Below the pieces are notes generated by a model. The model saw nothing but the letters and a program-made list of their open reading frames with translations. It made no database searches and was not told where the DNA came from. Positions 1 to 64,000 of a DNA stretch of 64,000 bases are shown piece after piece. Within the stretch, counting starts at the first letter, position 1, and the number at the start of each line of letters is the position of its first letter. The position numbers were made by a program, and so were the translations under genes. The DNA is from Vicinamibacteria bacterium (GTDB lineage Bacteria; Acidobacteriota; Vicinamibacteria; Marinacidobacterales; Marinacidobacteraceae), in NCBI GenBank assembly GCA_964291235.2, contig OZ219816.1:1920001-1984000 (forward strand), read 5' to 3'.

Positions 1-759
1 GTCCACCGGGCAGTCGCGGTCGCCGCCGTACCAGACCCGCGCCCGGGCGGCCAGCAAGTCCTGCATGGGTTGGTCTCCCACGGACACCGCCCAGTCGTGG
101 ATCAGGCCGGCCGAGAACGCGGTCTGCTTGTGCTCCCCGACCCGGACCGGATGCTCCAGTTTCTCGAAGAACTCCGCCAGCCGCTCGACCCCGTTGGCGG
201 TCAGCGGCGCGAGCGTCTCGCGCCAGCGGGCCGCCCGGTTCCGGTCGTCCTCCCCTGCCGCCGTATCGGAACTCCATTCGTGAAGCTCGGCGTCGAGCTG
301 GAGCAGCCAGGCAAGGCCGTAGGGACGCTCGAAACCGCGCCGGCCCTCCTTCGAAACGAAGGTCAGTTCGGCGGCGACCCGCTCCTCGGCGAGGTTGTGA
401 TCGAGCGCCGCACGGGCGCCCGGAGCGAATTCGGCGCCGGGGAACCGGCGGGTCAGCCGGGCCAGAAGCCAGTGTCCGTGCACCGCGGAATGCCAGTCGT
501 AGCAGCCGTAGAAGACCGGAGTGAGATCCCGGGGCAGGCCCAGATCGTCGTCGCTTTCGAGGCGCAGGCGCAGGCCGTACGGATACTCCTTGAGCACGCA
601 GTCGAGGGCGAGCGCCGCGAAGGCGGCCGCGCCGCTCTCGTCAATTGCCGGAGGCGTCAAGTCCACGGGAGGCGCCCGATCGCCGCTTCCACAGGCCGCC
701 GCCAACCCGCTGGCGAGCGCCAGGGCGGCGAACCGCTGTCTCGAGCCGTCGTGAACCAT
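1..759 (-). CDS. DUF2891 family lipoprotein, truncated at window edge
   Basis: Not in the ORF track because it has no stop in the window. Manual translation from ATG 759 (GGAGG upstream) gives MVHDGSRQRFAALALASGLAAAC (lipobox), FYGCYDWHSAVHGHWLL, FERPYGLAWLLQL and GEHKQTAF, typical DUF2891 motifs. Frame open to base 1. Confidence 0.85.
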   Translation of the reverse strand, partial: MVHDGSRQRFAALALASGLAAACGSGDRAPPVDLTPPAIDESGAAAFAALALDCVLKEYPYGLRLRLESDDDLGLPRDLTPVFYGCYDWHSAVHGHWLLARLTRRFPGAEFAPGARAALDHNLAEERVAAELTFVSKEGRRGFERPYGLAWLLQLDAELHEWSSDTAAGEDDRNRAARWRETLAPLTANGVERLAEFFEKLEHPVRVGEHKQTAFSAGLIHDWAVSVGDQPMQDLLAARARVWYGGDRDCPVD

Positions 760-781
760 CGCATTCCTCCTGCCTCCGCGG

Positions 782-1456
782 TCAGAGTTTGCGGGCCTGA
801 CTCACCAGCCGGTCGGCGCGGCGAACGGGCTCCGGAAGACGAAATCCTATGGCGCAGGCGAGTACCAGAGTTTCCGCAGTCGCCAGATCGATTCGATGGC
901 CAATGCTCACGAACACCGGGCGCACCCGTTCCCGGGTGCGGAGGACCGTGCCGACCCGCTCTCCGCGATGCTCGAGGGGCCCCTTCGAACCCCGCGACGG
1001 AGCAATCTCCGGGTGCTCGCCGACCAGGACGCTCTTCGCACAGCCGATGGCGGGGACTCCGGTCAGGACGCCGAGATGGCACGCGAGCCCGAACCGGCGC
1101 GGGTGGGCGAGCCCGTGGCCATCGCAGAACAGGGCATCCACCGGCGTGTTCAATTCCGCGAACGCCGCCAGCACCGCCGGGGCCTCTCGGAAGGACAGGA
1201 GACCCGGGACGTAGGGGAAGGTCAGCGGGCGGCGCGCCACCCGCTCCTCGACCACCCGGCGTTCCGCGACCGACCACGCCACCGCCGCGGCCACGCACTC
1301 CCTGCCCCCCTTCGGGAAAGCGGCATCCAGTCCCGCCACGATCCGCGGATCGAATCCCGACGGCGTCTCCGCCTCCACCAACTCGGCGAGTTCCCGCTGC
1401 AGGGAGGCGGCCTCGCGGGGAGAGACGTTCCACGGGTGGGCGAGGAGTGGCTTCAC
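782..1456 (-). CDS. nfi: Endonuclease V (deoxyinosine 3' endonuclease)
   Basis: FPYVPGLLSFRE wedge motif, FCDGHGLAHPRRFGLACHLG, IGCAKS, VSIGHRI, RLPEPVRRAD. Confidence 0.95.
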   Translation of the reverse strand: MKPLLAHPWNVSPREAASLQRELAELVEAETPSGFDPRIVAGLDAAFPKGGRECVAAAVAWSVAERRVVEERVARRPLTFPYVPGLLSFREAPAVLAAFAELNTPVDALFCDGHGLAHPRRFGLACHLGVLTGVPAIGCAKSVLVGEHPEIAPSRGSKGPLEHRGERVGTVLRTRERVRPVFVSIGHRIDLATAETLVLACAIGFRLPEPVRRADRLVSQARKL

Positions 1457-1575
1457 GGGAGCTCAGATGTAGCACACCGCATGACAAGCACAACCCGGAA
1501 CACCGCCGCGTCGCGCGTCATCGGACCGGGTGTGACGTACAGCTTCATCACGAACGGACGCCCCGTGGCGGGCAG

Positions 1576-1608
1576 CCTCCGGACGGGGAAGGAACTCCCG
1601 TCCGGAGG
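1576..1608. terminator. 12-bp perfect hairpin just downstream of the DUF547 gene; possible terminator or processing stem
   Basis: cctccggacggg (1576-1587) pairs with cccgtccggagg (1597-1608); no U-tract on the minus strand. Confidence 0.35.
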
Positions 1609-1624
1609 GGGAAGAACCTCGACG

Positions 1625-2494
1625 TCAGCGGACGTCGTTGAGGTCCCAGTCGTATTCGTAGTCGAAGCCGCCTTCGAAGCTCTTGAGCTGTTCCGCGAGT
1701 TCGGGCTCCGCGTAACGGAGCAGGTGTTCGACAACACCCGCTTCGCTTCCCCCGAAATCCTCCTGGAACCAGGTATAGATGCTGGAGACAACCCCAGACA
1801 TCTCGTCCATGAGTTCGACTCCCCGCGGGTGGTTGATGTAACCCCGGGCGGCCGCATCCATCATTGCCTCGAGATCCGCCGCGGTGAATACCCTGGGAGC
1901 CAGGTTCGGACACCCGATGCTCGCGCAATTCACCGCGTAGTGAATGCGCGGATCCCGCCAGAGCGCCCGCAGGATGTCGTGCTCCATGTTGTCGAGCGTG
2001 AGCCGCTGTCCGGCGACGGTGGCGCGCCGGTCGCCCCAGGGGCCGGAAAGCGGCACGATGCCGTCGTGGATGTTCTTGATGGAGTCCACGGGATAGTCCT
2101 CGACGACGGTCTCCACGGTGAGCGCGTTGTAGAAGTTGATCCAGTACGCCATCTGCTCGTCGCGCGAGTAGAGGCGCGGATCCACCGCCTCCAGATGCGC
2201 AAGGTAATCCTGGAGACGGCCGCGGTCGACTGCGTTCGCCTTGAGGCCGCCGTAGTCGAACAAATGGACCCCTGAGGGATCGTCGGTGTGCAGATAGCCG
2301 TCCAGAATCGCCTGCCACTCGCGGTGATCGATCGTTTCGGAGTTCTGGTTGTCGTGCTCCGCCCAGGAAACCAGCACCTCCGGCCCGTTCGATGCGCAGT
2401 TGCTGGCTCCGAGCCAGCCCCCTGCCGCGAGAACCGCCACGGCGGTGAGGACGGGCCTCCGATGCCCGCTTCGGGTCGTTTTTTCGCTCTTCAT
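1625..2494 (-). CDS. DUF547 domain exported protein
   Basis: AYWINFYNALT, LTLDNMEHDILR, DPRIHYAVNCASIGCPNL, YEYDWDLN; N-terminal signal-like segment; ATGA overlap with the upstream glycosyltransferase. Confidence 0.9.
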   Translation of the reverse strand: MKSEKTTRSGHRRPVLTAVAVLAAGGWLGASNCASNGPEVLVSWAEHDNQNSETIDHREWQAILDGYLHTDDPSGVHLFDYGGLKANAVDRGRLQDYLAHLEAVDPRLYSRDEQMAYWINFYNALTVETVVEDYPVDSIKNIHDGIVPLSGPWGDRRATVAGQRLTLDNMEHDILRALWRDPRIHYAVNCASIGCPNLAPRVFTAADLEAMMDAAARGYINHPRGVELMDEMSGVVSSIYTWFQEDFGGSEAGVVEHLLRYAEPELAEQLKSFEGGFDYEYDWDLNDVR

Positions 2495-3252
2495 GAGCCA
2501 TCTACCTCCTTCCTCCGGCCTGTCCGGAGGACCCGGGATTTCTGTTCTACGTATAGCCTAGCGATCATCGCGAGGATGCCCGCGCTCGCGCCCACCACCC
2601 CGCGGATCGTGCCGCCGACCTTCGATCGTCCGTAACGTCGCTTCCGGGTGTCCACGGGCGTCTCGACGATTTCGAGACCGTGCTGGATCGCCTTGATCTG
2701 CATCTCGACGGTCCACCCATAGGCCCGGTTCTCCATCGAGATCCGGCGTAACGATGCGGACCGGATGGCCCGGTAGGGGCCGAGGTCGCTGATTCGCTGC
2801 CCCCAGAGGACGCGAATCAGAAGCGCGGCCACCTGGTTTCCGGCGACCTGCGGAGCGGAAAGCGCCCCCGGCTCGGCGTGGCCGTGCACCCGCGATCCGA
2901 TCGCGAGATCCGCCCCCCCGGCAACCTGCGCGAGGAGGCGCGGCGCCTGCGCGGCGTCGAACGATCCATCTCCATCGGTGAACAGGACCACGTCCACGGG
3001 CGAAAGCGACGCCAGCGCCGTCAAACAGGCGACTCCGTACCCGGGCCGATCCTGATACACCACCCGGGCGCCGGCTTCCCGCGCCCGGAGCGTGGTTTCG
3101 TCGCGCGATCCGTTGTCGCAGACCACGAGGTCGTCGATCAGCCGCGCGCCCGCTTCGTCCCTTAGCGCGAGGAGTTCCCGAACGACCGGACCGATGTTCT
3201 GCTCCTCATCCCGCGCGGGGACGACGACGCCGACCTTCAGGCCTCGATACAC
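2491..3252 (-). CDS. Glycosyltransferase family 2
   Basis: VVVPARDEE, VCDNGSRDET, GYGVAC, FTDGDGS (DxD), DLGPYRAI, YGWTVEMQ, SKVGGT. Confidence 0.92.
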   Translation of the reverse strand: MYRGLKVGVVVPARDEEQNIGPVVRELLALRDEAGARLIDDLVVCDNGSRDETTLRAREAGARVVYQDRPGYGVACLTALASLSPVDVVLFTDGDGSFDAAQAPRLLAQVAGGADLAIGSRVHGHAEPGALSAPQVAGNQVAALLIRVLWGQRISDLGPYRAIRSASLRRISMENRAYGWTVEMQIKAIQHGLEIVETPVDTRKRRYGRSKVGGTIRGVVGASAGILAMIARLYVEQKSRVLRTGRRKEVDGS

Positions 3253-3421
3253 GCAGGTCTGTCCTTCACGGCTTCGGTTCGCCGGCGACGCCGGTTCTCA
3301 GCGCGAGCGGGGCAGCTCGGGTCGAGCGCGGCGCACGCGAGCCCGACCGCATCCACCCAGCGGGAGCGGAAGAAAGCGCCCGTCCCTTCCCACCGGATCC
3401 GCGTTCGCTCCGGCCTCGCGA

Positions 3422-3820
3422 TCACGTCGGCGATTCCCCGTCCGGAAAGAAGAACGCGTCCGTATCGGACGGCTCGAAGAGACACCGATCGAGACGTACC
3501 CGGCCGCGATCGTCAAACGGGACTCTTTCCCGGACGAGGAGCGCCCGCTGCCGGCCGGGCTCGCAGTTCCCGCTCAGTTCGGCAGAAAGCAATCCCTCCG
3601 CATTCACCACCCGGTGCCAGGGAACGCCTTCGGGGGAATTTCGGAGCGCCCAGCCGGCCGCCCGGGCGGAGAGCGGATACCCGGCCGCGGTCACCGCCCG
3701 CGCCACCCGGCCGTAGGTGGTCACCCGGCCGGCGGGGACTTGCCGCACGACGGCGTGAACCCTGCGGAACTTGCCCTCGCTTCCCGGAGCGGAAAACGGA
3801 GCCGGCGGGAGAAGCGGCAT
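3422..3820 (-). CDS. Alkyltransferase-like (ATL/YbaZ-type) O6-alkylguanine-binding protein
   Basis: VPAGRVTTYGRVA, ARAAGWAL, PWHRVVN (Trp in place of the catalytic Cys of the MGMT PCHR motif), QRALLVRERV. Start at ATG 3820 is uncertain. Confidence 0.85.
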   Translation of the reverse strand: MPLLPPAPFSAPGSEGKFRRVHAVVRQVPAGRVTTYGRVARAVTAAGYPLSARAAGWALRNSPEGVPWHRVVNAEGLLSAELSGNCEPGRQRALLVRERVPFDDRGRVRLDRCLFEPSDTDAFFFPDGESPT

Positions 3821-3972
3821 CACCGGGGACGGGCCGGGGACCCTGGTCGGGAAACGTCGCGGCGGGAGCAAATGTGGTACAAGCGGGGGTCGTCCGTTCC
3901 GCCGGCCGAGGGCAGCCATCCGATCCTATCCTGCGGAAGGCGCGGCGCCGCACGGCGCCCGGAGGCTCGACC

Positions 3973-5913
3973 ATGACCCCGCCCCAGAAGATGCATCGCC
4001 CGTTCGGAGCCGGCGTCAGCCGCCGTGACTTCCTGTCCGGAGTACCGGTGGCGCTGACCGGAGCGGCGCTTGCCTGCCGCGAGGTCCCGGAGTTCCAGTC
4101 CGAGATCGACCGCGCCGGCGAGGCCAACTACCCGCCGCTCCGCACCGGGATGCGCGGGTCGCACGACGGCTCCTTCGAAGTCGGGCACCAGATGGCGCAC
4201 GAGGGACGCGAATGGCCGCCCACCGACACCGGGGAAAGCTACGACCTCGTGGTGGTGGGTGCCGGGATCTCCGGACTCTCCGCCGCCCACTACTTTCGTA
4301 AGCAGGCTGGCCCGGACGCCCGCATCCTGCTCCTCGACAACCACGACGACTTCGGCGGCCACGCCAAGCGCAACGAATTCCGGCTCGACGGCCGGACCTA
4401 CCTGATGAATGGCGGGACTCTGAACGTGGAGGCGCCGTCCCAGTACGGGGAGATCGCCGAAGGCCTGCTCAAGGAGATCGGGATCGACCGAACGCGCTAC
4501 TACGAGAGCATCAGCGCCGTCTCCGACACCTATGGAAGCCTGGGCCTCCAGCGGGCCATGTTCTTCGACCGCGAGACCTTCGGGGCGGACCAACTGGTCG
4601 CCGGGATCGGCAGGCGGCCGCTCGGGGAGTTCCTCGCCGACTCCCCGATGCCCGAGGCGGTGCGGAACGACCTGATCCGGCTGCACGCGGACGACCAGCC
4701 GGACTATCTCCCGGACCTCTCACCGGAGGAAAAGAAGGCGTACCTGGCCACCATCAGTTACAAGGACTTCCTGATCGAGCACGCCAAGTGCGATCCGGGG
4801 GTGGTCTGGTTCTTCGACCATCGGCCGAAGGGTCTCTTCTGCACCGGGATCGACGCCTACCCGGCGCGCTACGCCTGGGAGGAGGGTTTGCCGGGATTCT
4901 CGGGAATGGAGATTCCCCAGACGCCGCCGGATGTCCTCGCCGACGAGCCGGGCGGTCAGCACGGGCGGGAAAACCAGGCCCGGGCCGAAAAGGGCGATCC
5001 CGATCTCTACTTCCCGGACGGCAACGCCACGATCACCCGGTTGCTCGTCCGCGGGCTCATTCCGAGCGCCATCCCCGGCTCGACCATGGAAGACGTGGTC
5101 ATGGCGCCGCTGGACTACGGGATGCTGGACCAGGCCGGCAATTCGACCCGGATTCGGCTCTCCTCGACCGTGATCCGCGTCGAACCGGGCGAGGCCGGCC
5201 CGGCCCGCATCACGTACGTGCACGGCGACCAGGGGCACACGGTCGCCGCCGGGCGCGTCGTCCTGGCCTGCTGGCACAACATCATTCCCTACCTCGTTCC
5301 CGAACTGCCGAAGGCGCAGCGGGACGCCCTGTCGTGGCCGGTCAAGTCGCCGCTGCAGTACACGAGCGTCCTGCTCCGCAACTGGCGGGCATTCACCGAG
5401 GCGGGCGTCTCTTCGATTGCCGCGCCTGGCGGGTACCACACCTCGATCGGGCTGGCCCCTCAGCTGGCGCTCGGCGACTACCGCACCTCCACCTCTCCTG
5501 ACGAGCCGCTGGTAGTGCGGATGAACCGCTATCCCTGCGAGCCCGGGCTCTCGCGCCGGGAGCAGCACCAGATCGGCCGGATGGAACTCCTCCACACCAC
5601 CTTCGAAACGGTGGAGGCGAATATCCGCGACCAGCTCAACCGGATGCTCGGCCGGAGCGGCTTCGACGACCAGCGCGACATCGCCGCGATCACGGTCAAC
5701 CGCTGGCCGCACGGCTACACGTATTCCTACAACCCGATGTTCGATCCCCCGGAATGGGCTTTCGAGGCCGGCGACGACCGCCCGCACGTCTCCGCCCGGC
5801 AACCGTTCGGACGAATCGCCATCGCGGGCACCGACTCCGCCGGCAGCCCGCATAGCGACGCGGCGATCCGGGAGGCGCACCGGGCGGTCGGAGAGATCCT
5901 CGCCGCGGACTGA
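3973..5913 (+). CDS. Tat-exported FAD oxidoreductase, spermidine dehydrogenase SpdH-like
   Basis: GGAGG at 3961, SRRDFL Tat motif, YPPLRTGMRGSHDGSFEVGH, VVGAGISG FAD motif, DNHDDFGGHAKRNEF, FPDGNA, ITVNRWPHGY. Confidence 0.85.
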   Translation: MTPPQKMHRPFGAGVSRRDFLSGVPVALTGAALACREVPEFQSEIDRAGEANYPPLRTGMRGSHDGSFEVGHQMAHEGREWPPTDTGESYDLVVVGAGISGLSAAHYFRKQAGPDARILLLDNHDDFGGHAKRNEFRLDGRTYLMNGGTLNVEAPSQYGEIAEGLLKEIGIDRTRYYESISAVSDTYGSLGLQRAMFFDRETFGADQLVAGIGRRPLGEFLADSPMPEAVRNDLIRLHADDQPDYLPDLSPEEKKAYLATISYKDFLIEHAKCDPGVVWFFDHRPKGLFCTGIDAYPARYAWEEGLPGFSGMEIPQTPPDVLADEPGGQHGRENQARAEKGDPDLYFPDGNATITRLLVRGLIPSAIPGSTMEDVVMAPLDYGMLDQAGNSTRIRLSSTVIRVEPGEAGPARITYVHGDQGHTVAAGRVVLACWHNIIPYLVPELPKAQRDALSWPVKSPLQYTSVLLRNWRAFTEAGVSSIAAPGGYHTSIGLAPQLALGDYRTSTSPDEPLVVRMNRYPCEPGLSRREQHQIGRMELLHTTFETVEANIRDQLNRMLGRSGFDDQRDIAAITVNRWPHGYTYSYNPMFDPPEWAFEAGDDRPHVSARQPFGRIAIAGTDSAGSPHSDAAIREAHRAVGEILAAD

Positions 5914-5932
5914 CGGACGGTCTGGAGACAAC

Positions 5933-6262
5933 GTGGAAAGTGACCTGATCCTCTACGGCGTTCCGTTACTTGTCCTGGTGGTGTCCGCTCCGATGACCCT
6001 GGGCATCGTCCCCCCCAACCGGATCTACGGTTTCCGGACGGAAGAGACCCTCTCATCTCCGGAGGTCTGGTATCCGGCCAATCGGGCGTGTGGGTGGTTC
6101 ATGGTTGCCGCCGCGGCCGTCTCCGTCTGCTTCAACCTGGCCTTGTCGTCGGCCTTTCCGGAATGGCCGCTGGAACGGCTGAGGCCGTGGATGGTGGGCG
6201 GAAACGTCGTACCGCTGCTGGCGGGAGCCGCCGCGTCCTACGTTTACCTCCGCCGGCTCTGA
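5933..6262 (+). CDS. SdpI/YhfL family small membrane protein
   Basis: PPNRIYGFRT...W..ANR motif, three hydrophobic segments, GGAG before the GTG start. Confidence 0.8.
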   Translation: MESDLILYGVPLLVLVVSAPMTLGIVPPNRIYGFRTEETLSSPEVWYPANRACGWFMVAAAAVSVCFNLALSSAFPEWPLERLRPWMVGGNVVPLLAGAAASYVYLRRL

Positions 6263-6309
6263 GGAAACGACCCAAGGACCGTACCGCCGACGGATGGACA
6301 CCTGCTGAC

Positions 6310-6984
6310 GTGACGTTCGAGGCCCGGGTGAGGACCGCCATCCTGGGGGTCTTCGCCGAGACCGGGGTCGCACCGGCCCCAGACGGGATCGCCGAGCGGC
6401 TGGGATCGGACGTCGCCGCCGTCCGGGCGGCCTGGGGCCGCCTCCGGGAGGGCCGCGCCATCGTCACCGGCAAGGATGGGGTCTCCATCCGGATGGCGAA
6501 CCCCTTCTCCGGGATTCCCACCGAGCACACCTTCGAATCGGGGGGCGTCCGCTACTACGCGAACTGCGCGTGGGACGCCCTCGGCATCCCAGCGGCGCTC
6601 GGCCTGGGAGGGACCGTCTCGTCGCGCTGCGCGAACTCCGGAGAACCGCTGTGGCTCGAAGTTACGGACGACGGTCCGGGCCCCTGCGGCTGGTTCTTCC
6701 ACTCGCTGGTGCCGGCGGCCCACTGGTGGGACGACATCGTCTTCACTTGAGCGAACATGCTGTTCTTCCGGTCGGAAGACGACCTCCGGGCCTGGTGCGG
6801 CGAGCGCGGCGTGGAGCCGGGACCGAGGGTGCCGGTGCCCCAGCTCTGGAACCTTTCGAAGGTCTGGTACGGAGACCGGCTCGACCCCGAGGCGCCCCGC
6901 CCCACACCCGTAGAGGCCCGCGCTATCTTCGCGGGCGTGGGACTGACCGGCGCCTTCTGGGACCCGGTTTCCCGTCAGGAGTAA
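6310..6984 (+). CDS. MerB-like organomercurial/organometallic lyase, probable selenoprotein (UGA at 6748-6750 read as Sec)
   Basis: N-terminal wHTH-like region, MANPFSGIPT, ANCAWDALGI (Cys-x2-Asp), then WWDDIVFT-UGA-ANMLFFRSE continuing in frame into ORF 6757-6984; SECIS-like hairpin directly after the UGA. GTG start at 6310 is uncertain. Confidence 0.85.
6762..6780 (+). promoter_or_regulatory. Bacterial SECIS-like element
   Basis: TCTTCC (6764-6769) pairs with GGAAGA (6774-6779) around a GGTC loop (6770-6773); G6762-C6780 closes across a bulged U; loop starts 19 nt after the UGA. Confidence 0.8.
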
Positions 6985-6987
6985 GCC

Positions 6988-8346
6988 ATGACCGACAAGC
7001 GGACCGACAAGCGATCCGGGTTGACCCGAAGGCAACTGCTGGCTGCCGGCGCGGGCGCCGCCGCCGCCGGCCCCGCGCTCGCGGGCGTTCAGGCGGCGGC
7101 AGCGAGTCTGCTAACCGCGCCCGGGATCCCGAACGTCCGCATCGGGTTCGTGGGAGTCGGCGGCATGGGCACCGTCCACGTCCGGAACCTGCTCGCGGTG
7201 GGGAAGGCGTCCCCCGGGGTGGAGATCCGGGCGGTCTGCGACGTCCGGCCCGAGCACGCCGAGCGGGCTCGGGACTTCGTGCGAGAGGCCGGGGGCCCCG
7301 ACCCGACGCTCTACACCCGGGGAGAACGGGACTACGAGCGGATGTGCGCCGAGGAGGACCTCGACCTCGTCTTCACCGCCACTCCCTGGCGCTTCCACGT
7401 CCCGGTATGCGTCGCCGCCATGGAACACGGCAAGCACGCCGCCACCGAGGTGCCGGCCGCCACCACCCTCGACGAATGCTGGCAACTCGTGGAGACCGCG
7501 GAGCGGACCGGCCGCCATTGCGTGATGATGGAGAACTGCAACTACGGCCGGTGGGAGATGATGGTGTTCCACCTGGTCCGGCTGGGGATGTTCGGCGAAG
7601 TGCTCCACGCCGAAGGCGGCTATCTCCACGACCTCCGCGAGGTGAAGTTCGCAAACCGCGGGGAGGGTCTTTGGCGGCGCGCCCACTCCCGTACGCGGGA
7701 CGCGAACCTCTACCCGACACACGGCCTCGGCCCGGTGGCGAACTGCATGGACATCGGCCGCGGCGACCGATTCGACTACCTGGTCTCGATGAGCGGCCCG
7801 TCGCGCGGGCTACAGGACTACGCGCGGGAGCACTTCCCCGAGGGAGCGCCGCAGCGGGCCGAGGAGTTCCGGCTCGGCGACGTGAACCTGAGCCTGATCA
7901 AGACGGCCCGGGGCCGGACGATCACCGTGGTCCACGACACGAACCTGCCCCGGCCGTACAGCCGGATCAACCTGGTCCAGGGCACCCGAGGCATCTTCCA
8001 GGGCTACCCGAACCGGGTGTACGTCGAGGGTAAGAGCGAGTCGCACCGCTGGGACGACGCCGAGACCTGGCGCGCGGAATACGAGCACCCGCTCTGGCGA
8101 AACGTCGCGAGCCCCGGCGAGGAACTCGGGCACGGGCGGATGGACTACCTCGAGGACTACCGGCTGATCCGTTGCCTCCAGGAGGGGTTGCCCACCGAGA
8201 TGAACGTCTATGACGCGGCGGCGCTCTCGGCGGTCACCGACCTGAGCGAGCGGTCCGTGGCGGACCGGAGCCGGCCGATGGACTTCCCGGACTTCACCCG
8301 GGGCGGGTGGAAGACGTTCCCGAAGCTTCCGGTGGTCACGAACTAA
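6988..8346 (+). CDS. Tat-exported Gfo/Idh/MocA oxidoreductase, GH109 alpha-N-acetylgalactosaminidase-like
   Basis: TRRQLL Tat motif, IGFVGVGGMG, ATPWRFH, TEVPAA, MMENCNY, GGYLHDLR, LYPTHGLGP, PRPYSR, GHGRMD. Confidence 0.88.
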   Translation: MTDKRTDKRSGLTRRQLLAAGAGAAAAGPALAGVQAAAASLLTAPGIPNVRIGFVGVGGMGTVHVRNLLAVGKASPGVEIRAVCDVRPEHAERARDFVREAGGPDPTLYTRGERDYERMCAEEDLDLVFTATPWRFHVPVCVAAMEHGKHAATEVPAATTLDECWQLVETAERTGRHCVMMENCNYGRWEMMVFHLVRLGMFGEVLHAEGGYLHDLREVKFANRGEGLWRRAHSRTRDANLYPTHGLGPVANCMDIGRGDRFDYLVSMSGPSRGLQDYAREHFPEGAPQRAEEFRLGDVNLSLIKTARGRTITVVHDTNLPRPYSRINLVQGTRGIFQGYPNRVYVEGKSESHRWDDAETWRAEYEHPLWRNVASPGEELGHGRMDYLEDYRLIRCLQEGLPTEMNVYDAAALSAVTDLSERSVADRSRPMDFPDFTRGGWKTFPKLPVVTN

Positions 8347-8420
8347 CCCGGCGGCCCATCGTCAAATAGACACCAGTCGTTCCAACCAACCGGAAAAGAC
8401 GTCGCTTCGGGGGCCGGACC

Positions 8421-9830
8421 TCAGTTCTCGATTCCCGGCCCCGGGCGGACGCGGGTCTCGGGTGGCGTCGGCTGGACGGTTCCGTTCCGAACCACCCAGT
8501 AGCCATCGCGGAAGACCTCCGCCACGTTCGCGAGCGCGCCCAGGTCGGCGAGCGGGTCCCCCTCCACGATCAGGATGTCCGCAAGCTTGCCGACCTCGAG
8601 CGTCCCGAGCTTGTCGTCCATCCCGAGCACCCGGGCGCTGTCGCGGGTCGCCGCGACGAGCGCCTCGTTCGGCGTGAACCCGGACTCCACGTAGGCCTCC
8701 AACTCCCAGATGTAGGCGTAGGGGAGGTCGCGGTAGTTCTCGACGATCAGGTCGGTTCCCACACCGATCAGGATCCCCGCTTCCTTGAGTTCGCGCAGCA
8801 TGGCGCGGCTGATCTCACCGTTCAGTTCGAAGCGCCGCGAGGTGGAGCTGTGGTAGCTGCCCCGCTCGTTGAAGATGTAGTCGTAGGTGATGATGGTGGG
8901 TACCGACGCCGTGCCGCGCCGGGCCATCATCTGGACCACCTCGTCGGTGCGCGGCAGCGGGTGCTCGATGGTGTCGGCGCCGGCCTCCACCGCCCAGCCG
9001 GTATAGAAGGTCTCCGAATCCACGGTCACCTTGAGGCCGAGCGCGTGGGCCTCGTCCACCGCAGCCGCGATCTCCTCCTGGCTGAAGTGGCTCGCGATCT
9101 TGATGAGGTCGGCGCCCAGCTTGAACTGCTGGCGCACCGCGTCCCGGAACTCGTCCGGCCCGGACGCCTCGACGATCCCGCCGTAGAGCGCGTGGTGGAT
9201 CGAATACCCCTCGGCGCCGTGGCCGCCGGTGCCGGTGATGAGCGAACCCGCCGCGAAGACCCGCGGCCCCGGGAGACGGTTCTGGTTCACCCAGTCCTTG
9301 ACGATGAAAGGAACCGTCCCGGCGGAACCGGTATCCCGGATCGAGGTGATCCCCGAGCCGATGAAGACGTGAAGCCGTTCCATCGCCCGCAGCGTCTGAT
9401 GCGAGGGATCGATCGCCAGTACCTGCGGAACGTCCGGCTCGGTGTAGGTGAGATGGGTGTGCAGGTCGATCAGTCCGGGCAGGACGGTGTGGCCGGAGAC
9501 GTCGAGCACCATGGCGTCTTCGGGCCAGTCCCTCTCGCCCTCGCCGAGGATCGCGGCGATCCGGTTTCGCTCGATCACGAGCGTGCCGATGCGGGAGTCG
9601 GCGCCGGTGCCGTCGAAGAGGAAACCGCCCCAGAGAACGGTGGTCCCGTCGGGACCGCGCGGGCCCGGAGGAGCTGGAACGCGGCGGGGGTCGTCGGAGG
9701 TCTGGACCTCGTTCAGGAACTGGCGGCGGTCCACGACCTGGCGCTGCGTCTCGGGGGGCTGAGCGAGGGCGAGGGGGGCGGTGAGGGAGAAGAGAAGCGC
9801 AGTGGCGAAGATCACGCGAGCAAACGACAT
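8421..9830 (-). CDS. Exported amidohydrolase (Xaa-Pro dipeptidase-like subgroup)
   Basis: Signal peptide MSFARVIFATALLFSLTAPLALA, PGLIDLHTHL, GADLIK, TIEH, GTD, GTLEVGKLADI; start moved to ATG 9830 (AGGAG upstream). Confidence 0.88.
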   Translation of the reverse strand: MSFARVIFATALLFSLTAPLALAQPPETQRQVVDRRQFLNEVQTSDDPRRVPAPPGPRGPDGTTVLWGGFLFDGTGADSRIGTLVIERNRIAAILGEGERDWPEDAMVLDVSGHTVLPGLIDLHTHLTYTEPDVPQVLAIDPSHQTLRAMERLHVFIGSGITSIRDTGSAGTVPFIVKDWVNQNRLPGPRVFAAGSLITGTGGHGAEGYSIHHALYGGIVEASGPDEFRDAVRQQFKLGADLIKIASHFSQEEIAAAVDEAHALGLKVTVDSETFYTGWAVEAGADTIEHPLPRTDEVVQMMARRGTASVPTIITYDYIFNERGSYHSSTSRRFELNGEISRAMLRELKEAGILIGVGTDLIVENYRDLPYAYIWELEAYVESGFTPNEALVAATRDSARVLGMDDKLGTLEVGKLADILIVEGDPLADLGALANVAEVFRDGYWVVRNGTVQPTPPETRVRPGPGIEN

Positions 9831-9989
9831 GGGGAACTCCTTGGCGACCGAGCGGCCGGCGGGACTATTCTCGCCGGTTGGGGCCGTCGCGCCATCCGGG
9901 GTCGTTGCTGATTGACGGGAGGCGCGGGCGCCGGGACAATGTTGCTCGTGCTCGGCAACCCTGGTTCCCCGGCGTAAAGGCGCGCGAAG

Positions 9990-10970
9990 GTGCGGACAAC
10001 CGGCGGCAGGCGCGGAGCGGCAGGGCGCTTCCGGGTTTCGTCTATCAGCCACGCTCTCGCTCTGGTCGCCGGCGTACTGGTCGCGGGCTGCGGCTCCGAG
10101 CCGGCGGGCTCCGGGTCCGCCCAAGCCGAACCGGCGAGGTCGAAGGTGCTGCTGATCGGGATTGACGGGGTGCGGCCCGACGTGATGGCCGAGGTGCCGA
10201 CCCCGAATCTCGACGCGCTCGCCGGAGGGGGCCTGTTCATCGCGGACGCGCAGACGACGACCCCCTCGGTGAGCGGACCGGCCTGGTCGTCCATGCTGAC
10301 CGGCGTCTGGCCCGACAAGCACGGCGTCACGGACAACGAGTTCACCGGGAAGCGATATGACGAGTTTCCCGATTTCCTGACGCGTATCGAACAGGTGCGC
10401 CCCGAACTGGCGACGGTGGCCATCGCGGATTGGATGCCGCTCGTCCGGGCCGAAAAGGGGAGCGCCCCCGTCAGCGACGCCGTTGACGTGAAGCACGCGC
10501 TCGACGGCTACCAGGTCGGATGGGCCGAGGCAGACAACCGAGTGGCAGCGCTCGCGGTCGAGTTGCTCACCGGGTCCGACCCGGATGCCCTCTTCGTGTA
10601 CCTCGGCCATGCCGACGAAGCGAGCCATGAGCACGGCTCGATCGGTGAGGAATACCGCGCGGCGATTGCGGAGGCCGACCGGCAGGTGGGCGAGATCGTC
10701 GCGGCGGTGCGAGCCCGCCCGTCGTTCGCAACCGAGGACTGGCTGATCCTGTGCAGCACCGACCACGGCCGCCGAGCCGATGGTGGACATGGCGGAGACA
10801 GCCCGGAGGAAATGACGATCTTCGTGATCGCGAGTGGCGCCGGGTCGGCGACCGCCCCCATGCCGAATGGTGTCGGGATCGTGGACGTGGCGGTGACGGC
10901 CCTCACCCATCTCGGGCTCACCATCGAACCGGAGTGGGAGCTGGACGGGAAGTCGCTCACGGATCCCTGA
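9990..10970 (+). CDS. Alkaline phosphatase superfamily (nucleotide pyrophosphatase/phosphodiesterase-type) lipoprotein
   Basis: Lipobox VAGC, IGIDGVRPD, SVSGPAWSSMLTG, DEASHEHG, STDHG, GGHGG. Confidence 0.85.
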   Translation: MRTTGGRRGAAGRFRVSSISHALALVAGVLVAGCGSEPAGSGSAQAEPARSKVLLIGIDGVRPDVMAEVPTPNLDALAGGGLFIADAQTTTPSVSGPAWSSMLTGVWPDKHGVTDNEFTGKRYDEFPDFLTRIEQVRPELATVAIADWMPLVRAEKGSAPVSDAVDVKHALDGYQVGWAEADNRVAALAVELLTGSDPDALFVYLGHADEASHEHGSIGEEYRAAIAEADRQVGEIVAAVRARPSFATEDWLILCSTDHGRRADGGHGGDSPEEMTIFVIASGAGSATAPMPNGVGIVDVAVTALTHLGLTIEPEWELDGKSLTDP

Positions 10971-11045
10971 CCGGAATCGCCAGCCTCGCGCGTCTTCCCG
11001 GTCGGCGATGGGAGTGTCGCAGCGCTGCACGCGGCGATGCCGGTC
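10969..11045. repeat. Imperfect inverted repeat, same family as motifs at about 40541 and 40653
   Basis: gaccggaatcgcc near 10969 pairs with ggcgatgccggtc near 11033-11045 with one mismatch. Confidence 0.5.
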
Positions 11046-11074
11046 TTAACAGCCTGTGGCAAAACCCCCGCGGC

Positions 11075-11143
11075 CCAGTTCTCCCGGTGGGGGCTCGAGT
11101 GGCGATGCATCCCGCCTGAACGCCCCCCCACCGGGAGAACTGG
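11075..11143. repeat. 19-bp perfect inverted repeat between convergent genes; REP-like element
   Basis: ccagttctcccggtggggg (11075-11093) pairs with cccccaccgggagaactgg (11125-11143); arm sequence recurs at 25197 and 40518. Confidence 0.8.
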
Positions 11144-11200
11144 CGCTTTGCGGCGCTGATCGTTGACCGCCGGGGGCACTGGCCGGCCGTCCCGGGCGCG

Positions 11201-12253
11201 CTACAGGGCGGCGAGGACGATGTCGGTGATTTCGGTGGTGCCGGCGGAGCCGCCAAGGTCGCGGGGCAGGACATCTCCTCGCAGGCAGTCGGTGACCGCG
11301 GACTCGATGGCCGCCGCCTCCTCCTTCAACCCGAACGACAGGTCCAGCATCATCGCCGCTGTCGAAATCGCCGCGAGCGGGTTCGCAATCCCCTGCCCCG
11401 CGATGTCCGGGGCGGAACCGTGTACCGGCTCGTACAGTCCGCCGCCGTCGCCCACGCTCGCCGAGGGCAGCAGGCCGAGCGATCCGGCCAGCACCGAGGC
11501 CTCGTCGCTCAGGATGTCTCCGAACATGTTGCCGGTGAGGATCACGTCGAACTGGGACGGGTCCCGGACGATCTCCATGGCGGCGCGGTCCACGTACATG
11601 TGGTCGAGCCGGACCGCGGGGTAATCGGAAGCCATCCCGGCCACCACCTCCCGCCAGAGCTGCGACGACTCCAGGACGTTCGCCTTGTCCACCGAAAGCA
11701 GGAGTCCCCGCCGGCGGCCGGCGGCCTCGAAGGCGACGCGGGCGATCCGCTCGATCTCGCGCACCTCGTAGCGGAGCGTGTTCACGCCGACCCGCTGGCC
11801 GTTCTCTTCCCGGATCCCGCGCGGCTCGCCGTAGTAGATGCCGCCGGTGAGCTCGCGCACGATGAGGAGGTCCGCCCCCTCGATCGCCTCCGGCCGGAAG
11901 GGGGAACTGTCCAGCACCCGAATCACCTTGACCGGACGCAGGTTCGCGTAGGCACCGAGCATCCGGCGGAGCTCGAGGAGAGCGCGTTCCGGGCGCTCGG
12001 CAGCGGGGAGCACGTCGTGGCGCGGATCCCCAACCGCCCCCAGCAGGATCGCCCGGGCGCCGGCGCAGGCGGCGCGGGTCACATCGGGAAATCCGGTGCC
12101 CGTCCGGTCCCAGGCCGCTCCCGCGAAGTCGTGGCGCTCCACGAGCAGCCGGTGGCCGCGCCGCGCCGCCACCCGCTCCAGCACGCGTTCGGCCTCGGCC
12201 ACCACGTCGGGGCCGATGCCGTCTCCGGGAAGACAGACGATGGGCAAATCCAT
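11201..12253 (-). CDS. leuB: 3-isopropylmalate dehydrogenase
   Basis: LPGDGIGPDV, LLGAVGDP, ANLRPV, VRELTGGIYYGEP, SVDKANVLESS, NMFGDILSDEAS, EPVHGSAPDIAG; start set at MDLPIV. Confidence 0.96.
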   Translation of the reverse strand: MDLPIVCLPGDGIGPDVVAEAERVLERVAARRGHRLLVERHDFAGAAWDRTGTGFPDVTRAACAGARAILLGAVGDPRHDVLPAAERPERALLELRRMLGAYANLRPVKVIRVLDSSPFRPEAIEGADLLIVRELTGGIYYGEPRGIREENGQRVGVNTLRYEVREIERIARVAFEAAGRRRGLLLSVDKANVLESSQLWREVVAGMASDYPAVRLDHMYVDRAAMEIVRDPSQFDVILTGNMFGDILSDEASVLAGSLGLLPSASVGDGGGLYEPVHGSAPDIAGQGIANPLAAISTAAMMLDLSFGLKEEAAAIESAVTDCLRGDVLPRDLGGSAGTTEITDIVLAAL

Positions 12254-12330
12254 GTTGGCCGGGGATGGTAATCGCCCGCCCCACATTCCCGGCCCTGGCA
12301 TACCCGGCCCCGTCATAGACTCCCCCCGCG

Positions 12331-13062
12331 ATGGCCCCGAATCCCAAGCTGACCGCCTGGGGGAGCCTCCGCCGCTACCTGCTGCGCGGCTTCCTGGTCT
12401 GGATTCCGCTGGCGGCCGTGTTCCTGGTGGGGCGAGTGATCTATTCGATCATCCAGTCCTGGTTCTTCCCCTCCCTCCCCTGGGAGCCGCGGCTCACCGC
12501 GCTCGGCGTGGTGATCCTGGTGCTCTTCCTGACCGGTTGGGGAGTCACCAAGTTCGGCGTTGCCCGGGTGGTGCTGCGCGCCACCGTCGAACGCCCGCTC
12601 AGCCGGATTCCGGTGGCGCGCTGGGTCTATTCGGGAGTGCGCCAACTGCTCGAGGCGCTCTTCTCCTCCGGTGACGCCTTCGGGAAGGTGGTGCTCATCG
12701 AATACCCGCGCCGCGGCGTTTACAGCATCGCGTTCCAGATGGCGGGAGAACTCGGCGAGGTCCAGCACCGGGTGCGGCAACGCATCGCCGAACGAAACGG
12801 CGTCGCCGCCACCCCGGCGCCGAACGATGCCGGGCCGGAGCAACGGGAGGTCATGGCGGTCTTCGTGCCCACGACGCCCAATCCGACCTCGGGCTTCGTC
12901 ATCACCCTCCCCAAGGAAGATGTCATCGAACTCTCGATGAGCCGGCAGGCGGCCCTCCAGATGATCATCTCGCTCGGGGTGGTCGTTCCCGAGTGGCAAA
13001 AGGACCAACTGGAAGGGGAGCCCTCTCCCCCTCCGGGACCGGACTCCGCCGCGCCGGCCTGA
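12331..13062 (+). CDS. DUF502 family membrane protein
   Basis: Two N-terminal TM helices, RIPVARWVY, VLIEYPRRG, VFVPTTPNPTSGF. Confidence 0.9.
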   Translation: MAPNPKLTAWGSLRRYLLRGFLVWIPLAAVFLVGRVIYSIIQSWFFPSLPWEPRLTALGVVILVLFLTGWGVTKFGVARVVLRATVERPLSRIPVARWVYSGVRQLLEALFSSGDAFGKVVLIEYPRRGVYSIAFQMAGELGEVQHRVRQRIAERNGVAATPAPNDAGPEQREVMAVFVPTTPNPTSGFVITLPKEDVIELSMSRQAALQMIISLGVVVPEWQKDQLEGEPSPPPGPDSAAPA

Positions 13063-13107
13063 ACCGGACGCGCCGCCCGGCTGCCTGATTCCCGGCGGCG
13101 GTCCGAC

Positions 13108-14466
13108 TCAGACGACGCCCTGGTCCATCATGGCGTCCGCGACCTTGAAGAACCCGGCGATATTGGCGCCCACGACGTAGTTGCCGACGGCGTCGAACCG
13201 CTCCGACGCCTTGACGCAGGCGTCATGGACTTCAAACATGATGTCGCTCAGCCGGTGGTCCACCACCTCGCGCTTCCACTGGATCATCCCGACGTTCTGG
13301 GCCATCTCCAGCCCCGATACCGCGACGCCGCCGGCGTTTGCGGCCTTGCCGGGTCCGTAGAGGATCCCGGCGGCCACGAACTGGTCCACCGCGTCCGGCA
13401 CCGAAGGCATGTTGGCGCCTTCGGAGACCACGAAACAGCCGTTTTCGAGCAGGGTGGCGGCGTCCTTGGCGCTGACTTCGTTCTCGGTGGCGCTCGGGAA
13501 GGCGCACGCGGCCGGTATGGCCCACAGCGGGTTGTGGTCGGCGCCCAGATCGGAATCGTGATACGTCACGCCCGGGAACTTCTCGGCGTATTCCCGAATC
13601 CGGCCCCGCCGGACGTTTTTCAGTTCCATGACCCAGGCCAGCTTCTCCTGGTCGATCCCGGCCGGATCGTGGATGAAGCCGCTCGAATCGGACAGCGTCA
13701 CCGCCTTGGCCTCGAGGTCATTCAACTTCTCCACGGTGAACTGGGCCACGTTGCCGCTGCCGGAGACGAGACAGGTCTTCCCGCGCAGGTCGTCGTTGCG
13801 GGTGGCAAGCATCTCCTGGGCGAAGTAGACGGCCCCGTAGCCGGTGGCCTCCGGCCGGATGAGCGATCCGCCCCACCCCGGCGACTTGCCGGTGAGGGTG
13901 CCGGTGAACTCGTTGGCGAGCCGTTTGTACTGGCCGAACAGGAAGCCGATCTCGCGGCCGCCGACGCCGATGTCTCCGGCCGGAACGTCGGTGTAGGGCC
14001 CGATGTGACGCTGCAGCTCGGTCATGAACGACTGGCAAAAGCGCATCACCTCGGCATCGCTCTTCCCCTTCGGATCGAAGTCCGACCCGCCCTTGCCGCC
14101 GCCGAGCGGCAAGGTGGTCAGCGAGTTCTTGAACACCTGCTCGAAGGCGAGGAACTTGAGGATCGAGGCGTTCACCGAGGGATGGAAACGCAGGCCGCCC
14201 TTATAGGGCCCGATCGCGCTGTTCATCTCGATCCGGAAGCCCCGGTTCACCTGGACCTCGCCCGAGTCGTTCACCCAGGGCACCCGGAACTGCACCAGGC
14301 GCTCGGGTTCCACCATGCGGTCCAGCACGCGCGCCGCGCGGTACTCGGGGTGTCGCTCGATGACAACGGCAACCGACTCGATGACCTCGCGGACAGCCTG
14401 GTTGAATTCGGGCTCGTTCGGATTGCGCGCCGCGACCTGGTTCAGGACAGACTCGATGTAGTTCAT
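13108..14466 (-). CDS. gdhA: NADP-specific glutamate dehydrogenase
   Basis: EPEFNQAVREV, GPYKGGLRFHPSV, GGGKGGSDFDP, DVPAGDIGVGGRE, RPEATGYG, SGSGNVA, KAANAGGVAVS; GGAGG before ATG 14466. Confidence 0.96.
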   Translation of the reverse strand: MNYIESVLNQVAARNPNEPEFNQAVREVIESVAVVIERHPEYRAARVLDRMVEPERLVQFRVPWVNDSGEVQVNRGFRIEMNSAIGPYKGGLRFHPSVNASILKFLAFEQVFKNSLTTLPLGGGKGGSDFDPKGKSDAEVMRFCQSFMTELQRHIGPYTDVPAGDIGVGGREIGFLFGQYKRLANEFTGTLTGKSPGWGGSLIRPEATGYGAVYFAQEMLATRNDDLRGKTCLVSGSGNVAQFTVEKLNDLEAKAVTLSDSSGFIHDPAGIDQEKLAWVMELKNVRRGRIREYAEKFPGVTYHDSDLGADHNPLWAIPAACAFPSATENEVSAKDAATLLENGCFVVSEGANMPSVPDAVDQFVAAGILYGPGKAANAGGVAVSGLEMAQNVGMIQWKREVVDHRLSDIMFEVHDACVKASERFDAVGNYVVGANIAGFFKVADAMMDQGVV

Positions 14467-14761
14467 GGACCCTCCAGCCCCACCGCCCGTGAACAGGGCA
14501 ACGCGGCCTTCGGCCGCGATCCATCCCGGCGGCAACGCTTCGCGCTCGGTCGCGAATCCCGCGGAATACGCTCGGCATTCCTCCGATTCGCGCCGTGTCA
14601 GCCAGGCGCCTCACCGGCCTCGGTGCTCACGCTGCCCTGTCCAGGGACGGCGAGTGGCGCGGATTGTAGGGCTCCTTCCGGGTCAATGCTCGCGCTCTTT
14701 GAGATTTCCTCCGCCGGGAGGCCGAAAGAAGGCCCAAGCCGGGTGACAAACTAGCAATCGC

Positions 14762-17734
14762 ATGCCACTGCACGGCAATCTCTCCCCGGCGTTCGCCGAC
14801 CTCCTGGGCTTCCAGGTCCACGAAGTCCTCTTCGTGCTGAGCCACTACGACTCCTTCATCCTCGCCGAGGACGGCCAGCTCAACGACCGCGTTCTTTCGG
14901 GTTTTTTGGACCTGAACCTGCGGATCCTGCCGAGCGTGACCCAGGTGGAGTCCGGCGCCGAAGCCCTGGATCGCCTGGCGCGGACCCCGGACCGCTTCCA
15001 GTTGGTGATCGGCTCTCCGGATCTCGGCGACATGGACATCGGCACCTTCGCCCATCGCCTGCGTCACGCGGGACGGGAAACGCCGGTCACGCTCTTCGGC
15101 TACGACGCGGGCACGGTGGGCGAATACCTGACCCGCCACGGGAGCCACGACCTCGAAAAACCTTTCGTCTGGCAGGGCGATGTGGGGATCTTCCTCGCCA
15201 TCGTCAAACAGCTCGAGGACCGCCGGAACGCGCCCCAGGACACCGGACACCTGGGCGTACCCGCCATCCTGCTGATCGAGGACAGCATCCGCTACTACTC
15301 CTCGTTCCTGCCGGTGGTCTATCAGGCGGTCTTCGAGCAGACCCGGAAGCTGGTCCCCGAGGGGCTCAGCCTCACCGAGAAGTTCCACCGCATCAAGCGC
15401 CGTCCCAAGATCCTGCTCTGCGACCGCTACGAGGAAGCGTGGGAGTACTTCACCTCCTACCAGGACCAGATTCTCGGGGTGATCTCGGACGTTGAATTCC
15501 CGCGGGAGGGCCGCTCGGATCCGCAGGCGGGCGAGCGCTTCGTGGCCGCCACGCGGCGCGCGCGCCCGGACATCCCCGCCATCCTCCACTCCCGCCGCCC
15601 GGAGAACGCCGCGGCGGCCGAGAGCGTGGGAGCCGACTTCCTGCTCAAGGGATCACGGGATCTGCTGCGCCGCATCCGCCGGTTGATGCGCGACCGGTTC
15701 CACTTCGGGGATTTCATCTTCCGGATGCCCGACGGAACCGAGGTCGCCCGGACGCCGGACCTCGAATCCTTCGAGCGCGAACTTCCGAACGTACCGCACG
15801 AGGCCATCCTCGAGTCCGCCCGCAAGAACGAGATCTCGCACTGGCTGATGGCGCGCGGGGAACTGGAACTCGCCGCCCGGCTGCGAGACGTGCGGGTCAG
15901 TGACTACGGCCCCGGCGATCACATCGGACGCGATGTCGCCGAGCGCCTCGCCAGGCGGCGGCAGGAGCGAAGCCGGTCGGTGGTGGCCGATTTCCCTCGC
16001 GAACACTTCGATCCAGGCGCCAGTTTCCTCCGGATCGGCAGCGGGTCGGTGGGCGGCAAGGCGCGTGGACTGGCGTTTACCAACTCGGTGCTCGCCCGTT
16101 CCGGCATTCAGGAACGCCACCCGAACACGATCATCGGCGTTCCCCAGGCGGTCGTCCTCGCCACCGGGATCTTCGACCGCTTCATGGAGGAGAACGACCT
16201 TCTCTCCTTCGCGCTCGAGGTATCGAGCGAGGCTGAGCTGCGCCGGCGCTTCGACGAAGCCCGCTTTCCCGAGGAAGCGTGGGGGGATCTCCGCCGCTTT
16301 CAGGAGAAGGTGCGGTATCCGGTGGCGGTCCGGTCGTCCAGCCTGCTGGAGGACTCGCCCTACCAGCCCTTTTCCGGGGTGTACGAGACCGTCCTGGTGG
16401 CGAACCAGGAGGAGACGGCGCGCGGACGCCTCGACGCTCTGGCGCGGGCCATCAAGCAGGTGTACGCCTCGTTGTTCCTGCCCAGGGTCCGCAGCTTCCT
16501 CGACAGCACCCCCTACCGCCAGGAAGAGGAAAAGATGGCGGTGATTCTCCAGCGGGTCGTCGGGGTGCCCCACGGGCGGCGCTTTTACCCCGACATCGCG
16601 GGGACCGCCCGCTCACAGAACTTCTATCCCACCGCGCCGCTCCGCGCCGCGGACGGCATCGCCACCGTCGGGCTGGGACTCGGCGAACAGATCACGAGCG
16701 GCGGTCCGGCGGTTCGATTTTCGCCGCGCCATCCCCAGCACCGCCTGGGACACCAGAGCGCCGAGGATGCGTGGCGCAATTCACAGAGCGAGTTCCTGGC
16801 GGTGGATCTCGAATCCGGACCCTTGAGCGGCGTCTCCGGGCTGCCGCCGCTGGTGACCGGCTCGCTCGCCGACGCCGAGGCGGACGGCGTGCTGGGGCTG
16901 CTCGCTTCCACCTGGGCGAAGGACTCGGGAACCCTCTACGACGGCATCTCGCGGCCGGGGAGCCGGTTGCTCACCCTCGCTCCCCTGCTCAAGATGCCCG
17001 ACGTCTTCCCGATCGCGGACATCCTCACCGAACTCCTCGACATGGGGGAAGAGGCGTGCCGGGCGCCGGTGGAGCTGGAGTTCGCGGCCAACCTGTCGGT
17101 GCCCCGGGGAAGCCCCCGGGAGTTCGGGTTCGTCCAGTTGCGGCGGCTACAGCAGACCCGGGAACTGCCGCCGGCGGAAAAAATCGCGGTCGCGAGCGGC
17201 GAAGGCGTCCTCTGCCGGAGTTCCCAAGTGCTCGGTCACGGTCAGATCGAGGGACTGCGCGATCTGGTGGTGGTCCAACGCGACACCTACGACCGGCTGA
17301 AGAGCCACGAAGTCGCGCGCGACGTCACCCACTGCAACAGCGTGCTCCAACGGGCGGGCCGTCCTTACGCGCTCATCGGCGTCGGCCGGTGGGGTTCGAG
17401 GGATCGCTTCCTCGGGATTCCGGTCAGCTGGGAGCAGGTGAGCGGCGCCCAGGTCATCGTGGAGGCCGGCTTCCGGGATCTCATCGTCACCCCGTCGCAG
17501 GGCACGCACTTCTTCGACAACCTGGTCTCGCACGGGATCGGCTACTTCACCGTGAATCCCGAACGCGGCGACGGCCTCCTCGACTGGGACTGGCTGGGGG
17601 CGCAGCCCGCGGTCTGGGAAAGCGGCCCCGTCCGTCATCTCCGTCTCGAGAACCCGCTCCGGGTGCGCATGCAGGGGAGCCGCAGCGACGGCTGGATCCT
17701 GAAGCCGGAACGCTCGGGAGCCGATCCGCGCTGA
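14762..17734 (+). CDS. Receiver-domain plus PEP/pyruvate-binding (PPDK_N) protein, function unknown
   Basis: REC-like segments (LLIEDS, GVISDVEFP), VGGKARGL, AVRSSSLLED, FSGVYET, EEEKMAVILQ, VELEFA, C-terminal SQGTHFF; no TSHAA phospho-His motif and no pyruvate-binding barrel. Confidence 0.85.
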   Translation: MPLHGNLSPAFADLLGFQVHEVLFVLSHYDSFILAEDGQLNDRVLSGFLDLNLRILPSVTQVESGAEALDRLARTPDRFQLVIGSPDLGDMDIGTFAHRLRHAGRETPVTLFGYDAGTVGEYLTRHGSHDLEKPFVWQGDVGIFLAIVKQLEDRRNAPQDTGHLGVPAILLIEDSIRYYSSFLPVVYQAVFEQTRKLVPEGLSLTEKFHRIKRRPKILLCDRYEEAWEYFTSYQDQILGVISDVEFPREGRSDPQAGERFVAATRRARPDIPAILHSRRPENAAAAESVGADFLLKGSRDLLRRIRRLMRDRFHFGDFIFRMPDGTEVARTPDLESFERELPNVPHEAILESARKNEISHWLMARGELELAARLRDVRVSDYGPGDHIGRDVAERLARRRQERSRSVVADFPREHFDPGASFLRIGSGSVGGKARGLAFTNSVLARSGIQERHPNTIIGVPQAVVLATGIFDRFMEENDLLSFALEVSSEAELRRRFDEARFPEEAWGDLRRFQEKVRYPVAVRSSSLLEDSPYQPFSGVYETVLVANQEETARGRLDALARAIKQVYASLFLPRVRSFLDSTPYRQEEEKMAVILQRVVGVPHGRRFYPDIAGTARSQNFYPTAPLRAADGIATVGLGLGEQITSGGPAVRFSPRHPQHRLGHQSAEDAWRNSQSEFLAVDLESGPLSGVSGLPPLVTGSLADAEADGVLGLLASTWAKDSGTLYDGISRPGSRLLTLAPLLKMPDVFPIADILTELLDMGEEACRAPVELEFAANLSVPRGSPREFGFVQLRRLQQTRELPPAEKIAVASGEGVLCRSSQVLGHGQIEGLRDLVVVQRDTYDRLKSHEVARDVTHCNSVLQRAGRPYALIGVGRWGSRDRFLGIPVSWEQVSGAQVIVEAGFRDLIVTPSQGTHFFDNLVSHGIGYFTVNPERGDGLLDWDWLGAQPAVWESGPVRHLRLENPLRVRMQGSRSDGWILKPERSGADPR

Positions 17735-17766
17735 CGTGATTGCCGTCCCGGATTGAGGTCCCCTGC

Positions 17767-19386
17767 CTACGGGAAGATCAGGTAGATCGCGGCGATGGTC
17801 GCCAGCGCGAGTCCGCCCTTCCAGTACACCCCGGGTAGCGGCGTCAGGTCCACGCCGGTGACGGGGGCCGGGGGTTCCGGTACGTCGGTGCGCGGCCAGC
17901 GCCAGGCGGCGAACGCCAGTCCCGCCACCACGATCAGGAAGCTGATCCCCATGTGGTGCAGAAATGCGGTTTCCGGCCAGACGAGGCGAAAAACGGCGTA
18001 GATTGGGATCCCGGCCAAAAGGCCGACCCGAGCGGCGAACGCCGGCACCCGCTTCGAAACCACCCCGGCAAAGAACACCGCGACGATTCCGGGGGTAACG
18101 AAACCCCAGACCGTCTGGATGTAGCGGAAGACTCCCGGAAAGCCGCCGATCAGGGGCGCCCAGAGGCAGGCCGCCACCACGAAGACGGTCGAGGCGATGC
18201 GCGCGATGCGCACCGAGGATTCGCCGTCGTCTCCGCCGGCCGGACGCCGGCCGAAGAGCCGGCCGTGAACGTCCAGCGCGTACATGGTGGACGCCGAGTT
18301 CAGCATCGAGTTGAACGAACTCATGATCGCTCCCGCGAGCGCGGCGAGCAGGACGCCGCGGAGCGCGGGGGGCAGGAGTTCGCGGACAAGGACCGGGTAC
18401 GCCTGGTCGGGGTGGGCGATCTGGTCCCCGTAGAGCTGCACCGCGAGGATCCCCGGGAAGCAGATCAGGAAGGGCACCAGGATCTTGAGCCAGGCGCCGA
18501 AGATGGTGCCCCGCTGTCCCTCGGCGAGACTCCGGGCCGCGAGGGTGCGCTGGATGATGAACTGATTCACTCCCCAGTAGAAGAACTGCGCGATCCAGAG
18601 ACCGCCCACGAACACCGCGGTCCAGGGCACTTCGGGGTGGTCGGCGGGCAGCACGGTGTGCAGCCGGTCCTGGTTCTCCACGAGAAAGCGCGCCGCCCCG
18701 GCGAGCACCCCATCGTCCCCACCGAGCGCCGAAAAACCGAGCCAGAGGACCATCACGCCACCGGCGAGGATGGCGATCCCCTGGATGAAGTCGGACCAGA
18801 CGACAGCCTTCAGCCCGCCGTAGATCGTGTAAACGCTGGCCAGCAGGCCGATCCCCCACACCCCAAGGAGGGTGGCGGCCAGTTCCGCGGCCTCGGGCGA
18901 AAGACCGAGCAGGTTCCCGAGGATCTCGGGCAACAGGAAGATCGCGTTCAGCGCCACCGCCCCGGCGTAGAGCACCGTCGCCATCGCGACGAACACGGTG
19001 GCGGCGGTGAGGAGGGCGGCGAGGATCGTCCGGGCGCCCCGGTCGTAGCGCCGCTCGAGGAACTCCGGCATCGTGAAGACGCCGCTCTTCAGGTAGCGGG
19101 GGAGCAGGAACCACCCGATGACGATCAGCGCCGCGGCTGCCGTCCACTCGTAGCTGGCGATCGCGAGGCCGATCTCGGTCGCCGCCGAGCCGGACATCCC
19201 CACGAAGTGCTCGGTGGAAATGTTCGTCGCCACCAGCGACATCCCGATAGCCCAGCCGCCGAGGTTCCGGCCGGCGAGGAAGTACCCCTCGGCCGTCCGG
19301 CGTCCGCGCGAGGCCCGCAGGGAAACGAAGATCACCGCCCCCAGGAAGAGGACGAAGGTGATCAGGTCGGTGGTGGAGAGCGGCAC
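17767..19386 (-). CDS. Sodium:solute symporter (SSS, sugar/polyol type)
   Basis: YFLAGR, SLVATNISTEHFVGMSG, FTMPEFLERRY, YTIYGGLKAVVWSD, NQFIIQRTL, AIMSSFNSMLNS. Confidence 0.93.
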   Translation of the reverse strand: MPLSTTDLITFVLFLGAVIFVSLRASRGRRTAEGYFLAGRNLGGWAIGMSLVATNISTEHFVGMSGSAATEIGLAIASYEWTAAAALIVIGWFLLPRYLKSGVFTMPEFLERRYDRGARTILAALLTAATVFVAMATVLYAGAVALNAIFLLPEILGNLLGLSPEAAELAATLLGVWGIGLLASVYTIYGGLKAVVWSDFIQGIAILAGGVMVLWLGFSALGGDDGVLAGAARFLVENQDRLHTVLPADHPEVPWTAVFVGGLWIAQFFYWGVNQFIIQRTLAARSLAEGQRGTIFGAWLKILVPFLICFPGILAVQLYGDQIAHPDQAYPVLVRELLPPALRGVLLAALAGAIMSSFNSMLNSASTMYALDVHGRLFGRRPAGGDDGESSVRIARIASTVFVVAACLWAPLIGGFPGVFRYIQTVWGFVTPGIVAVFFAGVVSKRVPAFAARVGLLAGIPIYAVFRLVWPETAFLHHMGISFLIVVAGLAFAAWRWPRTDVPEPPAPVTGVDLTPLPGVYWKGGLALATIAAIYLIFP

Positions 19387-19464
19387 GGAACGGGGGATTG
19401 TGCGGCAAGGGAGCGCCGGCCCCCCTCCCCTCGTCCGGGAGCGCCGGCCTCCACTCCGCGGCGC

Positions 19465-20658
19465 CTACCCCCCGAGCGCTCCGCTGATCAGCCGCGACCC
19501 ACCCACGAACGTCCCGAAGATGCTCCCGATCGTCGGCAGGATGAGCGCCAGCGCGATCTTGAGCGCCCGGTTCCGGAACCAGCGGCGGGGCGCCAGCGCG
19601 TCCGCCTTCAACTCCCGAAGTTCGAACACCCGCGGGGGCCGCACCCAGGCCTGGACGAACGCTGTGACGTAACCCGTTCCAATCACTGGGGTCAGGCTGG
19701 TGAACGGGGCGGACACAAACGCCGCCAGGATGGTGAGCGGATGCGCCAGCGCGAGCACCGCCCCCAGCGCCGCCGGGATCGAGTTGACCGCGATCCAGAA
19801 CAGCGCTCCTTCGGACGCGGCGTCCGCCCCGCGCACCGCCCAGGTCCAGCCGAGCGTGCCCAGGATGATCGCCGGAATGGCGAACCCGACGATCCGGCCC
19901 GCCCTGCCCGGGGGCGGGACCTCGGCGAGCGGCGCGGTGGGGACCTCTTCCGGCTGGAGCAGGGTCCGCTCGACGCCGTCGAGGTGCCCTGCCCCGATCA
20001 CGACAACCAGACGGCCCCCCGGAACCGCCTTCACCGCCTCGCCGATCCAGGTGTCCCGCTCGTCGATGACAACTTCCTTCAGCGTGGGAAACGCTTCACC
20101 AAGTTCGCTGACGAGCCGCGAAACCACGTCGCCCGAGAGCAGTTCCTCGATGTCTTCCTTCGTCGGCTCATCGGCCGCGCCCGACTCGAGTCCTCCCGCC
20201 ATCAGCTTGACCTTCTGCCAGAAGCTGGCCCGCCGCCAGACCCGAAGCAGAGTGATCCGCACCTGACGGTCCACCAGATGGACCTCCGCTCCCACCTCGT
20301 CGGCGGTTTTCGCCGCTTCCCGAAGTTCCGCTCCCGGCTCGACGCCGAGCCGGAGGCCCATCCGCGCCTGCCAGGCGCCGAGCGCCACGCTGGCGAGGAG
20401 CGGCAACAGCTTCCGGTCCCGGACGACCTGCTTGAGATCGAGCCGCTCGATGGCTGCCGGATCCATGAGCGCCTCGTAGCGGGCATCATCCAGCTCGATG
20501 CACACCCCGTCCGGTTGCTCGCGCTCGATCGTCTCGCGCACGAGCCGGAGCGAATCCGGGGAGATGTGGGCGGTCCCGACCAGCACCACCTCGCGTTCCT
20601 CCGGCCAGTCCGGCCGGCGGATGCGGCGAACCAGAGGAGCGCTCGCTTCAGTGGTCAT
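19465..20658 (-). CDS. TraB/GumN (pheromone shutdown, PrgY-like) family protein
   Basis: LVGTAHIS, VCIELD, PGAE, VDRQVRITL, IDERD, IGAGHL, C-terminal TM region. Confidence 0.9.
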   Translation of the reverse strand: MTTEASAPLVRRIRRPDWPEEREVVLVGTAHISPDSLRLVRETIEREQPDGVCIELDDARYEALMDPAAIERLDLKQVVRDRKLLPLLASVALGAWQARMGLRLGVEPGAELREAAKTADEVGAEVHLVDRQVRITLLRVWRRASFWQKVKLMAGGLESGAADEPTKEDIEELLSGDVVSRLVSELGEAFPTLKEVVIDERDTWIGEAVKAVPGGRLVVVIGAGHLDGVERTLLQPEEVPTAPLAEVPPPGRAGRIVGFAIPAIILGTLGWTWAVRGADAASEGALFWIAVNSIPAALGAVLALAHPLTILAAFVSAPFTSLTPVIGTGYVTAFVQAWVRPPRVFELRELKADALAPRRWFRNRALKIALALILPTIGSIFGTFVGGSRLISGALGG

Positions 20659-21146
20659 TTCGGTGTGAGGCGTCCTTCAGCGTCTATTGGCTGGATCCGG
20701 CTCGGAAGCGAGTCACCCCACGTCCACAGGACGAGGTTGCGGTCGTCGGGGCCTGCTCCGCGAAAGAAGGCCGGGACCAGCACTCCGGCGTAGCCCCGGG
20801 CAATCAGGCGGTCAACGACCGCCCAGCAGGCGGGGATTCTGCCTCGGTCCGGATCACGTCTCCAGTCGGGCGGATCAAGGTGCTCGGCCCGGACGCCCTC
20901 CTGGGCCATCGGTTCCGGGCGCGTGGCGTCAAGGATCGGGCTGCAATCGACCTCGTAAGCGGCGAGCACGACCGGCTGGATCGAAAACCCGGCTCGACTG
21001 ACTTCCCGGACCGCACCCGCCAGCGACAAGGGCGTGTAGAACGCCGGGACCCCCTTTCGGTTGAACCTTCCGCCATAGAGGGCTGTCCCCATTCCGGACA
21101 GCGGATCCGCAAGAGCCCGCTCGGGGAAGTGGGCCCAGTACACCAC
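20655..21146 (-). CDS. RES domain protein, degenerate; possibly a pseudogene
   Basis: PLSGMG, GGRFNRKGVPAFY, AVRE, LAAYEVD, GYAGVLVP, NLVLWTW; expected Arg is Trp and expected Ser is Ala; start unclear. Confidence 0.65.
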   Translation of the reverse strand: MVYWAHFPERALADPLSGMGTALYGGRFNRKGVPAFYTPLSLAGAVREVSRAGFSIQPVVLAAYEVDCSPILDATRPEPMAQEGVRAEHLDPPDWRRDPDRGRIPACWAVVDRLIARGYAGVLVPAFFRGAGPDDRNLVLWTWGDSLPSRIQPIDAEGRLTPK

Positions 21147-21183
21147 GCCCCGGAACGCAGAGTGCGCAGCGCCCGGCGGGCGA

Positions 21184-23796
21184 TCAACGCGGGGCGCGGG
21201 ATGCGGCGATGAGGTTCCCGAGCAGCCGGAACGCCCCCGGGACCCCCTCGGGGAGCTGGCGGTGGAGCGCGTAGGCAAAGTAGGTGTAGCGCCCATCCCC
21301 GAAATCGGCGGTGAGCGCCCCGCCCCGCTGGGGGTCCTGTCCGGTGTCCTGCGTCTCGAAGAGCGCGGTGTAGGCCTCATCCCACGCACTCCAGAACTTG
21401 GAGCCCCGCTGCTCCACCCAGTCTTCGAAGTCGGCGGGGACGATCCGGTGCGGCCAGGTGAGAAGCGGGTGGTCCGGCGCCAGGATCGTGAACGGGCTGT
21501 CCTCCTCGGACACTTCCTCGGACCGCTGCGGCAGGACGCCCGGGTACGGCGCGTGCTCGTTCGGAATCAGCTCGTTCGTGTTGTAGAGCACGACCAGGTG
21601 ACCCCCGCCCCGCGCGTAGTCGAGCAGGCGCCGGTTGGCCCGGAGCAGGTCGGGACGGACCGCGTAGGCCCTCGTTCCGGTGACCACCGCGTCGTAGCCG
21701 CTCAGGTCGGAGTTCAGGAGCGCGGCTTCGTCGAGCAACGTCACCTCGGCCCCAAGAGCCGCGATGCCTGCCGGCACCTCGTCGCCCGCTCCCACGACGT
21801 AGCCCACCCGGAGCCCGTCCGGCATCGCCAGTTCGACTCCGACGACCCTCAGCGCCGCCGGCCGCACCAGATAGCGGAGCGGCAGGTCCCGGTGGGCGAT
21901 CCGCTGGTAGCCGACGGCGGGCGCCGGCTCGCCGGAACCCGTGTCCAGAGCCGCGGTGATCTCGTAGGCGCCCGCCGCCATCCCATCGGCGTGGACGGTG
22001 AAGCGGACGCTCGACTCTTCGCCGGCGCGTTCGAAGGCGACGGTGGCCTCGGCCGGATCCGCCCGGAAGCCGTCCGGCAGTTTGAGCGCGACCCGGAACT
22101 CACCGGCCTGATTCCCGGTGACCATGACATTGGCTTCGAACGCGGCGGCGTCCGCTCCGGAAGGAAAGGCAGCGAAACCGGGATCGAAACCTACCGAGAC
22201 CGGCGGCAGGATCTCCAGTTCGCGGCGCTCGTAGCCGTAGGGGAGGTTGGGCTCGAAGCGCTCCGCGGCGGCAGCGAGTGGGACGGTGACGGTCTCTCCC
22301 CCGTCGCCCGCGGGAATCTCCAGGTCGAGCGTCGCCGTCATCGCCGACGGGGGCGCGCCGCGCGTCCAGTCGCCGTTCGTGCGGTAGCGGCTCTCGCCGA
22401 GCCCCGAACGCTCGACGTGCGGCCGCAGCACCGGGGCATCCGCGGCCAGAGTTACCACGAACCGGTGGGTTGCTCCCTCCACGTCACCGGGTTCGACTTC
22501 GCCGGGCGCCTCCAGGGACACCCCGGTGACCCGCGCCGGAGCAAGAGCCTCGGCGTTGACCCGCACCTCGAACCGCTGGCCGGGAACGACCGGGCCGAAC
22601 GCCGGAGGCGGCGCGAAAGGAGAAGCATCGGAGTCGGCGGACGGCTCGGTCGCAATGGCCTCGAACGAGACCCCTGCCGCCGAACGGATCGCTGCGACGA
22701 GCTCTTCCTCCTTCCGCTCGAGCTCGTGGCGGACATCGAAGAACCCGGACGGCGAACGCTCGGAGAGCAGTTCCCGCATCTCGGCGAGCGCCGCGCCGAG
22801 CCGCGGGAGGCTTGATTCCGGGGCGCTCCAGTCGAACCCGGCGGCAATCCCGCGGAATTGCTCGTCGAGCCGCTCCAGCACCGCCATCAGCCGACCCGGA
22901 ACCACCGGGCCAAAACGCGCGGAGAGCGAAGCCCGCTCCGGACTCAGCATGGCGAGGAGGTCGCGTTCGGCGCCCGGATCCCCGTCGGCGCGCATCAACC
23001 GCGCGGTTCGCCGTCCGGAAACCGGCCGAACGACCCCGCGAGTCTGCGATCGCTGGTAGGCCAACCCCACCGCGTTCAACTCGGCGAACGAGTGCGAGAG
23101 CCACGGCTGCGATCCCGAGACATCGATCTCGAAGGCTCCCTCCTCATCCCGGGCCCGCTGGAAGAACGCGAGCGGGAGATGCGGCCTGCGTCCCTCCCGG
23201 GCCGGGAAGGCGCCCATGTCCGGCGCGCCGTCGAAACCCCGCGCCGCCATCCGCCCCGCGAACTGGTGCTGGCCGTGGCCGTCCCGCGGATCCCCGGTGA
23301 AGCGGGCGAGGATGACCATCGGCCGCTCCCGCCGGATGACCTCCACGACGTCGGCGGCCGCCGACTCCTCGTCCCACGACCGGAGCGCCTCCTCGAGATT
23401 CTTCGAGTAGCCGTAGTCGGCGAGCGGCGTGTGGTAGATCCGGTCGAGGCCGTACCAGTTCCCGGCCACCTCCAGCTCGGCGGATCGGATCAGGCCGAGC
23501 CCGTCGAATAGCTCCGGCCCGATGGCGTTTGCCCCCGCTTCCCCCCGGGTGATGCTCAGGAGCGCGGCCCGGACTCCGTGCCCCCGGCTGAGGAGCGCCA
23601 GGAGCGCCCCGTTCTCGTCGTCCGGATGCGCGGTGACGTGGAGCACCGATCCGGTCGTCTGCAGCTTCTGAATCCAGTGCCACGCCTCGGCCGCCCGCCC
23701 CTGCCCCGGCCCGGTCGGCTGCGCGCCCGCGGTGCCGGCGAGCGGAAGGATCAGCAGCACCGTTGCGAAAACGCGCCAACCCCGGAACTTCTGCAT
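21184..23796 (-). CDS. Exported PIG-L/LmbE family deacetylase with Ig-like and C-terminal GATase-like domains
   Basis: Signal peptide, TAHPDDE, TRGEAGAN, DYGYSK, DGHGQHQ, GYVVGAGDEVP, WVEQRG, LHRQLPEGVPGAFRL. Confidence 0.88.
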   Translation of the reverse strand: MQKFRGWRVFATVLLILPLAGTAGAQPTGPGQGRAAEAWHWIQKLQTTGSVLHVTAHPDDENGALLALLSRGHGVRAALLSITRGEAGANAIGPELFDGLGLIRSAELEVAGNWYGLDRIYHTPLADYGYSKNLEEALRSWDEESAAADVVEVIRRERPMVILARFTGDPRDGHGQHQFAGRMAARGFDGAPDMGAFPAREGRRPHLPLAFFQRARDEEGAFEIDVSGSQPWLSHSFAELNAVGLAYQRSQTRGVVRPVSGRRTARLMRADGDPGAERDLLAMLSPERASLSARFGPVVPGRLMAVLERLDEQFRGIAAGFDWSAPESSLPRLGAALAEMRELLSERSPSGFFDVRHELERKEEELVAAIRSAAGVSFEAIATEPSADSDASPFAPPPAFGPVVPGQRFEVRVNAEALAPARVTGVSLEAPGEVEPGDVEGATHRFVVTLAADAPVLRPHVERSGLGESRYRTNGDWTRGAPPSAMTATLDLEIPAGDGGETVTVPLAAAAERFEPNLPYGYERRELEILPPVSVGFDPGFAAFPSGADAAAFEANVMVTGNQAGEFRVALKLPDGFRADPAEATVAFERAGEESSVRFTVHADGMAAGAYEITAALDTGSGEPAPAVGYQRIAHRDLPLRYLVRPAALRVVGVELAMPDGLRVGYVVGAGDEVPAGIAALGAEVTLLDEAALLNSDLSGYDAVVTGTRAYAVRPDLLRANRRLLDYARGGGHLVVLYNTNELIPNEHAPYPGVLPQRSEEVSEEDSPFTILAPDHPLLTWPHRIVPADFEDWVEQRGSKFWSAWDEAYTALFETQDTGQDPQRGGALTADFGDGRYTYFAYALHRQLPEGVPGAFRLLGNLIAASRAPR

Positions 23797-23937
23797 GGCG
23801 CACAAGTGTAGGACCGCCGCGGATGGCCAGCATGGCCGCGTTCGCATCAGGGACGCATTTCCGCAACGAGGCCAACCAATCCCGTGCAAGAGTCGAACGT
23901 TCCTTCTTTCGCTAAAGTCACAAAACTCTTGCTCGCA

Positions 23938-23946
23938 TGTTATTTT
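23938..23946 (+). promoter_or_regulatory. Extended -10 element; probable leaderless transcript of the AAA ATPase gene
   Basis: TGT-TATTTT (TGn-TAnnnT) ends 7 nt before ATG 23954; no Shine-Dalgarno; AT-rich patch. Confidence 0.45.
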
Positions 23947-23953
23947 TACGCTA

Positions 23954-25153
23954 ATGATCGCCAGAAGAACGCAAGAGGCCGTCCTCCGTGCCCTTGACCG
24001 TCAGCCAGCGGCGGCGCTCCTGGGCCCTCGGCAGTGCGGCAAGACCACCCTAGCCCGCCGGATCGCAGACGACACCGACGCGATCTATCTGGACCTCACG
24101 GATCCGCTGGATGTGGCGCGGCTCGCGGACCCGCATAGCTTCCTCGCCCGCCACGAAGGGCGGCTCGTGGTTCTGGACGAAATCCATCGGACTCCCGAAC
24201 TCTTCCTTGCGCTTCGGGGCCTCATCGACGACGGCCGGCGCCGAAATGTCGCCCATGGGCGCTTCCTCATCCTGGGTTCCGCGTCGATGCGCCTGCTTCG
24301 CCAGTCGGCCGAGACGCTCACCGGACGCATCGCGATCGTTTCCCTCTCTCCCTTCGACCCGCTGGAAGTCGAGAGCGCGGGTGACCTCGACCGGCTCTGG
24401 CTTCGTGGAGGGTTCCCCACCAGCTACCTGGCACCCGACCACGAAACGAGCTTCGAAGTGCGCCAGGACATGATTGCGACGATCATCGGCCGTGACATTC
24501 CGGAGTTCTCTTCCCGCCCCCTGCCGATGGAAACCCTCCGGCGCTTTCTGACCATGCTGGCTCACCAGCAAGGGGGGCCGGTCAACCGGGCGGCGCTCGC
24601 GTCCGGACTCGGGATCCGGGAGGCGACCGTAGCACGCTACCTCGACCTCTTCGTGGATCTGTTGCTCGTTCGCAGGATCGAGCCGTGGACGTCAAGTGTC
24701 GGGAAACGCATGCGGAAGGCCCCCCGCATCATCATTCGTGACAGCGGTCTGGTCCACGCGCTCCTGAACATCCGCACGCTCGACGACCTCCTCGGCCACC
24801 CCATCGCCGGACCGAGTTGGGAAGGGTTTGTCGTAGAGAACCTCTTGCGCGCGGCGCCGCCCCTGGCGGGGGTCGGGGCCTACCGCACCCTCCGCGGGGC
24901 GGAATGCGACCTGGTTCTCGATCTGCCGCGGAAGGGTCGGTGGGCGATCGAGGTCAAAAGGGGTCGGGTTCCGAAACTGGAGCGAGGATTCTGGGATGCG
25001 TGCCAGGACATCGCTCCGGCCCGACGCTTCGTGGCATACCCGGGATCCGATCGCTTCCCTTTGAGGAACGACGTCGAGGCAATTGGGGTCGAGGAGCTGA
25101 TGCGAGAGGTGGCCGCAGCTTCGCGCGCCCCCGACTCCGTCCGGTTGGCCTAG
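23954..25153 (+). CDS. AAA+ ATPase with DUF4143 (PD-(D/E)xK-like) C-terminal domain
   Basis: Walker A GPRQCGKT, Walker B VVLDEIH, LILGSAS, ETLTGR, RGGFP, RDSGL, SWEGFV, ECDLV..AIEVK. Confidence 0.9.
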   Translation: MIARRTQEAVLRALDRQPAAALLGPRQCGKTTLARRIADDTDAIYLDLTDPLDVARLADPHSFLARHEGRLVVLDEIHRTPELFLALRGLIDDGRRRNVAHGRFLILGSASMRLLRQSAETLTGRIAIVSLSPFDPLEVESAGDLDRLWLRGGFPTSYLAPDHETSFEVRQDMIATIIGRDIPEFSSRPLPMETLRRFLTMLAHQQGGPVNRAALASGLGIREATVARYLDLFVDLLLVRRIEPWTSSVGKRMRKAPRIIIRDSGLVHALLNIRTLDDLLGHPIAGPSWEGFVVENLLRAAPPLAGVGAYRTLRGAECDLVLDLPRKGRWAIEVKRGRVPKLERGFWDACQDIAPARRFVAYPGSDRFPLRNDVEAIGVEELMREVAAASRAPDSVRLA

Positions 25154-25196
25154 AAAAGCTGGGGTCGTGCACCGCACGAGGCCGCGGTGCCGGTGG

Positions 25197-25228
25197 CCGG
25201 TTCTCCCGGTGGGGGCCCCTTACCGGGG
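25197..25228. repeat. REP-like repeat copy forming a hairpin between convergent genes
   Basis: ccggttctcccggtgggggc matches the 11075 arm; folds with cttaccggg. Confidence 0.6.
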
Positions 25229-26299
25229 GCGCCGTACGGCCCGGGTCTGGGCGGCTTCCCAAGCGCGGACCCGAATCCGCGCCGCGTCGAAGAGGCGCTC
25301 GTAGTTGCCGCGGCGGAGCTGCTCGCTGGCTTCGGGGTCGAGTTCGTCCAGAAGCGAACGCCAGGCCTCGAGGGCGCCGTGATAGGAGGCCGCGTCCCTC
25401 GCGACCACCGAATCCGACCCGATGATGAATCGGTCCGGCCAGGCGTTCACCAGATCCACCCAGGCGGCAAGGCGCTCCGGCGGCGCCACCATCTGCCGGG
25501 CCACCACGTCCCAGGAGAGATCGAAGTAGAGGTGGTTCAAGCCTTCGTCACGAAGGATCTCCTCCAGCAGGTTCACGTAGTCGCCCGTCGGCTCCACGAA
25601 CCGCCCGAGGCCGGCGTGCGCCCACAGGATCGTTGTTTCCGGGTGCCGCCGGACCACTTCCACAAAGGTGTCCAGATGGGTGGGCCGCTCCCCCTCGTGC
25701 GGGAGGATCACGTCCACGTCGTTGTGGATCAGCGTCAGGAGCCCGACCTCTCCCGCGAACTCGAGGATTCGGTCGAGCGCCGGGTTGCGAAGGCTCGCCG
25801 TATGTCCCACCGTCTTGGGTGACACCACCTCCTTGTGGATGGAGAACTCGCCGATCCCCGAGAACACGCCCGGATAGAGGCGCAGCACGCGCCGGATGTG
25901 GTCCGTCGCGTACATGTCGGTCGGGTTGAATCCGGTGATCATGGGATCGAACCGGTCCTGCTGCTCCGGCGGCAAGGCCAGCACGGCCTGCGCCACCATC
26001 GCGTCCACGAACGGGTAGTAGTAGAGCGCCGCATCGGAACGCAGGTAATAGTCGGGAGCGCGATCGCCCGATTCGAACCAGTCCCACTTCTGCTGGAGCG
26101 GAATGCCCATGAGCGCCGCGCGTCCCACGCGCTCCCCCATCATCGCCAGGAACTCCGGCAGCGACGTCTCCTGCTGGATGTAGTCGGTGGGGTGGTAGTG
26201 CGCGTCGTGGAAGGTGACCCCGGAGTTCGACGACTGGGCCGAGGCCGCGGAGGCAAACAGCACCGCGAACGCCAGACCCAGGCGCAGCCAGCGAGACAT
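25220..26299 (-). CDS. Exported amidohydrolase (Amidohydro_2-like)
   Basis: Signal peptide, HDAHYH, GIGEFSIHKE, LIHND, WAHAG, DLSW, IGSD. Confidence 0.82.
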   Translation of the reverse strand: MSRWLRLGLAFAVLFASAASAQSSNSGVTFHDAHYHPTDYIQQETSLPEFLAMMGERVGRAALMGIPLQQKWDWFESGDRAPDYYLRSDAALYYYPFVDAMVAQAVLALPPEQQDRFDPMITGFNPTDMYATDHIRRVLRLYPGVFSGIGEFSIHKEVVSPKTVGHTASLRNPALDRILEFAGEVGLLTLIHNDVDVILPHEGERPTHLDTFVEVVRRHPETTILWAHAGLGRFVEPTGDYVNLLEEILRDEGLNHLYFDLSWDVVARQMVAPPERLAAWVDLVNAWPDRFIIGSDSVVARDAASYHGALEAWRSLLDELDPEASEQLRRGNYERLFDAARIRVRAWEAAQTRAVRRPR

Positions 26300-26348
26300 C
26301 GCAGCCAAGAGTATCGGGCCAAAAGCCGAACCGGTAGCCTCTCCGGTC

Positions 26349-27245
26349 ATGCCCTCCGGTGCGCCCCGCCTGCTGATCGCCGGAGAGACCTTCGAGGATC
26401 TCATCTTCGCGGAGTTGCCCCGCCTGCCTCGTCCGGGCGAGGAACTCCGCACGGATCAGTTTCGCCGCACCTTTGGCGGCGGCGCCCTCATCTCGGCGGC
26501 GTGGGCACGGGTGGAGGGGCTCGAGGTGGATCTCCTCTCGGCCCTGCCGCCACGCGTGGGGCGCACCCTCCAGACGGAAGGCATCGGCTACCGCAACCTG
26601 CGCCGGCCCCGCGAGCCGTACGCCGTCACCGCCTGCCTTTCGTTCGGGCCGGAGCGGAGCTTCGCGACCTTCAACGGAATGAACCGGGACCTCGAGCAGC
26701 GGATCTACGTCGCCCTCCGGGGCGCGGGATCCACCACCCCCTTCGGGGCGGTGCTGATGGCGATGCCGCCGCGCGTCTGTCCCGCGTGGACGGAGTTGCA
26801 GATCGCGATGCGGCAGGTCGGCGAGAGCGCCGAGATCTTCTGGGATTTCGGCTATGACGAAGACCTTCCCCGGCGCGATGGCTTCCCCGAGTTGCTCCAG
26901 AACTCCGCCGGGATCTTCGTGAACGCCCAGGAGGCGGCGCTCTACGACGGGCCGGGAGGATTTCTCCAACGGGCCGCCGCCGGTGGAACGCTCGTCATCG
27001 TGAAACGAGGGGCCGACGGCGCCGAGGTGTTCGGGAAACCCGAAACACGCGTGCCGGCGCCGATCCCGCTGCGCGGCATCCGTGACACCACCGGAGCCGG
27101 CGACGCGTTCGCCGCCGGCTTCCTGGCGCGGCGGCTGCGGGGCGGGTCCCTCGAAGAACAGCTCACCGCCGGCAACGTCTGCGGCGCCCGCTCCGTCCAG
27201 TTCCTGGGCGGGTTGCCGGCGCGGCCCTGGAGCGCCGGATCTTGA
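26349..27245 (+). CDS. PfkB family carbohydrate kinase
   Basis: FGGGA, FVNAQEA, VKRGADGA, DTTGAGDAFAAG. Confidence 0.9.
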   Translation: MPSGAPRLLIAGETFEDLIFAELPRLPRPGEELRTDQFRRTFGGGALISAAWARVEGLEVDLLSALPPRVGRTLQTEGIGYRNLRRPREPYAVTACLSFGPERSFATFNGMNRDLEQRIYVALRGAGSTTPFGAVLMAMPPRVCPAWTELQIAMRQVGESAEIFWDFGYDEDLPRRDGFPELLQNSAGIFVNAQEAALYDGPGGFLQRAAAGGTLVIVKRGADGAEVFGKPETRVPAPIPLRGIRDTTGAGDAFAAGFLARRLRGGSLEEQLTAGNVCGARSVQFLGGLPARPWSAGS

Positions 27246-28588
27246 AGGTAGCCCTCCTCGGCGGGGGCGGCCTCCGCACCCCACTGCTGGCCCGCGCCCT
27301 CGCCGCCAGCGGACTCGGAGTCGAGGAACTCGCGCTCTACGACGCGGACCGGACGCGCCTGAAGGCGATCGCGCCGGTGGTCGAGGCGAGTGCCCCCGGA
27401 ATCCGGGTGCGCGGGAGCCGGACCCCGGCCGCCGCCGTCCGCGGAAGCCGGTTCGTGTTCGCCGCCATCCGGGCTGGCGGACAGGAGGCGCGCGCTCACG
27501 ATGAGCGGGTATGCGTCGAGGCGGGAATTCTCGGGCAGGAAACAGTCGGGGCCGTGGGAGCGGCGCTTGCGATGCGGAACATCCCGGCGATGCTGCGGCT
27601 CGCGCGCGTGGTGGAACGAGAGGCCCCCGCGGCCACCCTCATCAACTACACGAATCCCGCGGGAATGGTCACCGAGGCGCTCCTCCGGGAAACCGCGCTC
27701 GAGGTCGTCGGAATCTGCGACACCCCCGCCGAACTCACCGACCGGGTCCTCAAGCTTCTCTACCTCGATCCGGACGCCTGCTCGGCGGGTTGGTCCGGAA
27801 TCAACCATCTCGGGTGGCTGACCGCTCTCCACGAGGCCGACCCGACGGGCGCCTTCCCCCCCGAAAACCGACTCGAAGACCTGTTTCTCGATGTGGAACG
27901 CCTGGAGCGGGTGCATCCGGATGGGCTGTTCGAGAACTCGGAAATGGCGGGCGCCGTCCCCTCGGAGTACGTGTTTCTCCACCTCCACCCCGACCGGGCA
28001 CTACAGCGCACGCGCGCCGCCGGCACCACCCGGGGCGCCTCCATTCTCGATCTGGAAGGGACGCTCTTCGCCGCGCTCAAGGCGGCGTACGGGAGCGGGC
28101 GGCAGGCGCGCGAAAGCTATCGGGAGTTCACCCGCACCCGGGACGCGTCCTACTTTCAGATCGAAGCCCGGGGTGATGCAAACCAGGCGAGCGGCGCGCC
28201 CGCGGATGACGGCCCCAGCGGCTACGACCGCATCGGCCTCCAGGCAATGCGGGCGTTCCTCGGAGACCAAGCGGAAGAGATGGTCGTCAACACCCGGAAC
28301 CGCACGCCGGCCGGAGGCCCGGCCGTCCCGGAGCTACCCGCGGAAGACGTCGTGGAAGTCGCCGCCGTGGTGGGGAAGAGCGGGGTGGCTCCCATTCCCC
28401 AGCCTCCGCTACCCGTCCCGGCCGGAAACCTGCTCCGCAGGGTAAAGGCGGCCGAGCGGGAGTTCGTGCGGGCCGCGCTGACCGGAGATCCCCGGATCGC
28501 TGCGGAGGCTCTACGGGAGCACCCCGCCGGCGGACCGGAGGCGGCCGGCATCTTCGGCAACCTCCGCACCCTCGCGGAGGAAGTCTGA
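27242..28588 (+). CDS. Glycoside hydrolase family 4 (6-phospho-beta-glucosidase-like)
   Basis: LLGGGGLRTP, IRAGG, DER, GQETVG, INYTNPAG, GICD, GINH, VVEV; TTG start overlaps the PfkB stop. Confidence 0.88.
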   Translation: MKVALLGGGGLRTPLLARALAASGLGVEELALYDADRTRLKAIAPVVEASAPGIRVRGSRTPAAAVRGSRFVFAAIRAGGQEARAHDERVCVEAGILGQETVGAVGAALAMRNIPAMLRLARVVEREAPAATLINYTNPAGMVTEALLRETALEVVGICDTPAELTDRVLKLLYLDPDACSAGWSGINHLGWLTALHEADPTGAFPPENRLEDLFLDVERLERVHPDGLFENSEMAGAVPSEYVFLHLHPDRALQRTRAAGTTRGASILDLEGTLFAALKAAYGSGRQARESYREFTRTRDASYFQIEARGDANQASGAPADDGPSGYDRIGLQAMRAFLGDQAEEMVVNTRNRTPAGGPAVPELPAEDVVEVAAVVGKSGVAPIPQPPLPVPAGNLLRRVKAAEREFVRAALTGDPRIAAEALREHPAGGPEAAGIFGNLRTLAEEV

Positions 28589-28667
28589 GGGCGGTTTCGT
28601 TACGATGGCGGACGACCGTTCCGAATCGCTGTCTTCCGGACCGAGAACCCCGGAACGGCGGGGATTC

Positions 28668-30098
28668 ATGATGCCTCCAGTGAACCGATTCGCAGCGCTG
28701 CTCGCCGGACTGCTCCTCTTCACCCTCGCCGCGCCGCTCGCCGCCCAGCCTCCGCCCGACCCGGGCGACCCCTTCGGGGAAGACCCGTTCGGCAACCGTT
28801 TCGCCACTCCGGACGCCGATGTCGACGCCATGGTGCGGGCGGCATTCTTCTCGAGAAACAGCGCCCAGCGGACCCGTGCGCTCCGTTTTCTCGTGGAACG
28901 CGACCAGAAGGACGTGATCCCGGCGTTCATCGCGGTGCTTCGCCTGCTGCCCGACGAGGACGGACAGCTGCTGGACGCGCTCCAGCGCCTCGCCCGGGCG
29001 AACATCCCCCGGGACTGGAAGGCGTGGACCGAGTGGCAGGAGGAACACACCGAGATCCGTCCCTATCGGGGGTTCGTCAGCTTCAAGGCGGACATCCTCG
29101 CCGGCATCGATCCCAATTTCCGCGACTTCCTCCACCGCGGAGTGCGGCACCGAATCCGGATCGAGGAGATCGTCTGGGGCGGCGTCAAGAAGGACGGCAT
29201 CCCCGCGCTGGTGAACGCGGCGCAGATTCCGGCCGCGGACGCTGGCTACCTCACCGACCGCGAGCTGGTCTTCGGAGTGAGCATCAACGGCGACTCCCGC
29301 GCCTATCCGCTCCGGATCCTCGACTGGCACGAGATGTTCAACGACGTCGTCGGCGGCGTCCCCGTCTCTCTCGCCTACTGCACGCTTTGCGGGTCGGGAA
29401 TTCTGTTCGATACCCGGGTTCCCGGACGCCGGAAGCCGCTCGTGTTCGGCTCCTCGGGGCTGCTCTACCGGTCCAACAAGCTGATGTACGACACCGAGAC
29501 AGAGTCGCTCTGGAACCAGTTCACCGGGGAGCCCGTGGTCGGGGAACTCACGGAATCGGACATCGTGCTGAAGGTCCTGCCGGTGGTGATCACCAGCTGG
29601 AAGGACTGGCTCGCCGCCCATCCCGACACCACGGTCCTCTCGCTCGATACCGGTTTCGAACGCGACTACCGCCCCGGAAGGCCCTACGGGGAGTACTTTG
29701 CGAGTCCCGAGCTCATGTTCCCGGTGGTGGTAAGAGACCGCCGCCTCGACCCGAAGGACCGCATCTACGTCCTCCGGGACGGCGAGAACCAGATGGCCTG
29801 GGCGCTATCGCTCTTCGCCGGGGGCGCCGCCGTCCACGACCGGGTGGGGCCGCGTGAGGTGGTCCTCATCGGGAACGCCGAATTCGAAACGGTACGCGCC
29901 TACGAGTCCGGGGGCCGCACATTCAGCGTCGTGGCGGACGACCCCGCCAACGTGGAAAGCGGCGGAGAACTCTGGAGCGTCAGCGAGGACGCCCTCACCG
30001 GCCCGGCCGGGGAGACCCTGGCCCGGCTGCCCGGCCACATGGCCTACTGGTTTGCGTACCAGAGCTACAACCCGGGCGACCCGGTCCGGGTGGAGTAG
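28668..30098 (+). CDS. DUF3179 domain exported protein with N-terminal helical extension
   Basis: Signal peptide, WGGVKKDGIPAL, RAYPLRILDWHEMFND, YCTLCGS (CxxC), FGSSGLLYRSNKLMYD, SLWNQ, YWFAY. Confidence 0.9.
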   Translation: MMPPVNRFAALLAGLLLFTLAAPLAAQPPPDPGDPFGEDPFGNRFATPDADVDAMVRAAFFSRNSAQRTRALRFLVERDQKDVIPAFIAVLRLLPDEDGQLLDALQRLARANIPRDWKAWTEWQEEHTEIRPYRGFVSFKADILAGIDPNFRDFLHRGVRHRIRIEEIVWGGVKKDGIPALVNAAQIPAADAGYLTDRELVFGVSINGDSRAYPLRILDWHEMFNDVVGGVPVSLAYCTLCGSGILFDTRVPGRRKPLVFGSSGLLYRSNKLMYDTETESLWNQFTGEPVVGELTESDIVLKVLPVVITSWKDWLAAHPDTTVLSLDTGFERDYRPGRPYGEYFASPELMFPVVVRDRRLDPKDRIYVLRDGENQMAWALSLFAGGAAVHDRVGPREVVLIGNAEFETVRAYESGGRTFSVVADDPANVESGGELWSVSEDALTGPAGETLARLPGHMAYWFAYQSYNPGDPVRVE

Positions 30099-30120
30099 CG
30101 GCTCGCGCGTTCGGCGGGCG

Positions 30121-30564
30121 TCAGCCGGACTGTTCCACGAGCCCTTCCGGGTAGTTCCGAAGTCTCAACACCATCGAACTCGCATCGGTGGCGCCCAGCG
30201 CGTTCGCGAACCGGAGGTCGGCCGTCACGATCCGGGCGTTCAGCCGGTTGGCCAGTGCGAGGTACATAGAGTCGTACACGGTCCGGTCATGGGCGAACGC
30301 CAGCCGCAGGCAAGCCGCGCCAAGCGCCTCGTCGGCGTGCCAGTTGATCGGCAATCGCGCAAGGGACTCCATCCCGGTTCTTGCGTCACCGAGCTCCAAC
30401 TCCCCTTGAAGAACCTTGCGCCAGAGGGCGCTGCCCACTTCGGACGCCAGGAGATGGGGGCAGTGAATCTCCTCGGCCCCGTTCGCCAGCAGGAAGGCGC
30501 GATTCGAATCCTCTTCCTCTACGAACCACTTGACCGCGACGCTCGCGTCCACCACCAGGTCCAT
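30121..30564 (-). CDS. vapC: VapC/PIN domain toxin
   Basis: VVDASVAVKW, ASEVGSAL, TVYDSMYLALA, VTAD; acidic tetrad intact. Confidence 0.9.
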   Translation of the reverse strand: MDLVVDASVAVKWFVEEEDSNRAFLLANGAEEIHCPHLLASEVGSALWRKVLQGELELGDARTGMESLARLPINWHADEALGAACLRLAFAHDRTVYDSMYLALANRLNARIVTADLRFANALGATDASSMVLRLRNYPEGLVEQSG

Positions 30565-30818
30565 CAGAACCTGTGCCCGGAGTCGCGGTCCTCGCGGATC
30601 AGCACCTCCGCGGGGGTCTGGGGCCGGCCCGCCGTCTTTCGCCGTAACTCGGCCGACACCACCCGAAACTCCGCCCAGCGCGCTTGCCCGTCATCGCAGG
30701 CGACCGTCTCCAGGATGTGGCGAACCTCTCCCTCCAGGGAACGCTTGTTCGCGGCGGCCCGAGCTTTGAGGCGCTCGACGACCTCGTCGCCCAGCCTCCG
30801 GACATTGATGGTGGCCAT
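30564..30818 (-). CDS. FitA-like ribbon-helix-helix antitoxin
   Basis: MATINVRRLGDEVVERLKARAAANKRSLEGEVRHIL; TGATG coupling to vapC. Confidence 0.88.
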   Translation of the reverse strand: MATINVRRLGDEVVERLKARAAANKRSLEGEVRHILETVACDDGQARWAEFRVVSAELRRKTAGRPQTPAEVLIREDRDSGHRF

Positions 30819-30833
30819 GTCGCCCCCCGCTCT

Positions 30834-30850
30834 GTTATCAAAATGATAAC
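30834..30850. promoter_or_regulatory. Palindromic operator of the toxin-antitoxin operon
   Basis: GTTATCA-AAA-TGATAAC perfect inverted repeat 15 nt upstream of the antitoxin ATG, overlapping a TATCAT -10-like hexamer on the minus strand. Confidence 0.75.
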
Positions 30851-30904
30851 TCCCTCGGAGTGGACAGAACCCCGTGCCGCGGGATCGCGGCGCCCGAAGC
30901 TCCC

Positions 30905-31564
30905 CTACTTGTTCGGCTGCGAAACCAGGCGCAGGTAGGGCTTCGGCGACCGCCAGCCGTCCGGGTACTTCTCCCGGGCCGCCTCGTCGGAGACCGCCGG
31001 CACGATGATCACGTCGTCGCCGTCCTGCCAGTTGACCGGCGTGGCCACCTGGTGGGACGCCGTCAACTGCATGGAATCGAGGACCCGGAGCACCTCGTCG
31101 AAGTTCCGCCCGGTGGTCATCGGGTAGGTCAGGATCAGCTTGACCCGCTTGTCCGGGCCGACCACGAACACCGACCGCACGGTCATGTTGTCCATCGCGG
31201 TCCGGCCTTTCCCGCCAGCCGCGTTGGGGTGGATCATGTCGTAGAGCTTCGCCACCGCGAGGTCGTCGTCGCCGATCATGGGGTATTCCACGGGGTGGCC
31301 CTGGGTTTCGGCGATGTCGGCCTTCCAGCGCTGGTGATCCTCCACCGGATCCACGCTCAGCCCCATGACCTTGCAGTTGCGTTTCGCGAACTCTTCCTTC
31401 AGGCCCGCCATGTAACCCAGCTCGGTGGTGCACACCGGGGTGAAGTCCTTGGGGTGCGAGAAGAGGATCGCCCAACCGTCGCCGACCCAGTCGTGGAAGC
31501 GGATCGTGCCCTCGGTCGTACGGGCGGTGAAGTCGGGCGCGATGTCGCCGATGCGGATTGCCAT
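30905..31564 (-). CDS. 1-Cys peroxiredoxin (Prx6 type)
   Basis: FSHPKDFTPVCTTE, TVRSVF, YPMTTGRNFDE, VATPVNW. Confidence 0.95.
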   Translation of the reverse strand: MAIRIGDIAPDFTARTTEGTIRFHDWVGDGWAILFSHPKDFTPVCTTELGYMAGLKEEFAKRNCKVMGLSVDPVEDHQRWKADIAETQGHPVEYPMIGDDDLAVAKLYDMIHPNAAGGKGRTAMDNMTVRSVFVVGPDKRVKLILTYPMTTGRNFDEVLRVLDSMQLTASHQVATPVNWQDGDDVIIVPAVSDEAAREKYPDGWRSPKPYLRLVSQPNK

Positions 31565-31671
31565 GCGGTTACCTCCTGGGTTGCCGGTAGCTGGCGGTCG
31601 CCGGATGTTCTGAACCGGCGCCCGCGAACGATAGCCGCACTTTCGGCCCCGTTCGTGACACGCTACCCCTT

Positions 31672-33027
31672 ATGAGCAAAGCCGGCTCAGGCGCGCAGCT
31701 CCAGCGCCGGATGGGGCTCCTCGGAGCCACTTCCACCAACATCATCGGGATGGTGGGGATCGGTCCCTTCCTGACCATCCCACTGATGGTGTACGCGATG
31801 GGCGGGCCGCACATCATCTGGGCCTGGCTCGTGGGGGCGCTGCTCTCGCTCGCCGACGGCCTCGTCTACGCCCAGCTCGGCGCCGCGCTGCCCGGCAGCG
31901 GCGGGCCCTACATCTACCTGCGGGAGGCGTTTCGTCCGTTCGGGCTGGGGCGGCTGATGGCCTTCCTGTTCCTGTTCCACATCCTGCTGGTGGCGCCGCT
32001 GTCGCTCGCGGGCGGGGCGGTGGGCTTCGCCGACTACCTCGGCTTCTACTTCCCCGAGCTGACCGGCCTGCCGCACCACCTCGCCGCCGCCGGCGTCTGC
32101 GTGCTGGTCCTTTTCCTTCTCTACCGGAACATCGACTCGGTCGAGCGCCTCTCGAAGGCCATGCTGGCGCTTGTCCTCGCCACCACCGGCTGGGTGATCG
32201 TTGCCGGGCTCATCGAGAGCCCGGGGCTTCCCTCGTTCATGCCTCCCCAGGGGTTCGACGCCAGCTTCTGGCCGGCACTCGGCGCTGGGGCGGTGATCGC
32301 CATGTACAGCTTCGGCGGTTACAACCAGGTCTGCAACATCGCGGGCGAGGTGAAGGATCCCGAGCGCAACGTGCCGCGGTCCATCCTGCTCTCCATCGCA
32401 GTGGTGGCGGTGATCTACATCGCCATGACCACCGTGATGCTCGAACTCATCCCCTGGCAAGAGGCCGAAGCGAGCCGCACCCTCGCGTCCATCTTCATCG
32501 CGCGGACGGTCGAAGATCCCGGGCTCGCCCAGCTCGCCGGGTCGGTCATCACCGCCCTGATCCTCTTCGTGGCGGTCGCCTCGGTCTTCGCCTTCGCGCT
32601 CGGGTATTCGCGGATGCCGTACGCAGCCGCCCGCGACGGCCAGTTCTTCCGGATCTTCGGCAAGGTCCACCCCACCCGGGGGTTCCCCCACGTCTCGCTC
32701 ATCTGGCTCATCGCCGTCTCGATCCCCTTCTGCTTCTTCAGCCTGGGAGAACTCATCAACTGGCTCATGCAGGTCCAGATCCTGCTGCGCTTCGCCTGGC
32801 AGTGCGTCGCGGTGCTGCTCATCGCCCGCTACCGGCCCGACATCCCCCAGCCCTTCCGGATGTGGCTCTACCCGATCCCGGCACTCCTCTCACTCGCCCT
32901 CTGGATCGCGCTCTTCTTCACCGGGCCACCCACCGGGGTCTGGTTCTCGCTCGGCTTCCTCGGGCTCGGCCTCGCCGCCTACTGGGTCTTCCGAAGGCGG
33001 CAGGGACACGGCACGTCCACTACCTGA
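31672..33027 (+). CDS. APC family amino acid/polyamine permease
   Basis: GMVGIGPF, LGAALPGSGGPYIYL, FGGYN, GEVKDPERNVP, SRMPYAAARDG, PFRMWLYP. Confidence 0.92.
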   Translation: MSKAGSGAQLQRRMGLLGATSTNIIGMVGIGPFLTIPLMVYAMGGPHIIWAWLVGALLSLADGLVYAQLGAALPGSGGPYIYLREAFRPFGLGRLMAFLFLFHILLVAPLSLAGGAVGFADYLGFYFPELTGLPHHLAAAGVCVLVLFLLYRNIDSVERLSKAMLALVLATTGWVIVAGLIESPGLPSFMPPQGFDASFWPALGAGAVIAMYSFGGYNQVCNIAGEVKDPERNVPRSILLSIAVVAVIYIAMTTVMLELIPWQEAEASRTLASIFIARTVEDPGLAQLAGSVITALILFVAVASVFAFALGYSRMPYAAARDGQFFRIFGKVHPTRGFPHVSLIWLIAVSIPFCFFSLGELINWLMQVQILLRFAWQCVAVLLIARYRPDIPQPFRMWLYPIPALLSLALWIALFFTGPPTGVWFSLGFLGLGLAAYWVFRRRQGHGTSTT

Positions 33028-33111
33028 CGAATCCGCTCCGAACCCTCGGGAACCGCACCCAGGTCGACTGCTGACGGTGCCTTATTTCTGATTGGTGGAC
33101 GAAATGTCCGG

Positions 33112-34449
33112 CTACCGCATGCGCCGCAGGATCGGCAGCCCCCAGAAATAGAGCGCCAGGAGGTCCACCGCGCGGGCGAGCAGCGTCGCCCAGGACGCCG
33201 CATAGACCCCGACCATGTTCACCGGCTGGATCAACAGCCACAGAACGAACAGGACCGTAACCGTCTCGATGAGGCCGGCCCAGGTGATGGCGCGAGTCTC
33301 GGTGCTCCACACCAGCAGCGCCCGGTAGAAGGCGAGCAGGACCGAGCAGATCGGCATCGTGACCAGAATCTGGAGCGCAGGCACCGAGAGTTCCACCAGG
33401 CTCGGCGTCAGGCCCGAAACGGCTCCGAACCAGAGCCCGGAAAGTGGCGTGAAGGCCATGACGCCCTGCAGCACGCAGGCGCCCGCTCCGAGTCCCACCG
33501 CGAACCGGATCAGCTTCCGGGTGCGCTGGCGGGTTCCGTCCATGAAGGCGATCGCCACCTCCTGGAAGGAAAGGCCCATGCTGCGGAAGACAAACGACAG
33601 CGCGGCGACCACCGGGTAGGTGGCGAGCGATTCGAGCGCGAGGCGGGAGTGCCCGAGGAACAGGTTCACGAGGGGATGGATCGCGAGCGCAATCACCGAG
33701 CTGACGAGCAGCGGGATGTAGAAGTGGAGGATCTTGGGAAAGGTGAGCGGCTCTCCGTTCCTGGGGGTGGCGAGCACTTCCCGCACGCAGTCCGCGACCA
33801 TGAAACGGGTGGCGATCGCTTCGACGATCACCGCCACCGAGAGCGAAGCCGCCCCGATCAATGCCCCTGAAATGTCCGTTTCGAAGAGCAGCCAGGCGGT
33901 GATTCCCATCCCCGACAGCCGGATCGTCGTGCCGTAGGCGATCCGCCGGGTGTGTCCGTGCCGGATGAGAAGCCCCTGGTAGAAGCGCCGGAAACCGATG
34001 GCCGCCGGCCAGGGCAGGAGCACGAGCAGGGCTTGCCGGCTCAACTCCGCGACCTCGGGATCGAGGCTCATCACGCCCTCCGCGAGGGCCGAATAGAGCG
34101 GCGAGAGGGCCCAGGCCAGCATCAGCAAGGTCAGTCCGAGGTTCAGCGTCGCGCCGAAACGGCGGAGCGAACGGAACGCCTCCCGGTCCTTGCAGAGCGC
34201 CGTCGAGGCGCTCAGGATCATGATGATCGGCGCCTCCAGGATCAGTGCGAAGGCGAACGCGACGCCGTAGGCGGCGAGGTTTACCGTGGCTTCCGGAAGC
34301 CGGGCCACCACGGCGGCCACCAGCAGCCCCTCGACGGACATCATGATCCAGGTGGCGGCCATCGGCAGCCAGACCCAGAAAATGCGGCTGGTGGTGAGGG
34401 GCGCCCGCGGCGGCGCCGCAACCGGGGTCTTGCCGAAGGTCGGGGTCAC
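33112..34449 (-). CDS. MOP/MATE-fold transporter, ANKH-like
   Basis: About 12 TM helices with an internal two-fold repeat (LAAYGVAF / LATYPVVA; FRRFYQGLL / LLAFYRALL); GTGA overlap with hemW. Confidence 0.7.
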   Translation of the reverse strand: MTPTFGKTPVAAPPRAPLTTSRIFWVWLPMAATWIMMSVEGLLVAAVVARLPEATVNLAAYGVAFAFALILEAPIIMILSASTALCKDREAFRSLRRFGATLNLGLTLLMLAWALSPLYSALAEGVMSLDPEVAELSRQALLVLLPWPAAIGFRRFYQGLLIRHGHTRRIAYGTTIRLSGMGITAWLLFETDISGALIGAASLSVAVIVEAIATRFMVADCVREVLATPRNGEPLTFPKILHFYIPLLVSSVIALAIHPLVNLFLGHSRLALESLATYPVVAALSFVFRSMGLSFQEVAIAFMDGTRQRTRKLIRFAVGLGAGACVLQGVMAFTPLSGLWFGAVSGLTPSLVELSVPALQILVTMPICSVLLAFYRALLVWSTETRAITWAGLIETVTVLFVLWLLIQPVNMVGVYAASWATLLARAVDLLALYFWGLPILRRMR

Positions 34450-35723
34450 GCGGCGTTTCGATCCGCGCGCAACGACTCGAGGTTCACCTCGCGCGCCAGC
34501 GCGTCGGCCACCGCCAACCCGTCCAGCGTGGGCTTCAGCCAGCGGGATCTCTGGTCTTCCTCGAGTCGGACCAGGCCGCGGGTCTCCCAGTTGCGGAAGA
34601 GCGGCCCGTTCATCCGAACGACGCTCCGCCCGTAGCGCGAAGCGAACATCCCGAGGTCGAGGCCGTCCGTGGTCCGCAGCCGGAGGAAGAGTTCCTCAAG
34701 GGCGCGATCGCCGGGGCTCAGTCGTTCCCGCCCGGCGGTAGGGGTGTCTCCGCGGAGGATTGCCTGCTCCCAGTCTTCGACGGCCCGCAGGTTCCAGAAC
34801 CGTTCCGCCCGCTCCGGCGCGAAGGAATGCGCCGACGGCCCGACACCGAGATACTCCACCCCGGCCCAGTACTTCTGGTTGTGGCGGGACCGAAACGCGG
34901 GGGCCGCGGCGAAATTGCACGCCTCGTAGGCCGCCAGGCCGCGGTCCGCGAGGGTCTCGTGAACCACCCGGAAGAGCGCGCTCGCGTCTTCGGAACGAGG
35001 GGTGAGATCCTCCCCGCGGGCCTGGCGGCGACCGAAGGGCGTTTCCGGATCGATCGTCAACTCGTACGCGGAGAGGTGCCTCACCCCAGGCAGCTCCGCT
35101 GCGACCGTCAGTTCCGTTCGCAGGGAATCCGCCGTCTGTCCGGCGGTTCCGAAGATCAGGTCGATCGAAATCCAGGGGATCCCGGCCTCGGCGAGCCGGG
35201 AGGCCGCGACCGTGACGCCCGACGCGGTGTGCACGCGGCCGAGGAACCGCAGGCGGGAGTCGTCGAGCGCCTGCGCCCCGAGGCTGACGCCCCAAACCTC
35301 GTCGGCCGCCCACCGACGGGCAAGACCCGGGTCGCGGACCAGATCCTCGGGGTTCGCCTCGACGAAAACGAACGGCGACGGAGTGGCGAGGCCTCGCTCG
35401 ACCGCCGCGCCGACCATCTCCCGGAAGAACCCGGCGGGTGCCAGCGACGGAGTGCCGCCTCCGAAATACACGGTGTCCGCTCCGGACGGCCCATCCCCGA
35501 GGTCTGCCCGGAGTTCCAACTCGGTCAGGAGCGCCTGCCGGTAGCGCTCGAGACGCTCGGGTCCCGACCGGCCGAGCGGCGTCACCGCGAAGTCGCAGTA
35601 GGGACAGATCCGCGAACAGAAGGGAACGTGGACATAGAGCCCCGGAGCGGCCGAGAGCTCGGACGGGGGCTCGGGTGGGGGCTCGGGCGGGCGATCGGGC
35701 GTTGGGTCCGGCGGCTCGCTCAC
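34446..35723 (-). CDS. hemW: Radical SAM heme chaperone HemW
   Basis: YVHVPFCSRICPYCDF, YFGGGTPS, EANP, SLGAQ, DLIFG, HLSAYELT, SRHNQKYW, GVGPSAHS; GTGA overlap with the lepA stop. Confidence 0.88.
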   Translation of the reverse strand: MSEPPDPTPDRPPEPPPEPPSELSAAPGLYVHVPFCSRICPYCDFAVTPLGRSGPERLERYRQALLTELELRADLGDGPSGADTVYFGGGTPSLAPAGFFREMVGAAVERGLATPSPFVFVEANPEDLVRDPGLARRWAADEVWGVSLGAQALDDSRLRFLGRVHTASGVTVAASRLAEAGIPWISIDLIFGTAGQTADSLRTELTVAAELPGVRHLSAYELTIDPETPFGRRQARGEDLTPRSEDASALFRVVHETLADRGLAAYEACNFAAAPAFRSRHNQKYWAGVEYLGVGPSAHSFAPERAERFWNLRAVEDWEQAILRGDTPTAGRERLSPGDRALEELFLRLRTTDGLDLGMFASRYGRSVVRMNGPLFRNWETRGLVRLEEDQRSRWLKPTLDGLAVADALAREVNLESLRADRNAA

Positions 35724-37540
35724 GCCGCCGGGCTCGACTTCAGAACCGCGACGAAGGCCGCCTGCGGAATCTGCACGTTTCCCACCTGCTTCATGCGCTT
35801 CTTGCCTGCCTTCTGGCGTTCGAGCAGCTTCCGCTTCCGGGTGACGTCGCCGCCGTAGCACCTTGCGGTCACGTCCTTCCGAAACGCCCGGATGTTGGTG
35901 CGGGCGATGATCTTGCCCCCGATGGCGCCCTGGATCGCGATCTTGAAGTTGTGCATCGGGATCGCTTCGGCGAGGCGCTCGCAGTAGCCGAGCGCCCGGG
36001 AACGCGCCTTCTCCTCGTGGACGAGCTGACTGAGTGCATCCACGCGCTCGCCGTTCACCAGGATGTCCACCTTGACGAGCTTCGTAGGCCGGTTGTCGAG
36101 CAGTTCGTAGTCGTAGCTGCCGTAGCCGTGGGTCACCGTCTTCAAGCGGTCGTGAAAGTCGAAGAGGATCTCCGCGAGCGGCAGCTCCGCCTGGATCTCT
36201 ACCCGCCGGGCGGAAAGAAAATTCATCCGGCTGGTCGCCAGGCGCCGCTCGGTCAGCAACTCCATGACCGACCCCACCGCGCGCTCCGGAATCAGGATGG
36301 AAGCCCGGATATAGGGCTCTTCGGCGCCGTCGATGATCGCCGGGTCCGGGTAGTACGCCGGGTTTTCGACCTCGTGCAGTTCCCCGTCCCGGGTGGTGAT
36401 CCGGTAACGCACGCTGGGAGCCGAGAGGAGCAGCGACAGCCCGTGTTCCCGCTGCAGCCGCTCCTGCACCACATCCAGGTGCAGGAGTCCCAGGAATCCG
36501 CAGCGGAACCCGAAACCGAGGGCGGTGGAGGATTCGCGCTCGTAGGTCAGGGCCGGATCGTTGAGCGCCAGCTTTCCGAGGGCGTTTTCGAGTTCGCCGT
36601 AGTCGTCGGTTGAAATCGGGTACACCGAACTGAAGACCACGGGCCGAGGCTCGCGGTATCCCGGGAGCGCCGCCTCGGCGGGACGGGCCGCGTCGATGAC
36701 CGTGTCGCCGATCGCGATGTCCCGGATCCGCTTGATCCCGCAGATGGCGTACCCCACCGCCCCCGCGGAGAGAACGTCCACCGGTTCCCGGCGCAGCCGC
36801 AGGAGTCCCACCTCTTCCACCACGTGCTCGCGGTCCCCGCGCATCAGACGCACCCGGTCGCCGGGACGGATCTCGCCGTCCACGACCCGCACCAGCAGCA
36901 CGACTCCCCGGAAGGTGTCGTACTGGGCGTCGAAGATGAGCGCGCGGAGCGGGTTCTCGAAGTTGCCGCCGGGAGGCGGGATTCTCCTCACGATCGCGTC
37001 GAGGATCTCCTCGACGCCCTCTCCCTTCTTGGCCGAGGCGAGGACCACCTCGAACGGATCGAGTCCGAGTTCCTCGTCAATCTCCTCCCGCACCCGCTCC
37101 GGATCCGCGGCCGGCAGGTCGATCTTGTTGATCACGGGCACCACGGACAGGTCGTATTCCATCGCCACGAAGTAGTTGGCTACGGTCTGCGCCTCCACCC
37201 CCTGCGCGGCGTCCACCAGCAGTAGCGCTCCCTCGCAGGACATCAGCGAACGCCGCACTTCGTGGGAGAAATCGACGTGGCCGGGAGTGTCGATCAGGTT
37301 GAGCTGATAGGTGTCCCCGTCCGCCGTCTCGTGAAGGAGCGAGACGCTGTTCGACTTGATAGTGATGCCGCGCTCGCGCTCGAGGTCCATCGAATCCAGC
37401 AACTGGTCGCGGAACTCGCGCTCGCTGACGCCCCCGCAGCGCTGGATCAGCCGGTCGGCGAGGGTGGACTTCCCGTGGTCCACATGGGCGATGATGCAGA
37501 AGTTGCGGACCCGCTCGATCGGCGGCGGAGCGGAGGACAA
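35720..37540 (-). CDS. lepA: Elongation factor 4
   Basis: RNFCIIAHVDHGKSTLADR, ERGITIK, DTPGHVDF, NKID, GFRCGFLGLLH, RKDVTARCYGGD. Confidence 0.98.
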   Translation of the reverse strand: MSSAPPPIERVRNFCIIAHVDHGKSTLADRLIQRCGGVSEREFRDQLLDSMDLERERGITIKSNSVSLLHETADGDTYQLNLIDTPGHVDFSHEVRRSLMSCEGALLLVDAAQGVEAQTVANYFVAMEYDLSVVPVINKIDLPAADPERVREEIDEELGLDPFEVVLASAKKGEGVEEILDAIVRRIPPPGGNFENPLRALIFDAQYDTFRGVVLLVRVVDGEIRPGDRVRLMRGDREHVVEEVGLLRLRREPVDVLSAGAVGYAICGIKRIRDIAIGDTVIDAARPAEAALPGYREPRPVVFSSVYPISTDDYGELENALGKLALNDPALTYERESSTALGFGFRCGFLGLLHLDVVQERLQREHGLSLLLSAPSVRYRITTRDGELHEVENPAYYPDPAIIDGAEEPYIRASILIPERAVGSVMELLTERRLATSRMNFLSARRVEIQAELPLAEILFDFHDRLKTVTHGYGSYDYELLDNRPTKLVKVDILVNGERVDALSQLVHEEKARSRALGYCERLAEAIPMHNFKIAIQGAIGGKIIARTNIRAFRKDVTARCYGGDVTRKRKLLERQKAGKKRMKQVGNVQIPQAAFVAVLKSSPAA

Positions 37541-37547
37541 ACGGCGA

Positions 37548-39338
37548 TCAGGGACGCGCGGTGGGCACGAGCGTCACCGTGTGCCGCTCCCCGTCGCGGA
37601 GGAACACCACGGTCAGCGGCTCACCGATGCGGGCGGCCTCCAGCGCGTTCATGTAGTCGTAGATGTTCAGGACCGGAGTCCCCGCGAACTCGACGATGAC
37701 ATCACCCTTCTGAAGACCGGCCTCTTCGGCCGGCCCGCCCGCCATGACCCCGCCCAGCAGCAACCCCTCGATCTCGGTGGCGTACTCGGGAATGGTGCCG
37801 GTATAGGCCCGCATCGAAGCGCGCGAGGTGGAGGTCTCCGTGGAGCGCTCCACCTGGACGAACTCGGGCGCCGGATCGCTCTCGGCGACCCGCCGCGCAA
37901 CGAGCCCGGTGAACCGGGCGATCCGGGCGAGGCCCTCGTAGTTCAGCTTGTCGGCGGTGTCCGACGGCCGGTGGTAATCGCTGTGGGTCCCGGTGAAGAG
38001 ATTGAGCGTCGGGACGTTTTCGCTGTTGAACGCCGAGGAGTCGGTGGGCAGGTACGGGTCGTCGGACAGGGCCAGGTCGAAGCCCCCCGGGACGTTGGCC
38101 CGCTCCACGATCCCCGGCCAGACGCTGGCGGAACCCATCGCCTGAACGGTCAGCCGGTTCTCCTCAAGCCGCCCCACCATGTCCAGGTTGATGTAGGCGA
38201 CCAGGTCAACCGGCCGCACCTCGTTCCGGATGAACGCCCGCGACCCGAGCAACCCGGATTCTTCGCCGGACCAGAACCCGATCAGGACCGGCCGGGCGAG
38301 CGGGGACTCGGACACCGTCCGCGCCAGGGCGAGCACCGCCGCGGTCCCCGAGGCGTTGTCGTCGGCGCCCGGATGGACGGCGGGGGGACCGTGGGGATTC
38401 AGCGAGCCGCTGCCGCCCATCCCGAGGTGGTCGTAGTGCGCCCCCACCGCGACGTACGGCGGCGCGACGCTCCCGTCGGCTGCCGGCAGGACGCCGACGA
38501 CGTTGGCCCCGCTGCCGCGGGTCCGCCGGAGGTCCACCGACAAGGTGGCGAATCCGGTGAGCGGAAAGGACCCGGCGTTCACGTCGCCCCGGTCGAGCGC
38601 CCGCTGAATCTCGGAGAGGGTGTACCCGCTGCCCGCGAAGAGCCGGTCTCCGGCCGCCCCGTCGATGGAAACGGCGAGGATGCCCTGGGTACCGGGGGCC
38701 GAAATGTCGAAGGCGTCCGGCGAAAATTCCCCCGCTCCCTCCGACTCGGGACCGGTGATCACCACTATCCCCGCCGCTCCCCGGTCCCGGGCGGCGGCCG
38801 CCTTGGAGCGGAAGTCGGCGTGGCGATTCAGGATCGCCCGCACCTCGTCGTCCACGTCGTCGGGGAAGTAGCGGAGCACGACCACCACCTGGTCACGCAC
38901 GTCGTGGCCGGCGTAGCTGTCGTACTCGTGGCCCGCGTTCTCGGGAAGGCTGATGCCGTAGCCGGCGAAGAACAGTTCTCCCCGGCCCTCACCGGTCTCC
39001 GAAAACGCGAAAGCTCGAACCTGATCGCTCCCGAACCGCTTGTGCCCCCCGGCGCGCAACGAGGATCCGGCGTCTTCCACGCCCGAGATGAAGTCGAACG
39101 AAACGCCGTAGCCATCCTGTCCCGGCAACGGCTCGGCCCCGGCGGCTTCGAGCTCGGACATCAGGTAGCGGCGGGCAGTGGCCGCCCCGGGCGTCCCCAC
39201 GGCGCGGCCCTCGGTGCCCGGCCCGGTCAGCGCGGCCACGTCGTCGCGAAGCTCCTCGGGAGTTTGGGCCGCGGCGGAAAGCGGAGAAAACGCGAGCAGG
39301 AGCGCCGGACCCGCGAGGAAGAAGCGCCGGTAGGTCAT
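37548..39338 (-). CDS. M28 family aminopeptidase with PA and PDZ domains
   Basis: Signal peptide, GAHYDHLG, GADDNASG, SGEESG, NLDMVG, DYH, C-terminal PDZ (GTIPEY, GPAEEAGL..GD). Confidence 0.92.
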   Translation of the reverse strand: MTYRRFFLAGPALLLAFSPLSAAAQTPEELRDDVAALTGPGTEGRAVGTPGAATARRYLMSELEAAGAEPLPGQDGYGVSFDFISGVEDAGSSLRAGGHKRFGSDQVRAFAFSETGEGRGELFFAGYGISLPENAGHEYDSYAGHDVRDQVVVVLRYFPDDVDDEVRAILNRHADFRSKAAAARDRGAAGIVVITGPESEGAGEFSPDAFDISAPGTQGILAVSIDGAAGDRLFAGSGYTLSEIQRALDRGDVNAGSFPLTGFATLSVDLRRTRGSGANVVGVLPAADGSVAPPYVAVGAHYDHLGMGGSGSLNPHGPPAVHPGADDNASGTAAVLALARTVSESPLARPVLIGFWSGEESGLLGSRAFIRNEVRPVDLVAYINLDMVGRLEENRLTVQAMGSASVWPGIVERANVPGGFDLALSDDPYLPTDSSAFNSENVPTLNLFTGTHSDYHRPSDTADKLNYEGLARIARFTGLVARRVAESDPAPEFVQVERSTETSTSRASMRAYTGTIPEYATEIEGLLLGGVMAGGPAEEAGLQKGDVIVEFAGTPVLNIYDYMNALEAARIGEPLTVVFLRDGERHTVTLVPTARP

Positions 39339-40483
39339 TGGGGGGTCTCCGTGTCCGGTGTGCGGGGCGGCGCTTCGCAGAGCGCGGCGAGCGCCTCGTC
39401 GTGGTCCCAGTCGGCCAGATAGATCTGGCCGCCTTCTCCGCCGTGGCGGCTGGACGTCCAGGCAAGGCCCGCCCCGTCCGGAGTCGGGACCGGCAGCCCG
39501 TCGAAGCCGTCGGTGGTGGTGATCCGGACCGGTTCCTTCTCCCCGGCGACGTCCACCATGTACACCTCGAAGTTGCTGAATCCCAGCTTGTTCGACGCAA
39601 ACAGCACGTACTCACCGGAAGGATGGACGTAGGGGGCCCAACTCATGGCCTCGAAACCGGTGAGCCGCCGCTGATCGGTCCCGTCCGGCCGCATGGACCA
39701 GATATCGGCGACCAGCCCGTCCTCCGAGAAACGCCGCCAGATGATCCGGGACCCGTCCGGGAAGAAGAACGGGCCGCCGTCGTAGCCGGGCACCTGGGTC
39801 AGGCGGCGCTGGTCACTACCGTCGGCGCGCATGATCCAGATCTCGCCGAAGTACGACGGATCGATTTCCGTCAGGCGCTCTTCCCGTTCCGAAAGCTCGT
39901 CCTCGTATATCCCTCGCATGGAGGTGAAGACGATCCACTCGCCGTCCGGCGACCAGCTCCCCTCGGCGTCGTATCCCCGGGCCTCGGTGAGTCGGACAAG
40001 TTCGCCGTCCGAGCGCCGTTCCACGAAGATGTCCATGGAGGGGTCGTAGTCCCACTCGTAGCGCCGCTCCTGGCCGCTCTCCCGGAACGCGATCTCTTCG
40101 CGCTGGAGTTCGAGCGACCGGGGATCGAGATGGGTCGAGGCGAACAGAATGTCGCCGCCGTTTCCCGAAATGAAGGCGCAGGTGGTCTTCCCCTGCCCCG
40201 GGGACACCCGGCGGACATCACCGGTCTCCAGCGAGAGCAGGTAGATCTGGAAGAAGGGGTTCCCCGGCTCGCGCTCCGACTGGAAGACCATCTCCTTGCC
40301 ATCCGGGGAGAAGTAGCCCTCCCCCGCACGCCGGCCCTCGACGGTCAGCCGCCGGATCCGGCTCAGAAACCGCGACTCGTCCTCTTCGTGCGGCTGGAGC
40401 GCGTCGGCGGGCGCACCTGCTCCCCACACTGCAAGGAGGGCGAACACAAGGCGACCGGAAACCCGCCGCAACGACTGGAACAT
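39335..40483 (-). CDS. TolB-like (PD40 repeat) exported beta-propeller
   Basis: GEGYFSPDG, GKTTC, GYDAEGSWSPDG, GYDGGPFFFPDG, SWAPY, FDGLP; ATGA overlap with the M28 gene. Confidence 0.88.
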   Translation of the reverse strand: MFQSLRRVSGRLVFALLAVWGAGAPADALQPHEEDESRFLSRIRRLTVEGRRAGEGYFSPDGKEMVFQSEREPGNPFFQIYLLSLETGDVRRVSPGQGKTTCAFISGNGGDILFASTHLDPRSLELQREEIAFRESGQERRYEWDYDPSMDIFVERRSDGELVRLTEARGYDAEGSWSPDGEWIVFTSMRGIYEDELSEREERLTEIDPSYFGEIWIMRADGSDQRRLTQVPGYDGGPFFFPDGSRIIWRRFSEDGLVADIWSMRPDGTDQRRLTGFEAMSWAPYVHPSGEYVLFASNKLGFSNFEVYMVDVAGEKEPVRITTTDGFDGLPVPTPDGAGLAWTSSRHGGEGGQIYLADWDHDEALAALCEAPPRTPDTETPQ

Positions 40484-40517
40484 GGAAAAACGAGGGCTGC
40501 GTACTCGGAGCGCCGGT

Positions 40518-40553
40518 CAGTGCTCCCGGTGGGGCGTTCAGACTGGCATCGCC
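40518..40553. repeat. REP-like repeat copy
   Basis: cagtgctcccggtggggcgttcagactggcatcgcc aligns with the reverse complement of 11101-11142. Confidence 0.7.
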
Positions 40554-40606
40554 CGCCGCGCACGGCGGGTGCCGCTCTCTGATAGCGAGCCGATCCGCAA
40601 CCGCTT

Positions 40607-40615
40607 AGTGTACCA
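40607..40615 (-). promoter_or_regulatory. Extended -10 element for the TolB-like/M28/lepA/hemW operon
   Basis: Minus strand TGG-TACACT (TGn-TAnnnT), about 120 nt upstream of ATG 40483. Confidence 0.45.
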
Positions 40616-40693
40616 CGGGAGGGTCGATCAGCCCTCAGGGCCGAGACCGTCGGACCGGCATCGGGGCCGCAGGATCACTCTTCAGAGTGGCGG

Positions 40694-40706
40694 TAACTCA
40701 TTGATT
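40694..40706 (-). promoter_or_regulatory. IHF-consensus site at the edge of an AT-richer islet
   Basis: Minus strand AATCAA-TGAG-TTA is a perfect match to WATCAANNNNTTR. Confidence 0.55.
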
Positions 40707-40939
40707 TATCGCTGTTCTAAGGATAGTCTGTGAAGTCGGTGAATCACATTACACGCTGTCCGTCGCTTCAAGACGAGCCACTCAACGCTTCCAACTCCCG
40801 TGGTACACATCCGTGCTCACATCACAAAACCGAACGCGGTCCAGCACGGGAGACGCATCGCTATTCAGCCCGTAGGCGTGGCCGTTGGGCGTCCGTGGCA
40901 ACGGCAGGTCTCCCGTTTGTAGCCGCAAACTGCACCGGG

Positions 40940-41089
40940 CGACGGTTGGCGGGTTTCCTCAAGGAGGCTGCCGAAAGAGAGGGTGTGACACCGTCAGAAC
41001 CCATGCACCGCGCGGCAAGCGATGCCCTCACCGTTCTGGCGTTGATACGCGCGGTCGTCGCAAAAACAGATCAGCCGGTCCGGCAATGA
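40940..41089 (+). pseudogene. 3' remnant of a DEDDh (DnaQ-like) 3'-5' exonuclease
   Basis: LKEAAEREGV...MHRAASDALTVLALI matches the ExoIII HxAxxD motif and terminal helix; no ExoI or ExoII motif upstream; left boundary approximate. Confidence 0.6.
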
Positions 41090-41877
41090 CCCACTCTGCG
41101 CTCGGGTCCCGGCTCGCGGTATTCGCCTGCGCCGGGTGCGTACTCCCGGCCGCCATGTCCGGGTGCGGTGACGTACCCCCGCTGGATGATCCGGACGCGG
41201 GCATATCGGTGGGGGCGCGGCGTTCCCCGATACCCCGGGAATCTGCGATCCTGGAACTGTTGCGGGAGGCCGGAGGCCCAGAACTGGCGCGAACAGAGGC
41301 GTTCCAGGACGCGGCAGCCCGGATGGAACGGGCGGCCCCCGGCGAAACGGCGGCGTTCCTGGCGGCGGTCGGGGCGCTTCAAGTCTCCGCGCCCGATGAA
41401 TTGAGGTGGTTTCTTCAGCTCTTCTTGGTCGCCACAGCGGCCGACGCGGAGCAGGACGCAATGAGGACAGCGTTCGAAGCCCTGATGGCAGAGTCGGAAA
41501 AGGCGCAGGAACGGGCGAAGGAAGCGGCGGACAAGGCGAACGCGGCGACGGCGGCGATAGCGGAGGCATATCCGAGCGAAGCGGGGATGCGGACGGCGCT
41601 CGAGGATGCGGAACAGTGGGGGGAGGCGGCGGAGGCCGCGGCGGAGGAAGCGCTAGCCGCCGGTGTCAAGGCGATGATCGTGGCTCTTGTCCTGGAAGGT
41701 CAGGCAGACGAGGCGCTGGCGACATATGCCCGAAGGATCGCCACCAAGGCCCCATCCGACTATGCGGCGTTCCTAGCGGCGGTAGAGGCGGCGCAGGCCG
41801 CGGCCCCTGACGCGTGGACGGAGTTCTTGAGAGTGGGCGCGCTGTTCGTTTTGGCCCCGACGGGGGCTTGGAGATGA
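41086..41877 (+). CDS. Hypothetical Ala-rich helical lipoprotein with an internal repeat
   Basis: ATGA overlap with the exonuclease remnant; lipobox-like MSGC; two AP...AAFLAAV......APD....FL repeats. Confidence 0.7.
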   Translation: MTHSALGSRLAVFACAGCVLPAAMSGCGDVPPLDDPDAGISVGARRSPIPRESAILELLREAGGPELARTEAFQDAAARMERAAPGETAAFLAAVGALQVSAPDELRWFLQLFLVATAADAEQDAMRTAFEALMAESEKAQERAKEAADKANAATAAIAEAYPSEAGMRTALEDAEQWGEAAEAAAEEALAAGVKAMIVALVLEGQADEALATYARRIATKAPSDYAAFLAAVEAAQAAAPDAWTEFLRVGALFVLAPTGAWR

Positions 41878-42119
41878 CGGCCCTGCCCCATCCCGCGCTC
41901 TGGCTCGCGGTGGGCCTGCGCTCCCGGACCGGACGCATCGAGACCTGTGTCGTCTCCGGTTGTCGCCCCGTCATCAGCATCGCGCACCACCCGGGTTTCC
42001 CGGGCGCAATCTGACCAAACTCGTGATCGCCGTCGTCGCTCCCTCACTGCTCCTGGCGTTGTCCAGACGGCTGATCCGGGGGTCGCGCACACGGAGCCAC
42101 AAAACTCCCGGTCGTCTGA

Positions 42120-43526
42120 TCAAGTCGCATCGCTGCGGTCCTCCGACCTGCCCAGACCCGTGGTGATCGCCACCAGGATCACACCCAGGAGCGCCCATGA
42201 GTAGGCGTTCGCCAGCCCGGCTTCAAGGGCGGACACCCTCGGCACGCCGAAAGCCTCACCGGAGGCGGTCGCCGAGGCCGCGAGGATGGTCGGAATGAAG
42301 AAAGGCAGGAGAAACGGGTAGGTGCACACGGTCATGTCCAGGAGGTTCGCGCGTCGGAAACGCCCCACGCCGGCGCGCCTGCCTGAATCCCGGACCAGGT
42401 CGCCGACCGCGAGGATGGCCATCACCGAATGCGTGGTCAGCATCACGGCGGCGCTCGTCACGCCAAAGATGCCGAGCTCCACCCCGCGTGCCGTCGGTGC
42501 GGCCCGCCGGAGCCCGCTCGCCCGGGCCAACCGGTCCACGATTCCTGCCTCCTGGGCTGCCCCCACGATCCCCATGAGGAGGATGGTGAAGATCACGATA
42601 CCGACCGCGCCCTCCATCCCGTCCAGAATGAGCCCGCGGGCCTGAAAGGACTCGGCGTCGATATAGAGCAGGCCGGCGGGGGTGACGAGCCCCAGCGTCA
42701 GAGCCACGGCCACCGCTACGGCCACCCCGGCGAAAAGGCTCTCCACCAGGCCGCGCCCCCGCCACAGCATGAGAAACGCGGCTACGGGCGCCAGCAACAT
42801 GGGGAGCGCGGACGGGTCGCCAGCGAGCACCGCACCCGGAACGGGTGCCGCGGCCGGGGGCGCCTCGGCACCGCCAAGCAGCGTAAGGATGAGAGCGGCG
42901 GCCAAGCCGGCGGGCAGTGCATAGCGGAGACGGCTGCGCACGACCCCGCCCATGGGCGCGTCTTGGCTGATCGCGGACGCGATGGTTGTGTCTGAAACGG
43001 GCGAGACGTTGTCCCCGAAGGTGGCGCCGGCCAGGATCGCCCCGATCAACACGACCGGGTTGGCCCCGAAGACGCCCGCCGCGGGGTAGAGCAGCGGCGC
43101 GCAGATGAGGATCGTCCCGAGGCTGGTGCCGGTCGCGGTTGAGAAGAGAACCGCGATGACCAAGGCCAGCAGGACGAAGCCGCCGCCGCTCACCCCCAGT
43201 TCGGCGCCCGCCCACACCAGGGAGTGGACGAACCCGGATTCGCGCAGCACGGCCGAGAAGATGCCCGCCAGCAGCCAGGCCGCCACCATGAGCATGACGA
43301 TGGGGCGCGACATCCCGCGCAGAGCCGCCGCGCTGTAGTCGGAGGCCCTCTTGGCGAGCAGGAGGCCGGCGCCCAGTGCTACGACCAGGATGGGCCACAG
43401 GCCGCGCTCGTCCGGCGCGCCGGAAAAGCCCAGCCAGGCGGCGCCGGCTGCGAAGACGAGGATCGGGAGCGCTGCTCCCGCCAGGCCCAGCCGGAAGGCG
43501 AGCGGCTGCTTTGGATGGTGGGCCAC
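42120..43526 (-). CDS. Na+/H+ antiporter NhaC family transporter
   Basis: TATGTSLGT, GATFGDNVSPVSDTT, VRSRLRY, about 12 TM helices. Confidence 0.88.
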   Translation of the reverse strand: MAHHPKQPLAFRLGLAGAALPILVFAAGAAWLGFSGAPDERGLWPILVVALGAGLLLAKRASDYSAAALRGMSRPIVMLMVAAWLLAGIFSAVLRESGFVHSLVWAGAELGVSGGGFVLLALVIAVLFSTATGTSLGTILICAPLLYPAAGVFGANPVVLIGAILAGATFGDNVSPVSDTTIASAISQDAPMGGVVRSRLRYALPAGLAAALILTLLGGAEAPPAAAPVPGAVLAGDPSALPMLLAPVAAFLMLWRGRGLVESLFAGVAVAVAVALTLGLVTPAGLLYIDAESFQARGLILDGMEGAVGIVIFTILLMGIVGAAQEAGIVDRLARASGLRRAAPTARGVELGIFGVTSAAVMLTTHSVMAILAVGDLVRDSGRRAGVGRFRRANLLDMTVCTYPFLLPFFIPTILAASATASGEAFGVPRVSALEAGLANAYSWALLGVILVAITTGLGRSEDRSDAT

Positions 43527-43597
43527 ACGGTATGATCGAGGATCGTCGCCCGAGGGTCCAGCGGCGGCGCCCGGGTCGCTGCGAGGAGGGCAGGCAG

Positions 43598-43942
43598 ATG
43601 CGTCAAGACGACAGGTTCGAGCTCTACGACCTGCGGGTGGAGGTCGTGGCCGGCGAGCGCCAGATGGTCTGCAACCACCGGGAAGGGGACTACTTCGAAC
43701 TCCGGGGCGAGAACCTGTCCTTCCCTGCGGGGCAGAGCTTTCCGCTCTACCCCCTGGCGGCGCTCCTTCCGCTACTTCCGGCCAAGCAGCGCAGGACCCA
43801 TCCCAACGACTGGATGACCTCCGACGCCGAAATCGCCTGTCCGGATCCCCACTGTGGCGCCCGCTTCCGCATCACTCGCACTGGCACTTCGGCCTTCCGC
43901 CACAGCGAGGTCACTCGCGTTCCCCTCACCCAACCCGGATGA
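43598..43942 (+). CDS. TIGR04076 family protein
   Basis: GGAGG upstream; FELYDLRVEV, MVCNH..GDYFEL.GE, LLPLLPAKQR, DWM, ACPDPHCG..FRI.R. Confidence 0.85.
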   Translation: MRQDDRFELYDLRVEVVAGERQMVCNHREGDYFELRGENLSFPAGQSFPLYPLAALLPLLPAKQRRTHPNDWMTSDAEIACPDPHCGARFRITRTGTSAFRHSEVTRVPLTQPG

Positions 43943-44955
43943 CCTTGCCGCTGCCGGCCAGCGGGCTGGTGCGTGGCTGTTGGCAGTTGTCGCGAGGGCA
44001 TGGGCCCGGGTGGAGCCGTGAGCGCGCCTTCGCCGCTCTCGACGAGGCCGCCGCTCGGCCGGGGCCACTCTTCCTTGACTGCGCCGACATCTACACGGGC
44101 GCAGAGCAACTCCTCGGCGACTGGTTGGCGGCCCGGCCCGCGTCCGCCGGGCAGGTGGTCGTGTTCACCAAGTTCGTACCGGATCTGGACGCGCTGGCCG
44201 CCATCGACCGGAGCTACGTGCGCGACATCGTCCTCAGGTCCCGTGACCGGCTCGGCGTGGAGGCGCTGGATTTGGTCCAGTTCGCCTGGTGGGACCTCTC
44301 CCACCCGGGGTGGCTGGGCGCGGCGGAGTGGTTGACGGAACTCGGCGAAGAAGGGGTTGTGCGCAAGATCGGGGTGACCAACTTCGACTGCGACGCACTC
44401 ACTGCTCTCCTGGACGCCGGAATTCCAGTGATCTCAAACCAGGTCCAGTTCTCGCTGCTGGACCGGCGGCCGCGCAAGGGCATGACGGACTTGTGTCTCC
44501 AGCGCAACGTGACACTGCTCTGCTACGGGGCGCTCGCGGGCGGCTTGCTCTCAGATTCGGCCGGTGCCCGGGCGCCGTCGCGCTCGCTTGTCAAGTACCG
44601 CCTCATCGCCGACGAGGTGGGGGGCCACGCGGTGCTGGAGCGGGCGTGCGCAGCGCTCGCGGAGGTGGCCGGCCGGCACCGTTCCACCATGGCCGACGTG
44701 GCGGTGGCGTATGTGCTGCGCCAGCCCGCAGTCGGCGCGGTGATCGTCGGGCTGAGCCGCAGGGGCCGGGCGGTGGGCGCGCGGCGCCTGCGCCTCGAAC
44801 CGGACGACGAGCGGCGGCTGGAGGCGGCGGTTCCCGGAGAGGTGCCGGGCGAGGTCTTCGGGGTCGAGCGCGACCGCAACGGCCCGCACGGCCGCATCAT
44901 GCGATACAACCTCAACCGCGAAGGTTCGGGGCAGGTACGGGCAGAGTACGGGTGA
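43939..44955 (+). CDS. Aldo/keto reductase
   Basis: GCWQLSRGH, DCADIYTGAE, TKFVPD, IGVTNFD, SNQVQFSLLDRRP, YGALAGG, HGRIMRYNLN; ATGA overlap. Confidence 0.9.
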   Translation: MTLPLPASGLVRGCWQLSRGHGPGWSRERAFAALDEAAARPGPLFLDCADIYTGAEQLLGDWLAARPASAGQVVVFTKFVPDLDALAAIDRSYVRDIVLRSRDRLGVEALDLVQFAWWDLSHPGWLGAAEWLTELGEEGVVRKIGVTNFDCDALTALLDAGIPVISNQVQFSLLDRRPRKGMTDLCLQRNVTLLCYGALAGGLLSDSAGARAPSRSLVKYRLIADEVGGHAVLERACAALAEVAGRHRSTMADVAVAYVLRQPAVGAVIVGLSRRGRAVGARRLRLEPDDERRLEAAVPGEVPGEVFGVERDRNGPHGRIMRYNLNREGSGQVRAEYG

Positions 44956-44981
44956 GCTGCGGGGAGGATCTGAAACCGGAG

Positions 44982-45004
44982 TTCGACGCGTCGCCTGCGT
45001 CGAA
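44982..45004. terminator. Hairpin between convergent genes
   Basis: ttcgacgcg pairs with tgcgtcgaa (one G-U pair) around a 5-nt loop. Confidence 0.35.
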
Positions 45005-45039
45005 ATCGTCACGTCAGACCGCTGGCTTGAGCCCGTCGC

Positions 45040-46290
45040 CTATTCCTCTCGAGCATCCACCAGCGGGCGTGCTTCGTGAGGGATCGTCCCGGAGGGAACC
45101 ACCTCCACGGCCGGCCGGATCTGCACCGCCTCGCGGATGCGTTCGGCTAGCCCGGCGGGGTCCATTGCGCGGTCGGACGCCGCCTCGACCCGCACGGTGA
45201 GGACGTCCCGCGCGCCTTCGGCGGACACCACCGCCTGGTAGCGCGCCACGTCCGGGTCGGACCCCAGGGCCCCGGCCAGTTCGCGCGGGTGCACGAACAT
45301 TCCCCGCACCTTCACCCCCTCCCCCACCCTGCCCAAAAAGCCCGCCAGACGGGGTTCGGAGCGGCCGCAGGGGCACCGTACGGCGTTCCAGGCGGAGAGG
45401 TCGCCGGTGCCGAAGCGAACCAGCGGATAGACCTCGTTGGGGCTGGTGACCACCACCTGCCCCGTCTCACCCGGCCCGGCCGGGCGGTCGTCGCCGGGCA
45501 GCAGCACCTCGACCACCACGTCCGGGGCGACGTGCCAGCCGTCCTTCTCGGCACACTCGTATCCGAGCAACCCGGTGTCGGCGGCCGCGTAGGCCTGGTA
45601 GACGTCCACCCCGAAGCCGTCCTGGAGGCGGGCGCGCAGCGCGGGCGGGAGCGGCGCGCCCGACACCAGGGCGCGCCGGAATCCGAGAGGCCGGCCCGAC
45701 TCCTCCGCCCGCTCGAGCAGGGTCAGCAGGAACTGGGGGGTGCCGGCATACCCGGTTGCGTCCGTGGCGCGGGCCGCCTCGACCTGGGCGGCGGTCGTGC
45801 TCACTCCCCCCGGAATCACCACGCACCCGGTAGCGCGCAGTCCCCCGTCGAGCATCGGGCCACCCGGCGTCAGGTGGTATGAAAAGCTGTTGAGCACCAC
45901 CTCGCCGGGACCGAAGCCGGCCGCCTTGAGAGCCGGCCCCAGGCGCCAGAAGTCCGGCCCGGTCCCCTGCGGGTCGTTGATCGGCCCCGGGGAGCGGTAG
46001 ATGCGCGCGAGCGACCCGAGCGCCACGGCGAGCATCCCCGCCAAGGGCGGATCGGCAGCCTGAAGCGCGGGCAACTCGTCCTTGGCCAGAACGGGAATCG
46101 CCCGCAGATCCGCGACGCCGCCCACGTCCCCGGGCCGGACGCCGGCCCGCGCGAGCCGCCGTCCGATCTCGGCGCTGTGCCCGGCCCCGTATTGGACCGC
46201 GCGCGCCGCGATCCCGTCCTGAAGCGCGCTCCAGTCCGCGGGCCCCTTCTCGACGGAGCCGTCGCCTGACGATGCTGGCGCTTCCCTCAC
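45040..46290 (-). CDS. Phenylacetate-CoA ligase-like (PaaK family) protein
   Basis: IPVLAKDEL, YRSPGP, NSFSYHLTPGG, SGAPL, QAYAAAD.G, RFGTGD, KVRGMFV. Confidence 0.85.
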   Translation of the reverse strand: MREAPASSGDGSVEKGPADWSALQDGIAARAVQYGAGHSAEIGRRLARAGVRPGDVGGVADLRAIPVLAKDELPALQAADPPLAGMLAVALGSLARIYRSPGPINDPQGTGPDFWRLGPALKAAGFGPGEVVLNSFSYHLTPGGPMLDGGLRATGCVVIPGGVSTTAAQVEAARATDATGYAGTPQFLLTLLERAEESGRPLGFRRALVSGAPLPPALRARLQDGFGVDVYQAYAAADTGLLGYECAEKDGWHVAPDVVVEVLLPGDDRPAGPGETGQVVVTSPNEVYPLVRFGTGDLSAWNAVRCPCGRSEPRLAGFLGRVGEGVKVRGMFVHPRELAGALGSDPDVARYQAVVSAEGARDVLTVRVEAASDRAMDPAGLAERIREAVQIRPAVEVVPSGTIPHEARPLVDAREE

Positions 46291-47135
46291 GACAGCCACC
46301 GCTTCCGCCGCCGGTAGTGCTTCACGTCCCGGTACGACCGGCGTCCGCCGTCGCCCAACCCCAGATAGAACTCCTTCACGTCCTCGTTGGCCCTGAGCTC
46401 TTCCGCTCCGCCTTCGAGCACCACCCGTCCTCCCTCCATGACGTATCCGTAGTCAGCTACCGAGAGGGCGACGCGAGCATTCTGCTCGACCAGGAGGATC
46501 GTGGTGCCCTCCTCGCGGTTGATGCGCCGCAAAGTTCCGAAGATGTTCTCGACGAGCATCGGCGCGAGCCCGAGCGACGGCTCGTCGAGCAGCATCATCC
46601 GCGGAGCGGCCATCAGCGCCCGGCCGAGCGCCAGCATCTGCTGCTCGCCGCCGGAGAGATAGCCCGCGAGCTGCCCGCGACGCTCCGCGAGCGCCGGAAA
46701 GTAGTGGTACACCTTGTCCGTTTCCGCCTCCAGGCCGCGCCGGGTCCCGCGCGTATATCCCCCCGCGAGCAGGTTCTCGCGCACGCTCAGATGCTCGAAG
46801 ACCCGCCGGCCTTCCAGGACCTGGAAGATGCCCTTTTCCACGATGCGGTGCGCGTCCATCCCCTGGATCTCCTCACCGTCGAAGACGATGGTCCCGTCAC
46901 TGACCTCGCCATCCTCGACGTAGAGCAGCCCGGAGCTGGCCTTGAGGGTCGTGGTCTTGCCCGCGCCGTTCGAACCGAGAAGAGCCGCGATCTGTCCTTC
47001 GGCGACCTCGAGCGACAACCCCCGGAGCACCAGGATCACGTCGTCGTAGAGGACTTCGATGTTGTTGAGGCTCAGGAGCGGCGCCGCGTTCGCGCCCGCC
47101 CGGCCCTTCGCGGCCGCCGGCACGGCCTGGCTCAC
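46287..47135 (-). CDS. Liv-type ABC transporter ATP-binding subunit (LivF-like)
   Basis: GSNGAGKTT, EGRRVF, LSGGEQQM, LLDEPSLGLAP, VEQNA, VKHYRRRKRW. Confidence 0.93.
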   Translation of the reverse strand: MSQAVPAAAKGRAGANAAPLLSLNNIEVLYDDVILVLRGLSLEVAEGQIAALLGSNGAGKTTTLKASSGLLYVEDGEVSDGTIVFDGEEIQGMDAHRIVEKGIFQVLEGRRVFEHLSVRENLLAGGYTRGTRRGLEAETDKVYHYFPALAERRGQLAGYLSGGEQQMLALGRALMAAPRMMLLDEPSLGLAPMLVENIFGTLRRINREEGTTILLVEQNARVALSVADYGYVMEGGRVVLEGGAEELRANEDVKEFYLGLGDGGRRSYRDVKHYRRRKRWLS

Positions 47136-47145
47136 CGCGCCGTCC

Positions 47146-48354
47146 TCACCATGCCGGCGCCGGAACGAAGTCCGTGAGCGGCGCCCACGTCCCTCCCTCC
47201 ACCCGGAAGATACGGAGCCCCTTCGACCCGCGGTGATCCGTGGGAGTGAAGGTGACGGGCGCGGTGACTCCTCCCATGTCGTAGTCGGAAAACGTCTCCA
47301 GGGCCGCCTTGATGTTCGCGCCGGTGAGTTCCCCGCCCGCCGCCAGCACTCTCCGCATGCCCTCCCCAAACGCCGCGAAGGTCCACCATCCCTGGGTGTA
47401 CGCGTTGGTCTTTCCCTCGAGCGACTCGCCCTTCGACTCCAGGAACTCCCGGATGACGCGCGTCCCCGGCACGTCCACGCTGAGGGGCGCGTAGGGCATC
47501 GTCCCCATGAGCCCCTCCGCCGCGTCGCCGGCCAACTGGATCACCTGGGCGTTGGAACACCAGTTCAGACAGAAGAAGGTGGCGTCGACCCGCAGACTGC
47601 GGGCGCCCTGCAGCGCCACCGCCGCCGGCCCCGACGTGTTCTGGAAGACCACGTACTCCGCGCCGCTCTGGCGGATGCGCGAGAACTCCGCGGTGAAGTC
47701 CACGGCTCCGCGAGGCATCTCGTAGAGGGTCAGCTCGATGCCCAGCGCTTCCGCGAACGCCTCCCCGCCCTGCCGCGCCGGCGACAGCCCGAAGGGACTC
47801 GCGTTGTGCATCAGCGCGACGACGGGCATCCCCTCGCCATGGTTGTCGGCGATCCACTGGAGGGCGATGCGGAACTGGTCGCTGTAGGTCGTGGCCAGCA
47901 GGAAGTTGTAGGGAGCCTCCGCCGGGTCGCCCAGGCGATGCGAGAGGGACGCGGAGCTGAACGGGATCTCGTCCTCGGCGATGCGCAGGCGCAGGGCCTC
48001 GGTGTCACCCGTGCCCCATCCCATGAAGATCACCGCCCCCTCGCCGACGAACTGGGTGTAGAGCTGCTCGGCGCGATCGACCTGATAGCCGTAGTCCTGG
48101 TAGATGAGGTCGATCGGGCGCCCCTCGATACCGCCCTGGCTGTTGGTCCAGTCGGCGAAGCCGCGCACGCCGTCGCCGTAGTCGGTCCCGACGTCGGCCG
48201 TGGGGCCGGTGAGGTCGAAGATCGCGCCGACCTTGATGCTGTCCGTATCCGGCTCCGCGCCGCCGCCACAGCCAAGGCACCCGATAGCGGCGCCGAGTGC
48301 GACCGCCACCAGACGATGGCCCAACCCTCTCCGATCACGCATTTCCTTCTTCAT
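47146..48354 (-). CDS. Liv-type ABC substrate-binding lipoprotein
   Basis: Lipobox CLGC, IFDLTGPTADVG, DYGY, GWGTGDTE, HNASPFG, FTPTDHRG. Confidence 0.9.
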   Translation of the reverse strand: MKKEMRDRRGLGHRLVAVALGAAIGCLGCGGGAEPDTDSIKVGAIFDLTGPTADVGTDYGDGVRGFADWTNSQGGIEGRPIDLIYQDYGYQVDRAEQLYTQFVGEGAVIFMGWGTGDTEALRLRIAEDEIPFSSASLSHRLGDPAEAPYNFLLATTYSDQFRIALQWIADNHGEGMPVVALMHNASPFGLSPARQGGEAFAEALGIELTLYEMPRGAVDFTAEFSRIRQSGAEYVVFQNTSGPAAVALQGARSLRVDATFFCLNWCSNAQVIQLAGDAAEGLMGTMPYAPLSVDVPGTRVIREFLESKGESLEGKTNAYTQGWWTFAAFGEGMRRVLAAGGELTGANIKAALETFSDYDMGGVTAPVTFTPTDHRGSKGLRIFRVEGGTWAPLTDFVPAPAW

Positions 48355-48391
48355 CCTTCCCTCAGTTTCTCATCTTCCCTCATCGCGCACG

Positions 48392-49465
48392 TCACCCCGA
48401 CCGGTTCTCGCCGCGCCGGTACGCAAACGGCCACACCTGGAAGTAATCCTTGACGTTCTCCCATAGTTTGGACAGCCCCCGCGGCTCGAAGATCAGGAAG
48501 AGGATGATCACGATCCCGAACACGGTTTGCTGGGCGTAGGGGAGGATGGACGCTGCCTGGGGCGCCGTGTCCTGGATGGCCCGGCCCAGGTTGGTGATCA
48601 TCGCCGGGAGCAGCGTGATGAGCGCCGCCCCCAGGAACGATCCCCGGATCGAGCCCAGGCCTCCCACGATGATCATCGCCAGGTAGACGATGCTCGTGTT
48701 CAGTGTGAACCGTTCCCAGGTGATGATGTTGCGGTGGAAGGCGATCATCGCCCCACAGAGCCCCACGAAGAACGAAGAGGTCGCGAATGCCAGCAGCTTG
48801 GTGCGGAAGACATCCACCCCGATGACGCTCGCCGCGACGTCCTGGTCACGTACGGCAGCGAAGGCGCGTCCGATGCGGCTCCGCATGAGGTTGGCCGTGA
48901 ACAGCGCGGTTCCGGCTGCGGTGAGCACCGCGAGCCAGTAGAAGTTGAAGCCCGTGTTCAGGCGCACCCCGAAGAGACTCGGCGCGGACAGCACGATCGC
49001 CTCGGTACCGCCCGTCACCGCGGTCCAGTTGGTCATCCCCCACTCCACGATCTCCTGGGCGGCAAGCGTCGCGATCGCCAGGTAGAGCCCTTTGAGCCGG
49101 AGCGACGGGAGCCCGAAGAAGGTGCCCGCGGCGGCGGTGACGAGGCAGGCGCAGAGGATGCTGGCGCCCCAGGGGACGCCGAAGTTCAGGGTCAGGAGCC
49201 CCGCGGTGTACGCCCCGATCGCCATGAAGGCGCCCTGCCCGAGGGAGATCTGCCCGGTGTAGCCCACCAGGATGTTCAAGCCGATCGCCCCCACCGTGGC
49301 AATGGCCACCTGGTTGGCCAGATCCAGCCAGTAGGGACTGGCCACGAACGGAAACACGAGCACGAAGAGGGCGAAGACTCCCAGCCGGATGCGCTGGGTG
49401 GGCCATGGGCGGAGGCCCATGTCCGACTGGTAGCGCGTGTGGAAGACGCCGCACTCCAGGCTCAT
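48392..49465 (-). CDS. Liv-type ABC permease (LivM-like)
   Basis: GLNILVGYTGQISLGQ, RLKGLYLAIATLA, IIVGGLGS, EPRGL. Confidence 0.93.
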   Translation of the reverse strand: MSLECGVFHTRYQSDMGLRPWPTQRIRLGVFALFVLVFPFVASPYWLDLANQVAIATVGAIGLNILVGYTGQISLGQGAFMAIGAYTAGLLTLNFGVPWGASILCACLVTAAAGTFFGLPSLRLKGLYLAIATLAAQEIVEWGMTNWTAVTGGTEAIVLSAPSLFGVRLNTGFNFYWLAVLTAAGTALFTANLMRSRIGRAFAAVRDQDVAASVIGVDVFRTKLLAFATSSFFVGLCGAMIAFHRNIITWERFTLNTSIVYLAMIIVGGLGSIRGSFLGAALITLLPAMITNLGRAIQDTAPQAASILPYAQQTVFGIVIILFLIFEPRGLSKLWENVKDYFQVWPFAYRRGENRSG

Positions 49466-49511
49466 GGGGATCTCCTCGTAGCTCTCCAGCAAGGGGTCCC
49501 CGGCCCCGTCG

Positions 49512-50384
49512 TCATACCCGTTCGATGACCTCTTTCCCGAAAAGGCCGTAGGGCCGGATCATGAGCACCAGGACGAGGACCACGTAGGGGACCACCAGGT
49601 TGAGTCCGTGCCCCACGTAGAAGCCGACGTAGACCTCGAGCAGCCCGATGATCGCCCCTCCGATGACCGCCCCCCCGATCGAGTCCAGCCCGCCGAGGAT
49701 CACCACGGGAAAGACCCGGAGACCGATGGACGCCACGTTGGGGCTCACTCCCACGATGCCCGCGAGCATGATCCCGCCGATTGCGGCCGAAGCGGCCGCC
49801 AGCCCCCAGGCGACTGCAAACACGCGCGGAATGCTGATCCCCATGCTGAGCGCCGCCTGCTGGTCGTCGGCGATGGCCCGCATGGCGATGCCGTCCCGGG
49901 TGTAACGGAAGAAGAGCCCCAGCCCCGCCAGCACCGCGAGGGCGATGGGGATGGAGAGCACCCGCCCGGTCGAGAGCGCCGCGGGGCCCAGCACGATGTC
50001 GCCGGCGGGAAGAAACGATTCGAAGGCGCGCGGGTTCGGACCCCAGGTGGCATTGATGACCCCCCGGAGAACCGACGAGAGCCCGATCGTCACCATGATC
50101 ATGGAGATGATGGGCTCGCCCACCAGGGGGCGCAGCACCAACCGCTCGACCGCCAGGGCGACGGCGACCGCGAGGAGCAGCGTCACAGCCACCCCGAGGC
50201 TCCAGGGGAGGCCGGTCTGGGCCACCGAGAAGAAGATCAGGTAGGTCCCCAGCAGGAGCAGGTCTCCCTGGGCGAAGTTGATGACGTCGCTCGCCTTGTA
50301 GATGACCACGAAGCCGGCCGCCACCAGCGCGTAGATCATTCCGGTACTGAGTCCGGACACGGTGAGCTGGAGGAAGATGTCCAT
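49512..50384 (-). CDS. Liv-type ABC permease (LivH-like)
   Basis: YALVAAGFVVIYKAS.VINFAQG, ILGGLDSIGGA, RPYGLFG. Confidence 0.93.
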   Translation of the reverse strand: MDIFLQLTVSGLSTGMIYALVAAGFVVIYKASDVINFAQGDLLLLGTYLIFFSVAQTGLPWSLGVAVTLLLAVAVALAVERLVLRPLVGEPIISMIMVTIGLSSVLRGVINATWGPNPRAFESFLPAGDIVLGPAALSTGRVLSIPIALAVLAGLGLFFRYTRDGIAMRAIADDQQAALSMGISIPRVFAVAWGLAAASAAIGGIMLAGIVGVSPNVASIGLRVFPVVILGGLDSIGGAVIGGAIIGLLEVYVGFYVGHGLNLVVPYVVLVLVLMIRPYGLFGKEVIERV

Positions 50385-50421
50385 GCTCAGCGGCCTGCGG
50401 CGCTCGTGATGCGGCGATCAC

Positions 50422-52326
50422 TCATGGACCCGATCCGTCCATCGTCTCGATCCGAAGCTCGTGCTCCACCGCCGCGGTGCGGCCGTCCTGGTAGGTGATC
50501 TCGGACGCCACGGCAACCGAGTCGTTGTCTCCCTGGAGAGCGTCGATGATTTCCCGGAAGCGACCGGCGATGTGACGCCGCCGCACCTTGCGCGTGCGGG
50601 TCAGCTCCGCATCGTCCGCGTGAAGTTCCTTGTAGAGCAGCAGGAAGCGGTGGATGCGCGCCGCGGGCGGGAGATCTCCGTTCACCTCGGAAACATGTTG
50701 CCGCAGCAGGTCGTACACCTCGGTGCGGCGGGCCAGGTCGGTGAAGGTCGTGTAGGCAATGCGGCGGCGCTCCGCCCACTGCCCGGCGTTCTCCATGTCG
50801 ATGGCGATCATCGCGGTGACGAACGGAGCTCCCGATCCTCCGAAGACCACCGCCTCGCCGATGTAGGGGCTGAACTTGAGCTTGTTCTCGACGCACTGCG
50901 GGGAGAAGCTGCTCCCGTCCGCGAGCTTCATCACGTCGGCCACCCGATCGATGACGACCAGGTGGCCGTGGTCGTCGAAGTAGCCCGCATCACCCGAGTG
51001 CAGCCAGCCGTCCTCGAGCGCCTCCGCCGTCGCCGCGGGGTTTTGGAAATAGCCCTGAAACACCGCGGGGCTCCGGCAGAGGATCTCGCCCTCCTCCGAG
51101 ATCCGGATCTCGGTCCGGGGCAGCGGCATACCCACCGTCTGGAACCGGATGTCGTCGTCCCGGTGAACCACGGAGATCCCGGACACCTCAGTCTGGCCGT
51201 AGAGCTGCTTCAGGTTCACTCCGATGGCGTGGTAGAAGCGAAAGACATCCGGGCCGAGCGCCGCGCCTCCGGTGTAGGCCCGCCGCACTCTGGCCAGTCC
51301 CAACTGGTCGCGGACCGGACCGAACACCATCCAGTCGGCCAACCGGTGGCCGACTCTCCGGGCAAACCCGACCCTTTGCCCGCGGAAACGGGCCTCGGCG
51401 CGGGCGGCGCCCTGCTTCATCGCCCAGCGGTAGATCCGGCGCTTGAGGGGAGTGGTGTCTTCGGCCATGACCTGCACGTCCGAAACCATGTTTTCCCAGA
51501 TCCGGGGCGGTGACATCAGGAACGCCGGCCCGATCTCGCGCGTGTCCTGGCGCGCGGTCGCGGTCTCCTCCGGGAAGTTCACCGTGAATCCCGCCAGCAG
51601 CCCGCTCGCCACCGCCACCATCTGCTCGCCGATCCAGGCGAGCGGAAGGAACGACACGAATTCGTCGTCCGCGTGCATCGCGTCCACGCTCTCGAGCTGC
51701 GATGCCATGGCGAGCAGGTTCTCGTGCGAGAGCATGGCCAGCTTCGGGACGCTGGTGGTGCCGGAGGTCGTGCAGAGCAGCGCAATGTCCCCGGGCTGGA
51801 CCGCGGCCAGCCGGCGGTCGAACTCCCCGGGCGACCTTTCATGAAGTCCGTCGCCGAGCGCTTCGACCTCCTCGAAGGACATGAGACCCGGCGCCTGGTA
51901 GCCGTACATACCGCGCCGGTCGTAGTAGACGATGCGCTCGAGCCCGGGCAGCCGGTCGCGCACTTCCAACACCTTGTCCACCTGCTCCTGATCCTCGGCC
52001 ACGATGACCCGCGCCCCGGCGGCCTCCAGCATGCGGGCGAGTTCGTCGGCGATGGAATCCTGATAGAGCCCCAGGGGGAGAATGCCGGCGGTCTGCGAGG
52101 CCAACTCTGCGATCACCCACTCCGGCCGGTTGTCTCCGACGATCGCGACCCGGTCGCCTTCCTCCAGACCGAGTTCCGTCAGCCCGAGTGAGAAACGCCG
52201 CACCCGCGCCAGGTAGTCCGCCCAGGTGATCTCCTGCCAGATCCCGAATTCCTTCTCACGCAGCGCGATATCGCCGGGACGCCTCGCGGCGTGGTTCGCG
52301 AGGACGCCAGGCAGGGTTCCGATCAC
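50422..52326 (-). CDS. Long-chain fatty acid-CoA ligase (AMP-binding)
   Basis: REKEFGIWQ, TSGTTSVPK, FLPLAWIGEQ, YGQTE, GWLHSGDAG, ELTRTRKVRR. Confidence 0.93.
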   Translation of the reverse strand: MIGTLPGVLANHAARRPGDIALREKEFGIWQEITWADYLARVRRFSLGLTELGLEEGDRVAIVGDNRPEWVIAELASQTAGILPLGLYQDSIADELARMLEAAGARVIVAEDQEQVDKVLEVRDRLPGLERIVYYDRRGMYGYQAPGLMSFEEVEALGDGLHERSPGEFDRRLAAVQPGDIALLCTTSGTTSVPKLAMLSHENLLAMASQLESVDAMHADDEFVSFLPLAWIGEQMVAVASGLLAGFTVNFPEETATARQDTREIGPAFLMSPPRIWENMVSDVQVMAEDTTPLKRRIYRWAMKQGAARAEARFRGQRVGFARRVGHRLADWMVFGPVRDQLGLARVRRAYTGGAALGPDVFRFYHAIGVNLKQLYGQTEVSGISVVHRDDDIRFQTVGMPLPRTEIRISEEGEILCRSPAVFQGYFQNPAATAEALEDGWLHSGDAGYFDDHGHLVVIDRVADVMKLADGSSFSPQCVENKLKFSPYIGEAVVFGGSGAPFVTAMIAIDMENAGQWAERRRIAYTTFTDLARRTEVYDLLRQHVSEVNGDLPPAARIHRFLLLYKELHADDAELTRTRKVRRRHIAGRFREIIDALQGDNDSVAVASEITYQDGRTAAVEHELRIETMDGSGP

Positions 52327-53159
52327 GGCGGGTCCCCGTTGCGGCCGGCATCGTCCGCCGTCCTTCCCAGGTAGGCGTCGATGACCGCAGGGTCGCTGCG
52401 GACCTCGTGCGGACTCCCCTGCGCGATCCGGCGCCCGAAGTCCAGCACCACGACCCGGTCGGCGATGTCCATGATGACGTCGATGTCGTGGTCCACGACC
52501 ACCACGGTGATGCCCTGCTCCTCGTGAACGTCGAGGATGAAGCGCGCCATCGACTCTTTCTCCTCGGCGTTCATCCCGGCCGTCGGCTCGTCCAGGAGGA
52601 GAAGGTTCGGACCGAGCGCCAGGGCGCGCGCCATCTCCACGAGGCGCTGATTTCCGTAAGCCAGATTTCCTACCACGGCGCTCCGCAGCGGCTCCAGGTT
52701 CATGAAGTCGACGATCCGCTCCACGTATTTCCGGTGCTCGATCTCCCGGCGGCGTTGACGACCCAGGTACAGGCCGCCGCCGAGCACGCCTCCCTTCATG
52801 TGCACATGGCGGCCGAGCATGAGGTTCTCGAGCACCGTCATGTGCTTGAACAGCTCGATGTTCTGGAAGGTACGCGCAACGCCCAGCTCCGCAATGCGGT
52901 GCGGCGCGAGCCGTTGGAGCGCGTGCCGGGCCCCATCGCGGCCGGTCAGGGTGATGCTCCCGTCCTGCGGGCGGTAGAGGCCGGAGACGCAGTTCAAAAC
53001 GCTGGTCTTCCCGGCCCCGTTGGGCCCGATGAGGGCCAGCAGCTCGCCGTCCCGGACCTCCATCGTGAGACCCGAGAGCGAGGTCACCCCCCCGAAGCGG
53101 AGGGTCAGGTCCGAGAGTTCAAGGATGGAGCGCCCTCCGGCGGCTGGGTTCCTTCCCAC
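52323..53159 (-). CDS. Liv-type ABC transporter ATP-binding subunit (LivG-like)
   Basis: FGG, GPNGAGKTS, ARTFQN, LAYGNQRLVE, LLDEPTAGM, VIDAYLG. Confidence 0.93.
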   Translation of the reverse strand: MGRNPAAGGRSILELSDLTLRFGGVTSLSGLTMEVRDGELLALIGPNGAGKTSVLNCVSGLYRPQDGSITLTGRDGARHALQRLAPHRIAELGVARTFQNIELFKHMTVLENLMLGRHVHMKGGVLGGGLYLGRQRRREIEHRKYVERIVDFMNLEPLRSAVVGNLAYGNQRLVEMARALALGPNLLLLDEPTAGMNAEEKESMARFILDVHEEQGITVVVVDHDIDVIMDIADRVVVLDFGRRIAQGSPHEVRSDPAVIDAYLGRTADDAGRNGDPP

Positions 53160-53258
53160 GGGATCGATGACGGTTGGATGAGGGTACGGCGGTGTTCCCC
53201 GGAGGACAAACGGGCCAGTGCGACGGAAGCGTTCCGGCGAGCGGCGGTTCCCTGGCGG

Positions 53259-54470
53259 TCAGCGGCTGCGGCCGCCTTCCGCCCACGCGAGGGCGGCAAA
53301 TGTCCCCGCCCCGAAGACGGTGAAGGCGCCGACCTGGGCGTACATGGTGCCGTCGAAGCTCTGGCCCACGAATCCGCCGAACGGCACCGCGATGAGCATG
53401 GTGAGCGAGGCGACCACCGCCGCTCCCACGCCCGCGATGTGGCCCAACGGCTGCATCGCCAGGGCATTGAGGTTCCCGAAGAGGAGGCCGACGCTGAAGA
53501 AGACGGCGAACAGGTAGCCGGCGAAGAACCAGAAGGGAGGAAGTCCGTCGAAGCTCAGCGTCACCACCCACGCCGCGACCGAAACCAGCGTCACGGACAC
53601 CGCCGCCGCCTTCGAGAGCCGGCGCATCCCGTGCTTCATCACGAGGCGGCCGTTCACGAGCGCGGCGCCGCCGACCGAGAGCGAGAGCACTCCGAACCAG
53701 AATGGGAACCACGCCCCGGTGCGGTAGGCCTCCTGGAAGATCTGCTGGGCCGAGCTCAGGTAGGCGACGAACGGGGCGAAGACCAGGCCGCTCGCCAAGG
53801 TGTAGCCGAGGGCGGCCCGGATGCCCAGGACCTCGAGGACACCCCTGCCGATGGCCCGCGGAGAGAACCGCCGCTGGTGGGCGGCGGGGAGAGTTTCCGG
53901 CTGGCGGATAGCGAACCACAGGAAGGTGATCGCGGCGATGGCGAAGAAGGTGCTGAAGATCGAGCGCCAGCCGCCGAGCCAGAGAATCCCCTGGCCGATG
54001 GCCGGGGCGACGGTGGGAATGAAGATGAAGACCGCCAGGATGAAGGACATGAGCCGCGCCATGCGGCGGCCTTCGTACTGGTCGCGCACGAGCGCCAGGG
54101 TCACGATGCGCGGCGCCGCGACTCCGACGCCCTGCAGGACGCGGCCGGCGATCATCACCTCGAAGGTGGAAGCAAAGACGCTCAGCAGGCACCCCGCCAT
54201 GAACAGGAAGATGCCGGCATGGATCGCGGGTTTCCGCCCAATGGCGTCGGAGAGGGGGCCGAAGAGCAGCTGGCCGAAGCCGAGTCCGACAAACAGGGCG
54301 GTGACCACGAACTGAACGTCGTTCGGGCGCTCGACGCCGAGGTCGCGGCCGATGGCCGGCAGGGCGGGCAGCATGGTGTCGATCGCAAGCGCGACCAGCG
54401 ACATCAGGAGCGCCGCAAGCGGAATGAACTCGCCGGGCCGCAGGGCCGGCCCGGCCGCCGTCCGGCTCAT
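53259..54470 (-). CDS. Bcr/CflA family MFS efflux transporter
   Basis: ALAIDTMLPALP, GPLSDAIGRKP, GRVLQG, VRDQYEG, PETL. Confidence 0.92.
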   Translation of the reverse strand: MSRTAAGPALRPGEFIPLAALLMSLVALAIDTMLPALPAIGRDLGVERPNDVQFVVTALFVGLGFGQLLFGPLSDAIGRKPAIHAGIFLFMAGCLLSVFASTFEVMIAGRVLQGVGVAAPRIVTLALVRDQYEGRRMARLMSFILAVFIFIPTVAPAIGQGILWLGGWRSIFSTFFAIAAITFLWFAIRQPETLPAAHQRRFSPRAIGRGVLEVLGIRAALGYTLASGLVFAPFVAYLSSAQQIFQEAYRTGAWFPFWFGVLSLSVGGAALVNGRLVMKHGMRRLSKAAAVSVTLVSVAAWVVTLSFDGLPPFWFFAGYLFAVFFSVGLLFGNLNALAMQPLGHIAGVGAAVVASLTMLIAVPFGGFVGQSFDGTMYAQVGAFTVFGAGTFAALAWAEGGRSR

Positions 54471-54547
54471 GGTCCGCCCCGGCCCCTCACCGCGTACACG
54501 GTGCCGCCGTCGTCAACCAGACGGGCACGGCGACGCGAAGACTCTCG

Positions 54548-55870
54548 CTACTGCGGGGGTTTCGGACGCGACCGGTACTTCTCGTAGAGCATCTGGTGCC
54601 GGTTGTCGAGCGAAACCGGAACCCCGTTCACGAAGACGTGTTCGACTTCGGTGCGGATTTCCAGCGGGTCGCCGTTCACGACGATCAGGTTCGCGACCTT
54701 TCCCTCCTCGAGGGTCCCGAAATCCTCCGCCAGCCCGAAGAGCTGCGCGGGAATGGTGGTAATCGCTCGGATCGCGGCGTCCTGCGGCAGTCCGTAGCCG
54801 ACCGCGTGCCCCGCCTCGTAGGGCAGGAGGCGCGAGTTCGACGAACCGAACGTGGCGAAGGCCACCGTCACCCCGGCGTCGTGGAGTTCTCCCGGGGTCG
54901 TGAAGGGCTTGTCGTACGGGGAATCCTCCTCGCTCGGCAACCGCTGCGTCGGCCCCAGGATCACCGGGATCCCGTTTTCGACGAGCACTTCCTTCACCTT
55001 CCAGGCCTCGTTTCCGCCGAGGAGGATCATCTTGACCCCCTGCTCCTTCGTGAACTCGACGGCCTCGCGAATCTCCCGCTCGCCCTGGGCCAGGATCAGC
55101 AACGGCATCTCCCCGCCGACGACGGGACCCAGTGCAGCCAGCCGGACGTCTCTTTCGCGAGCCCCGGCGTCGCCGGCCTCCGCGTAGCGGCGCGCCGCAT
55201 CGAGCACCTCGCCCAACTCGGTGACCTGGCGGTCGTATTCCTCCTGGGCCTCACGGAACGAGCGCCGCTCCGGGCGGAAGGTCGCGGGATTGAACGAGCG
55301 GGTCGAATAGGTCGGCCAGGTCAGCACCATTCCCGCGGACGCCTCGATATCCATCTCCTCGACGGTCCAGCCGTCGAGGTGGACGATGGAGGCCTGACCG
55401 CTGATCCCGGTACCGCCGCCGCCGAAGCCGCCGAGACGACCGGGCGCCACCACCGCGTGGGTGATGCCGTTGGCGCGCGCCACCGGCAGGTGTTCACTCG
55501 AGGGATGGATCGCGGTGGCCGCCCGCAGGTGCGGGTTCATCTCCCCGAGCTCCACGGTATCCACCGTGGCGCTGATGGAGCTGATCTCCGTCAGACCGAG
55601 CTGGCTCACCGAGTCCATCATCCCCGGATAGACATCCAGCCCCGCCGCGTCGATCACGGCCGCTCCCGCCGGAGCGGAAACATCGTCTCCAATCTCCACA
55701 ATCCGGCCGTCCCGGATGAGGATGGAGCCCGACTCGATGGGCGCCGCTCCCTCGACGAGCGTGTGGATCCGGGCATTCGTGATGAGCCACGACTCTTCTT
55801 CCTGGGCGCCCGCAAACGCGGAAACACCGAGTAGCGCCAGCCCGAAGGCGTTCCTGCCAAGCCGGGTCAT
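54548..55870 (-). CDS. Exported amidohydrolase-fold protein lacking the HxH metal motif
   Basis: Signal peptide, VYPGMMDSVSQLGLTEI, ARANGIT, GTLEEGKVANL. Confidence 0.85.
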   Translation of the reverse strand: MTRLGRNAFGLALLGVSAFAGAQEEESWLITNARIHTLVEGAAPIESGSILIRDGRIVEIGDDVSAPAGAAVIDAAGLDVYPGMMDSVSQLGLTEISSISATVDTVELGEMNPHLRAATAIHPSSEHLPVARANGITHAVVAPGRLGGFGGGGTGISGQASIVHLDGWTVEEMDIEASAGMVLTWPTYSTRSFNPATFRPERRSFREAQEEYDRQVTELGEVLDAARRYAEAGDAGARERDVRLAALGPVVGGEMPLLILAQGEREIREAVEFTKEQGVKMILLGGNEAWKVKEVLVENGIPVILGPTQRLPSEEDSPYDKPFTTPGELHDAGVTVAFATFGSSNSRLLPYEAGHAVGYGLPQDAAIRAITTIPAQLFGLAEDFGTLEEGKVANLIVVNGDPLEIRTEVEHVFVNGVPVSLDNRHQMLYEKYRSRPKPPQ

Positions 55871-57276
55871 CGCCGTTCTCCTTCCCCAGGTCCCCGCCGG
55901 GGGCCGCGCCGGCCGGGGCTCCGTTCCGCGTCGTCGTCCCCGGAGAGTTTCTCCTCGAGTTCGGCACGCTCCGCGGCCGCACTCTCCCGCATCGCCAGGT
56001 CCTTCTCGCGGCTGAAGAGCATCTCCCCGTCCACGAAGGTCATCTGGTTCACCGCGTAGGTGCTCAGCGGGTGGCGGTCGAAGATCGCCAGGTCGGCGTC
56101 CTTCCCGACCTCGATGGAGCCGACCCGGTCGTCGATCCGGAGCTGCATCGCCGGGTTGATGGTGATCATCTTGAGCGCCGCCGCTTCGGTCATCCCGCCC
56201 CACTTCACCGTCTTGGCCGCCTCCTGGTTCAGGTGCCGCGCTTCCTCGGAGCTGTCCGAGTTGATGGAGACGAGGATGCCCCGCTCGGTCATGAGCGCCG
56301 CGTTGTGCGGGATGGCGTCATAGGCCTCGACCTTGTAGGCCCACCAGTCGGAGAAGGTGGAGGCTCCCGCGCCGTGGGCGGCGATCTCGTTCGCCACCTT
56401 GTAACCCTCGAGTACGTGCTGGAGCGTGGCGATCCGGAATCCGAACTCCTCGGCGACCCGCAGGAGTTGCAGGATCTCGTCCTGCCGGTAGCAGTGAGCG
56501 TGGACGAGCCGTTTCCCTTCCAGGATCTCGACCAGCGGCTCGAGCTTCATGTCCCGCCGGGGTGGCAGCACCCGTTCGCCGCGCGCCTTCGCCGCCTCGT
56601 AGTCGGCGAACTCCTGACGGTAGGCCTCCGCCTCCACGAACGCCTGCCGGATCACGTCCTGGACTCCCATCCGGGTCGCCGGATAGCGACGCTCGACGCC
56701 CGCCGGCATCCCGCGCGACCGCTTCGGATTCTCCCCGAGCGCGAACTTGATGCCCGGCGGCGCGCCCTCCAGCACGAGCCCGGCGGCATCGGCCCCCCAG
56801 CGGTGCTTGATGACCACGTTCAGGCCGCCGATCGGGTTGGCGCTCCCGTGGAGGATGTTCGAGGTGGTGACCCCGCCCGCCAGCTCGCGGTAGATGTTGA
56901 CGTCATAGGGATCCACCACGTCGCCCGTCCCCGTCATCGAGGACACCGCGACGCTGCCCTCGTTGATGGATTCGGCGGCGATGTGCGAATGGGCGTCGAT
57001 GATGCCGGGCATCACGAACATCCCCGTGGCGTCGATCACTTCGGCTCCCTCGGGAACCGTGACGCTCGCGCCGACCTCGGCGATCTTCCCGTCGCGAATC
57101 AGGATCTCCCCCGGAGAGAGAGTGTCCCCGGTCACCGTGAGGACAGTGCCGCCTCGAATGGCGGTGTCCTGAGCGATCGCCAGGGGGGCGGCCAGGAAGG
57201 CCACCAGCAGGGCCGCGATGAGCAGCGTCTTTGGGTGTCGCATCGTTTTCATTGTTCCCGTCTTCCTTGGCGTCAT
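55867..57276 (-). CDS. Exported amidohydrolase with intact metal ligands
   Basis: Signal peptide, PGIIDAHSH, HGSANPIGG, KFALGENPK, HAHCY, QHVLEGYK, INSD; start may be 57252. Confidence 0.9.
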   Translation of the reverse strand: MTPRKTGTMKTMRHPKTLLIAALLVAFLAAPLAIAQDTAIRGGTVLTVTGDTLSPGEILIRDGKIAEVGASVTVPEGAEVIDATGMFVMPGIIDAHSHIAAESINEGSVAVSSMTGTGDVVDPYDVNIYRELAGGVTTSNILHGSANPIGGLNVVIKHRWGADAAGLVLEGAPPGIKFALGENPKRSRGMPAGVERRYPATRMGVQDVIRQAFVEAEAYRQEFADYEAAKARGERVLPPRRDMKLEPLVEILEGKRLVHAHCYRQDEILQLLRVAEEFGFRIATLQHVLEGYKVANEIAAHGAGASTFSDWWAYKVEAYDAIPHNAALMTERGILVSINSDSSEEARHLNQEAAKTVKWGGMTEAAALKMITINPAMQLRIDDRVGSIEVGKDADLAIFDRHPLSTYAVNQMTFVDGEMLFSREKDLAMRESAAAERAELEEKLSGDDDAERSPGRRGPRRGPGEGERR

Positions 57277-58721
57277 CGGTGACGTCCGGGGGTTTCCTCC
57301 CTGTCCGTTTCCTCTTCGTCGTCCGCGTCGGAGCGGTGGATCACCCCGTCCACGAAGATCGTCTCGACCTTCGCGCCATCCTCGAAAATGTCCTGGTCGG
57401 CAATCACCAGGTTGGCGATCCGTCCGGCCTGCAGCGTTCCCACGCGGTCGGCGACCCCGAAGATTTCGGCCGGGGCCATGGTGAGCGCGGTGAGAGCGGC
57501 CTCCCGGTCGAGTCCCCGTTCCACCGCCTTGCGCACCGCCGCCAGGTCATCCCCTGAGCCTCCGCGGCCTCCGGCGGAACCACCGCGGCGACCCGGAGGG
57601 CCGGGTCCGGCCCCCGCAGACTCGCCCCGGTAGAAGGCGAAACGCACCCCCGCGGCGGCGAGCGCCGCCGGACCGGCCGGCGCCCGGTCCCGGAGGCGCA
57701 GGGTGCGGAGCGAGACCTCCGCTTCCGGATCCGCCTGGGGATCGGCAGCCGGCCAGTTCAGGTCCACCAGGATCGGCACGCCGTGCTCCGCCAGGAATTC
57801 GGCGGATTCCACACCTTCATGGCCCCCGTAGAGCACCGGCCGGATGCCGAACTCCGCCGCGAGACCCACCATCCGGCGAACCTCCTTGTCGAGCGTCGCC
57901 GGCAGCAACACCGGCTGTTCGCCGGACGCGGCAGCGACGAGCGGAGCGAGCGCCCGGTCGTAGCGGGGCCGGGAGAGGCCCGTCGGGTCCTCCTCGTACA
58001 TCCGCCAGATCTCGGCGTAGTGCGAAGCGTCGAGGAAGAGCTGCCGCAGATACGCGACGACCCCCATCATCGAACCGGGGAACGAACGGAAGCCGCGGGT
58101 CTCGAGCCGGACCATCACCGCGACGTCCGGGTCGAGCACCAGATCCCGCGGGTCGTCACCGGCAAGATTCACAAACGCGGCCCGTCCTCCCACGATTCCG
58201 TCGCGGGGAGCGGTGACCGCCGAGGTGAAGCCGGCGCTCCGGCGCGCGGCCAGCCGATCGTCACTCGTCGAGAGATCGTCGGCGGCCAGCCTCCAGGAGA
58301 AGGTGTCGGGCCGGTCCTCCGGCCCCCGGGAGGGCGGCGGCTGGTTCGGGCGCCCGCCCGGGCCCGCCGCCTGTCTTCCTGGCGGCGCGGCCGTTCCCAG
58401 ACCCAGATCGCTGAGCGCGGTGACCAATCCCGGATAGACGTGCTTCCCGGCAGCGTCGAGCCGCGCCGTTCCGGCGGGAGCCTCATCCCCGGCTTCCACG
58501 GCGACGATCAGCCCGTCCCGGATCACCACGGTCGCCTGGTCGAGGACGGTCCCGTTCCCGACGTGGACCATCCCACCGGTGATCGCCCAGTCGCGCGGGC
58601 CGGCGTCGGCCACCGCCCGGGAGGAGAGCTGGGCGGCCGCGGGCGTCGCTGCCGCGACCAGCAGCACCGCCAGTGCTGCGAGGAGGCGGCCGTCACGCCG
58701 CGGGGCTATTCGTCTCGACAT
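57273..58721 (-). CDS. Exported amidohydrolase-fold protein lacking the HxH metal motif
   Basis: Signal peptide, VYPGLVTALSDLG, FPGSMMGVVAYLRQ, GTLQAGRIANL. Confidence 0.85.
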   Translation of the reverse strand: MSRRIAPRRDGRLLAALAVLLVAAATPAAAQLSSRAVADAGPRDWAITGGMVHVGNGTVLDQATVVIRDGLIVAVEAGDEAPAGTARLDAAGKHVYPGLVTALSDLGLGTAAPPGRQAAGPGGRPNQPPPSRGPEDRPDTFSWRLAADDLSTSDDRLAARRSAGFTSAVTAPRDGIVGGRAAFVNLAGDDPRDLVLDPDVAVMVRLETRGFRSFPGSMMGVVAYLRQLFLDASHYAEIWRMYEEDPTGLSRPRYDRALAPLVAAASGEQPVLLPATLDKEVRRMVGLAAEFGIRPVLYGGHEGVESAEFLAEHGVPILVDLNWPAADPQADPEAEVSLRTLRLRDRAPAGPAALAAAGVRFAFYRGESAGAGPGPPGRRGGSAGGRGGSGDDLAAVRKAVERGLDREAALTALTMAPAEIFGVADRVGTLQAGRIANLVIADQDIFEDGAKVETIFVDGVIHRSDADDEEETDREETPGRHR

Positions 58722-58825
58722 GGCGCGCGAGTCTGTCCGAGCGGTAGTCGCGGGTCAACCGGCTCGGGTGGGCGCTCGGACCGACGCTCCGGATCGTGCC
58801 CCCCGCGTAAGATTCCGGCCGCCCC

Positions 58826-60355
58826 GTGCCCCGCTTCTACCTGACCACCGCCATCGATTACGTGAACTCGCCGCCGCACCTGGGGACGGCCTACGAAAAG
58901 ATCACCGCGGACGTCATCGCGCGGTACCGGCGGAGCGCCGGATACGACACCCACTTCCTGATGGGCGCCGACGAGCACTCCCTGAACGTCCGGCGGAAAG
59001 CCGAGGAACAGGGGCTCGATCCGCTCGACTACTGCCAGAAAATGGAGGACACCTTCCGCGCCGTGTGGGCGAAGCTCGACGTCTCCTACGACGAGTTCAT
59101 CCGCACCACCGAGAAGCGGCACCACCAGGGGGTCCAGAAGCTGCTCGAGGCGATCCGGACCAACGGCGGCATCTACGAGGGCAGCTACGAGGGCTGGTAC
59201 TGCGTTTCCTGCGAGGCCTTCAAGCAGGAAAAGGACCTCGTGGACGGGCTCTGCCCGCTGCACCGCGCGAAGCCGGACTGGATCACCGAGAAGAACCACT
59301 TCTTCCGGCTCTCGGACTACCGCGACCGCCTGCTCGAGCTCTACCGCGAGCAGCCGAGTTTCATCGAGCCCGAGACCCGGAGGAACGAACTGACAAACGT
59401 CCTCGAAGCGGGACTCCTCGATCTTTCGGTGAGCCGGCCCGGAACCGGCTGGGGTATCCCGGTTCCCTTCGACGAGCGGAGCGTGGTGTACGTCTGGTTT
59501 GACGCCCTCATGAACTACCTCTCGGCAACCGGGTACGGAACCGGGGAGGAGGGCTGGGACGAGCGCTGGCCCGCCGACCTGCACATCGTGGGCAAGGACA
59601 TCACCCGCTTCCACGCGGTGATCTGGCCGGCCATGCTGATGGCCGCCGGGGTCCCCATCCCCGGCCAGGTGTTCGGACACGGCTTCGTGAACTTCCAGGG
59701 CGAACGGATGAGCAAGTCGCTCGGGACCGCGGTGGACCCGCTGGAAGCCGCCGACCACTTCGGGGCGGATCCGCTTCGCCTCTTCCTGGTGCGGGAGATC
59801 CAGTACGGGCAGGACGGGGACTTTTCCTGGGACCGATTCGAGGCCCGCTACGACGCCGACCTCGCCAACTCGCTCGGCAACCTGGTCAGCCGGATCACCT
59901 CGATGGCGGGGCGTTACCGCGAGGGCCGCCTGGTTCCCTCCGCGCGCTCGGCCCTGCCGGGAATCGCGTCGCAGGCGGTCGCCGACTACCACGACGCAAT
60001 GCTGTCCCTACGCCTGCACGACGGCGCGGCCGCCGCTTTCCGGATCGTGAGCGCGGTGAACGAGTTCCTGACCGAACGGGCGCCCTGGAAGCTGGCGAAG
60101 GACCCGAACGCCGGGGCGGCGCTCGACGAGGCGCTCTACGAGGCCGCGGAGGCGACGCGGATCGCCGCGGTGCTGCTCCACCCGATCATGCCGAAGTCCA
60201 TTGCGCGAATTCTCGAGCGTCTGGGCGGGACGGACGGAGACGGCATCCGCTTCGACGAGCAGGCGGCGTTCGAGGGCGGGCGCGCCCTGGCCACCCGAGC
60301 GGGCGAACCGCTCTGGCCGCGGCTCACCGGCGGCCGATCCGGAAGCGGGGGGTAA
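58826..60355 (+). CDS. metG: Methionine--tRNA ligase, short form without the C-terminal tRNA-binding domain
   Basis: TTAIDYVN, HLGT (HIGH), DEH, CVSC/CPLH knuckle, YVWFDAL, GKDITRFH, RMSKS. Confidence 0.96.
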   Translation: MPRFYLTTAIDYVNSPPHLGTAYEKITADVIARYRRSAGYDTHFLMGADEHSLNVRRKAEEQGLDPLDYCQKMEDTFRAVWAKLDVSYDEFIRTTEKRHHQGVQKLLEAIRTNGGIYEGSYEGWYCVSCEAFKQEKDLVDGLCPLHRAKPDWITEKNHFFRLSDYRDRLLELYREQPSFIEPETRRNELTNVLEAGLLDLSVSRPGTGWGIPVPFDERSVVYVWFDALMNYLSATGYGTGEEGWDERWPADLHIVGKDITRFHAVIWPAMLMAAGVPIPGQVFGHGFVNFQGERMSKSLGTAVDPLEAADHFGADPLRLFLVREIQYGQDGDFSWDRFEARYDADLANSLGNLVSRITSMAGRYREGRLVPSARSALPGIASQAVADYHDAMLSLRLHDGAAAAFRIVSAVNEFLTERAPWKLAKDPNAGAALDEALYEAAEATRIAAVLLHPIMPKSIARILERLGGTDGDGIRFDEQAAFEGGRALATRAGEPLWPRLTGGRSGSGG

Positions 60356-60388
60356 GGACCGGCGCTGATCGCGCCGGGAGGAGGAGGC

Positions 60389-61654
60389 TTGACCGAGAGC
60401 GCCAGCGGGGCCTTCTCGCGGAACTGGCTCATGGGGATCCGCGCCGACCTGGTCTGGATCATCCTCTCCGCGGGCATCGGCTGGGCCTACCTGGGGCTGA
60501 TCCTGGGAGCCGGTTCCGGACTGGAGAATCCGCTCACCGACTCCTTCGCCACCCTGCAGATCGGCGACTTCGCGCTACCGCTGAGCCTGGGGCTGGTGGT
60601 GGTCGCCAGTTGGGCGGTGGTCCTCGACGCCCCGCACCTCTTCGCCACCCTCGCGCGCACCGTGCTGGACCCGGAGGAGTGGCGGGTCCGCGGCGGGGTG
60701 CTGGTCGCTTCGTTCGGGTTCTTTCTGCTGGGACCGGCGCTGATCCTCACCCCGCGCTGGCTCTCGTCGGCCGGGTTCCTGCCGCCGGAGGCGATGGCGC
60801 TCGGCAGCGTCGTCTTCCTGGTGTTCTTCCGCCTGTGGGCCTACTACCACGTGGTGCGCCAGCACTGGGGGTTCCTGAGGCTCTACGCCCGGCGGAACCC
60901 GGCGGCCGAGGACGAACTGGAGTCACGGGTGGACCGCATCGCCTTCCCGGTTCTCTTCTACCTGCCGATCGGGTGGTTCCTGACCGCGCCCTGGTACGCG
61001 GCGAGCGGGATGCCCGAGCTTGGATTCGCAACCGAAATGGGTGGCCGGACACTCGGCGCCTGGCTGCACGTTCCGCTGGGATCCGCGTGGCTCCTGACGG
61101 CGCTCGCCTACGCCGCCTTCCAGATCCGGCGCACCCGCCAGGGCGTCCCGCGGAACCTCCCCAAACTCCTGCTCCTCGCGGCGACCGTGCCGCTCCACGC
61201 CGCGGCCTTCTCCGGGCCGCTGCTCGTGCTCTTCGTGGTGCCGCTCGTAACCGCGGGACACAACCTCCAGTACCAGCGATTCGTCTGGGACTACGGGCAG
61301 CGCCGCTATCACGCGGAACGAAGCGCGGCCGCCTTCTCCTTCCGGAATCCGGTTCTGTATTTCGCCCTGGGACTCCTCTTCACCTTCCTCTGCTACCGGG
61401 GGCCGCTGGTTGCCCGGGTGAGTGAGGCGTTTGCGGGGTTCCTGGGCGAATTCCTCCTCCCCTTCGCCGGACTCGTGGCCGGCGCCCCCGGGAGCGGGGG
61501 CGGGAGCCTCGGAGCCGAGGTGGTGGGCGCCTCCCTGCTCGGCTGGGCGATGCAGCACTACTACCTCGACGCGAAGATCTGGCAGGTCTCGAAGGACGAA
61601 CGCCTGCGCCGGGTCCTCCGGACCCCGCTGCCTACTGTCCGAGAGACTTCCTGA
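60389..61654 (+). CDS. Uncharacterised polytopic membrane protein with several His motifs
   Basis: GGAGGAGG before the TTG start; about 10 hydrophobic segments; APHLFAT, YYHVVRQHWGF, GHNLQY, QHYYLDAKIW. Confidence 0.75.
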   Translation: MTESASGAFSRNWLMGIRADLVWIILSAGIGWAYLGLILGAGSGLENPLTDSFATLQIGDFALPLSLGLVVVASWAVVLDAPHLFATLARTVLDPEEWRVRGGVLVASFGFFLLGPALILTPRWLSSAGFLPPEAMALGSVVFLVFFRLWAYYHVVRQHWGFLRLYARRNPAAEDELESRVDRIAFPVLFYLPIGWFLTAPWYAASGMPELGFATEMGGRTLGAWLHVPLGSAWLLTALAYAAFQIRRTRQGVPRNLPKLLLLAATVPLHAAAFSGPLLVLFVVPLVTAGHNLQYQRFVWDYGQRRYHAERSAAAFSFRNPVLYFALGLLFTFLCYRGPLVARVSEAFAGFLGEFLLPFAGLVAGAPGSGGGSLGAEVVGASLLGWAMQHYYLDAKIWQVSKDERLRRVLRTPLPTVRETS

Positions 61655-62492
61655 AGGCTTCGATCGTAATTTCCGCGCGGCGGGCGACCATCGCCTGTCC
61701 GTTCGCGATCGTCTGATCCAGCGGGTCGAGCGAGACGCCGTTGATCTCGAACAGCCCCGCGTCGCGGCGCTCGCGCGCCCGGATGGAACCCGGGTCCACC
61801 GTCGCCATGATGGCGTCGTAGTGGTAGTCGTCGTGGATTCCGGCGCGGGAAGCGGACTGCACGTCGGGCTCCTGATGCACGCCCAGCTCCTTGAGCTGTT
61901 CGAAACTCCAGATGTCCTCCGTGTAGTACTCGGGGATGTGGTGGAGGCGGACGCCCGGGTGCGGCGGCTCGGCATTCCAGCGCTCCGCGACTGCCGCCAT
62001 CCCGCGCTGGTTCCCGCCGCTGTCGCCGATCATCAGGATGTCGGTGAACCCGCTGGTCGCGAGGCTCCGCGCCACGTCGGTGAGCACCATCTCGAAGGTC
62101 TCCCGCGTGAGGCTGAAGGTCCCCGGGAAACGCATGTGTCCGGTCGGCGGGTCGTGGTCGCCCTCGGGCACCAGCTTGATGATGGGAGCCACGAGCGCGT
62201 CCCCGAGCCGCCGGGCGATGGCTTCGGTGGTGGCCCGGAGCACCACGTTGTGCTTCCCGGTGACCACGTAAGGCCCGTTCTGTTCGATTCCGCCGGTGGC
62301 CACGATCGCGGTGGTGGCGCCCCCGGCGATCCGGTCACGGACCTCCATCCAGGTGAGTTCCTCGATGAAGACGCTGTCGAAGGCCGCAATGGGCCGCTCC
62401 GCGTCGAGCGCGTTCCAGGGGTGATCCTGGGGGCCCCCGCAGCCGAGGGCCGCCAGGCAGATTGGAAGGACAAGAAAACGGCGGAAAGACAT
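61632..62492 (-). CDS. Creatininase family lipoprotein, divergent active site
   Basis: Lipobox ALGC, IEELTWMEV, TGGIEQNGP, HMRFPGT.SL, GDSGGNQ. Confidence 0.85.
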   Translation of the reverse strand: MSFRRFLVLPICLAALGCGGPQDHPWNALDAERPIAAFDSVFIEELTWMEVRDRIAGGATTAIVATGGIEQNGPYVVTGKHNVVLRATTEAIARRLGDALVAPIIKLVPEGDHDPPTGHMRFPGTFSLTRETFEMVLTDVARSLATSGFTDILMIGDSGGNQRGMAAVAERWNAEPPHPGVRLHHIPEYYTEDIWSFEQLKELGVHQEPDVQSASRAGIHDDYHYDAIMATVDPGSIRARERRDAGLFEINGVSLDPLDQTIANGQAMVARRAEITIEAFRKSLGQ

Positions 62493-62567
62493 CGCGCCCA
62501 TTGTTGGCAGGGCGGGTCCACGGCGCAACCGCATGGCCGGTCGGGAACGGGGGCCGGCGTTCCCGGG

Positions 62568-63680
62568 CTAGGCGGGGAATACCGGGACCGGACCCGCCGG
62601 GCGGAGGCCGACCCGCTGCCCCGGCCGCAGCAGTCCCTGCCAGATCTCCCGCGCCGGCGACCGCGCGGAAATGCACTTGCCCGAAGGGAGACGCGCCTCG
62701 ATGAGCTGGAAGGCGCCGTGGAAGGACGCCCGCGTCAGCACCGCCGACGCGACTCCCGGGTGCCGCTCGTCCACGAACGGCTCGACATGGAGTCCGTCGA
62801 GCGGCAGGAGAACTTCGACCGGACCCGCCAGCGACGCGCCGCCTGCCGCCGGAGCCAGGATCTCGACGCGGCCGATCTCGCAGACCGCGGTCTTCCCGTC
62901 GCTCTCACCCGGGAGAAAGTTGGTTTCGCCCAGGAACTCGGCGCCGGCGCGGCTTCCGGGATCCCGGGCGAGGTCTTCGGGCCGTCCCGACCGCACCACC
63001 CTGCCGTCGAGCAGGAGAACGACCTGGTCCGCGAGCAGGAACGCCTCCTCGCGGTCGTGGGTGACGAGGACCGCGGTCGTCCCCAGGCGCCGGAGGAGCT
63101 GCGCCACCTCCTCCCGCACCCCGGCCCGGCGGGGCGCGTCCAGGTTGGAAAACGGCTCGTCCAGCAGCACCACCGCCGGTTCGGGCGCCAGGGCCCGCGC
63201 GAGCGCCACCCGCTGCTGCTCGCCGCCGGAGAGTTCGTGCGGCCGCTGCTCCGCCATTTCCGACAGGCCGACCATCTGGAGGGCGCCCCAAGCCTTGGTC
63301 AGGCCGGCCGGCCCCGGCACGCCGAAGGCCACGTTCCGAAGAGCCGAGAGGTGCGGAAAGAGCGCGTATTCCTGAAACACGAGTCCCACCCGGCGGGATT
63401 CGGGGGGGACGAACACGCCTTCTCCGCTCACCGTCTGCCCGAGGAGCCGCACCTCGCCCGCGTCCGCCACCTCCAGCCCGGCCACGATGCGGAGCAGCGT
63501 CGTCTTCCCGCCGCCGCTGGGCCCCAAGACGGCGGTCAGGCTTCCCGGCGGGACGTCGAGGTCCACCCCGGCGAGTACCGGACGATCCGCCTCCAAGCCC
63601 TCGTTGCCGCGGAAGCGCTTCTCGATCGCCCGGCAGCGAAGCGCCAGCTCGGCGGCCCTGCCGCCCAGGCTGCTCATCAC
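62568..63680 (-). CDS. Fe(III)/polyamine-type ABC transporter ATP-binding subunit (FbpC-like)
   Basis: GPSGGGKTT, VFQEYALFPH, LSGGEQQRVALARA, LLDEPFSNLD, VTHD. Confidence 0.9.
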   Translation of the reverse strand: MMSSLGGRAAELALRCRAIEKRFRGNEGLEADRPVLAGVDLDVPPGSLTAVLGPSGGGKTTLLRIVAGLEVADAGEVRLLGQTVSGEGVFVPPESRRVGLVFQEYALFPHLSALRNVAFGVPGPAGLTKAWGALQMVGLSEMAEQRPHELSGGEQQRVALARALAPEPAVVLLDEPFSNLDAPRRAGVREEVAQLLRRLGTTAVLVTHDREEAFLLADQVVLLLDGRVVRSGRPEDLARDPGSRAGAEFLGETNFLPGESDGKTAVCEIGRVEILAPAAGGASLAGPVEVLLPLDGLHVEPFVDERHPGVASAVLTRASFHGAFQLIEARLPSGKCISARSPAREIWQGLLRPGQRVGLRPAGPVPVFPA

Positions 63681-64000
63681 CGCACCGCCGGGCGAAGCGG
63701 ACGTCCCGGACGCAGCACCACGAGCAAGGTGGCGGCGCAGAAAACCAGGAGGACCAGGGAGGCGGCCGCCGCCCGGCCGAGTTCCACGTTCTCCGCCGCG
63801 CTCCAGACGGTGGTCGCGAGGGTGGTGTAGCCGGTCGGCGCCAGCATCAGGGTGGCGGGCAACTCCTTGACGCTGGTCAGGAACACGAGCGCGAGGCCCG
63901 ACGCAAGACCGGGGGCGAGGAGCGGCAGCGTGATCCGCAGGTGCCGGCGCATCCAGCGGGCGCCGAGCGACCGCGCCGCGTCATCGAGCCGCGGGCTGAG
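63677..64000 (-). CDS. Fe(III) ABC transporter permease (FbpB-like), 3' part only
   Basis: DDAARSLG (EAA loop), ITLPLLAPG, VKELPATLML.P.G..TLAT; runs off the window end. Confidence 0.85.
   Translation of the reverse strand, partial: LSPRLDDAARSLGARWMRRHLRITLPLLAPGLASGLALVFLTSVKELPATLMLAPTGYTTLATTVWSAAENVELGRAAAASLVLLVFCAATLLVVLRPGRPLRPAVR

Follow-up and report, generated by a model that had tools for sequence, protein, structure and literature searches.

[quoted passage not shown] SaoL is embedded in a nine-gene SAO neighbourhood, with SaoB, SaoP, SaoC and others, and its hosts are exclusively anaerobic, namely spirochaetes, deltaproteobacteria and Firmicutes, according to Haft and Gwadz (bioRxiv 10.1101/2022.07.06.499078). 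A 2026 review (PMC13188914) states that aerobic bacteria seldom retain selenoproteins. The SaoL type was the only MerB-like selenoprotein found in our literature search; the supplementary tables of published surveys and BSepDB may list the clade described below. Here we analyse a 64,000-nucleotide stretch of DNA from a Vicinamibacteria bacterium (contig OZ219816.1, hereafter the window), in which positions 6310-6984 most probably represent one intact gene for a 224-residue selenoprotein with a MerB fold. Coordinates are those of the window, and all features lie on the plus strand.

Two open reading frames, 6088-6750 and 6757-6984, share one frame, and the sole interruption between them is a TGA (6748-6750) followed by GCG AAC. 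Translation through the TGA gives the junction WWDDIVFT-U-ANMLFFRSE, the same as that given in the first-pass annotation, which had proposed that the two frames form a single gene. This proposal is borne out by the Pfam MerB family PF03243 (gathering cut-off 27 bits), as the read-through product fills the whole profile (positions 1-126 of 126, 91.4 bits), whereas the N-terminal fragment alone covers positions 1-80 with 50.9 bits and the C-terminal fragment alone positions 88-126 with 21.0 bits, under the cut-off. The complete coding sequence (6310-6984) probably starts at GTG 6310, the residue at which homologues such as P0003 also begin, has Sec147 at the TGA and ends with a TAA stop (6982-6984), yielding the protein MTFEARVRTAIL. 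An alternative start at GTG 6088 would run into the upstream SdpI-like gene (5933-6262). A sequencing error at the TGA had been considered in the first pass; contigs from four public runs span 6690-7049 with zero differing letters (word depths 33-67 in three of the four), all four runs belonging to one study that may be the source of the present DNA.

The MerB catalytic domain comprises residues 66-188 (6505-6873) and is followed by a conserved C-terminal extension of approximately 35 residues past the Pfam domain. It is preceded by a three-helix region of about residues 1-55 (6310-6474), with helices predicted at residues 3-18, 24-31 and 35-47. In the AlphaFold2 model (pLDDT 96.5, pTM 0.92) this region is part of the MerB fold, with no more than a hint of winged-helix likeness, as Foldseek returned weak local matches to the N-terminal domains of DtxR and LexA (E 0.3-1, 54-63 columns). 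For the model as a whole, all 11 Foldseek matches at E <= 0.001 are MerB or MerB2 (TM 0.48-0.71). A phmmer alignment to the solved MerB chains places the TGA column at Cys159, and the Cys and Asp of the NCAWD motif at Cys96 and Asp99, in keeping with the first-pass claims that the UGA sits exactly on the second catalytic Cys and that NCAWD provides the Cys-x2-Asp pair. Cys86 (codon TGC, 6565-6567) is Cys in 80/80 Sec forms and in at least 90% of a wider homologue alignment (A2), and Asp89 (codon GAC, 6574-6576), the equivalent of the MerB proton donor Asp99, is likewise present in 80/80. At the level of the sequence alignment, Cys86, Asp89 and Sec147 are the equivalent of the MerB catalytic triad. 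In addition, Cys107 (codon TGC, 6628-6630), which is Cys in 86% of the Sec forms, aligns with the fourth MerB Cys (ssrCansgePl versus sshCaatgaPv), Cys117 in MerB numbering.

Based on this arrangement, we propose the following scheme. The UGA at 6748-6750 would be decoded as Sec by SelA, SelB, SelD and tRNA-Sec, an insertion that we infer, directed by a hairpin within the coding sequence. Sec147 would then stand in for MerB Cys159 and form a triad with Cys86 and Asp89. In analogy with MerB, the metal centre of an organometal(loid), most plausibly an organomercurial, would be held by the thiolate and the selenolate, and Asp89 would subsequently protonate the carbon, leading to cleavage of the carbon-metal bond. 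We also infer a final step in which the metal product leaves the enzyme. Lyase action on an organomercurial is, on this analogy, quite possible, and we put it forward tentatively.

No partner genes are conserved around this gene, which stands by itself. Its neighbours in the window encode a FAD/NAD oxidoreductase, an SdpI-like protein, a GH109-like oxidoreductase, an amidohydrolase and a phosphodiesterase, and these recur in just 9-13 loci, which are close relatives, while 4-6 loci from Gemmatimonadales have another set of genes in common. Neighbourhood clustering, based on a GC3-weighted greedy choice of crudely called genes with unreliable start codons, and a Pfam scan of flanking ORFs found neither a partner gene conserved across loci nor mer transport or regulator genes near the homologues; an earlier clustering was discarded because spurious ORFs in high-GC DNA had joined unrelated clusters. 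The Pfam scan covered 117 flanking ORFs of at least 100 aa from 66 loci, with L017 and L028 standing for the window's close relatives among L015-L029. No mer family is among the 25 most frequent families listed, and DoxX is the commonest with 6 occurrences. The statement in the first-pass annotation that mer and SAO genes are missing nearby held, and for MerA, SaoP and SaoB can be extended to the whole genome (90% complete): no MerA lies over the cut-off (best 366 bits versus 454), the best SaoP match reaches 59.9 bits versus a cut-off of 295, and a search for SaoB, run without a matching positive control, gave no match. As there is no MerA over the cut-off, and no mer genes near the homologues, a tightly Se-bound Hg(II) product would lack an evident means of removal, which speaks against the lyase reading.

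This context bears on whether the protein turns over a substrate. Although unlikely in our view, the protein may be a genuine selenoprotein that does not turn over a substrate but binds metal(loid)s with high affinity, as a trap or sensor, its Cys/Sec pair sequestering a soft metal species such as Hg(II) or methylmercury in stoichiometric amounts. Such a role would fit the lack of conserved partner genes and of a MerA over the cut-off to take the product, and Hg-Se bonds are very strong, which would make product release hard. Moreover, many of the related Cys proteins labelled 'alkylmercury lyase family' have a Cys in place of Asp89 (NCAWC-type motif), resembling a tri-thiolate binding site, and in four of them the protein is joined to LuxR-type HTH DNA-binding domains, an arrangement that hints at a function of this fold in sensing. 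However, the Asp-to-Cys and LuxR-fused forms fall outside the Sec clades, and 80/80 Sec forms keep the proton donor Asp89 as well as the whole MerB triad, neither of which would be needed for binding alone.

We assign a similarly low probability to a Sec-dependent lyase that naturally acts on something other than organomercurials and cleaves a different carbon-metal(loid) or a carbon-chalcogen bond, for instance in organoarsenic, organotin, organolead or organoselenium compounds. The protein scores far under the cut-offs of both curated MerB profiles (45.8 bits versus 193 for NF009710, and 44.3 bits versus 200 for NF033555), and mer context is absent around the window gene and its homologues. 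Furthermore, in the SaoL report (10.1101/2022.07.06.499078), Sec at the metal site of SaoL is considered to leave organomercurial specificity uncertain, and MerB to accommodate other metals. On the other hand, the 117 scanned flanking ORFs hold no hint of arsenic, tin or selenium metabolism, and protonolysis of the C-Hg bond is the sole biochemistry known for the MerB fold.

Conservation of the UGA codon places the gene in a large, horizontally spread clade over many phyla, and not as a single oddity. TGA occupies the Sec column in 160/160 homologous loci examined (80 genome and 80 metagenome loci), never TAA or TAG, and frame and protein similarity carry on beyond it; such uniformity is far more than chance would produce. 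The 80 genome loci (42-83% identity) originate from at least eight phyla by record label, with Acidobacteriota, Gemmatimonadota, Chloroflexota, Eisenbacteria, Verrucomicrobiota, Planctomycetota, Calditrichota and Actinomycetota among the carriers, and Thr directly precedes the TGA in 80/80 Sec forms. In a same-class sample of 151 genomes, 33 have a match, of which 30 contain one TGA within it. Distant full-length representatives (25-44% identity) have Cys at this column in 51/62 cases, so that, judged from the sequences, Sec and Cys alternate across relatives; many forks of the corresponding FastTree tree are unsupported. The residue that homologues hold at the UGA column, a point raised in the first pass, is hence TGA-encoded or Cys, and a Trp codon occurs in 0/160 loci of the nucleotide data.

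That the TGA is a true stop, whether it marks a pseudogene, arises from a sequencing error or separates two genes (a 146-aa fragment and a 75-aa ORF from ATG 6757), is highly implausible: gene callers yield precisely such fragments and the ATG three codons past the TGA is present in 80/80 aligned sequences, but four metagenome loci have Ile for Met at this supposed restart codon, no variant occurs at the TGA in the contigs from the four runs, the stop is exclusively TGA with frame and similarity crossing it, the Pfam profile spans the junction, and a fragment without the Cys159 equivalent would miss a catalytic residue.

Directly downstream of the UGA we identify a candidate bacterial SECIS hairpin (6763-6780), in which a stem of 6-7 bp is formed by 6763-6769 with 6774-6780 around the loop GGUC (6770-6773), the apical loop beginning 19 nt after the UGA. 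The conserved hairpin is an addition to the reading of the first-pass annotation, which made no mention of a SECIS. Its codons are frozen at synonymous sites (CGG 79/79, TCG 79/80, TTC 79/80, GAA 68/80), whereas control conserved columns are free to vary (Arg CGG 37/79, Ser TCG 39/74) and Glu elsewhere favours GAG. Across the alignment, 95.9% of cells are compatible with pairing, compared to 50-69% in controls with a shifted 3' arm, and the same hairpin core is found in 76 metagenome loci. There is consequently RNA-level constraint on the hairpin downstream of the UGA. In locus L034 one stem pair has changed on both sides, from C-G to A-U, and single-sided changes are G-U wobbles; both-sided changes occur in just 2/7 stem pairs, and classical covariation is thin because most stem pairs never vary.

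Thermodynamically the hairpin is not unusual. The minimal hairpin in the window has an MFE of -7.3 kcal/mol (z -1.05), with 29/200 shuffles folding as well, and values in three other loci range from -7.0 to -9.8 kcal/mol. Folding of a 91-nt context is no better than that of shuffles (z 0.28) and its MFE structure differs from the conserved hairpin, and an Rfam scan of 6650-6900 at E <= 10 returned no SECIS family and two chance matches only. [quoted passage not shown] A near-invariant 18-nt hairpin common to at least eight phyla would provide a clean natural case of a SECIS that travels within the mobile gene it serves.

The machinery required for Sec decoding is encoded in the genome. A search for selA, selB, selC and selD, envisaged in the first pass, detected selA (498 bits), selB (311 bits) and selD (249 bits), each over its cut-off, along with a tRNA-Sec. 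selA also exceeds the cut-off in 5/5 distant carrier genomes and is present in 30/30 TGA carriers of the class sample; as 137/151 sampled class genomes have selA anyway, this co-occurrence is weak evidence. The genome holds a second selenoprotein gene, which is AhpD-like with a CxxU motif (TIGR01926, 140 bits) and has an 8-bp hairpin with the loop at nt 23. A crude genome-wide scan for a UGA followed by a hairpin yielded 40 candidates, two of which were examined besides the MerB-like gene; one is the AhpD-like gene, and the other (TGA at C2:689671) is an ordinary stop between two genes and not a selenoprotein.

Insertion of a standard amino acid at the UGA, whether the code is reassigned (to Trp or Gly) or near-cognate read-through takes place, is just as hard to credit as a true stop: W stands at the column in three database translations (P0060, P0135 and P0173, available as protein records only), yet among metagenome loci the 80 closest to P0060 (best match 83% identical) all have TGA and none TGG, TGA serves as an ordinary stop in the genome, e.g. 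at C2:689671 and at the end of the SdpI-like gene (6260-6262), the Sec machinery is complete, and the RNA-level constraint lies just 3' of the UGA codon.

Returning to the selenoprotein reading, the clade is poorly visible in databases. Among the 120 best-listed database proteins, 119 end at the UGA and cover 54-65% of the query, and the database form of the window protein is a fragment of about 146 aa, as anticipated in the first-pass annotation, which had expected standard pipelines to call fragments. Clade fragments are labelled hypothetical, and no NCBIfam model lies over its cut-off on the window protein. The clade amounts to hundreds of clusters; at E <= 1e-10 it has 575 representatives, and in many of these the sequence stops at the UGA. 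Because entries are fragments and no NCBIfam model exceeds its cut-off, annotation and merB-based environmental surveys miss or mis-score the clade.

More broadly, the clade could represent a mer-operon-independent, selenium-dependent organometal lyase, spread horizontally through Acidobacteriota, Gemmatimonadota, Actinomycetota, Chloroflexota, Verrucomicrobiota and further soil and marine lineages, a generalization that we consider doubtful. If true, a selenolate at the Cys159 position may bind tightly enough for methylmercury to be captured and demethylated, or for a different organometal(loid) to be cleaved, at the trace concentrations present in the environment. This would constitute an overlooked sink in metal cycling, missed by merB-based surveys because every database copy is truncated. 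The carrier phyla are generally taken to be aerobic heterotrophs of soil and sea, and Sec would then serve metal chemistry well outside strict anaerobes. If the protein is a lyase, carbon-metal bond cleavage would be decoupled from MerA, raising the question of the role of Sec at the site and of the way out for the product.

In comparison with known systems, the window protein is, by its sequence features, neither SaoL nor canonical MerB. It has the MerB fold and the Sec position in common with SaoL. However, the SaoL profile NF040728 matches residues 29-120 only, with 31.3 bits against a cut-off of 140, and the metal site is Cys-Sec in SaoL as opposed to Thr-Sec-(Ala/Ser/Gly) in the clade and Thr-Sec-Ala in the window protein. 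The nine-gene neighbourhood of SaoL contrasts with the window gene, which is without a conserved neighbourhood, and the anaerobic hosts of SaoL with a clade distributed over Acidobacteriota, Gemmatimonadota, Actinomycetota, Chloroflexota, Verrucomicrobiota and others. With canonical MerB (PDB 3F0O, 3F0P, 3F2F and 1S6L) the protein has in common the fold (Foldseek E 4e-11, TM approximately 0.6, 24-27% identity), the Pfam family, the Cys96 and Asp99 equivalents and the aligned fourth Cys, and it differs in that Cys159 is replaced by Sec, the adjacent second MerB Cys by Ala, and in the C-terminal extension of the clade. Canonical MerB is also found in mer operons, unlike the window gene, with no MerA over the cut-off in its genome and no mer genes flanking its homologues. 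Of the solved structures, MerB2 of Bacillus (PDB 5C17) has the highest TM-score (TMq 0.66, TMt 0.71); it is a mer-operon Cys enzyme with 24% identity to the window protein, and its phmmer match (E-value 7e-4) extends over residues 20-119. The nearest full-length relatives are the 'alkylmercury lyase family' Cys proteins (approximately 225-235 aa; e.g. P0122, P0123 and P0125) with 30-40% identity, which agree with the window protein in length and C-terminal extension, but generally have Cys at the Sec column (51/62, as above) and are without the frozen hairpin codons. The clade is a further branch of MerB-like selenoproteins, which looks independent of SaoL.

The MerB-like gene occupies nucleotides 6310-6984 of the forward strand, with a single interrupting in-frame TGA at 6748-6750 and a TAA stop at 6982-6984. 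Under translation table 11 the upstream open reading frame (6088-6750) runs into the preceding SdpI-like gene; since homologues, for example the database protein P0003, begin at the residue coded by GTG 6310 (MTFEARVRTAIL), the start was set at this codon. The N-terminal fragment matches Pfam MerB (PF03243) with 50.9 bits over profile positions 1-80 and the C-terminal fragment with 21.0 bits over 88-126, under the 27-bit cut-off, whereas the read-through protein scores 91.4 bits over the entire profile (1-126). The two ORFs are hence halves of one domain, as the first-pass annotation had proposed from their shared frame. Sequencing error, which it had named as a possible refutation, was checked in contigs of four DNA sequencing runs, perhaps of the source sample; these contigs exclude an isolated assembly error at the TGA but no more than that.

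Alignment by phmmer with solved MerB chains pairs codon 147 (TGA) with Cys159, the first Cys of the MerB Cys-Cys pair, and Cys86 and Asp89 of the NCAWD motif with MerB Cys96 and Asp99, in agreement with the earlier placement of the UGA on the second catalytic Cys and of NCAWD as the Cys-x2-Asp pair. Cys107 is aligned to the fourth Cys of MerB, which we take to be Cys117. The AlphaFold2 model of the read-through protein, built from an alignment of 68 sequences, has a mean pLDDT of 96.5 and a pTM of 0.92, and a Foldseek search of the PDB with this model gave 11 matches at E <= 0.001, all 11 of them MerB or MerB2 (best E 3.9e-11, TM 0.48-0.71). By model and alignment, the protein has a MerB fold and a complete triad in which a predicted Sec replaces Cys159.

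The TGA is present at the Sec column in 80/80 genome loci (the best 80 of 297 relatives found in genome contigs), with frame and similarity continuing past it. These loci share 42-83% identity with the query and carry the phylum labels Acidobacteriota, Gemmatimonadota, Chloroflexota, Candidatus Eisenbacteria, Verrucomicrobiota, Planctomycetota, Calditrichota and Actinomycetota (Gaiellales, Solirubrobacterales). It is likewise found in 80/80 metagenome loci, the best 80 of 116 relatives obtained with the database protein P0060 as seed. A sample of 151 genomes from the window's class yielded matches at E <= 1e-10 in 33, with one TGA in 30 of the 33, and the gene occurs in 13 of the 14 other genomes of the window's genus, each time with the TGA. 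That standard pipelines would split the gene is borne out by the databases, where 119 of the 120 best-listed protein clusters end at the UGA (123-160 aa, 54-65% query coverage). A HMMER scan of 1.84 billion representatives returned 1687 matches at E <= 1e-3 and 575 at E <= 1e-10; in an alignment of the 62 representatives of at least 195 aa out of the best 150 matches, 51 have Cys at the Sec column, the others having W (2), a gap (2) or N, A, S, Y, H, Q and G (1 each). A UGA conserved in 160/160 loci and alternating with Cys is, at the level of sequence, the Sec/Cys pattern by which selenoprotein families are classically recognised. Trp, previously named as a residue that would speak against Sec, is absent from this column in the 160 loci, including the 80 nearest metagenome nucleotide relatives of P0060 (TGA in 80/80), but does stand there in the database translations P0060, P0135 and P0173; either the source rendered TGA as Trp, or these are rare TGG variants.

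Three codons past the UGA, an ATG (Met150, 6757-6759) is shared by the whole alignment of 80 sequences, made up of the window and genome loci from the set L015-L094. This position is variable in Cys forms (T, M, L, I) and Ile in four metagenome loci (L163, L165, L172, L174), and the constraint may be on either the protein or the RNA. Locus L078 has a second in-frame TGA (around 3487-3489) where the other loci have TGG for a conserved Trp162; this TGA may reflect an error in sequencing, a pseudogene or another recoding event in this MAG. In locus L073 the C-terminal translation is unlike that of all relatives from about 20 residues past the Sec codon, suggestive of a contig with a frameshift.

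A candidate SECIS hairpin follows the UGA on the forward strand (stem 6763-6769 with 6774-6780, loop GGUC at 6770-6773), its loop beginning 19 nt past this codon; in E. coli, the SECIS of fdhF likewise carries a small apical loop with G and U at about this distance. In the alignment of the window with 79 loci, the columns of stem and loop vary little or not at all. The Phe-Arg-Ser-Glu stretch coded by the hairpin uses TTC (79/80), CGG (79/79), TCG (79/80) and GAA (68/80), whereas elsewhere in the same genes codons are free (conserved Arg CGG 37/79, conserved Ser TCG 39/74) and Glu favours GAG (48/70 and 53/67). Pairing is kept in 95.9% of cells, compared to 50-69% with the 3' partner slid by 1-3 columns. 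One locus, L034, has a double change from C-G to A-U, the outermost pair varies between U-A, C-G and U-G, one-sided stem changes are G-U wobbles, and both-side changes are lacking in five of the seven pairs. [quoted passage not shown] The folding energy is ordinary: the window hairpin has an MFE of -7.3 kcal/mol and the hairpins of three other loci range from -7.0 to -9.8, straddling the -7.5 rule, 29 of 200 shuffles of the window hairpin fold equally well, its 91-nt context has no folding excess over shuffles (z 0.28), and an Rfam scan of the region found nothing. The argument for a SECIS is thus one of purifying selection at the RNA level rather than of energy, and with real evidence against it as well as for it the hairpin is kept as a candidate.

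The selA/selB/selC/selD complement on which the Sec reading depends was recovered in the window's genome (3.45 Mb, 2 contigs, 90% complete), with selA at 498 bits (cut-off 268), selB at 311 bits summed (cut-off 242), selD at 249 bits (cut-off 125) and a tRNA-Sec with anticodon TCA; TGA elsewhere in this genome is an ordinary stop. selA is above cut-off in 5/5 distant carrier genomes (L028, L036, L058, L085, L071). In the class sample it is found in 137/151 genomes and in 30/30 TGA carriers, and 0/14 genomes without selA have a MerB-like match. This co-occurrence is consistent with the Sec reading but weak as evidence, as almost every genome of the class has selA and relatives do not count as independent cases. 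selD lies within a 795-aa open frame (contig C1:1306925-1308700, forward strand), the N-terminal part of which weakly matches the pyridine-nucleotide-disulfide oxidoreductase (MerA-type) family, suggesting a fused oxidoreductase-SelD protein. A crude genome scan also detected an AhpD-like, peroxidase-related gene on the reverse strand of C1 (about 714726-715280, TGA at 715028; locus L095, 327-881), with a CxxU motif (Cys-x-x-Sec), a TIGR01926 match of 140 bits (cut-off 81.8) and an 8-bp hairpin whose loop, at nt 23 past the UGA, has the same place as that of the MerB-like gene. These features mark it as a second, unannotated predicted selenoprotein gene of this genome.

In an unrooted FastTree phylogeny of 141 rows, with many forks unsupported, 66 Sec forms and two odd database rows form one strongly supported, phylum-mixing group, 14 Actinomycetota Sec forms form a second, and L081 stands alone among Cys forms, the well-supported branches forcing at least three Sec/Cys changes. 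The hairpin core found in both Sec groups suggests that the Sec forms share an ancestor, and the mixture of phyla suggests their horizontal transfer. A large subgroup of Cys relatives (e.g. P0153, P0157, P0174, P0206) has NCAWC-type motifs, with Cys for the proton-donor Asp, and this three-Cys site is more suggestive of metal(loid) binding than of lyase activity. Four Cys relatives of 311-326 aa (P0139, P0166, P0207, P0227) match LuxR/NarL-type HTH regulator families, and such a fusion of a MerB-like to a DNA-binding domain may be a sensor.

The MerB-like gene is the third of four tightly spaced forward-strand genes (3874-8346), together with an FAD/NAD oxidoreductase (3874-5913), the SdpI-like protein (5933-6262) and a GH109-like oxidoreductase (6988-8346) that starts 3 nt past the MerB-like stop; an amidohydrolase and a phosphodiesterase are further neighbours. 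By eye, the GH109-like protein, and possibly also the FAD/NAD oxidoreductase, has an arginine-rich, twin-arginine-like leader. The window's neighbour genes recur in 9-13 closely related loci only, and Gemmatimonadales loci have another local synteny of NicO, DinB, DoxX and an F420-type oxidoreductase. In L055, L057, L058, L062 and L063 of this order, a NicO-type metal transporter, a DinB-family protein, DoxX, an F420/NADP-type oxidoreductase and a zinc-ribbon protein are near the gene. Across the 117 ORFs that flank 66 loci, DoxX is the most frequent Pfam family (6), and the 25 Pfam families listed for these ORFs include no mer family. Within the window's genome the gene is the single PF03243 match, MerA reaches at best 366 bits against a cut-off of 454, SaoB has no match, and SaoP reaches at best 59.9 bits, under its cut-off of 295. 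The gene stands alone, as had been claimed.

The evidence establishes one gene, a MerB fold, a triad with a predicted Sec, a conserved putative recoding signal and a genome equipped to decode it. By analogy with MerB biochemistry, the metal of R-Hg+ would be coordinated by Cys86 and Sec147, with Asp89 as proton donor to the departing carbon; an Asp89 unchanged in 80/80 Sec forms favours catalysis over mere binding for these forms. Release of the product is, however, hard to picture without MerA and with the very strong Hg-Se bond, which keeps two rivals alive. A lyase acting on a different organometal(loid) is an unlikely but live reading. We give only a small chance to a stoichiometric trap or sensor, to which the Asp-to-Cys variants and LuxR fusions among Cys relatives point indirectly and against which the retained Asp89 speaks.

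Canonical MerB identity is ruled out by scores of 45.8 and 44.3 bits against NCBIfam cut-offs of 193 and 200, without MerA above cut-off. SaoL, as described by Haft and Gwadz (2022), has a Cys-Sec dipeptide and belongs to a nine-gene SAO cassette reported from anaerobes; this identity is ruled out by 31.3 bits against a cut-off of 140, by the Thr-Sec-Ala motif in place of Cys-Sec, and by the lack of SaoB or SaoP above cut-off in the genome. The passages on MerB-like selenoproteins in Haft and Gwadz (2022) and in the reviews PMC9312934 (2022) and PMC13188914 (2026) describe SaoL only, and the main text of the BSepDB paper does not mention MerB. The clade may be new in the literature beyond SaoL, and supplementary tables or BSepDB content may list it. 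As these passages describe SaoL only and no model of NCBIfam release 20.0 is at its cut-off with the window's protein, we rate this clade as a second MerB-like selenoprotein clade, differing from that of SaoL in motif, SECIS, context and host range.
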